Part shown: in pieces, positions 1 to 7,698 of the stretch
How the letters are laid out: each line of letters begins with the position of its first letter
Position numbering within the stretch: the stretch's first letter is position 1
DNA from: a virus
Lineage: Duplodnaviria; Heunggongvirae; Uroviricota; Caudoviricetes
IMG/VR virus record: IMGVR_UViG_2684622670_000020
Length of the DNA: 7,698 nt
Strand: one strand, 5' to 3'
Translations under genes and position numbers: made by a program
The notes under the pieces: generated by a model
The model's database searches: none
What the model was told of the DNA's origin: nothing
What the model saw: the letters and a program-made list of their open reading frames with translations, nothing else

Positions 1-17
1 TCACGCCGCATCCGGCA
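1..17 (-). repeat. partial REP-like (repetitive extragenic palindrome) sequence at window edge
   Basis: Reverse complement of 1-17 reads TGCCGGATGCGGCGTGA, which matches the start of a common E. coli REP unit as I recall it. The element is cut by the window edge, so the palindrome partner cannot be seen. Confidence 0.35.
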
Positions 18-264
18 TGAACAAAGCGCACGTTGTCTGGCCCCCTGCGGGTAAACGCGCCTGCCACAATTTTTTACCGTTGCTCATGTTGTAAGCGCGC
101 AGGTAGTTATCTGCCGTAGCGGCGATAAACAGCACATTACCCGCAGTAGAGATCGGCCCGCCCAGCATCGGCATTTCCATATTTAACGGTACCGGAACGG
201 GCATCGGGAACGACATGCTGTCCTGCGGCGTACCAATGCGTTTCTTTTCACAAATTGAACTTTA
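1..264 (-). pseudogene. gcd: truncated 3' fragment of a PQQ-dependent (quinoprotein) glucose dehydrogenase gene
   Basis: Minus-strand frame is open from the in-frame stop at 262-264 to the TGA at 1-3 (ORF track 1..216 starts at the first Met). The segment PMLGGPISTAGNVLFIAATADNYLRAYNMSNGKKLWQARLPAGGQ matches my recollection of the C-terminal propeller region of E. coli Gcd. The last 11 codons (TTCALFMPDAA) run into the REP-like sequence and do not look like Gcd. A full gene would need about 700 more codons upstream, which are absent. Confidence 0.55.
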
Positions 265-573
265 TTAACGGATTCCGCTTATGAATAGTTTTGCTGGTAT
301 ACTGCATGCCTTGCGCTTTGTTGCGGTGCCGAAACCCGCCCGTGCGAAGTGATTTGTTTTTAAATCATATGGTTAGAGATATGAAACATACTGTAGAAGC
401 AAAAATTATTTTGTATTCATGCTGTTATGTGTTTGCGTTGGGTTCTGTATTTATTTTTTATAATCAATGAGATAAATTCATTTCTTGTTCGTGTGCTTTC
501 TCCTTTTTTGGTGGTCTAGTATCGAGTGGTGTATCACTTGGTATATCACTTTTGGAGGGGCTGGGGAGGATGC

Positions 574-1800
574 GTGGCTGGCACAAACAAACTGAGTGAT
601 AAAAAATTAAGATCGCTTCTCGGCGTAAAGCGGGATTCAGTAATTACCATTGCGGATGGTGAAGGATTAAGCATCAAAGTATCCATGATGGGATGCATTA
701 GTTGGGTTTTCTCTTATCGTCTTGGTGGGCGTGGGAGCAAGTTAGAGCGCATTGTTCTTGGGCGTTACCCTGACATGTCGTTGAAAATGGCCAGGGAGAA
801 GAGGGAACTATGCCGAAAATGGTATGCGGAAGGGCTGAATCCACGACTTGAATTAGAACTTAGCGCAGAAGAAAACCTTAACCCCGTAACTGTCCATGAT
901 GCCCTTGAATATTGGCTAATTCATTACGCAAGAAAAAAACGTAGTGACGAGGAACTGGTGCGGGCGCAATTACGTAAGCATATTTATCCGCGTCTTGGCC
1001 ACTATCCGTTATCCCGGTGTGAAACGCGTCACTGGGTGGCATGTTTTGATGAAATTAACCAGTCCAGGCCAATCACTGCCGGGCGAATGTTCCAGATTTG
1101 TAAACAGGCCTTAAGATTCTGCAAGGTTCGCCGTTATGCCTCATGTGATGCCCTGGCTTTTATGACAATCCAGGATGTAGGGCAACCATCGGGGCAGCGT
1201 GATAGGGTGCTGTCAGATAGTGAGTTAGCTGATGTATGGCGGTGTACTTATAGCGATGAACAGCAACTTTATTATCTTCGTCTGCTTAAGTTGCTTGTGC
1301 TGTTTGGGGCGCGAACAATGGAAGTAAGATTATCCCGGTGGAGTGAATGGGATTTTCAGTCATGGATTTGGACGGTTCCTAAAGAACACAGCAAAACTCG
1401 TGAAAAAATAGTTCGTCCAATTCCAGAGGGCATTCGCCCATGGATTGAGGATCTAAAAAAGGAAACGGGAAAAACAGGAATTGTACTGGGTGAAGAACGT
1501 TCCCGCCAGGCTGCTTCGCTTAAAGGGCGTAGGCTATACAAAGATTTTCATCATAATGAGCCATGGACGCTTCACGATTTGCGCAGAACATTTTCTACAG
1601 GTTTAAATAATATGGGTATTGCGCCACATATTGTAGAGCTTTTACTTGGTCATGCATTGCCGGGGGTGATGGCTATTTATAACCGTAGTCTGTACTTACC
1701 TGAGAAAATGGATGCGTTGAATAAGTGGTATGGCCGATTAGAACTTCTGGCGGGTAATCATCAAAATGTGGTGCTGTTACCTGTATCGAATAGAGGTTAA
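574..1800 (+). CDS. int: P4-family tyrosine site-specific integrase
   Basis: N-terminal arm-binding-type segment (NKLSDKKLRSLL...DGEGLSIKVS...WVFSYRLGG...LGRYPDMSLKMAREKR). C-terminal catalytic signature HDLRRTFST ... LLGH ... AIYNRS (His-x-x-Arg, His, Tyr nucleophile). The ORF track opens at GTG 526; I prefer GTG 574, which is in frame and sits 4 nt after a GGAGG Shine-Dalgarno at 565-569, giving M-AGTNKLSDKK. Confidence 0.88.
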   Translation: MAGTNKLSDKKLRSLLGVKRDSVITIADGEGLSIKVSMMGCISWVFSYRLGGRGSKLERIVLGRYPDMSLKMAREKRELCRKWYAEGLNPRLELELSAEENLNPVTVHDALEYWLIHYARKKRSDEELVRAQLRKHIYPRLGHYPLSRCETRHWVACFDEINQSRPITAGRMFQICKQALRFCKVRRYASCDALAFMTIQDVGQPSGQRDRVLSDSELADVWRCTYSDEQQLYYLRLLKLLVLFGARTMEVRLSRWSEWDFQSWIWTVPKEHSKTREKIVRPIPEGIRPWIEDLKKETGKTGIVLGEERSRQAASLKGRRLYKDFHHNEPWTLHDLRRTFSTGLNNMGIAPHIVELLLGHALPGVMAIYNRSLYLPEKMDALNKWYGRLELLAGNHQNVVLLPVSNRG

Positions 1801-1891
1801 ACTGATATTACGGGCATAGGTCGGCCAACCGAAAAGCGGGAAACCCTACCCGCCTGGCTCGTAAAGTATTTAGGGCGTTGAGGGTAGCGCA

Positions 1892-2821
1892 ATGGCTAAC
1901 GACATTAAAATTCCTTTTCAGTATTGCAACATTGAACGTGCATCAAGATTGCTGGGTTGCGAGATTAGCGATCTCGTGAATTTAGGTGTTACTAAAAAAA
2001 TAGCTTTATGCCTAAATTTATTTGATGCTCGCGCTGTTTTATATATGAATACTGATAGCAAGTCTGCAACTGCTTGGTTTGATACCAGAAATGCAAAATC
2101 GACCACATCACTGATGGGGAACAATATTACTGAATACTCCAGATTTCATCTTTTCAGATACAATTATAACGAGGAGACAGATGAAACTATACACGCGCCT
2201 TTATTCGGTCAAGACTCAGAAAACGGATGCTTTAGCTCTATTGGTAGGGCTTATGGATTGTGGCGCCTTTGGAGTGGGCTGGAAGAGCTACAAAATTTTG
2301 GAGAGTATTCCCTAAGTGGTTTTGAATTAACCCCGTGTCATCCAGAAACTGATAATCCTGCCGTACAACTTTTAATGGTTGGTGAAGATAGTGATTATGA
2401 TGAAGAAGACGATCAAATATTAAAGAATAATATTTCTATAAATGACTTGTGGATTACCGCTCATGATATAAGGCGACTTCTTGACTGTGGTGGCGATTAT
2501 TTTACGCTAACAGATAATTTTGAATCTGTAGAACCTCACAAGATGAATGGCAATGAAATTGTGCACCATTCTGCTGAAAGACATGCAAGAAATCGAGAGC
2601 AAATTTTAATGGTTGCTATGCGTTTTAAAGAAGAGCAACAAAATACTTTTAATGAGACCTGCAGAAAAAACGATGGAACGATTAACTATTCTGCTTGGGC
2701 TCGTGAGTTGATCGCCAGACCTGATTGGTTCATTAATAGTGAATTGCCAATAAAAACAGAAACAAAAATAGCAGCAATTTTAAGTAATGCTCATAAGAGG
2801 CCGAGTGAAAGGTCGCAGTAA
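1892..2821 (+). CDS. hypothetical protein, 309 aa, AT-rich orphan cargo gene
   Basis: Long ORF with ATG at 1892 and GAGGG 7 nt upstream. Strongly AT-rich compared with its neighbours (hand count of 2401-2460 gives 17 of 60 G+C; 5041-5100 in rep gives 34 of 60). Contains an acidic stretch EDSDYDEEDDQ. No catalytic motif recognised. Confidence 0.7.
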   Translation: MANDIKIPFQYCNIERASRLLGCEISDLVNLGVTKKIALCLNLFDARAVLYMNTDSKSATAWFDTRNAKSTTSLMGNNITEYSRFHLFRYNYNEETDETIHAPLFGQDSENGCFSSIGRAYGLWRLWSGLEELQNFGEYSLSGFELTPCHPETDNPAVQLLMVGEDSDYDEEDDQILKNNISINDLWITAHDIRRLLDCGGDYFTLTDNFESVEPHKMNGNEIVHHSAERHARNREQILMVAMRFKEEQQNTFNETCRKNDGTINYSAWARELIARPDWFINSELPIKTETKIAAILSNAHKRPSERSQ

Positions 2822-2840
2822 GCCTTACTCATATACTCCT

Positions 2841-2885
2841 AAGCATACTGATATATTTATAAGCATTATCAGTATGTTTCTATGA
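2841..2885 (+). terminator. possible intrinsic terminator or regulatory hairpin downstream of the 309-aa gene
   Basis: Inverted repeat CATACTGATA (2844-2853) and TATCAGTATG (2867-2876), extendable to about 13 bp with one G-T, around a 13-nt loop, followed by GTTTCTATG. The stem is AT-rich, so it is weak as a terminator. Confidence 0.3.
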
Positions 2886-2958
2886 TTACTACTGTATTTT
2901 AATCCAGTATTAAAGATTGCAAAATAGCCTCCGCAAGCATAGATACAGTGGAGGCAAT

Positions 2959-3243
2959 ATGACAAAAACTACATTCATTCCCCCAACTCCAGAACAACGC
3001 CGGGCGCTTCTTGAAGAATACGGTTTTGAATTTGATCGCCGTATCCGTGAAAAGGAATGCCAGGAAATCACCAGTCTGTCGCGCTCAACTCGCTTCAAAA
3101 TGGAAAATGAAGGGCGTTTCCCGCTTCGTTGTCATTTCGGGCGCAATAGCTGTGCGTGGCTTCTCTCTGATGTGCTTTGGTGGGTTCGTAACCCACCTGC
3201 TGTAGATAAAGTCAATAATCCGTACGGTAAGAAAGCTGCATAA
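2959..3243 (+). CDS. alpA: AlpA-family (phage/prophage) transcriptional regulator or excision activator, HTH
   Basis: The segment ITSLSRSTRFKMENEGRFPLRCHFGRNSCAWLLSDVLWWV fits the AlpA pattern (TGLSRSTIYRL..G.FP.P.K.G.R.V.W..SEV..WI). ATG at 2959 is preceded by GGAGG at 2950-2954. The ORF track opens at TTG 2917, which I consider less likely. The protein has an N-terminal extension relative to 70-aa AlpA. Confidence 0.7.
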   Translation: MTKTTFIPPTPEQRRALLEEYGFEFDRRIREKECQEITSLSRSTRFKMENEGRFPLRCHFGRNSCAWLLSDVLWWVRNPPAVDKVNNPYGKKAA

Positions 3244-3262
3244 GGGGGGAGTATATGACACA

Positions 3263-3292
3263 TAAAACAAAGGCGACCGGGGGCGGTCGCCA
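3263..3292 (-). terminator. rho-independent terminator for leftward transcription
   Basis: Perfect 8-bp GC-rich stem GGCGACCG (3272-3279) and CGGTCGCC (3284-3291) with loop GGGG. On the minus strand it is followed by the U-tract UUUGUUUUAU (complement of 3262-3271). On the plus strand no U-tract follows. Confidence 0.45.
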
Positions 3293-3553
3293 ATGAAAAC
3301 ACTAAACATAAGCCCGAACATCATAGCGATTTGCTGGCTGGTGGGCAATGTGATCAGTGTGCTGGCTTGCTGGTGGATTATCAGCCTTTTGGCTCGATAC
3401 CGCGCTGTTGTAATTCTTTGCGGATTATTCGCTTTATCCAGGCAGCAAGAGAATCATCGCCGTCCTGTTGTTGTGCTTTTTCCATCTTTTCCCGTAAGTC
3501 AGGATCTAAACGGAACTGGAACGGAGGATTACCACGCCTTTCGCTTTTGTGTG

Positions 3554-3581
3554 TTGACACGTTAATTACACCTCATGTAAT
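3554..3581 (+). promoter_or_regulatory. sigma70-like promoter for the rightward replication operon
   Basis: TTGACA (3554-3559), 16-bp spacer, TGTAAT (3576-3581). Predicted start near 3588-3590, about 100 nt upstream of the first operon ORF. Confidence 0.45.
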
Positions 3582-3588
3582 GTATTTA

Positions 3589-3609
3589 TGTGTAATGACA
3601 CATTACACA
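3589..3609. promoter_or_regulatory. palindromic operator overlapping the predicted transcription start
   Basis: TGTGTAATG-aca-CATTACACA is a perfect 9-bp inverted repeat with 3-bp spacer. The half-site TGTAATG also occurs at 3576-3582, overlapping the -10 element. Confidence 0.4.
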
Positions 3610-3693
3610 CAATCGGCGCAAAAAGCAAAGCCCCGCAAGTGTCGTTACCACTGGCAGGGCTTATAACCACAAACCGTTATGAGAGGTAGTTTT

Positions 3694-3891
3694 ATGGCTG
3701 TAAGACAGCATACCCCACGCCTAGCGCACACACAAACGGCCTTTGTGTGGCGTTTTCTAGCACTGAGTGCCGGAGAATCTCAAATCATCCACGTCACCGC
3801 ATGGACAGAACGCGAAGCGCGTAACCGTTGCCCGTCCGGTTGTGTCGCTGTATTCGCCGCCCGTATTCGTCAGGGGGTGAGTCATGCATAA
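3694..3891 (+). CDS. small hypothetical protein, 65 aa (possibly Icd-like, unverified)
   Basis: ATG at 3694 lies 7 nt after GAGAGG; the ORF track's earlier ATG at 3679 has no Shine-Dalgarno. First gene after the promoter. FVWRFLALSA...TEREAR...VFAARI loosely resembles small prophage proteins annotated as Icd-like, from memory only. Confidence 0.5.
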   Translation: MAVRQHTPRLAHTQTAFVWRFLALSAGESQIIHVTAWTEREARNRCPSGCVAVFAARIRQGVSHA

Positions 3892-4111
3892 AATACCCTT
3901 TGATGTTCTTGTTCATTCTGAAAACGCATTAATCCGCGCAAAGGAAATGGACGCATTACTACTTAAGTTAATTGATGTGCCGGAAAGTGGCGATGAATCT
4001 GATTCAATGATGTTTTCTGCCGTGCGTACGCTATTAACGCCTGTTATTAATGAATTAAATACGGTGATGGCAATTCACGAGAATAATAAAACGCATCACA
4101 CCGGAGAATAA
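3884..4111 (+). CDS. small hypothetical protein, 75 aa
   Basis: ATG 3884 overlaps the end of the previous ORF (ATGCATAA), suggesting translational coupling. Acidic, predicted helical; no family recognised. Confidence 0.5.
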   Translation: MHKIPFDVLVHSENALIRAKEMDALLLKLIDVPESGDESDSMMFSAVRTLLTPVINELNTVMAIHENNKTHHTGE

Positions 4112-4116
4112 AAACC

Positions 4117-4416
4117 ATGAAACAGAAAAATTCTGGCTTTACTGCCAGCGGCCTCCCTCGGCCTGAAATCTGCCCCGGCGATATTTACCGGGATAAATAC
4201 GGCAGCACGGTAATGATTAAAGGTGTTGCCGGACGGTGCGTTACTTACCGCCGTGAAGGTTATGAATATGACTGCGTGATGTCTGTTTATCAGTTCCGGC
4301 GTGATTTTTCTCTGGTACAGAACGCAACACGCGGTAAGCCCACCAGCAGGGAAAAAGCACGGGAAAATATTAAGAAAATAAAAAGCATGCTCAGCGCATC
4401 CAGAGGTAAAAAATGA
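4117..4416 (+). CDS. small hypothetical protein, 99 aa, basic C-terminus
   Basis: ATG 4117 with GGAGA upstream; its stop overlaps the rep start (ATGA at 4413-4416). No family recognised. Confidence 0.55.
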   Translation: MKQKNSGFTASGLPRPEICPGDIYRDKYGSTVMIKGVAGRCVTYRREGYEYDCVMSVYQFRRDFSLVQNATRGKPTSREKARENIKKIKSMLSASRGKK

Positions 4417-5819
4417 AACTGGCACCAAACGTAAAACTGTTACCGAAAGATAAACACACTGAGGCGGTTATTTTTGCGGGTGATAATGCTCACTCCTTTG
4501 CAGAACATTACATGATTGCACAGGCCAAAAAAGCAGGCGATCCCATCCCTCCGGTTTACCTGGGCCGTTATCAGTTAAGCGAACTGGACAATTTACAGAT
4601 TGTTGATGAAGGACGATACAGAGCAAAGGTCATACGCGCCGGAAACCTGGACGATATGCAGATGCTGACCATTGCCACAAAACTGGCGATCGCAGGTGTC
4701 CGGGAAGCGCGGTTACTTTCAGAGAATTTCGAACTACTGGAGGACTGGAGCGAGCAACTACCGCGCCTTAAAGAAACCTGGGAACGTGGGGAAAGCCTGG
4801 TCATGAATGGTGGAAAGCGAAAAATCACACTTCCCATCTCATGGGGTTCTGAGGGATTCGACGCGCAGCAAAGCTACGTAATTAAGGGGCTTATTCCGGC
4901 TGAATCATTATGCAGCACCTACGGCGCGAGTGGTTCCTATAAATCGTTCCTCGCTATCTCCTGGTCGTGCCATGTTGCCACAGGTATGGCATGGGGAGGC
5001 CGCAGGGTAAGTAAGGGCGCGGTTATCTATATCGCTGGCGAAGGCAGTATGGGCGTAAAACGCCGCGTTAAGGCGTGGGAGATAACCCACGACAAGGTGG
5101 TTACAGATTTGTGCATCATTAACGCGCCTGTTTTCCCCGCATCGCCTGACTATGTGGAGCAGGTTATCAGGACTGCCGGACTTGTTAAGAGCAGAACGGG
5201 CGAAAATGTGCGGCTGATTGTGATCGACACACTGGCCCGTTGCTTTGGTGGGAATGATGAAAATGATTCCCGCGATATGGGCGCATTTATCCAGGGGTGT
5301 GACGCGATAAAGCAGGCCACAGGGGCCACGGTGCTGGTGGTTCACCATTCCGGCAAGGATGAAACAAAGGGGGCGCGTGGTTCCAGCGCATTCCGTGCCG
5401 CGCTTGATGCAGAGTACCGAATCAGCCGGGAAAATTCAGACGTTACAGCACTGGTGGCGGCGTGTACGAAGATGAAGGACGCAGAGGAGCCAAAAGAAAG
5501 CGCATACGACCTTAAAAGCGTGGAGGTGTTTACCGATACAGATGGCGAAGAGATTGTGTCTATGGTGGTGATTGACGTTCCCCGCGCCCCTGCTGAACTG
5601 GAGCGCATAGAGGAGGCCGGGAACAAGACGGAAAATCACGCCGCATTATGGCAGTGCATCAGAACACGGGCAGCACACAAAGAGCCATGCACTATCGCCC
5701 TGCTACGCGACGATATGAAAAAGCTGGGGTATGAGATGAAGCACTTCCGGCGCTGGCTGTACAAGCTGGAAAATGATGGCGTAATCGTTATTGACGGTGA
5801 TGACGTGCGCCCACTGTAA
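4413..5819 (+). CDS. RepA-like (AAA_25 / DnaB-like RecA-fold) replication ATPase-helicase of the island
   Basis: P-loop-like GASGSYKS, Walker-B-like LIVIDTLARCFGGNDENDS and VLVVHHSGKD, which is the motif order of RepA/AAA_25 replicative ATPases. About 90 C-terminal residues look like a separate possible DNA-binding domain. An iteron array lies immediately downstream. Confidence 0.75.
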   Translation: MKLAPNVKLLPKDKHTEAVIFAGDNAHSFAEHYMIAQAKKAGDPIPPVYLGRYQLSELDNLQIVDEGRYRAKVIRAGNLDDMQMLTIATKLAIAGVREARLLSENFELLEDWSEQLPRLKETWERGESLVMNGGKRKITLPISWGSEGFDAQQSYVIKGLIPAESLCSTYGASGSYKSFLAISWSCHVATGMAWGGRRVSKGAVIYIAGEGSMGVKRRVKAWEITHDKVVTDLCIINAPVFPASPDYVEQVIRTAGLVKSRTGENVRLIVIDTLARCFGGNDENDSRDMGAFIQGCDAIKQATGATVLVVHHSGKDETKGARGSSAFRAALDAEYRISRENSDVTALVAACTKMKDAEEPKESAYDLKSVEVFTDTDGEEIVSMVVIDVPRAPAELERIEEAGNKTENHAALWQCIRTRAAHKEPCTIALLRDDMKKLGYEMKHFRRWLYKLENDGVIVIDGDDVRPL

Positions 5820-5820
5820 A

Positions 5821-6022
5821 AAGTGGGGAGTAAAAGTGGGGAGTATGGGGAATTTAACAAAATTGAAACACTATTCCCCACTTTTCGACCTGTATACATC
5901 CAAAAAAGTGGGGAGTAAAAAACACAATGAAAAACAAAGCATTAGATTCACCCAAAAAACGAGATGGGGAGCAAGTGGGGAATTTAAAAAGTGGGGAGCA
6001 AAAGTGGGGAGTGGTGGGGAAT
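5821..6022. repeat. iteron array, putative origin of replication of the island
   Basis: Ten copies of the core (G/A)TGGGGA: direct at 5823, 5836, 5845, 5908, 5964, 5975, 5991, 6004 and 6014, and inverted at 5875-5881. They form two clusters (5823-5851 and 5964-6020) flanking an AT-rich stretch, immediately 3' of rep. Confidence 0.6.
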
Positions 6023-6272
6023 GACCAGAAAAACCAGAGATAAGACAGCGCCAAAATATAAAGCATTAGACATGACAGAGCACGCCTTAAAGGTGGCAAT
6101 CAGAACGATAGACCGCCATGCCGGGGAAGGATACGCGAAAGCACATCCCGAACTGATAAGCGCATTCATGACCACGGCGGCGGCAAACTTTGCCACGCTG
6201 ACTGAGCGGGAAATTGCGGAAGCGGAACAGGTGACAACCATCAACGTTAAAACCGGAGAGGTGACAGCATGA
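6021..6272 (+). CDS. small hypothetical protein, about 83 aa
   Basis: ATG 6021 lies 9 nt after GGGAG inside the last iteron; the ORF track opens at GTG 5991, within the repeats. Its stop overlaps the ssb start (ATGA at 6269-6272). No family recognised. Confidence 0.5.
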   Translation: MTRKTRDKTAPKYKALDMTEHALKVAIRTIDRHAGEGYAKAHPELISAFMTTAAANFATLTEREIAEAEQVTTINVKTGEVTA

Positions 6273-6694
6273 CAGCACAGATAGCGGCTTACGGGCGGCT
6301 GGTGGCTGACCCGCAGTTAAAAACCACCAGCAAGGGAACACAAATGGCGATGGCGAGTATGGCGGTTTCCCTGCCGTGCAGCCAGGCCGATGACGGAACG
6401 GCGACGATGTGGTTATCCGTTCTGGCGTTTGGCAGACAGGCCGATGCACTGGCCAGGCACCACAAAGGCGAACTGGTGAGCGTGGCGGGTAACATGCAGG
6501 TAAGCCAGTGGACAGGCCAGAACGGCGAAACGCGGCAGGGCTGGCAGGTCATCGCAGACAGTGTAATCAGTGCGCGAACGGCGCGACCGGGCGGCAAAAA
6601 AGGTCAACAGGGCCAGGCCACTGACGCACTGAACAGGGCAAAACAACAGACAGGCCAGCACGATGACCCGTACGGGGACGGGATACCGTTTTAA
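6269..6694 (+). CDS. ssb: single-stranded DNA-binding protein (SSB)
   Basis: OB-fold pattern aligns by eye to E. coli SSB (MWLSVLAFGRQAD vs EWHRVVLFGKLAE; KGELVSVAGNMQVSQWTGQNGETRQGW vs [27 protein letters not shown]). Gly/Gln-rich linker, and acidic C-terminal tail DDPYGDGIPF ending in the SSB hallmark IPF. Confidence 0.85.
   Translation: MTAQIAAYGRLVADPQLKTTSKGTQMAMASMAVSLPCSQADDGTATMWLSVLAFGRQADALARHHKGELVSVAGNMQVSQWTGQNGETRQGWQVIADSVISARTARPGGKKGQQGQATDALNRAKQQTGQHDDPYGDGIPF

Positions 6695-7698: not shown

Follow-up and report, generated by a model that had tools for sequence, protein, structure and literature searches.

Positions 1-247 of the DNA analysed here are very probably Escherichia albertii host chromosome, made up of a decayed gcd gene and a REP element, and the island that adjoins them is an unrelated element that recombines at the start of hpt. 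The analysed stretch (hereafter the window) comprises the 7,698 nucleotides of IMG/VR record IMGVR_UViG_2684622670_000020 and is the reverse complement of positions 2-7699 of locus L013, the end of contig BBVP01000015.1 (GCA_001514785.1). The decisive evidence is an alignment in which window positions 1-399, both truncation junctions of gcd included, match four island-free E. albertii loci at 100% identity. Because the same sequence stands in genomes that lack the island, the gcd stub was not made by the island. A preliminary description, drawn from the sequence of the window, had proposed either that gcd was disrupted by island insertion and later rearrangement or that a duplicated 3′ fragment of it had been displaced to an att junction. 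Neither proposal survives the comparison, given that the island-free strains carry both truncation junctions together with an intact hpt. The same comparison, with gcd and with island-free relatives, confirmed the match to gcd and located the empty site, which is an intact hpt beside the stub.

Structure of the gcd remnant

Window positions 1-400 were aligned to the Escherichia coli cueO-gcd-hpt region of strain CUVET18-1530 (locus L002), and fall into three blocks that are all collinear with the E. coli locus. Positions 400 to 248 match the gcd-hpt intergenic region and the start of hpt (141/153 identical), positions 247 to 38 match gcd nt 2052-2261 (189/210 in the global alignment; about 90-91.6%, E = 2e-77), and positions 37 to 1 match the sequence 18-54 nt past the gcd stop codon (L002 3001-3037; 36/37). 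The middle block, on the minus strand at 38-247, thus holds 210 nt of gcd, corresponding to codons 685-753 of 796. This upholds the earlier impression of a gcd-like frame of about 70 codons, truncated at both ends and preceded by a stop: a double stop, TAATAA, lies just past the fusion point at 247/248, within DNA derived from the gcd-hpt intergenic region. Read on the minus strand through window 1-300, the frame runs from an arginine through the two stops into SSICEKKRIGTPQDSMSFPMPVPVPLNMEMPMLGGPISTAGNVLFIAATADNYLRAYNMSNGKKLWQARLPAGGQTTCALFMPDAA and ends at a further stop; residues 681-760 of E. coli Gcd, for comparison, read EVVWKKRIGTPQDSMPFPMPVPVPFNMGMPMLGGPISTAGNVLFIAATADNYLRAYNMSNGEKLWQGRLPAGGQATPMTY. 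The frame's tail, TTCALFMPDAA and a stop, is encoded by window 1-37.

The gcd-derived origin of this stretch is supported by nucleotide similarity, by a Pfam PQQ match (PF01011, on the 71-aa ORF at 1-216) and by its position, since cueO and hpt flank the remnant in E. albertii and mark the syntenic place of gcd. What remains at 38-247, on the minus strand, is a pseudogene remnant and no longer a gene. It lacks a promoter, a native start codon and a native stop codon. A functional Gcd would have roughly 796 aa, a membrane anchor at its N-terminus and an entire PQQ beta-propeller, whereas the callable ORF amounts to 71 aa; the promoter and start that would face hpt were removed by the deletion that spans -71 to 2051, counted from the gcd start. 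The 71-aa ORF itself (1-216, minus strand) begins at an internal in-frame ATG of gcd, crosses the deletion junction and stops in the REP; it is an accident of that internal ATG and the chance stop.

Beyond the remnant, window 1-37 is post-gcd sequence from the cueO-gcd intergenic region, and its bases 1-16 make up the right-hand arm of a REP palindrome. The left edge of the window cuts the element in half, and a complete copy is present in island-free E. albertii. That copy (from locus L006) folds at -24.3 kcal/mol with z = -5.06, and none of 200 shuffled sequences was as stable; the element has matches at 40 or more places in the median E. coli genome and is present in 5426/5426 genomes. A stable hairpin from an imperfect palindrome and many dispersed extragenic copies identify it as a canonical REP element of the kind normally found downstream of gcd. 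The earlier remark that a non-Gcd-like tail runs into a REP-like sequence was therefore right, as judged by the 36/37 match to the E. coli post-gcd spacer, the hairpin and the copy number.

Distribution and decay in E. albertii

Nine island-free E. albertii loci (L004-L012) share the gene order can, hpt (178 aa), 71-aa stub and cueO. The exact 71-aa product occurs in 57 collection blocks and an 87-aa form in 32, and further variants exist. A pattern spanning both junctions found a single contig among 185,579 species representatives, that of E. albertii NBRC 107761 = DSM 17582 (the type strain, GTDB), and among 5426 complete E. coli genomes none had a place covering at least 80% of window 1-399, nor did a mislabelled E. 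albertii turn up among them. A protein search with the remnant as query returned only fragments of at most 122 aa and missed E. coli Gcd itself; the variant forms surfaced in it.

Other E. albertii lineages carry stubs of 87 aa (with a frameshifted tail), of 55 aa (with a different start) and of 71 aa with substitutions. The 87-aa form bears the NCBI name 'quinoprotein glucose dehydrogenase [Escherichia albertii KF1]'. Two variant loci (L023 and L027) show the same cueO/stub/hpt context and the same two junctions; one further locus, L014, was left out of the lineage alignment, and its match to both junctions comes from the pattern search. Relative to the window, the KF1-like and CP030783 lineages have a 1-nt deletion in a C-run, which causes the frameshift, as well as point substitutions. 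Between the window type and the KF1-like type, the remnant differs at 6/210 positions (2.9%) plus the 1-nt indel, as against 13/2561 (about 0.5%) across can, hpt and cueO (Fisher p = 0.002), a comparison of rates that turns on six substitutions in the remnant; four of these six change the amino acid. Because the junctions are common to divergent lineages, and because of the frameshift and start variants and the excess divergence, the stub appears to be old and to be decaying neutrally: to judge from the sequences compared, it is older than the divergence of these E. albertii lineages, and its subsequent evolution looks neutral.

The stub is an ordinary instance of gene decay that public annotation already shows, and nothing new in kind; our literature search found no paper on gcd loss in E. 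albertii. Here, 'species-wide' means the type strain and a limited number of lineages. If the stub is fixed in the species, it would be a species-diagnostic marker, PQQ-dependent periplasmic glucose oxidation would have been lost in E. albertii, and the fused junctions would, once fixation is confirmed, offer a simple means of telling E. albertii from E. coli. For annotation, the 71-aa 'PQQ' ORF predicted by gene callers in E. albertii is best labelled a pseudogene remnant.

The attachment site at hpt

Positions 248-380 of the window (plus strand) are the native gcd-hpt intergenic region, that is, the upstream sequence and leader of hpt, and belong to the host and not to the island: they are 100% identical to island-free E. 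albertii, and 248-400 matches the E. coli empty site at 141/153 positions. The attL core follows at 381-399 (plus strand) and corresponds to hpt nt 1-19, ATGAAACATACTGTAGAAG; to its right the sequence departs from hpt, and the island-free loci diverge from the window only after this string. Measured rightwards from the gcd fusion point, the island junction is 134-152 bp away and falls within hpt codons 1-7.

The core, ATGAAACATA[C/T]TGTAGAAG, occurs once in empty sites and twice, as attL and attR, in complete E. coli islands, with a core-to-core spacing of 10.8 kb in L019 and 14.9 kb in L003. At attL the host C stands at position 11 and island sequence follows (CAAAAATT...), whereas in the E. 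coli islands attR shows T at that position and then continues into hpt (TAATGATCCCC...). This C/T split places the predicted strand exchange within TGTAGAAG, window 392-399. In two E. coli loci (L015 and L016) the base after the attL core is the hpt base T, so the shared att segment may extend to GAAG-Y-AA.

The right end of the island, as seen in the E. coli copies, also supplies hpt codons 1-6, and upstream of the attR core lies a degenerate copy of the hpt leader that reads gtgaatttgtttttaa...aaatca...gtta, as compared with the native gtgatttgtttttaaatcatatggtta (L003 15440-15517; L019 20530-20607). This island-borne leader presumably replaces the displaced hpt promoter and ribosome-binding site and so keeps hpt functional, and a replacement-sequence strategy that preserves the target gene has been stated for such sites (PMC10111431). 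In the present genome, attR and the associated copy of hpt are on another contig; the E. coli relatives that show attR are L003, L019 and L020. The far end of this island would read ...ATGAAACATATTGTAGAAG and then hpt.

That hpt serves as an attachment site is already published: 49 PICIs in hpt were reported as a new subfamily (Mageeney et al., 2023, NAR Genom Bioinform, PMC10111431), and the attL/attR alignments of hpt PICIs in its supplement show the identity block TATGAAACATA. The same block, at the 5′ end of hpt, is found at attL in the window (381-399), and at this, the only junction inside the window, the island matches the hpt-PICI subfamily. In the portion of the supplement text available to us, 'albertii' does not co-occur with hpt entries (PMC10111431). 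The satellite is best delimited at hpt nt 1-19.

The identical integrase in E. coli gives the same answer from the other side. Among the matches listed, it adjoins a full-length 796-aa gcd in 8/8 places, and in the two loci that reach the far end of the element (L019 and L020) hpt comes after it; since the same integrase sits at the hpt site beside an intact gcd, its target is hpt and not gcd. The preliminary description had noted the lack of a tRNA gene upstream of int, and ARAGORN indeed reports no tRNA or tmRNA in the whole window, nor is there a match to any Rfam family in window 1-600. Its suggestion of a protein-coding or intergenic target was correct as to a protein-coding gene, which is hpt and not gcd, with the attL core at the hpt start. 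It had also allowed that another att target at the true island boundary would overturn its account of the gcd fragment; hpt is such a target, and the boundary lies inside the window.

Origin of the remnant and competing explanations

Relative to E. coli, two deletions separate the remnant from an intact gene. Deletion A, of about 2123 bp, comprises 71 bp upstream of gcd and gcd nt 1-2051, and so the promoter and codons 1-684; deletion B, of about 147 bp, runs from gcd nt 2262 to 17 nt beyond the stop, and so takes the last 43 or so codons and the stop codon. With E. coli, and not the ancestral E. albertii gcd, as the reference, the deletion end points and the microhomologies may be off by a few nucleotides; the position of junction B is ambiguous to a similar degree. 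The fused junctions read AAAGCGCACGTTGTCTGG and TTTCTTTTCACAAATTGAAC. At junction A, the gcd-internal side is CGTTTCTTCCACA followed by CC and the intergenic side is GTCATCACA followed by ATTC, with a TCACA-like motif in both and once in the fusion. The motif on both sides suggests a microhomology-mediated deletion, and the two deletions probably arose by illegitimate recombination at short microhomologies. In the sequence of events that we propose, both would have occurred at the cueO-REP-gcd-hpt locus of an E. albertii ancestor and left the 210-nt stub, which would then have passed to strains with and without the island and would now be drifting neutrally.

Could the island nonetheless have broken gcd, by integrating into it, by an integrase-mediated rearrangement at its end, or by leaving a duplicated 3′ fragment at an att junction? 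Only about 330 bp separate the stub from int, there is no tRNA target, and E. coli similarity to the int-proximal DNA starts exactly at 248, which resembles an edge. This explanation is nevertheless extremely unlikely. [quoted passage not shown] Two narrower versions were rejected: position 248 is not an island edge, as the empty-site alignment places 248-380 in the host intergenic DNA, and recombination by the integrase between attL and a pseudo-att in gcd is contradicted by deletion A, which stops 133 bp before the core and whose junction does not resemble it. A gene fragment beside an integrase gene, then, need not be the integration target; here the true att site is about 150 bp off.

Decay of the host gene through two separate deletions has also to be set against a transposable element, for instance an IS at the REP or in gcd, that made adjacent deletions and was then lost. 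In some E. coli, the REP-containing spacer between cueO and gcd does harbour an IS110-family transposase (PF01548/PF02371; L015 and L016, 6015-6995), and deletion B abuts the REP. Both junctions, however, are free of any IS end, target duplication or foreign DNA, the fusion being homologous to E. coli throughout, and there are two separate deletions with the internal piece between them still in its original orientation, so we regard the involvement of such an element as unlikely. It is less likely still that the stub has been kept for a function, whether it yields a small peptide of PQQ-repeat type or acts as a spacer or terminator insulating cueO and the promoter of hpt. The stub does persist, with a callable ORF, at every E. 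albertii locus examined; that ORF, however, is not conserved (71, 87 or 55 aa, with a frameshifted tail in one form and another start in another), most of the between-lineage substitutions (4/6) are nonsynonymous, the remnant has diverged about 5 times as much as the flanking genes, and the gcd promoter region is deleted. Microhomology-mediated loss of most of gcd at this host locus, followed by neutral decay, remains the preferred reading.

The left end of the island

A chimeric ORF of 29 codons spans the attL junction at 381-470 (plus strand) and joins hpt codons 1-6 to 23 hydrophobic island codons (MKHTVEAKIILYSCCYVFALGSVFIFYNQ, then a stop). It is contained in a longer ORF at 291-470, and the same junction sequence occurs in E. 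coli islands. The chimeric ORF lies downstream of the native hpt upstream region and is co-oriented with int. Transcription from a host promoter in the hpt region may read through this predicted ORF into the satellite, in which case host purine-salvage transcription would feed expression of the satellite integrase. A consensus scan matched no sigma-70-like site in window 1-700, hpt's own included, and what we say about promoters is for this reason something that we infer. Two propositions, that the stub is fixed in E. albertii and absent elsewhere, and so an undescribed marker, and that the hpt promoter feeds both the chimeric ORF and int, strike us as possible but rather doubtful.

Just upstream of the int start, at 529-550 (plus strand), stand two tandem GTRTATCAYT repeats, 12 nt apart, against 0.04 matches expected by chance. 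A second pair lies 75-85 nt to the left of the attR core in E. coli islands (L003 15433-15454; L019 20523-20544), and there is none elsewhere in those islands. The two pairs are probably arm-type binding sites of the integrase.

The integrase gene, int (574-1800, plus strand), has a GTG start and encodes a tyrosine integrase of 408 aa with P4-like architecture, in which the arm-binding, central and catalytic domains are all recognised by Pfam: Arm-DNA-bind_3 (PF13356, E = 2.4e-16), Phage_int_M (PF22022, E = 1.1e-6) and Phage_integrase (PF00589, E = 1e-15). A 100% identical protein is encoded in 284 collection blocks, and E. coli and E. albertii have this protein in common. The int-alpA RNA motif (Rfam RF02996) follows at 1809-1875 on the plus strand, scoring 55.2 bits against a gathering threshold of 35.8 (E = 1.3e-9); the match is full-length and stands directly after the int stop and before a 309-aa ORF.

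Gene content of the satellite

The regulation and replication half of the satellite, its left half, occupies 1892-7545 on the plus strand. A 309-aa protein without a Pfam match (1892-2821) is followed by genes that Pfam assigns to AlpA (2959-3243), DUF4222 (4117-4416), an AAA_25/RepA-like helicase (4413-5819), SSB (6269-6694), ProQ/FinO (6731-7267) and PerC (7264-7545, E = 6.5e-36). The contig ends 1 nt past the window and about 150 nt after perC, and the packaging module and attR are off the contig. The assembly breaks inside the island, possibly at a point where the sequence that follows is common to related satellites or prophages in the genome.

E. coli AST240 carries a related element between an intact gcd and hpt. 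Its genes run in the order int, hypothetical, AlpA-like HTH, Icd-like, DUF4222, RepA helicase, SSB and ProQ, and then capsid, protease, portal, connector, HNH, TerS and TerL. A PICI runs from int through alpA and a replication module (primase/helicase) to a packaging module and lacks a full set of phage genes; the window contains int, AlpA, an AAA_25 helicase and SSB, and the packaging module is seen in relatives only. The element is probably a phage satellite of PICI type, belonging to the hpt-targeting subfamily already published. In E. coli, the same integrase and left module are joined to two packaging modules. One is HK97-like (L015-L018, L021 and L022), with capsid PF05065, S78 protease, portal and HNH, TerS and TerL being seen in AST240; the other is lambda-like (L019 and L020), with gpE PF03864, gpD PF02924 and Nu1. 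The satellite is a modular mosaic.

In attaching-effacing E. coli, the LEE pathogenicity island is activated by homologues of PerC/Pch, and E. albertii is itself a pathogen that carries eae. It is conceivable that the satellite, through its PerC-family activator, engages in cross-talk with the LEE.

Comparison with known systems

In E. coli, gcd encodes a membrane-bound PQQ-dependent quinoprotein glucose dehydrogenase of 796 aa. The E. albertii remnant occupies the same place in the same orientation between cueO/REP and hpt, but it keeps only 70 of the 796 codons, having lost its promoter, the membrane segment at the N-terminus, the C-terminus and the greater part of the propeller. The adjoining element, an imperfect extragenic palindrome that reads GCCGGATGCGGCGTGAACGCCTTATCCGGCCTAC on the gcd strand and is highly repeated, shows nothing unusual when set beside the REP elements of Enterobacteriaceae.

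As to the satellite, capsid-forming PICIs (cf-PICIs) of E. coli have reportedly been described by Alqurainy and colleagues in 2023. The E. coli islands with the identical integrase resemble these in having an HK97-type capsid, protease, portal, head-tail connector, HNH, TerS and TerL and no tail genes; the packaging module of the present copy is off the contig, and its relatives have either the HK97-type or the lambda-like module. A further counterpart is the hpt-targeting subfamily (PMC10111431), with which the present island shares the target gene, the identity block TATGAAACATA... as it appears in the supplementary alignments, and an integrase gene next to attL. It differs in that its host is E. 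albertii and not E. coli, and in that its left half only lies in the window.

Follow-up and report, generated by a model that had tools for sequence, protein, structure and literature searches.

An AT-rich gene between int and alpA of an enterobacterial satellite: a candidate DNA-binding life-cycle factor in a variable one-gene slot

The stretch of DNA analysed here (7,698 nucleotides, termed the window) raises the question of what the AT-rich gene lying between the integrase gene int and alpA does for the element that carries it. A reading of the letters alone (the sequence-only reading) considered it an orphan gene in a variable cargo position of a P4-like satellite, and proposed that it could be a single-gene defence or abortive-infection determinant, or a regulator. 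As discussed below, we prefer, with a probability of roughly 0.45, the explanation that the product of the gene, ORF309, is a DNA-binding accessory factor of the satellite life cycle that is co-expressed with the integrase.

It is noted that the gene itself is real. The coding sequence (1892..2821, on the plus strand, as are all the features given below) starts with ATG and encodes 309 aa (35.5 kDa, pI 5.0), exactly as the sequence-only reading had placed it, and a GAGGG Shine-Dalgarno sequence, read directly from the sequence (1880..1884), lies 7 nt before the ATG. With a GC content of 37.6% and a GC3 of 30.3% it is the lowest-GC gene in the window, the neighbours having 45.6% (int), 47.4% (alpA), 52.5% (repA) and 60.3% (ssb). 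The distinct composition pointed out before thus holds, while the figure of about 28% GC is true of local stretches only, the 60-nt windows within the gene ranging between 21.7% and 53.3%, and the 57% given for rep is replaced by the overall value of 52.5%. Comparison with an 89%-identical allele gives a dN/dS of about 0.07 at a dS of 0.55, with every domain of the protein having a dN/dS of 0.03-0.14, and ORF309 is a real gene under purifying selection. The idea that it is a spurious or non-functional ORF within AT-rich spacer DNA could draw on the lack of matches in Pfam, NCBIfam and the PDB and on the label 'hypothetical protein' borne by all database copies, but the evidence of selection and conservation has already refuted this idea, with full-length homologues of identity down to 27% being held by several genera; the AF2 model is also confident (mean pLDDT 81.5) and the Shine-Dalgarno sequence is a good one.

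Moreover, ORF309 is not an orphan. The identical protein is present on at least 258 Escherichia contigs, its 90% cluster covers E. coli, Enterobacter, Salmonella and Citrobacter, and at E<=1e-3 a profile search retrieves 334 clusters, made up of proteins of about 300 residues, without a match to Pfam, PADLOC or PDB in any of them. Based on these sequence matches, ORF309 is a member of a large unnamed superfamily, which we here call SF-A. Searches of ORF309 against the libraries gave no match in Pfam at E<=0.1, none in NCBIfam and none in PADLOC-DB 2.0 (library date 2023) at E<=1, and the PDB sequence searches, using the single sequence as well as a 136-member profile, gave nothing significant. 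The library searches yielded only PHROG 7144, which matches ORF309 over the full length (E=4.4e-36; residues 3-301 of 309 and profile positions 4-311 of 313) and is annotated as 'unknown function'. In the literature, no paper was found on the ORF309 protein accessions or on PHROG 7144. In the profile search with taxon names, SF-A members were not found outside Enterobacterales, and an integrase scan of genome contigs gave two loci only, both in Erwinia. [quoted passage not shown] Note also that ORF309-type alleles (at least 89% identical) pair with integrases that are 100%, 83% and 58% identical, at different attachment sites.

The island in which ORF309 resides differs from that supposed by the sequence-only reading. 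The window contains the genes int, alpA, repA, ssb and perC, with the replication gene being a RepA-type AAA_25 helicase, accompanied by DUF4222, and psu, delta and sid occur neither in the window nor in its near-identical relative L001, an E. coli island that is 94-99% identical to window positions 248-7240 (99.1% over the int-ORF309-alpA part and 94-97% over the rest). A packaging module (capsid, portal, terminase) is present in L001 as well as in L002, L008 and L009. As the terms are used here, a P4-like satellite has psu, delta, sid and an alpha primase, and a cf-PICI begins at its left end with int and alpA, has a replication module and brings its own capsid, protease, portal, connector, HNH and terminase genes within about 15 kb, with tail and lysis genes being absent. 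Since capsid, portal and terminase genes follow in the near-identical E. coli islands, we infer that the window island is an enterobacterial cf-PICI, with its own packaging module lying beyond the window end, and not a P4-like satellite.

The flanks of ORF309 are as had been read before, namely a tyrosine integrase (Pfam Arm-DNA-bind_3 and Phage_integrase) and an AlpA-family gene. The left conserved flank is int (574..1800, with the start following the RefSeq annotation of a near-identical island, the longest int ORF beginning at 526) and the right conserved flank is alpA (2959..3243; 94 aa, Phage_AlpA), whose product is 73-100% identical across islands with unrelated proteins in between and has a 35-residue N-terminal extension. 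The attL region is placed at 217-573. The 91-nt spacer between int and ORF309 is filled by the int-alpA RNA motif (Rfam RF02996; 1809..1875), a full-length match with 55.2 bits versus a gathering score of 35.8, which belongs to the left flank, is present upstream of different slot families and occurs also in L003, L008, L015, L065 and L083. Immediately 3' of the ORF309 stop codon, a 13-bp AT-rich hairpin with a U-rich tract (2841..2879), kept in the 89% allele, is likely the cassette terminator, travelling with the ORF309 cassette. The conserved right flank also includes an alpA-leader hairpin (2927..2955) in which GCCUCCGC is paired with GUGGAGGC, and by this pairing the Shine-Dalgarno sequence of alpA is sequestered. 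In the alpA leaders, 78% of the cells of this helix are paired versus 43-52% with the partner slid, and the covariation score is 0.29 versus 0.23 in shuffles (7/500), where the helix was hand-specified and then counted, RNAalifold giving no structure because the alignment was out of register. A candidate operator repeat in the window's own cassette was rejected, as the 13-nt inverted repeat and the ATACTG/CAGTAT hexamers are no commoner than in shuffles (108/1000); given that a hairpin also closes most of the other cassettes, the inverted repeat is better read as a terminator.

To see what occupies this position in related elements, we surveyed 68 IMG/VR loci with AlpA 73-100% identical to that of the window. 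In all of the 68 the gap between int and alpA is occupied by one AT-rich gene, of 216-359 aa, present as a single ORF of 216-334 aa and frameshifted or truncated in three of them; in one locus the gap is 2.5 kb and contains two additional small ORFs. The occupants belong to five unrelated families, which are SF-A, DUF6387 and three others, with hhalign detecting no similarity between them (probability at most about 2%). This bears out the proposal of a variable int-adjacent slot with different genes in related islands. With regard to conservation as a fixed core gene, which the sequence-only reading had set against the idea of cargo, the slot is always filled, but by five unrelated families rather than by one. 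The families are uniformly AT-rich (GC 0.32-0.40) and swap between the conserved flanks and among integrase classes, AlpA being 73-82% identical between islands whose slot proteins are only 0-40% identical. Several slot genes, e.g. those of L004, L022, L024 and L027, overlap int by 4 nt (ATGA); most cassettes end in their own hairpin, ahead of the conserved alpA leader, and the DNA specific to each cassette begins at the stop codon and ends some 40 nt short of alpA. The cassettes of one family (family C) have perfect 10-bp repeat arrays (x6.8 and x11) and a Klebsiella SF-A cassette has TTAGAA/TTCTAA five times, which is matched by 0/1000 shuffles; these cassette-linked repeats suggest putative cognate binding sites beside alpA. 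The DUF6387 (PF19924) and phrog_30524 proteins, which are alternative occupants of the slot, are equally AT-rich and uncharacterised, with a sequence relation to ORF309 undetectable (hhalign at most about 2%, and 0.9% for SF-A versus DUF6387; no Pfam match), and DUF6387 also adjoins AlpA in the ICEKp258.2 island (PMC10763509). A C-terminal HTH-like domain common to the slot families, seen by eye, was rejected because the hhalign probability is below 3%, and Pfam scans of the isolated C-termini gave sub-threshold HTH hints only.

The predicted structure of ORF309 consists of winged-helix-like modules only, with no enzyme, membrane, nuclease, NTPase, TIR, SIR2, HEPN, pore or other effector domain, which agrees with the earlier remark that no catalytic motif could be recognised; a computation of physical properties likewise shows that a membrane segment is absent. 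At the N-terminus, previously described as HTH-like, the model does place a winged helix-turn-helix of predicted MerR/Xis/AlpA-like fold (aa 6-52; 1907..2047), which is the most widely conserved part of SF-A, with A17, L21 and D27 present in at least 90% of the 136 members. Then follow a predicted beta-rich central domain (aa 53-163; 2048..2380), which is the most variable part and has the motif GRAYGLWRL, with G122 and W124 in at least 90% of SF-A; an acidic disordered linker (aa 164-176; 2381..2419), with 8 D/E among 13 residues and a pLDDT below 50; a conserved strand-helix element, DLWITAxDIRRLLD (aa 177-205; 2420..2506); and a basic C-terminal helical domain (aa 225-309; 2564..2818; pI 9.4), which has a weak resemblance to the winged-helix fold and carries 18 of the 26 close-family invariant residues (H225, R230, H231, N234, R235 and E236 among them). 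From the combination of the winged-helix N-terminus, the variable beta-rich middle, the acidic linker and the basic C-terminal domain, the model indicates that ORF309 is most likely a nucleic-acid-binding protein. Compared with the known MerR and excisionase winged helices (Xis, AlpA, TorI, BldC), ORF309 has no significant sequence-profile match (MerR_1, HTH_17, Phage_AlpA), is 4-5 times larger than the excisionases, and is without the dimerisation helix and effector domain of MerR. Pfam HTH_17 matched only 1 of the 136 SF-A members (E=0.005), and homology of the N-terminus to AlpA was rejected, hhalign against the AlpA alignment giving a probability of 2%.

The only experimental precedent for a gene at the position of ORF309 is iolg of the Vibrio PICMIs, which by analogy points to a role in excision. 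In the PICMIs, satellites of Vibrionaceae (Nat Commun 2024), a gene termed iolg (integrase-overlapping gene) or icg (integrase-contiguous gene) lies directly after int in 25 of 35 subfamilies and belongs to 13 unrelated families, and in PICMI115 the deletion of iolg abolishes helper-induced excision, packaging and transfer, the complementation having been made with int and iolg together only (PMC10803314), so that a polar effect on int is possible. ORF309 is placed in the same way, with int ending at 1800, ORF309 at 1892-2821 and alpA from 2959, i.e., it is also a single gene that follows int and precedes alpA in the same orientation, and the likeness of the slot to iolg/icg is one of position and of diversity (at least 5 unrelated families versus 13). 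The start of iolg overlaps the end of int by ATGA, as in the several slot genes mentioned above but not in ORF309, which with its 91-nt spacer containing the int-alpA RNA resembles icg, not iolg. The PICMI host element is a 6-kb element of Vibrio, whereas that of ORF309 is an enterobacterial cf-PICI of about 15 kb. In both PICMIs and this island type the known defence systems sit elsewhere in the element, those of the PICMIs being in immune regions between prim and fis (PMC10803314).

Based on these features, we infer the following for the life cycle. ORF309 would probably be expressed together with the integrase while the island is integrated, and its own terminator-like hairpin and the Shine-Dalgarno-sequestering alpA leader would separate it from the helper-induced alpA operon. 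It may then act on the island DNA together with Int and AlpA, the likeliest role being, by analogy with PICMI iolg, that of a cofactor or licensing factor for excision and integration; alternatively, it may control the expression of alpA. In either case it would be no self-contained anti-phage effector. The regulator that the sequence-only reading had named as its alternative is compatible with the fold predicted here. Consistent with this role are the order int, gene, alpA in every SF-A context, the occupancy of the gap by one gene at all the surveyed loci, the iolg precedent, the low dN/dS of every domain, the lack of PADLOC matches for ORF309 and for representatives of the other four slot families, and the repeats near alpA in other slot alleles. 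It is noted that five dissimilar families in one slot would be unusual for the partner of one recombination machinery, and because ORF309-type alleles occur with diverse integrases and attachment sites, a partner-specific recombination directionality factor is unlikely. Also weighing against the life-cycle role are the empty int-alpA gaps, which exist in satellite L101 and in 3 PICMI subfamilies (PMC10803314), the three disrupted slot genes, the possible polarity of the iolg deletion, and the repeats of the ORF309 cassette itself, which are not significant.

A low GC content, an arrangement like that of morons and the shuffling of cassettes also typify defence cargo, and the explanation closest to the original proposal is that ORF309 is cargo in a satellite hotspot and serves as a single-gene determinant of anti-phage defence, abortive infection or inter-element exclusion, which would be expressed in the integrated state and would block rival satellites or phages other than the helper, perhaps through binding to their DNA or to a phage protein. 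The slot is indeed a real diversity hotspot, where at least five unrelated AT-rich families are swapped between conserved flanks, each cassette having its own terminator-like hairpin in the fashion of a moron; the capsid size limit of a cf-PICI could explain why the slot holds single small genes, and disrupted genes and empty slots in some satellites are expected of dispensable cargo. The slot also shares with the defence hotspots of satellites (P4 psu-int, the 5' and 3' immune regions of PICIs) the small variable locus between conserved genes, the high cassette turnover, the AT-rich cargo and the integrated-state expression. However, those hotspots mix known with unknown systems of varied size (PMC9122126), the known defence systems being of 1-5 kb, whereas the slot always has exactly one gene of 216-359 aa, from families to which no defence function has been ascribed, and is filled in every locus of this AlpA lineage. 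No known defence gene was found among the 68 slots, PADLOC gave 0 matches for ten representatives of the other four families, and the predicted structure of ORF309 is without an effector domain. Moreover, the P4 hotspot lies opposite to the slot with respect to int, between psu and int and adjoining cos (PMC9122126), the immune regions published for cf-PICIs are found on the flanks of the packaging operon (bioRxiv 10.1101/2025.02.11.637232), those of the PICMIs lie elsewhere as described above, and SF-A is found solely at the int-alpA junction. Thus the defence role proposed for ORF309 is without direct support, and we consider it possible but rather unlikely.

ORF309 could also be the functional counterpart of Stl, the master repressor of the SaPIs (Gram-positive PICIs). 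It would then be an island repressor or sensor that attaches upstream of alpA by means of its winged helices and is released or activated once its variable middle recognises a helper-phage protein, in which case the slot alleles would define helper or immunity specificities. This is consistent with predicted winged-helix domains on either side of a hypervariable middle, with the location immediately upstream of the master regulator alpA, with cassette-specific DNA that extends nearly to alpA and has significant repeat arrays in some alleles, with Stl-type divergence of the slot proteins beside conserved neighbours, and with a slot that is occupied throughout this AlpA lineage. Both Stl and ORF309 are int-adjacent, very divergent between similar islands, and have a DNA-binding N-terminus, in ORF309 a predicted one, followed by a variable region. 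However, stl is divergent from the operon that it represses and its product has a classical cI-type HTH, whereas ORF309 is co-directional with alpA, with a terminator-like hairpin between, and its winged helix is predicted to be of MerR/Xis type. P4-like islands with an SF-A member carry P4-type immunity RNAs (C4, isrK) and so have no need of a protein repressor; the slot is empty in some satellites; no significant operator-like repeat occurs in the ORF309 cassette of the window; and the published induction of Gram-negative PICIs proceeds by helper-driven activation of alpA, with no island repressor identified. We therefore regard an Stl-like repressor as improbable.

A more general proposal, which we put forward as a speculation of low probability, is that in Gram-negative satellites (cf-PICIs, PICIs and P4-like islands) the slot between int and alpA codes for 'licensing' proteins that bind DNA, are hypervariable and can replace one another. 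SF-A would be their largest class, and they would set when, and for which helper, an island leaves the chromosome or turns alpA on. Such proteins would be the missing Gram-negative counterpart of Stl and would explain PICMI iolg, with each cassette having its own DNA sites and with swaps re-programming the helper or immunity specificity. How the helper switches on alpA and what builds the Int-AlpA excision complex are questions asked by the authors of the PICMI work (PMC10803314), and SF-A is a large, unnamed and structurally unassigned superfamily that keeps to the int-alpA junction in three or more kinds of satellite. If the slot proteins are excision or induction factors, they would fill a gap among the core components of satellite biology and give access to helper specificity; if they are defence genes, at least five new single-gene systems would be gathered in one compact place that has so far been unexplored. 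With cassettes about 1 kb in length and alleles present in sequenced E. coli and Klebsiella strains, the slot can be easily tested; among the E. coli strains, Br_190_kylling and HNSQ2209 have ORF309, and FDAARGOS_1283 and GN02050 have the 89% allele.

Finally, we note that EcCIMP1_002, which occupies the int-alpA interval of a different E. coli PICI, encodes a short unrelated protein.

ORF309 occupies 1892-2821 on the plus strand (309 codons with an ATG start, the Shine-Dalgarno sequence GAGGG lying 7 nt before the ATG), between a tyrosine integrase gene (int) that ends at 1800 and an AlpA-family gene (alpA) at 2959-3243, and both the exact coordinates and the Pfam assignments of these neighbours agree with the sequence-only reading. 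After alpA, Pfam places in order DUF4222, a RepA-type AAA_25 helicase, SSB, ProQ/FinO and PerC. Relative to the version that is 89% identical in E. coli FDAARGOS_1283 (the 89% allele), dN/dS is 0.07 at a dS of 0.55, with values of 0.03-0.14 across all domains; judged by these rates, ORF309 is a real gene under purifying selection. It is the most AT-rich gene of the window, with GC of 37.6% and GC3 of 30% as compared with GC of 45.6% in int, 47.4% in alpA, 52.5% in repA and 60.3% in ssb. Its compositional distinctness therefore stands, whereas the 28% GC quoted for it is true of local 60-nt stretches only, which range from 21.7% to 53.3% inside the gene.

The gene had also been called an orphan, which does not hold. 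A word-indexed search with ORF309 gives 21 clusters, from Enterobacterales, and a full profile search over 1.84 billion representatives gives 334 clusters at E<=1e-3, of which 101 pass E<=1e-10; almost all have 265-350 residues and align over their full length. We call this unnamed superfamily SF-A. At least 258 contigs carry the identical protein, whose 90% cluster covers Escherichia, Enterobacter, Salmonella and Citrobacter, and at least 1000 carry a Klebsiella relative; every database copy of ORF309 and its relatives bears the name 'hypothetical protein'. PHROG 7144 ('unknown function') matches ORF309 at 4e-36. No meaningful domain was found by Pfam in any of 136 aligned members, no relative by the SF-A profile in the PDB, and no match to ORF309 in NCBIfam.

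[quoted passage not shown] In a survey of 80 sampled IMG/VR loci having AlpA 73-100% identical to that of the window, 68 have both int and alpA, and in all 68 the gap between the two (822-2493 nt, median 1068) holds one gene. Five families with no profile-profile similarity among them occupy this slot, namely SF-A (25 loci), DUF6387 (22), a 216-aa family (phrog_30524, family C; 15), family D (4) and family E (2), all having GC of 0.32-0.40, which bears out the suggestion of a variable slot. Several integrase classes accompany each slot family, and alleles of the ORF309 type pair with integrases of 100%, 83% and 58% identity, while AlpA identity is 73-82% throughout. Slot genes are frameshifted or truncated in 3 of the 68 loci. 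In a related, more distant satellite of E. coli 06-3462 at the roxA/phoQ site, which has a 62-aa AlpA, the 374-nt int-alpA gap (L101, 4619-4992) is empty, with neither a slot gene nor the int-alpA RNA described below, and therefore the slot gene is not universal among satellites. What is new here is that the int-alpA junction of enterobacterial satellites has a hypervariable slot for a single gene, filled in all 68 related loci, and that a large protein superfamily without a name goes with this slot.

Conserved sequence borders the slot on both sides. The left flank is the end of int, to which many islands add a 91-nt spacer corresponding to the int-alpA RNA (Rfam RF02996). In the window this RNA takes up the int-ORF309 spacer (1809-1875, plus strand; full-length match, 55.2 bits against a gathering score of 35.8), and it also follows int in five compared loci (L003, L008, L015, L065 and L083) whose slot genes are SF-A or DUF6387; where the slot gene overlaps int, it is absent. 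It may act as an sRNA or serve the slot gene as a leader. The right flank is about 40 nt of alpA leader, where GCCUCCGC pairs with GUGGAGGC in a hairpin (2927-2955, plus strand) predicted to sequester the alpA Shine-Dalgarno sequence. The hairpin, which has no Rfam match, is kept in 20 distinct leaders with some compensatory changes (78% of cells paired as compared with 43-52% in slid controls; covariation score 0.29 as compared with 0.23 in shuffles, 7/500), and it could block AlpA translation from transcripts reading through int and the slot gene. Directly 3' of the ORF309 stop lies a 13-bp AT-rich hairpin (2841-2879, plus strand) that is conserved in the 89% allele. Since most slot cassettes end in a stem-loop of their own, many followed by a T-run, this hairpin is probably a terminator insulating alpA.

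Window positions 1-216 (minus strand) are the 3' end of gcd, encoding quinoprotein glucose dehydrogenase, which the island abuts (217-573), and in E. coli the equivalent island is inserted between gcd and hpt without involvement of a tRNA gene. The island of E. coli Br_190_kylling is 99.1% (248-3405), 96.6% (3850-6023) and 94% (6246-7240) identical to the window and further on carries genes for the major capsid, prohead protease, portal, head-tail connector, HNH, TerS and TerL, with no tail genes, which is the architecture of cf-PICIs (bioRxiv 10.1101/2022.09.08.507074). With its packaging genes read in this near-identical island, the window's island is best assigned as a cf-PICI and not as a P4-like satellite; the P4-like label and the orphan status are the two points on which an otherwise real observation was mis-described. 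The same layout is found in the island of the 89% allele (yhdJ site), with a 29% homologue of ORF309 in a circular 15,995-bp 'plasmid' of K. pneumoniae that spans int to TerL (NZ_CP069874.1), which appears to be an excised cf-PICI, and with a 38% homologue in Morganella (NZ_CP070523.1). The Morganella record is a 24.7-kb 'plasmid' joining chromosomal DNA (accBC, fis) to a cf-PICI whose ends are duplicated, a pattern suggestive of mis-assembly or of capture of an excision product. The int and homologue pair of the K. pneumoniae element recurs in the 106-kb 'Klebsiella phage P12620-1' record (PQ569648.1, 88509-101435).

The AF2 model of ORF309 has a mean pLDDT of 81.5 and, together with the alignments, resolves a strand-helix-helix-hairpin (residues 6-52), a variable beta-rich domain with a near-invariant GLW motif (53-163), a disordered acidic linker (164-176), a conserved strand-helix DLWITAxDIRRLLD (177-205), whose likewise conserved WITAHD segment is at most a candidate for an HTH of its own, and a basic helical domain of pI 9.4 (225-309) where most residues invariant within the close family lie. 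The first of these is the most widely conserved part of SF-A (A17, L21 and D27 in at least 90%), and at the level of the predicted fold it supports the proposed HTH-like N-terminus. No membrane segment was found and no domain is enzyme-, toxin- or pore-like, in line with the earlier failure to recognise a catalytic motif.

By layout, the closest precedent of ORF309 is the integrase-overlapping or integrase-contiguous gene (iolg/icg) of the Vibrionaceae satellites PICMIs, where in 25 of 35 subfamilies int is immediately followed by a functionally uncharacterised gene. That gene is named iolg if it shares ATGA with the end of int and icg if it is contiguous with int, and it comes from one of 13 unrelated families (PMC10803314). 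One gene, many unrelated families and a frequent 4-nt overlap with int are shared, ORF309 corresponding to the contiguous form, and the present slot extends the iolg/icg observation beyond Vibrio PICMIs. In PICMI115, deletion of iolg abolished helper-induced excision, packaging and transduction and was complemented only by int and iolg together, and it was proposed that int and iolg are constitutive, alpA is phage-induced and the three proteins build an excision complex (PMC10803314). We tentatively propose, with a probability of roughly 0.45, that ORF309 binds nucleic acid and serves the satellite life cycle as an accessory protein. The protein would be co-expressed with the integrase while the island is integrated, be insulated from alpA by its terminator and the SD-sequestering alpA leader, and act on island DNA together with Int and AlpA, most likely in excision or integration and alternatively in alpA control.

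Against this proposal, the slot occupants are non-homologous and shuffle relative to integrase type, the slot is empty in some satellites and slot genes are disrupted in a few cases. The same points leave room for a defence or exclusion role of ORF309, which we consider rather unlikely, as PADLOC is silent on ORF309 and on all five slot families and the known defence systems of PICMIs lie elsewhere in the element (PMC10803314). The defence hotspot of P4 also differs in position, lying between psu and int and adjoining cos (PMC9122126), and the expected immune regions of cf-PICIs are on either side of the packaging operon (bioRxiv 10.1101/2025.02.11.637232). A narrower variant, in which ORF309 is an Stl-like repressor or sensor, seems improbable, because ORF309 is co-directional with alpA and SF-A coexists with P4-type RNA immunity. 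The accessory-factor proposal is favoured, as a hint, by repeat arrays linked to the slot gene in sister cassettes. Between the family C gene and alpA there are perfect 10-bp tandem arrays, CATTCAACAG x6.8 in L032 (repeat regions 3166-3233 and 3337-3396) and GCAAGCTACA x11 in L071 (2063-2172 and 2191-2249); the unit differs between the two cassettes, whose slot proteins share 37% identity, as though the protein and the DNA sites had evolved together. A Klebsiella SF-A cassette has TTAGAA/TTCTAA five times (0/1000 shuffles), and in the window's own cassette the repeat is not significant (108/1000 shuffles).

Several further features of the island are noted. The gcd fragment is about 89-91% identical to E. 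coli gcd, yet the island is 94-99% identical to the E. coli copies, which makes a non-coli Escherichia or a near relative of it the probable host, the island having moved horizontally. Two pairs of perfect 13-bp tandem repeats (5819-5845 and 5987-6011, plus strand; AAAAGTGGGGAGT and AAAAGTGGGGAGC) lie directly 3' of the gene for the RepA-type helicase; they resemble iterons and probably indicate where the island's replication origin lies. A 59-aa ORF (3381-3560, minus strand) is the small gene annotated as YlcI/YnfO or HicB-like in related islands, and after it comes an Icd-like (cell-division inhibitor) ORF (3679-3891, plus strand). The antirepressor gene (AntA/AntB, KilAC or ORF6N) that follows alpA in most relatives is missing in the window and is a pseudogene remnant in the near-identical E. 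coli island (L001). At 6731-7545 (plus strand), the gene of a ProQ/FinO-family RNA chaperone (178 aa) overlaps the next gene, which encodes a PerC-family regulator (93 aa), and a PerC homologue from another E. coli PICI is a reported repressor of the LEE pathogenicity island (PMC11773190).

Follow-up and report, generated by a model that had tools for sequence, protein, structure and literature searches.

Conserved small genes leading the replication operon of a Gram-negative phage satellite, and a predicted antisense RNA over the first of them

Three small open reading frames (ORFs) lie directly ahead of a replication gene in the stretch of virus DNA analysed here (7,698 nucleotides, referred to as the window), and the question is whether they are genes at all and, if so, what they contribute to the element that carries them. 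A reading made from the sequence alone had described ORFs of 65, 75 and 99 aa with tightly packed stop and start codons, placed after a regulated promoter and comparable to the small regulators kil and eta of P4; a role against the host, by inhibiting its division, or against a helper phage was suggested for such genes. The coordinates and lengths are exactly as claimed there, and the arrangement is as follows.

3694-3891, plus strand: ORF1, 65 aa, small protein of the Icd/Kil family, first translated gene of the early operon
3884-4111, plus strand: ORF2, 75 aa, two-helix hairpin protein, phrog_2196
4117-4416, plus strand: ORF3, 99 aa, DUF4222 protein, RgdR orthologue
4413-5819, plus strand: rep, RepA-like AAA_25 helicase, final link in the coupled chain

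As seen in this list, each gene nearly abuts or overlaps the next. ORF1 and ORF2 share an 8-nt overlap, ATGCATAA, read from the sequence at 3884-3891; a 5-nt spacer (4112-4116) separates ORF2 from ORF3, and ORF3 overlaps rep by the 4 nt ATGA (4413-4416). Shine-Dalgarno-like sites are found ahead of ORF1 (GAGAGG, 3681-3686), ORF2 (GGGGGTGAG, 3872-3880), ORF3 (GGAG, 4100-4103) and rep (GAGG, 4401-4404). The ATG at 3694 is the start of ORF1 and aligns with the starts of its homologues; the ATG at 3679, which would give a 70-aa version, was rejected, as it lies inside the Shine-Dalgarno site and is not conserved. The rep product matches PF13481 at 3e-43 and phrog_2850 at 1e-185.

The existence of such ORFs is in itself no evidence of genes, because the ORF listing contains plentiful ORFs of similar size in all six frames of the window; conservation is evidence. 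Identical calls of the three coding sequences were made by RefSeq/PGAP in a 96%-identical E. coli island. For a wider comparison, a set of 78 related loci was used, each with at least one match to three home-made family profiles. An Icd-like ORF is present in 77 of the 78, a DUF4222 ORF in about 75 and a close ORF2 homologue in about 50, and the spacer between ORF2 and ORF3 is exactly 5 nt in nearly all of these loci. The 8-nt overlap after the Icd-like gene is found in the window, P4, vB_KppS-Ant, Sakai Sp7 and several E. coli and Salmonella islands. Moreover, the cassette precedes RepA-like, DUF927 or D5/DUF5906 replication genes, so that its geometry is kept in front of three unrelated replication proteins. 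In ungapped comparisons, dN/dS was 0.24-0.44 for ORF1, 0.16-0.20 for ORF2 (with the exception of a comparison containing a 3-aa deletion, which is mis-registered) and 0.29-0.36 for ORF3, where the L007/L009 copy is an exception at 0.82, with a low dS of 0.19. The sequence-only reading had made its case depend on conservation of these frames in related islands, and all three are conserved there, with dN/dS mostly well below 1. That ORF1-ORF3 are chance open frames, as the many ORFs of at least 60 aa across all window frames could suggest, is extremely improbable and, to the limit of what sequence can tell, already refuted: frame, length and junctions are kept across homologues, selection on them is mostly purifying, ORF1 and ORF3 match curated families, and ORF3 has a characterised orthologue. 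A minus-strand ORF of 110 aa (4096-4428) is regarded as a shadow of ORF3, since annotated relatives carry no such call and the plus frame is under purifying selection save in the one low-divergence copy. Judged by their conservation, ORF1-ORF3 are genuine genes, the first of the replication operon in a phage-satellite island, and in this family of islands a small-gene cassette at such a position is nothing unusual.

The element belongs to the Gram-negative PICIs, its integration site lying between gcd and hpt. In the window, int (526-1800) and an alpA-like gene (2917-3243) precede the small genes and rep, followed by iterons at 5818-6020, and an SSB gene is also present. The 96% relative, 10.5 kb long and likewise inserted between gcd and hpt, carries capsid, decoration and terS genes, and "hpt PICIs" have been described (PMC10111431). 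By gene content, the layout is that of a Gram-negative PICI: int, alpA, small genes, rep with its origin, late genes and a fixed site.

ORF1 matches the model NF033153 (phage_ICD_like) at residues 17-60 with 7e-18 and 64.4 bits, the curated cut-off being 25 bits. With the same model, P4 Kil scores 76 bits and P1 Icd 53 bits over residues 12-51, a stretch that is exactly the mapped FtsZ-binding core, through which P1 Icd binds FtsZ and blocks division (PMC11897509). Matches to phrog_1743 and phrog_29966 were also obtained, and ORF1 is 86% identical to ECs1577 of Sakai Sp7. Identity to P1 Icd and P4 Kil is only about 30% in a multiple alignment, and the link between ORF1 and Kil is made by profiles only, because pairwise BLASTP against the P4 ORF containing Kil found no match. 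A tblastn search of 50,697 phage records returned the satellite-like vB_KppS-Ant as the sole match, and a sequence search of the PDB returned none. As expected of the Icd/Kil family, ORF1 is a small first cistron coupled to the next gene. Profile comparison thus shows ORF1 to be an Icd/Kil family member carrying the whole segment that binds FtsZ in P1 Icd; that ORF1 may itself target FtsZ is extrapolated from this one family member. The profile searches proposed in the earlier reading led to NF033153 for ORF1 and to PF13973 for ORF3, and its interpretation is supported overall.

The likeness to P4 extends beyond the protein. The left operon of P4 has the order PLE - CI RNA - kil/eta - epsilon - orf151 - orf106 - alpha. 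In both systems a 65-aa gene of the Kil/Icd family is translated first in an immunity-controlled early operon, overlaps the next small gene by 8 nt (in P4 kil/epsilon, GTGCGTAA), and belongs to an operon that ends in a replication protein. Several differences are also seen. The window has no CI/C4 or isrK-like RNA and no eta-like N-terminal extension, and its control would lie in a divergent protein repressor and a predicted antisense RNA; neither ORF2 nor ORF3 is related to epsilon, orf151 or orf106, and the replication protein is a RepA-like helicase, whereas P4 alpha is a primase-helicase. The analogy with P4 kil/eta holds for ORF1 (NF033153, 65 aa, 8-nt overlap) and fails for ORF2 and ORF3, which have no detectable P4 relatives. 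Neither can eta be taken as a second small regulator, since P4 eta is an N-terminally extended form of Kil (PMC10111431).

In P1 immI (c4 - icd - ant1/2), an Icd-family gene is likewise translationally coupled to the next gene and its translation is controlled by RNA, a control that is predicted for the window. The P1 icd/ant overlap is 4 nt, compared to 8 nt for ORF1/ORF2. In P1 this control falls to C4, a sense-encoded RNA acting in trans, and icd is followed by an antirepressor gene, while the window has no C4 and continues with ORF2, ORF3 and rep. According to the P1 record, icd is "apparently required for expression of ant", and C4 represses icd-ant translation. In P4, translation of kil/eta suppresses termination at timm (PMC10111431). 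A further feature of the window lies within ORF1 itself.

3724-3757, plus strand: terminator-like stem-loop and U-run inside ORF1 codons 11-22, from terminator scan and folding

This hairpin is kept in the closest leader types and is absent or swapped for a different GC hairpin in others. Together with the tight stop/start overlaps, and with the P4 and P1 observations just given, it could mean that the translation of ORF1 matters rather than its product, the cistron being a leader that couples ribosome loading and anti-polarity to the downstream genes. We consider this unlikely, although not strongly so. ORF1 is under purifying selection, what is conserved in it corresponds to the segment by which Icd binds FtsZ, P4 Kil kills cells (PMC10111431), and 44 residues conserved across P1, P4 and PICIs would be unexpected of a pure leader.

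A second possibility is that the product acts chiefly in abortive infection or superinfection exclusion, being fired by an incoming phage protein and not serving the satellite's own cycle. An Icd-like protein is known from a prophage element with a DNA primase in ECOR61, where it is the likely death effector of a system triggered by a phage accessory gene and needing all of six linked genes (bioRxiv 10.1101/2023.04.06.535777). The ECOR61 protein, however, has a long N-terminal extension that ORF1 lacks, and PADLOC gave no match for ORF1-ORF3, rep, the 309-aa ORF, the repressor or the 93-aa ORF. A conserved first cistron of a replication operon fits a life-cycle role, and an exclusion effector in this sense is improbable as the chief function; the two roles are compatible with each other.

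The control of the operon was examined upstream of ORF1, where the following features are found.

3381-3560, minus strand: divergent 59-aa ribbon-helix-helix (Arc / YlcI-YnfO-like) repressor candidate
3561-3627, no strand assigned: early-operon promoter/operator region, with palindrome and repeats
3618-3712, minus strand: candidate cis-antisense RNA of about 80 nt (predicted), which would cover the Shine-Dalgarno site and start codon of ORF1

The 59-aa ORF matches phrog_228 (Arc-like repressor) at 2e-6. Against NF041551 it reaches 5e-4, under the model cut-off, and its homologue in L004 reaches 6e-18. The promoter region holds a palindrome (3586-3597/3601-3612) and TGTAATGT repeats, the palindromic repeats together spanning 3576-3612. 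Islands with different repressors carry different repeats at this place, while the downstream leader stays conserved. The regulated promoter that had been read from the sequence is therefore upheld by comparison, through the divergent repressor gene and the island-specific palindromes; a consensus scan of the upstream region found no canonical sigma-70 promoter.

In the conserved leader, signals for an RNA of the opposite strand can be recognised. A predicted -10 element, TATGCT (3712-3707), lies in ORF1 codons 5-7, with a predicted start near 3700, and a terminator hairpin at 3662-3628 is followed by a U-rich tail to about 3618. On the minus strand the leader folds at -31 kcal/mol with a z-score of -2.85, compared to -1.44 on the plus strand. 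In per-variant folds the hairpin is more stable on the minus strand in 12 of 13 variants, by up to 10 kcal/mol, these leader variants not being independent because they are related and mosaic. Canonical pairs amount to 253 of 255 on the minus strand and 205 of 255 on the plus strand, with the outer stem set by the search pattern. At five pair positions U and C alternate opposite G on the minus strand, which become A.C mismatches on the plus strand. For the inner terminator stem a formal covariation count was dropped in favour of the per-variant folds, as MAFFT mis-registers bulged variants. Additionally, the 44 unique leaders have a TANNNT hexamer at constant spacing from the start codon (that of L061 being assigned by hand), and this -10-like element is retained even where the encoded residues differ. 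Its -11 A, which falls in ORF1 codon 6 (CAT), is invariant.

The Rfam search of the window found no C4 (RF01695) or isrK (RF01394) at E <=1, although the Salmonella relative L005 has both. The search of the leader and its antisense strand gave no family match; hits to CrcZ and to Plasmid_R1162, whose 24.5 bits fall short of the gathering score of 55, were rejected as chance-level. Nothing relevant was found in the literature on antisense RNA in PICIs or CP-933C. What is new here is a prediction: the window lacks C4 and CI RNA, and in their place conserved minus-strand promoter and terminator signals point to an antisense RNA across the start of ORF1, which would shield this first gene. A similar layout is known for sar and ant in P22 immI. 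There, the short RNA sar has a promoter and an intrinsic terminator to itself and is antisense to the ribosome-binding site of an early gene, and this gene stands behind an Arc-type repressor-controlled promoter. The predicted RNA of the window would share these features. The sar model (RF00262) has no match in the window at E <=1, and the target in the window is an Icd-like gene and not an antirepressor.

The leader hairpin (3628-3662) might instead act in the sense mRNA, as a 5' stabiliser or protein-binding site, with no antisense RNA being made. It is located in the 5' UTR of the operon, the plus strand also folds (-15.6 kcal/mol), and the minus-strand U-tail is weak or interrupted in several variants. 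We hold this to be unlikely: the pair counts and 12 of the 13 variants favour the minus strand, and the -10-like hexamer keeps its distance even where the encoded residues are not the same.

If the antisense RNA exists, a protein of a toxic family with a cis-antisense RNA over its Shine-Dalgarno site and AUG, having its own promoter and terminator, resembles a type I toxin-antitoxin pair. Toxin plus short cis-antisense RNA is the layout of symE/symR and similar pairs. The two could then form an addiction module that stabilises the island, rather than a timing device. This is quite improbable, as ORF1 stands behind a repressor-controlled promoter and heads a replication operon, in which it differs from free-standing type I modules, and the same leader and hairpin also occur before non-Icd first genes in a few loci (L023, L082).

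ORF2 matches phrog_2196 at 8e-10 and has 62 homologues, nearly all of 75 aa, in E. coli and Salmonella. When 1.8 billion representatives were searched by profile, just 17 clusters were retrieved, none of them annotated. Its AlphaFold model (pLDDT 85.7) consists of two helices, at residues 6-30 and 38-72, and the linker is fast-evolving. A Foldseek search of BFVD gave nothing at E <=0.001 and only generic helical hairpins, a profile search of the PDB gave only chance-level FlgL matches, tblastn against the 50,697 phage records gave no match, and alignment against one genome per species gave no locus. ORF2 almost always lies 5 nt upstream of a DUF4222 gene. These results show a conserved two-helix protein of a narrow enterobacterial family that travels with ORF3.

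Considering its position, ORF2 could do the work of P4 epsilon, acting as a small antirepressor on the helper prophage, which it would derepress or interfere with. It takes the slot of epsilon, right after the Kil-like gene and with the same 8-nt overlap, and it is small and helical with a fast-evolving linker. Even so, this identity is very doubtful. Pairwise BLASTP against epsilon gave E 0.30, which amounts to no sequence similarity, and the PHROG families differ (phrog_2196 for ORF2, phrog_10016 and phrog_3688 for epsilon). Most islands put other small ORFs between the Icd-like gene and ORF2, which is locked to the DUF4222 gene instead. Furthermore, Gram-negative PICIs are induced by the helper, and not the reverse (PMC6092414).

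ORF3 matches PF13973 (DUF4222) with 83.2 bits against a gathering score of 27, and it is 71% identical to RgdR (ECs1581 of the EHEC PICI EcCIEDL933) over 99 of 99 residues, gap-free. By this identity, ORF3 is an RgdR orthologue. RgdR is a prophage protein that changes host transcription; in EHEC it represses motility and is an activator of LEE1 and type III secretion, and its binding to DNA was non-specific (PMC3378721). The RGD motif is absent from residues 20-22 of ORF3, which read P20-G21-D22. K35 and R61 match ECs1581, while A10, K27 and R45 match the inactive ED1a variant. The model of ORF3 is a Tudor/SH3-like barrel with a basic helix. Pairwise BLASTP against P4 orf106 and a PDB sequence search gave no match, and tblastn of the 50,697 phage records gave only weak matches, to lambdoid DUF4222 genes adjoining xis.

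The island of RgdR itself (EcCIEDL933, also CP-933C / OI-51 / Sakai Sp7; ECs1577-ECs1582) has the same cassette, with an Icd-like 65-aa gene, small ORFs, a phrog_2196 gene and RgdR, which overlaps the replication gene; SSB and PerC-family genes follow downstream. It differs in two extra small ORFs between the Icd-like and phrog_2196 genes, a DUF927-type primase as replication protein, the lack of a divergent ribbon-helix-helix repressor, integration at roxA, and RGD where the window has PGD.

Taken as a whole, the best explanation is probably that these are genuine early genes of a PICI, with ORF1 as a gate, antisense silencing of that gate, and an accessory role for ORF2 and ORF3. In the quiescent island, a constitutive antisense RNA of about 80 nt would pair with the Shine-Dalgarno site and AUG of ORF1, leaving leaky transcripts untranslated, and would do the job that the immunity RNAs C4 and CI do in P1 and P4. 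Upon derepression, ORF1 may act on FtsZ and stop host division while the island replicates and is packaged. Its translation would also be the gate that brings ribosomes and a termination-protected transcript to ORF2, ORF3 and rep, as happens in P1 (icd, then ant) and P4 (kil, then epsilon to alpha). ORF3 may be a basic Tudor/SH3-like factor associated with nucleic acid or RNA polymerase, and with its partner ORF2 would most likely modulate transcription or assist replication initiation; what its family does to LEE and motility in EHEC would be a side effect on the host. A bolder form is also possible, although we lean slightly against it: that ORF1 is gated by a new antisense RNA of about 80 nt, conserved with strand-specific G.U covariation in at least 78 enterobacterial satellite loci, as a third independent RNA-immunity solution after C4/CI that silences the toxic leader gene and, by translational coupling, the whole replication operon, with ORF2-ORF3 as an accessory module for replication or transcription and RgdR virulence as collateral.

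In many PICIs of E. coli and Salmonella the replication operon begins with this cassette, which joins three literatures, on P1 Icd, on P4 Kil and on the regulator RgdR of EHEC. The first description of PICIs found only Int, AlpA and Pri-Rep in common with P4 (PMC6092414). The evolutionary link between PICIs and P4 is strengthened, because a Kil-like gate gene is shared beyond these three. Since RgdR is locked to a two-helix partner and a replication gene, its virulence phenotypes are suggested to be by-products of satellite function. The antisense RNA, if real, would give mobile elements of a very abundant class a simple switch on a toxic early gene, and it would explain the silence of the Icd/Kil-like gene in islands without C4/CI RNAs.

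The small genes ahead of rep, a RepA-like helicase gene, form a tightly coupled chain, whose position in the island can be seen below.

Features of the window
Start of window: 3' end of gcd
526-1800: tyrosine integrase gene (int)
1892-2821, plus strand: 309-aa gene between int and alpA
2917-3243: AlpA-family gene (alpA)
3381-3560, minus strand: divergent Arc/YlcI-like ribbon-helix-helix gene, 59 aa
3694-3891, plus strand: ORF1, 65 aa
3712-3707, minus strand: antisense -10-like hexamer TATGCT, about 45 nt upstream of the leader hairpin
3884-4111, plus strand: ORF2, 75 aa
4117-4416, plus strand: ORF3, 99 aa
4413-5819, plus strand: rep, RepA-like AAA_25 helicase gene, 468 aa, directly after ORF3

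The sequence-only reading had described three ORFs with closely packed stop and start codons, and their coordinates and lengths match exactly. ORF1 and ORF2 overlap by 8 nt (ATGCATAA), ORF2 and ORF3 are separated by 5 nt, and ORF3 is joined to rep by an ATGA overlap. A Shine-Dalgarno (SD)-like sequence lies ahead of every start codon in the chain, and alignment with homologues places the ORF1 start at the ATG at 3694, not at 3679. Open frames of similar size are common across all six frames of the window; therefore, it is conservation that argues for genes. The frames are kept in related islands. In ungapped codon comparisons of related loci, dN/dS was 0.24-0.44 for ORF1, 0.16-0.20 for ORF2 (one comparison being mis-registered by a 3-aa deletion) and 0.29-0.36 for ORF3, with the exception of the L007/L009 copy of ORF3 (0.82 at low divergence). 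The leader motif was collected in 82 copies, and 78 of those loci had at least one match to three home-made family profiles. Downstream of the motif, an Icd-like ORF was found in 77 of these 78 loci, a DUF4222 ORF in about 75 and a close ORF2 homologue in about 50, and the ORF2-ORF3 spacing was exactly 5 nt in nearly all. The coupled anatomy is thus conserved, and by this comparative evidence ORF1, ORF2 and ORF3 are genuine genes. The window carries the minimal form of the cassette; most islands insert 1-3 further small ORFs ahead of ORF2, after the Icd-like gene, linked by similar overlaps. The replication protein behind the cassette is one of three, unrelated to each other: a RepA-like helicase, a DUF927 primase or a D5/DUF5906 primase. 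Several integration sites are used, namely gcd/hpt, roxA, tqsA and tRNA-Pro.

Profile matches place ORF1 in the Icd/Kil family. The NCBIfam model NF033153 ('host cell division inhibitor Icd-like') gave 64 bits for ORF1 against a cut-off of 25, 76 bits for P4 Kil, extracted as the last 65 codons of the ORF annotated 'cI gene product' in the P4 record, and 53 bits for P1 Icd over residues 12-51. This segment coincides precisely with the minimal region of P1 Icd that inhibits division and binds FtsZ, as shown in 2025 (PMC11897509). Identity of ORF1 to Kil and Icd is 28-33% in multiple alignments, and to ECs1577 of the Sakai prophage-like element Sp7 it is 86%. Judging from the P4 record, the PHROG label 'transcriptional repressor' on the family appears to be a leftover of the old P4 cI protein annotation. 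A kil-like gene does occupy the position of P4 kil, and the earlier interpretation was essentially right. Its proposed equivalence to kil/eta holds for the short form only: P4 has Eta and Kil as the long and short forms of a single reading frame (PMC10111431), whereas the window has the short form alone. The kil/epsilon overlap of P4 is also 8 nt (GTGCGTAA), like that of ORF1/ORF2, and an 8-nt overlap behind the Icd-like gene is common to vB_KppS-Ant, Sp7 and the other islands; in P1, icd and ant overlap by 4 nt. The P1 record states that ant expression needs icd, and in P4 premature termination is prevented by translating the Kil/Eta region (PMC10111431). Upon derepression, ORF1 would be translated and division arrested via FtsZ, and the same translation would allow ribosomes and RNA polymerase to pass into ORF2, ORF3 and rep. 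The main alternatives for this gene are a role of the Icd-like protein in abortive infection, for which the Icd-like protein of ECOR61 is a precedent, a pure leader cistron, and a type I toxin-antitoxin-like addiction module. Additionally, a stem-loop of 11-13 bp followed by UUUUCU (3724-3757, plus strand) lies within ORF1 codons 11-22 and overlaps the -35 of a predicted antisense promoter. It could be a translation-sensitive attenuator or a protein site at the antisense -35; it is not universal, and other leader types have a different GC hairpin (CCCGCAAGGGCGGG) in its place.

ORF3 is assigned to the RgdR/DUF4222 family by a match to DUF4222 (PF13973) of 83 bits and by 71% gap-free identity to ECs1581; more than 360 homologues exist, almost all of 99 aa. 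ECs1581 is RgdR, a basic 99-aa protein of O-island 51/CP-933C, which increases LEE1 transcription and type III secretion, decreases motility and binds DNA non-specifically (PMC3378721; PMC10877973). CP-933C, of which Sp7 is the Sakai copy, is a phage-inducible chromosomal island (PICI) named EcCIEDL933. The RGD motif of RgdR is PGD at the same place in ORF3. ORF3 agrees with RgdR at K35 and R61 and with the inactive commensal variant at A10, K27 and R45. DUF4222 genes of lambdoid phages are found in the early-left accessory region, beside xis. The sole family match of ORF2 is phrog_2196, which also takes in ECs1580, the immediate upstream neighbour of RgdR in Sp7, and the vB_KppS-Ant gene directly ahead of the primase. 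Nearly all of the 62 ORF2 homologues are exactly 75 aa, with identity down to 55% and a variable acidic linker between two conserved helical segments; the family is very small, with 17 clusters found in 1.8 billion representatives. ORF2 is modelled as a two-helix hairpin (pLDDT 86), and no significant match was found in structure, PDB or defence-system searches. ORF2 might be an epsilon-like antirepressor, but no similarity to P4 epsilon was found. The constant 5-nt spacing suggests, by linkage, that ORF2 and the DUF4222 protein work together, and the pair would be a nucleic-acid- or RNA-polymerase-associated accessory factor in transcription or replication.

An Rfam search of the window found neither C4/CI, the immunity RNAs of P1/P4, nor an isrK-like RNA. 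The intergenic palindromes adjoin the divergent repressor gene; in islands with other repressors they are swapped for different repeats, and the next 45 nt are conserved. This conserved leader piece is a hairpin (3628-3662), whose inner stem keeps its pairing in 13 of 13 variants; the outer stem and a TAACCA box were set by the search pattern itself, and the variants are related and mosaic, hence not independent. The hairpin is more stable on the minus strand in 12 of the 13, by up to 10 kcal/mol, and at five pair positions U and C alternate opposite G on the minus strand, giving A.C mismatches on the plus strand. Action on the sense strand is the competing explanation; however, the minus strand is better paired (253/255 canonical pairs versus 205/255). 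Behind the hairpin on the minus strand is a U-rich tail (UGCUUUUUG in the window), weak in some variants. The sequence comparisons point to a function of the hairpin on the minus strand. On that strand, TTGTGT lies 17 nt further upstream of TATGCT. A TANNNT hexamer was observed in all 44 unique leaders, 4 or 10 nt from the start-codon complement (in L061, a related locus, the start codon was assigned by hand for this spacing), with an extended TGn in 20 of the 44; as background, 15% of 29-nt windows contain such a hexamer. It is kept in the leaders despite differing encoded residues, and also ahead of first genes outside the Icd-like group. Because hairpin, U-rich tail and -10-like hexamer are combined, an antisense RNA of about 80 nt is predicted over the SD and AUG of ORF1, and in the quiescent island it would silence leaky transcripts. 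No description of it was found in Rfam or in searchable literature.

Several observations were made in related loci. Two IMG/VR loci (L023 and L082) have this hairpin, TAACCA box and antisense -10 in front of a first gene unlike Icd (MADEHFKPYGRVYLV... and MAETNFTRRCIKCG...), so the leader element is not bound to one protein family. In a Salmonella relative (L005, 4290-5010; S. enterica GCA_009044345.1), the leader hairpin is shared, the first ORF is P4-Kil-like, and isrK (4577-4653) and C4 (4678-4765) both lie further downstream, within an Ash/Eta-like ORF with a second, fused Icd-like domain at its end; two RNA-control layers may exist in one operon. Across the leader region of IMG/VR loci L016-L087, operator side, terminator hairpin, SD stem-loop, N-terminus and Icd-like core are variously combined, suggesting that satellites often recombine within about 150 bp. 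Several leader types have a small stem-loop with the anti-SD in its loop and varying arms (CGUUA/UAACG, CGUAA/UUACG, GUUA/UAAC and UUGUUC/GAACAA). A sar RNA match (RF00262; L011 2263-2329, minus strand) falls within Sp6, a lambda-like prophage of E. coli O157 Sakai, and is unrelated to the studied island.

The layout is that of a Gram-negative PICI, with integration, 'Bro', replication and late zones, and 'hpt PICIs' are a named group (PMC10111431). Past rep, the gene order is SSB, ProQ/FinO-domain gene and PerC-family gene. An E. coli island 96% identical to the window occupies the whole gcd-hpt gap, and its RefSeq annotation has the same three CDS as well as major capsid, decoration and small-terminase genes. 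Just past rep (5818-6020), AAAAGTGGGGAGTA is repeated about 8 times in both orientations, and by their arrangement these copies are likely iterons of the island replication origin; the listed 77-aa and 93-aa ORFs in this stretch may overlap the origin or not be genuine. The ProQ/FinO-domain and PerC-family genes (6731-7545, plus strand) overlap by 4 nt. That an island with a predicted antisense RNA also encodes an RNA chaperone is suggestive; this chaperone gene is missing from the closest E. coli relative. The 309-aa gene, low in GC (0.35-0.42), has phrog_7144, of unassigned function, as its sole PHROG match and no match in PADLOC, and is possible accessory or defence cargo. An int-alpA RNA (Rfam RF02996; 55 bits, gathering score 35.8) lies at 1809-1875 (plus strand), between the integrase and 309-aa ORFs. 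In most of 5,426 E. coli genomes, the best whole-window match is only 90-95% identical and is presumably the gcd fragment (1-216, minus strand); nothing else in the window is chromosomal. Should the match indeed be gcd, the host may belong to a divergent lineage or to an Escherichia species other than E. coli.

The ORF families are already named in public annotation, and the island class is already described. Only the predicted antisense RNA, and with it the recognition of a Kil/Icd gate gene common to PICIs, P4 and P1, may be new.

Follow-up and report, generated by a model that had tools for sequence, protein, structure and literature searches.

A probable iteron-type replication origin immediately 3' of rep in an Escherichia coli PICI

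The available part of the study by Fillol-Salom et al. (2018; PMC6092414) places the origins of Gram-negative phage-inducible chromosomal islands (PICIs) immediately 3' of rep, where two sets of iterons flank an AT-rich region, and states that these islands possess several Rep alleles, each with its own iterons. According to the same part of the text, the rep-ori segment of EcCICFT073 kept a plasmid at the restrictive temperature and a rep mutant did not; a construct with a deletion of ori was compared as well. In the origins of SaPIs, 6-12 iterons of 5-7 bp follow directly after rep, with a central AT-rich region, and the SaPI Reps, which load themselves, read these iterons via a winged helix at the C-terminus (Qiao et al., 2022; PMC9371898).

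The window analyzed here, a stretch of 7,698 nucleotides whose features are collected in Table 1, covers the left half of an E. coli PICI whose insertion site is flanked by gcd and hpt, as judged by comparison with complete E. coli genomes; bases 1-216 of the window are the 3' end of gcd. In L001, a 97%-identical relative of the window island, the gcd-hpt insertion measures about 15 kb, and beyond the part that corresponds to the window it carries genes for capsid, protease, portal, connector, HNH, TerS and TerL. The packaging genes of the island itself are located beyond the right edge of the window and are read from this relative. Given its capsid, portal and terminase module, this closest relative is a capsid-forming PICI, and its gene set is the one reported for islands of this type (bioRxiv 10.1101/2022.09.08.507074). 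The main open reading frames of the window are all oriented rightward, in the order int, alpA, DUF4222, rep, the gene for an 83-aa protein, ssb, proQ/finO and perC. A one-way succession of int, alpA and rep, a specific attachment site, a size in the range of about 10-18 kb and a packaging module (read in L001) that comes without lysis or tail genes place the island among the PICIs. A match to the Rfam int-alpA RNA motif (RF02996; positions 1809-1875, + strand; E=1.3e-9) is located in the interval that separates the integrase gene from the open reading frame after it; it scores 55.2 bits, the gathering score being 35.8.

On the basis of sequence comparisons and of the computational analysis reported below, the 201-bp gap that follows rep is very probably the vegetative replication origin of this PICI.

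Table 1. Genes and proposed origin elements; positions are those of the window.
Feature	Position	Strand	Remarks
Tyrosine integrase	526-1800	+	
AlpA regulator	2917-3243	+	
DUF4222 protein	4117-4416	+	
rep, 468-aa predicted initiator-helicase	4413-5819	+	Pfam AAA_25, 3.3e-43; match to PDB 1g8y; AF2 models
Predicted Rep winged-helix coding region	5598-5816	+	residues 396-468; recognition helix 445-454
Left iteron triplet	5823-5851	+	starts: GTGGGGA 5823, GTGGGGA 5836, ATGGGGA 5845
AT-rich spacer 1	5852-5874		about 20% GC in 20-bp windows
Central divergent iteron pair	5875-5914		inverted copy 5875-5881 (-), direct copy 5908-5914 (+)
AT-rich spacer 2	5915-5963		20-40% GC in 20-bp windows, lowest at left end
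Right iteron cluster	5964-6020	+	starts: ATGGGGA 5964; GTGGGGA 5975, 5991, 6004, 6014
83-aa protein, function unassigned	6021-6272	+	phrog_1231, match over residues 1-82 from ATG 6021
ssb, island single-stranded DNA-binding protein	6269-6694	+	PF00436, 4e-16
ProQ/FinO protein	6731-7267	+	PF04352
PerC	7264-7545	+	

The repeat array between rep and the next gene

A preliminary description of this DNA had counted ten copies of (G/A)TGGGGA in about 200 bp and had seen in them two clusters around an AT-rich centre that includes one inverted copy. Our count is the same, as ten copies are present within 198 bp (5823-6020), nine of them on the + strand and a single one on the - strand. The entire window contains 15 RTGGGGA copies, against a mean of 2.02 (sd 1.43, maximum 7) in 200 dinucleotide-preserving shuffles, none of which (0/200) reached 15; the five copies outside the array are spread over the remaining ~7,500 bp, and a second iteron cluster was not found elsewhere in the window. 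The repeats occupy the whole 201-bp gap that opens after the rep stop codon (TAA 5817-5819) and closes at the next start codon (ATG, 6021), with the first iteron at 5823 and hence immediately 3' of rep. With its flanks, the iteron consensus reads aAAA-GTGGGGA-(G/A)T, in which the core comprises 7 bp.

The number of ten cores falls within the 6-12 copies that characterize SaPI origins, and the cores are arranged as three copies, a central pair and five copies. The layout is somewhat more structured than two clusters around an AT-rich centre: a triplet, a pair, a doublet (5964-5981) and a second triplet (5991-6020) follow each other, with one AT-rich spacer on either side of the pair. The left and right triplets are 46-nt direct repeats of one another with 80% identity. 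The divergent pair is symmetric about a conserved CCTGTATACAT at 5889-5899 (GTATAC at 5892-5897), and it forms an imperfect palindrome. Spacer 5915-5963, the longest iteron-free stretch of the array, is a candidate for the unwinding region. The SaPI-like layout that had been proposed from the first reading of these letters holds in so far as two sets of iterons surround an AT-rich region 3' of rep; it does not extend to iterons opposed on each side, because nine of the ten copies are co-oriented and only that at 5875-5881 is inverted, a pattern that recurs in most related loci.

Neither a DnaA box (TTWTNCACA) nor an IHF consensus nor a GATC site was found in 5781-6060. Among five origins of the GTGGGGA type, variable columns amount to 16/70 in iterons and 33/131 in spacers (p=0.86), so that the iterons are no better conserved than the DNA between them; purifying selection on individual copies does not show in this comparison. 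A 17-nt direct repeat with 88% identity is formed by AAAAACAAAGCATTAGA and AAATATAAAGCATTAGA at 5930-5946 and 6054-6070; its right copy belongs to the 83-aa gene, where it encodes KYKALD close to the beginning of the protein, and its left copy is found in the right AT-rich spacer, just past an ATG. This suggests that the right iteron cluster was born of a duplication that took in the start of the 83-aa gene.

The layout recurs across genera. Most loci show, in this order, one to four direct copies, one inverted copy, a direct copy, a gap, and two to five further direct copies. The inverted copy is positioned about 43-58 bp past the rep stop codon and its direct partner 29-31 bp further on, and the iteron-free gap of about 55-60 bp that follows the divergent pair is conserved in related loci. 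At least five iterons are present after rep in 61 of 85 loci, with a median of seven copies in the 230 bp after rep as opposed to 1.2 copies per kb in the rest of the loci. Both the in-register divergent pair and the central CCTGTATA motif are kept in alleles with different iterons. In two loci in which a 257-aa gene comes next (L090, 1925-2130; L092, 2830-3030), about 200 bp of extra DNA lie beyond the main array, and this stretch contains another divergent pair of iterons, centred on GTATATATA, along with a few more iterons.

A search of plasmid and phage collections for an autonomous plasmid with the exact rep-ori of the window returned none; the nearest is a circularized Klebsiella PICI. 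This 16,971-bp circular 'plasmid' of Klebsiella pneumoniae (CP018459.1) encodes a Rep of the window's family and carries GTGCGGC iterons. It is in fact the circular form of a capsid-forming PICI and has genes for integrase, capsid and terminase besides rep, along with one annotated as a tape-measure gene. As a sign of autonomous rep-ori replication, this circle is suggestive only.

Joint change of Rep and its iterons

The 468-aa Rep protein can be divided into an N-terminal alpha/beta domain (residues 1-~135), a RecA-fold AAA_25 core (~138-395) and a C-terminal winged helix (396-468). The helicase core matches RSF1010 RepA (PDB 1g8y) with E=4e-5 over residues 155-320. Database entries that are 100% identical to Rep carry the title 'helicase RepA family protein', and related alleles are each found in more than 1,000 contigs. 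In the AF2 model of residues 396-468 (mean pLDDT 89), the topology is H-H-H-beta-hairpin, and the best Foldseek matches of this domain are all winged-helix DNA-binding domains with TM values of 0.6-0.68, among them those of HrcA, DNA-bound LexA, SelB, ArsR, DtxR, Fur and MCM8. Their E-values are weak (0.05-0.2) as a result of the small size of the domain, and the assignment as a winged helix therefore rests on the topology and on the agreement among the matches. In the same domain model, residue 444, a His encoded at 5742-5744, caps the N-terminus of helix 3, the helix that usually serves for recognition.

The full-length model is confident for the N-terminal alpha/beta and C-terminal domains only; the helicase core is modeled with low confidence (mean pLDDT 65), and Foldseek searches with the full-length model returned only generic RecA-fold and spurious matches. 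Pfam searches assigned no family to the isolated N-terminal or C-terminal domain, and they recognized no primase domain in the whole protein or in its single domains. The N-terminal domain (residues 1-135, encoded at 4413-4817) is modeled as an alpha/beta fold with a pLDDT of about 80-93, and it occurs in two versions of only about 43% identity, whose shuffling is independent of that of the other two modules.

In those E. coli alleles of the RepA type whose downstream gene is intact, 200-201 bp separate the end of rep from the start codon that follows, and the iterons stay in register; L009 departs from this spacing, and there the next gene is a pseudogene. All iteron copies of a given allele switch together, which yields three types: GTGGGGA (the window, L001, L003, L005 and L006), GTGAGGR (L004, L007 and L008, with O157:H7 included) and GTGAGTA (L009). 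Rep itself is a mosaic of three independently shuffled modules, and the iteron type goes along with the C-terminal module alone. L003 and L004 share 97% identity in the N domain and 98% in the helicase and differ in their iterons, with 84% identity in the C domain; the window and L005, which are only 43% and 68% identical in the N domain and the helicase, have C domains with 95% identity and the same iteron.

In strain ATCC 43886 (L002), backbone and insertion site of the island are the same, but the Rep is of the primase type. There, the gap after rep contains about 13 unrelated repeats, GGTGAACAG/CTGTTCACC, in both orientations around AT-rich DNA (L002 16590-16830). Rep and repeats have consequently been swapped as a single unit.

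We traced the association between protein and DNA to a single position by a survey of about 85 loci from Enterobacterales and two marine gammaproteobacterial (Oceanospirillales-type) genomes, in which GTG-N-G[GT] copies in the 260 bp after rep were scored against the residue preceding the F-x-R-W-L motif. Position 4 of the iteron was G in 109/117 copies where residue 444 is His and in 121/135 where it is Lys, A in 211/219 copies where it is Asn, and C in 37/38 where it is Ser; these are raw counts from related sequences, given without phylogenetic correction. Five additional alleles were picked on their protein sequence alone, and the iterons predicted blindly from them matched in 5/5 cases: two His alleles possess GTGGG-type iterons and three Asn alleles possess GTGAGG. 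Pairs of closely similar winged helices narrow the association further. L003 and L090 differ by H444N, N454S, V459A and D464Y, and L006 and L092 by H444N and G462D, which leaves H444N as the sole winged-helix change common to both pairs.

Could the repeats instead bind another protein of the island, be it DUF4222, AlpA or the small terminase (which would make the array a packaging site)? The DUF4222 gene always precedes rep and overlaps it in an ATGA (4413-4416), and the AGRC/EERR motif of its product partly follows the iteron type. Yet rep-ori modules of this Rep family are also found with other downstream genes, for instance with only a small terminase gene in L005, and some of these loci are devoid of packaging genes within reach; ATCC 43886, for its part, shares the gene order and the packaging module of L001 and nevertheless carries unrelated repeats. 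Residue 444 of Rep, in contrast, fitted the iteron type in every allele examined, the blind set included. We regard binding by another island protein as highly unlikely. When considered as a candidate in its own right, DUF4222 was rejected, since L009 combines the AGRC form with GTGAGTA iterons and L002 an EERR-like form with entirely different repeats.

Comparison across alleles marks the ten AAAGTGGGGA repeats of the window as the cognate recognition sites of the C-terminal winged helix of Rep, and it ties His444, just before the recognition helix, to base 4 of the iteron, an association that holds over about 90 related loci. On comparative evidence, Rep answers to the description of a helicase whose predicted C-terminal winged helix sets iteron specificity. 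The proposal that an iteron-type origin of the SaPI/PICI layout is situated directly 3' of rep finds support in the identity of the element as a PICI, the covariation of Rep and iterons, the module swap, the layout shared across genera and the literature.

The array and expression of the downstream gene

As had been noted before, the array overlaps the ribosome-binding region of the next gene; the overlap involves the last two iterons. The probable Shine-Dalgarno sequence of the 83-aa gene, GGAG at 6008-6011, is part of the penultimate iteron, and 9 nt separate it from the ATG at 6021. Among the alleles examined, those with GTGGGGA, GTGAGG or GTGGGN iterons have their next start codon 0-11 nt past the last iteron, whatever gene comes next. 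Pfam matches (Table 1) bear out the ssb/finO block that had been recognized farther downstream. ATGA stop-start overlaps are present between DUF4222 and rep (4413-4416) and between the 83-aa gene and ssb (6269-6272), and they point to translational coupling inside the replication operon. No promoter-like (sigma-70) site and no + strand terminator was found in 5600-6300, which makes it probable that the genes 3' of rep, and ssb with them, are co-transcribed with rep.

This arrangement invites a reading in which the repeats are Rep sites that serve mainly for control, as a roadblock or as a handcuffing/copy-number array in the rep-ssb operon, with the true start of replication elsewhere. The location of the array inside a transcription unit, the overlap of the last iterons with the Shine-Dalgarno region of the next gene and the short distance to its start codon all speak for it. 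The ribosome-binding site is, however, separate from the last repeat in both the GTGCGGC lineage and the primase-type module. AT-rich spacers, a divergent pair and a fixed geometry are, furthermore, features of an origin, and they are conserved across genera; the window is without any other iteron cluster; and for the tested E. coli PICI, constructs with and without the ori region were compared for plasmid maintenance, as the available text of PMC6092414 relates. Taken together, we judge a mainly regulatory array with a start elsewhere to be improbable.

The more specific suggestion that binding of Rep could couple replication to the expression of the ssb/finO block is left without support, as the overlap is positional and is absent from the GTGCGGC lineage and from the primase-type module. 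A ribosome-binding site works in the mRNA and Rep would bind duplex DNA, so that coupling could occur only in the form of a transcriptional roadblock. A simpler reading is that purine-rich iterons resemble a Shine-Dalgarno sequence by chance in a compact module whose recombination boundary is at the start codon.

The repeats might also act as RNA or protein, namely as a Shine-Dalgarno-like run, as the coding sequence of a small repeat protein (77-aa open reading frame, 5791-6024) or as a long-range hairpin that masks the ribosome-binding site. GGGGA and GAGGA are indeed similar to Shine-Dalgarno cores, and the open reading frame covers the whole gap and ends in an ATGA that overlaps the next start codon. 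In addition, the segments with the single, C-rich inverted copy (5869-5885) and with the penultimate iteron (6000-6016) are 88% complementary over 17 nt, and the predicted mRNA fold pairs these two segments with a z-score of -3.8. But GTGCGGC and GTGAGTA iterons do not resemble a Shine-Dalgarno sequence and have the same architecture, the covariation partner of the repeats is the DNA-binding helix of Rep, an Rfam search of the gap returned no family, and any array with one inverted copy folds in a like manner. A role as RNA or protein is accordingly very improbable in our estimation, and the pairing of 5869-5885 with 6000-6016 may be a by-product of the repeat layout. This pairing looks weaker in GTGAGG alleles. 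The 77-aa open reading frame was rejected, since stop codons break it up in GTGAGG as well as in GTGAGTA alleles.

Proposed initiation and comparison with known replicons

With the gap after rep taken as the replication origin, the following course of events can be envisaged. According to the SaPI/PICI model and to homology, a helper phage would turn on the alpA-controlled operon, and Rep would be made. The winged helices of Rep would bind to the iteron arrays on both sides and to the divergent pair in the middle, and the AT-rich spacers at 5852-5874 and 5915-5963 would melt. The RecA-fold core, which is similar to that of RSF1010 RepA, might then self-load as hexamers on the opened strands without a separate loader. 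The island SSB, encoded just downstream, would coat the single strands, and host primase and polymerase would copy the excised circle.

More tentatively, and with a likelihood that we put somewhat below an even chance, the Rep family may consist of RecA-fold (superfamily 4-like) helicases that have independently acquired a self-loading design of the SaPI type, with one-residue specificity and back-to-back loading. If this is true, a single N-cap residue would largely set the specificity of the origin, with His or Lys reading G, Asn reading A and Ser reading C; the replicon specificity groups of PICIs across Enterobacterales would become readable from sequence and could be re-programmed by point mutation; and two hexamers would load back to back at the divergent pair, whose copies lie 29-31 bp apart around CCTGTATAC.

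Physiologically, the array would mark the site at which the satellite starts copying after helper induction, and the comparison points to the domain that recognizes this site. The practical gain is that the C-terminal domain of Rep and the iterons travel as one exchangeable module whose iteron variant can be predicted from one residue. Possible applications are the sorting of the very common PICIs of E. coli and Enterobacterales into replicon specificity groups, the prediction of which satellites can coexist or cross-activate, and the design of orthogonal rep-ori pairs.

In the IncQ system, iteron binding by RepC and priming by RepB are assigned to two distinct proteins, and one iteron is about 20 bp long. 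The helicase core of Rep is homologous to RSF1010 RepA; in the window, however, helicase and iteron binder form one protein, and the iteron core comprises 7 bp. No member of the RepB or RepC families was found among the proteins of the window, which sets its replicon apart from the IncQ type. With classical iteron plasmids (oriV of the RepE, pi or TrfA type), the locus shares direct repeats, a winged-helix initiator and an adjoining AT-rich unwinding element. Their iterons are 17-22 bp in length, as opposed to the 7-bp core found here, where the initiator itself is the helicase; Rep matches AAA_25 only, and neither a Rep_3-type initiator nor a DnaA box or IHF site was found, so that the features of a classical oriV are not assembled at this locus.

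Like the window Rep, the alpha protein of P4 is the multifunctional replication protein of an E. coli satellite and has a C-terminal domain that reads short repeats. P4 employs an ori together with a distant crr, whereas the window has one origin region that adjoins rep; moreover, the window Rep is without a primase domain and belongs to a different helicase class. The repeats that follow the primase-type rep of ATCC 43886 contain TGTTCACC, an octamer that we take to be the type I iteron bound by P4 alpha protein, and this sister module would on that account be P4-like.

SaPI Rep and PriRep resemble the window Rep in that initiator and helicase are combined in one protein with a C-terminal winged helix and without a known loader. 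The SaPI Reps are superfamily 3 AAA+ helicases, whereas the window Rep possesses a RecA-fold AAA_25 core related to RSF1010 RepA; the likeness is thus one of architecture and not of descent of the motor. The origins differ as well, since SaPI iterons are opposed on each side and nine of the ten iterons of the window point in one direction.

The island resembles the Gram-negative PICIs (EcCICFT073 and others) most closely, as it shares with them the rightward int, alpA and rep genes and an origin immediately 3' of rep. Membership of the tested EcCICFT073 replicon in the window's Rep family is not confirmed: the available parts of PMC6092414 and its supplements give no iteron sequences as text, two 45-kb stretches of CFT073 contained a lambdoid prophage and core genes instead of the PICI, and a cluster look-up returned none of that study's accession numbers. 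The Pri-Rep proteins of EcCICFT073 and EcCIRM13514 carry the accessions AAN79964 and AHG11293. The available text of that study does not describe the three-module mosaic of Rep, the conserved divergent pair or the link between residue 444 and the fourth iteron position. The origin is of the kind already published for SaPIs and Gram-negative PICIs, carried here by a common E. coli island, and the RecA-fold motor in place of the superfamily 3 motor of SaPIs, together with the single residue that tracks iteron identity, are modest extensions beyond the available texts on PICIs.

Follow-up and report, generated by a model that had tools for sequence, protein, structure and literature searches.

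The window analysed here, a stretch of 7,698 nucleotides from the Caudoviricetes record IMGVR_UViG_2684622670_000020, contains an open reading frame that resembles an SSB (single-stranded DNA-binding protein) gene. The question raised by this locus is whether a mobile island encodes a genuine SSB of its own and, if so, whether the protein serves replication of the island or acts on the partners of the host SSB. A first-pass annotation had placed an SSB with an OB-fold core and a host-type tail at 6269-6694, ending in DDPYGDGIPF. The open reading frame and its translation gave exactly these coordinates and this end.

The ssb coding sequence (6269..6694, plus strand) starts with ATG, stops with TAA and encodes 141 aa with the C-terminal end QHDDPYGDGIPF / TGQHDDPYGDGIPF. 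A Shine-Dalgarno-like GGAGAGG (6255..6261, plus strand) lies 7 nt before the ATG. The product matched the Pfam SSB family (PF00436) with 59.4 bits (E = 4e-16) over residues 5-99, covering positions 4-101 of the 104-position profile, and the NCBIfam model TIGR00621 with 64.1 bits. Both scores were above the curated cut-offs of 26 and 53.95 bits, respectively. PHROG 44, named 'single strand DNA binding protein', was matched at 4.9e-40, and phmmer against the PDB returned solved SSBs (best 1.1e-10) with one weak non-SSB match.

The structure was predicted with AlphaFold2 as a single chain, using 33 relatives. From residue 1 to approximately 103, the 10-residue blocks had mean pLDDT values of 83-93, and the six predicted strands (2-11, 16-19, 25-36, 44-54, 69-82, and 88-101) and one helix (55-62) of the model are arranged in an OB topology. 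When this model was compared with the PDB by Foldseek, all 50 of the 50 matches listed were bacterial SSBs, with target-normalised TM-scores of 0.60-0.79. The predicted OB-fold ssDNA-binding core occupies residues 1-103 (6269..6577, plus strand). It is followed by a predicted disordered linker of approximately 28 residues (residues 104-131; 6578..6661, plus strand), which is marked by low pLDDT and by indels among relatives, and by the C-terminal tip DDPYGDGIPF (residues 132-141; 6662..6691, plus strand), the equivalent of SSB-Ct. The pLDDT fell below 50 at residues 104-125 and 127-141. The OB-fold core that the first-pass annotation had recognised was borne out far above chance by the agreement of Pfam, TIGR00621, PDB sequence matches, AlphaFold, and Foldseek; the profile searches, which it had named as a possible refutation, likewise supported an SSB OB fold, with PF00436 and TIGR00621 both above cut-off. 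The island gene is a genuine bacterial-type SSB.

The island protein was compared to the chromosomal SSB of E. coli, using a reference sequence identical to PDB 1EQQ chain A. Both proteins have an OB fold and a disordered C-terminal region ending in I-P-F, and their cores are 27% identical, a value that rules out recent capture of ssb from the host. Island residues W48, F54, and W81 align with the ssDNA-stacking W54, F60, and W88 of E. coli SSB, whereas W40 has no island equivalent, the aligned residue being Q39 within a shortened loop. Of the four aromatic residues that stack on ssDNA in E. coli SSB, three are kept, and they are nearly invariant among relatives. His55 of E. coli SSB, the site of the classical ssb-1 tetramer-stability mutation, is Leu in the island protein. 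The island SSB is also shorter (141 aa compared to 178 aa) and is encoded by a mobile element. Its linker of approximately 28 residues is not rich in Gly, Gln, or Pro, compared to an E. coli linker given as 56 residues (PMC7145534).

The surroundings of the gene were then used to define the element. Contig BBVP01000015.1 (GCA_001514785.1) ends in a stretch that is 100% identical to the window, and CP117654.1 contains a complete copy (L095) that is 99.99% identical over all 7698 bases and extends past the window. At the window's left end, an integrase gene (574..1800, plus strand; Pfam Arm-DNA-bind_3, Phage_int_M, and Phage_integrase; called as a gene in L095 and in L100) and a called gene for an AlpA-family regulator/excisionase (2959..3243, plus strand; Pfam Phage_AlpA, 3.8e-11) stand beside a gcd remnant, and the complete element of approximately 15 kb lies between gcd and hpt. 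The earlier description of the locus as an island is therefore correct.

The gene order of the complete copy begins with integrase, a 309-aa protein, AlpA, an opposite-strand Arc/YlcI-like gene, and 65- and 75-aa ORFs. It continues with DUF4222, a RepA-type helicase, iterons, an 83-aa ORF (ORF83), SSB, a ProQ/FinO-domain protein, PerC, and ORF82, and it ends with HK97-type capsid, prohead protease, portal, head closure, connector, HNH, TerS, TerL, and ORF93, followed by hpt. Directly 3' of ssb, the ProQ/FinO-domain gene (6731..7267, plus strand; Pfam ProQ, 2.1e-25) was present in 25 of 80 related loci, and next to it lies the PerC-family regulator (7264..7545, plus strand; Pfam PerC, 6.5e-36). 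PerC variants are encoded by some E. coli PICIs (Fillol-Salom 2018, PMC6092414). The left end has the PICI layout described in the same paper, with integrase, AlpA, DUF4222, and AAA_25 helicase all on the plus strand and then the iteron origin. Capsid-forming PICIs (cf-PICIs) have been delimited as elements of approximately 10-18 kb with their own capsid and packaging module and without tail or lysis genes (10.1101/2025.02.11.637232), the module consisting of capsid, protease, portal, connector, HNH, TerS, and TerL. The complete copy has this size and, beyond the window, continues with precisely these genes up to hpt. Judged by its gene content, the element is a phage satellite, namely a capsid-forming PICI of Escherichia. 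The core genes flanking the island are approximately 92% identical to those of E. coli; therefore, the host is a non-coli Escherichia. At gcd/hpt, some E. coli relatives have this packaging module, and others have the set known from classical PICIs, with capsid-like, decoration, and TerS genes. A comparison of the two ends of L095 (3600-4320 and 18200-19300) for attL/attR direct repeats gave only two shared 12-mers, which are unconvincing, so the island ends are approximate.

Within the island, ssb belongs to a replication module. A DUF4222 gene (4117..4416, plus strand; Pfam DUF4222, 9.4e-24) is its conserved companion, present in 75 of the 80 SSB-bearing loci, and overlaps the start of the helicase gene. 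The helicase (4413..5819, plus strand) is a RepA-family protein with a RecA fold (Pfam AAA_25, 3.3e-43) and the putative replication initiator of the island; its RefSeq relatives are annotated as 'helicase RepA family protein'. From the helicase stop codon to ORF83 extends an iteron array (5818..6020, no strand assigned), which on repeat counts is the putative origin of satellite replication. The octamer AGTGGGGA is present in seven copies at 5822-6010 around an A+T-rich stretch, six on one strand and one on the other. It is expected 0.2 times in the whole window, and seven copies were reached in none of 200 shuffles. ORF83 (6021..6272, plus strand), which was present in the ORF list, is called in relatives and matched PHROG 1231, follows the array, and its TGA overlaps the ATG of ssb by 4 nt (ATGA, 6269-6272). 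This overlap suggests that the two genes are probably translationally coupled. The ssb gene thus lies approximately 450 bp past the helicase stop codon, with the iteron array between.

In PICIs, the origin comes after the replication genes, and the origins of E. coli PICIs consist of two iteron sets flanking an AT-rich region (Fillol-Salom 2018, PMC6092414). The position of ssb directly after the helicase gene and the iteron origin fits a role in island replication. We consider it probable that the satellite SSB covers the DNA that is opened at the satellite origin and attracts host replisome proteins by means of its tip. In this model, induction of the island by a helper phage would lead to transcription of the rightward operon, and the RepA-type helicase would open the iteron origin directly upstream of ssb. 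The OB core would then cover the exposed single strands, probably as a tetramer, and the flexible tail ending in D-x-I-P-F may dock with partners of host SSB such as Pol III chi, in the hydrophobic pocket and basic rim that these use. Docking of the tip could bring the host replisome to satellite DNA, and a private supply of SSB may permit quick amplification of the satellite while the helper phage and the host compete for host SSB.

Several observations count against this replication role. Abundant host SSB could serve the island. The acidic patch of the tip is weaker than in E. coli, with variation at position 138 (the D174 equivalent), and the core has Leu in place of H55 and no equivalent of W40. 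Moreover, a rep-ori clone of EcCICFT073, the prototype Gram-negative PICI from E. coli CFT073, supported plasmid maintenance (PMC6092414); if this clone was without ssb, then SSB is a replication enhancer and not a requirement.

The neighbourhood of ssb was counted in 80 IMG/VR loci carrying close SSB homologues. The companions included the RepA-type helicase in 21 loci and a D5/DUF5906 'primase' in 27. The order of rep gene, iterons, small ORF, and ssb recurs with the RepA-type helicase, with the D5/DUF5906 'primase', and with a zinc-binding primase-helicase, the last of which precedes a Klebsiella relative of the SSB. The exact 141-aa SSB was also found directly after a DUF927 gene (L096), with no small ORF called between. 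Since the SSB stands beside several kinds of replication protein, it accompanies the satellite rep-ori cassette stably and irrespective of the initiator type. Pfam returned no family for the N-terminal 125-residue domain common to the helicase and the 'primase'.

These counts also bear on a different function, in which the SSB would act with the coupled 83-aa protein or with helper recombinases in the formation or processing of concatemers, not in fork progression. ORF83 was present in 55 of the 80 related loci and abutted ssb in 52 of them, the 4-nt ATGA overlap joins the two genes in the window, and phage SSBs are known to partner single-strand annealing proteins (PMC5928155 and PMC5499656). 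Against this, ORF83 matches only a PHROG of unknown function and, like the unrelated 257-aa ORF that takes its place in some islands, has no Pfam family; no ORF at all separates ssb from the DUF927 gene in L096. Furthermore, neither the window nor the complete copy of the island contains a recombinase gene. A recombination or packaging accessory is very improbable on this evidence, and it is ranked lower than the replication role, as are the three other readings discussed below.

The conservation of the protein was examined in relatives. The alignment of 33 relatives, which are 75-96% identical, shows no change at D137, P140, or F141 and at least 90% conservation of I139, whereas position 138 varies among G, N, D, and E. 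In the linker, relatives carry a 13-residue deletion or an 8-residue insertion. Among 65 distinct coding sequences, 54 end in DDPYGD[NG]IPF. Of the 120 homologues listed, 102 have 122-150 aa, a Met start, and a final F, with DDPYGDNIPF and DDPYGDGIPF as the commonest endings. Among more distant relatives, each standing for a cluster at 50% identity, the canonical ending [FP]DDx[IL]PF prevails. Both the 33-relative alignment and the 65 coding sequences thus have a conserved tip of the form D-x-IPF.

Pooled pairwise pN/pS values from the 65 distinct coding sequences were 0.16 in both the OB core and the linker and 0.24 in the tip; because the pairs are phylogenetically non-independent, these values show purifying selection over the whole gene only. 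The whole ssb gene, including the tip, is under purifying selection. A decaying gene was ruled out by pN/pS and conservation. It has also to be considered whether ssb is a non-functional passenger, as might be argued from its possible dispensability for maintenance of the rep-ori plasmid (PMC6092414). The selection data contradict this reading: pN/pS is 0.16-0.24 over the whole gene, the ORF is intact in all 65 coding sequences, 1802 complete E. coli genomes contain a homologue, and conservation extends to the tip, the ribosome-binding site, and the gene position. We regard a passenger gene as scarcely credible.

The tip itself was compared by eye from the C-terminus, with PMDFDDDIPF of E. coli set against DDPYGDGIPF of the island. 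Five positions are common to both: I-P-F, the Asp that corresponds to D173, and one aromatic position (F171 in E. coli, Y135 in the island). The equivalents of D172 and D174 are Gly, so that the DDD run becomes G-D-G and the acidic run is thinner. The term 'host-type' tail in the first-pass annotation applies to IPF, one Asp, and the aromatic residue, but not to the DDD acidic run. In the complex of E. coli SSB with chi, the last two residues, P176 and F177, occupy a hydrophobic pocket, the terminal carboxylate pairs with K124, and D172, D173, and D174 contact the basic residues K132, R135, and R128 of chi (PMC3045619). When these contacts are transferred to the island residues, the hydrophobic anchor of the tail appears intact and its electrostatic part thinner. 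With the weaker acidic patch, the affinity of the island tip for host partners may be lower or selective.

Since the acidic patch is consistently altered, the most interesting rival to the replication role is one in which the SSB acts mainly as a competitor, its tip drawing off from host or helper DNA the proteins that interact with host SSB, or the helper-phage proteins that use the host tip. Resources for replication or recombination would then be biased to the satellite, or the helper yield would be lowered. The tip is conserved yet systematically unlike that of the host (P-Y-G-D-x-IPF versus D-F-D-D-D-IPF), which could reflect tuned partner selectivity, and no phage relative above 30% identity was present in 50,697 phage records, so the protein was not simply taken over from helpers. 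Lambda is subject to interference by EcCICFT073, through a mechanism that the authors of that study had not identified (PMC6092414), and the Sak4 protein of HK620 is stimulated by its cognate SSB (PMC5928155). Nevertheless, purifying selection acts on the OB core just as it does on the tip, a pattern that favours real ssDNA binding over a tail-only decoy. The gene is also always in the replication module beside the origin and never in the variable accessory or interference zone. Such hijacking or interference is unlikely as the main function. We give a similarly low chance to a narrower proposal, that the re-shaped tip (P-Y-G-D-x-IPF) has been selected for a subset of host partners or for the satellite helicase, which would make the SSB a replisome-redirecting or helper-interfering factor.

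To return to the replication SSB, its spread was determined by blastn. Matches to ssb were found in 1802 of 5426 complete E. coli genomes, about a third, and in 1083 of these 1802 genomes the match covered at least 80% of ssb, with up to six copies per genome. The annotation 'single-stranded DNA-binding protein' underlies 39 of the 40 matches listed; the weakest of them, which is partial, falls on a PerC gene. The integration sites number at least five (gcd/hpt, yifB, cspD/clpS, roxA/phoQ, and pntB/mdtJ). Of the 2344 matching places in E. coli genomes, 2342 are chromosomal. The two 'plasmid' matches carry the same satellite-type cassette, and one of them is a complete cf-PICI flanked by chromosomal genes. 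A plasmid leading-region SSB of the F Ssb type, accompanied by psiB/ardA-type genes, was considered and rejected, given the 2342 chromosomal places and the satellite-gene neighbours.

In the collection of 50,697 phage records, the best relative of the island SSB was 29.5% identical, and no Escherichia phage matched at E <= 1e-5. Capture of ssb from helper phages was rejected for lack of an Escherichia phage match in this collection. Within this collection, the SSB lineage appears to be satellite-specific. A scan of genome contigs with the SSB alignment gave five loci (E. albertii, Pectobacterium versatile, and three distant MAG matches), which are too few for a taxonomic survey.

Conjugative plasmids and temperate phages in enterobacteria likewise encode bacterial-type SSBs with a conserved SSB-Ct tip, including the F-plasmid Ssb, the phage P1 Ssb, and the HK620 SSB, and complementation of E. 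coli ssb mutants is known for several of these. Unlike these plasmid and phage proteins, the island SSB is tied to the satellite rep-ori cassette, with no plasmid leading region and no close phage relative. The stimulation of Sak4 noted above comes from the same HK620 system. In SCCmec and other Bacillota elements, small OB-fold proteins are partners of A-family-polymerase primases (Rice 2023, PMC10061031). The SCCmec-type proteins and the island SSB both occur in mobile-element replication modules, and the C-terminal extension of the SCCmec type mediates protein contacts. The SCCmec-type partners are divergent OB folds recognised by structure prediction and are paired with a polymerase-derived primase, whereas the island SSB is a canonical PF00436 protein that ends in the standard IPF tip and is accompanied by no polymerase of this kind.

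A close relative among known elements is EcCICFT073. Its SSB (WP_000126698.1) is 69% identical to the island SSB, with the same OB core and the same type of tip (DDPYGDDIPF). The gene order is also like that of the island, namely pri-rep, iteron origin, small ORF, SSB, and PerC, and the EcCICFT073 iterons, of the CTGTCTACC type, occupy the same place as the island iterons. The differences lie in the linker, which in EcCICFT073 is without the ATDALNRAKQQ segment and has a GTQGNQPPAG insert, and in the replication neighbour, which is a D5/DUF5906-type 'primase' in EcCICFT073 and a RepA-type helicase in the island. EcCICFT073 is a classical PICI with capsid-like and decoration genes, whereas the island is a capsid-forming PICI.

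Satellites often carry defence or counter-defence genes, and some retron systems are reportedly triggered by phage SSBs. Thus, the island SSB might instead shield satellite or helper ssDNA from host nucleases, or modulate SSB-responsive immune systems. In a 2026 preprint, activation of the DRT10 defence system is stated to be under the control of an SSB-like protein encoded by a phage (10.64898/2026.04.29.721553). No PADLOC match was obtained among the eight window proteins scanned, which included the SSB; the gene keeps its fixed position in the replication module and is in no accessory hotspot, and no sequence feature points specifically to defence. We hold a defence-related role to be highly doubtful.

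In the literature on Gram-negative PICIs, SSB has been grouped with primase and DUF5906 under replication, on the ground that these genes are found together with mapped origins (2023, PMC10111431). Two preprints on cf-PICIs, the SatelliteFinder article, and the PICI study of 2018 (PMC6092414) make no mention of SSB. In the literature searched, no article treating cf-PICIs and SSB together and no functional study of any PICI SSB was found, and only PMC10111431 names SSB. The finding is an ordinary one. Genes of this kind are familiar, the protein family has an SSB annotation in RefSeq, and the element is likewise of a known kind that is already in the literature. It carries little weight as a discovery. 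Mobile elements with their own SSB and a conserved tip are a well-known theme. The gene has modest value as an experimental handle: since the prototype EcCICFT073 has a homologue, both the need for a private SSB versus the helper and the partner choice of the altered acidic patch become accessible. Whether the re-shaped tip alters partner choice is the mildly interesting point, and if the tip is truly specialised, the SSB would be more than a plain extra dose of SSB.

A minor observation concerns the 65- and 75-aa ORFs that precede DUF4222 in the complete copy. The ORFs at the same place in E. coli relatives bear the annotations Icd-like protein and hypothetical protein.

The intergenic region directly 3' of the stop codon of the RepA-type helicase gene contained an array of the iteron AGTGGGGA (window 5818-6020). 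The unit occurs seven times without mismatch, once in inverted orientation, around an A+T-rich stretch. This array is likely the replication origin of the satellite. In the mechanical ORF list, the gene after the iterons begins at GTG 5991 and runs into the array; the start called in relatives is the ATG at 6021.

From this ATG, the gene encodes an 83-aa protein (6021-6272, plus strand) assigned to PHROG 1231, a family of unknown function, with no Pfam match. Its stop codon overlaps the start of ssb, and it directly adjoins ssb in 52 of the 80 IMG/VR loci carrying close homologues of the window SSB. Some islands have an unrelated 257-aa ORF in its place, and no ORF was called at this position in the DUF927-type locus L096.

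On the other side of the array, residues 1 to ~125 of the helicase (window 4413-4790, plus strand) shared 45% identity with the N-terminus of the D5/DUF5906 'primase' of sister islands (15765-16160 in the compared locus L003). Beyond this common N-terminal domain, which had no Pfam match, the two proteins were unrelated. Both proteins may use this domain for docking to DUF4222, the origin or SSB.

Downstream of ssb, the next gene encodes a 178-aa ProQ/FinO-domain protein with a basic N-terminal extension (6731-7267, plus strand), followed by a PerC-family regulator (7264-7545, plus strand) whose gene overlaps it. Among the related loci, ProQ was present in 25/80 and PerC in 21/80. A second PerC gene was observed at the right end of the complete copy L094.

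Immediately 3' of the integrase stop codon lies a match to the int-alpA RNA motif (1809-1875, plus strand; Rfam RF02996), with a score of 55.2 bits (gathering score, 35.8). It is followed by a gene, located between the integrase and AlpA genes, for a 309-aa protein (1892-2821, plus strand), which matched only PHROG 7144, of unknown function, and nothing in Pfam, NCBIfam or PADLOC. A tblastn search of the 80 IMG/VR loci gave no match to the 309-aa protein, which suggests that its gene is accessory cargo of this island variant.

The left flank is a remnant of gcd, encoding quinoprotein glucose dehydrogenase (window 1-247, minus strand), with a 71-aa ORF at 1-216. Compared to the full 796-aa gcd of E. 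coli relatives, ~2.1 kb of the gene and its start are absent, and island-proximal sequence adjoins the remnant at about position 248. The remnant was ~90% identical to E. coli gcd. Judged by sequence identity, the host is a non-coli Escherichia, because the core genes neighbouring the island are ~92% identical to those of E. coli.

One compared record, CP088587.1 (32.5 kb), was deposited as an E. coli plasmid. It contains a complete cf-PICI with SSB, flanked by the chromosomal genes pntB and mdtJI, and probably represents a piece of the chromosome that was mis-assigned or had been excised, rather than a true plasmid.
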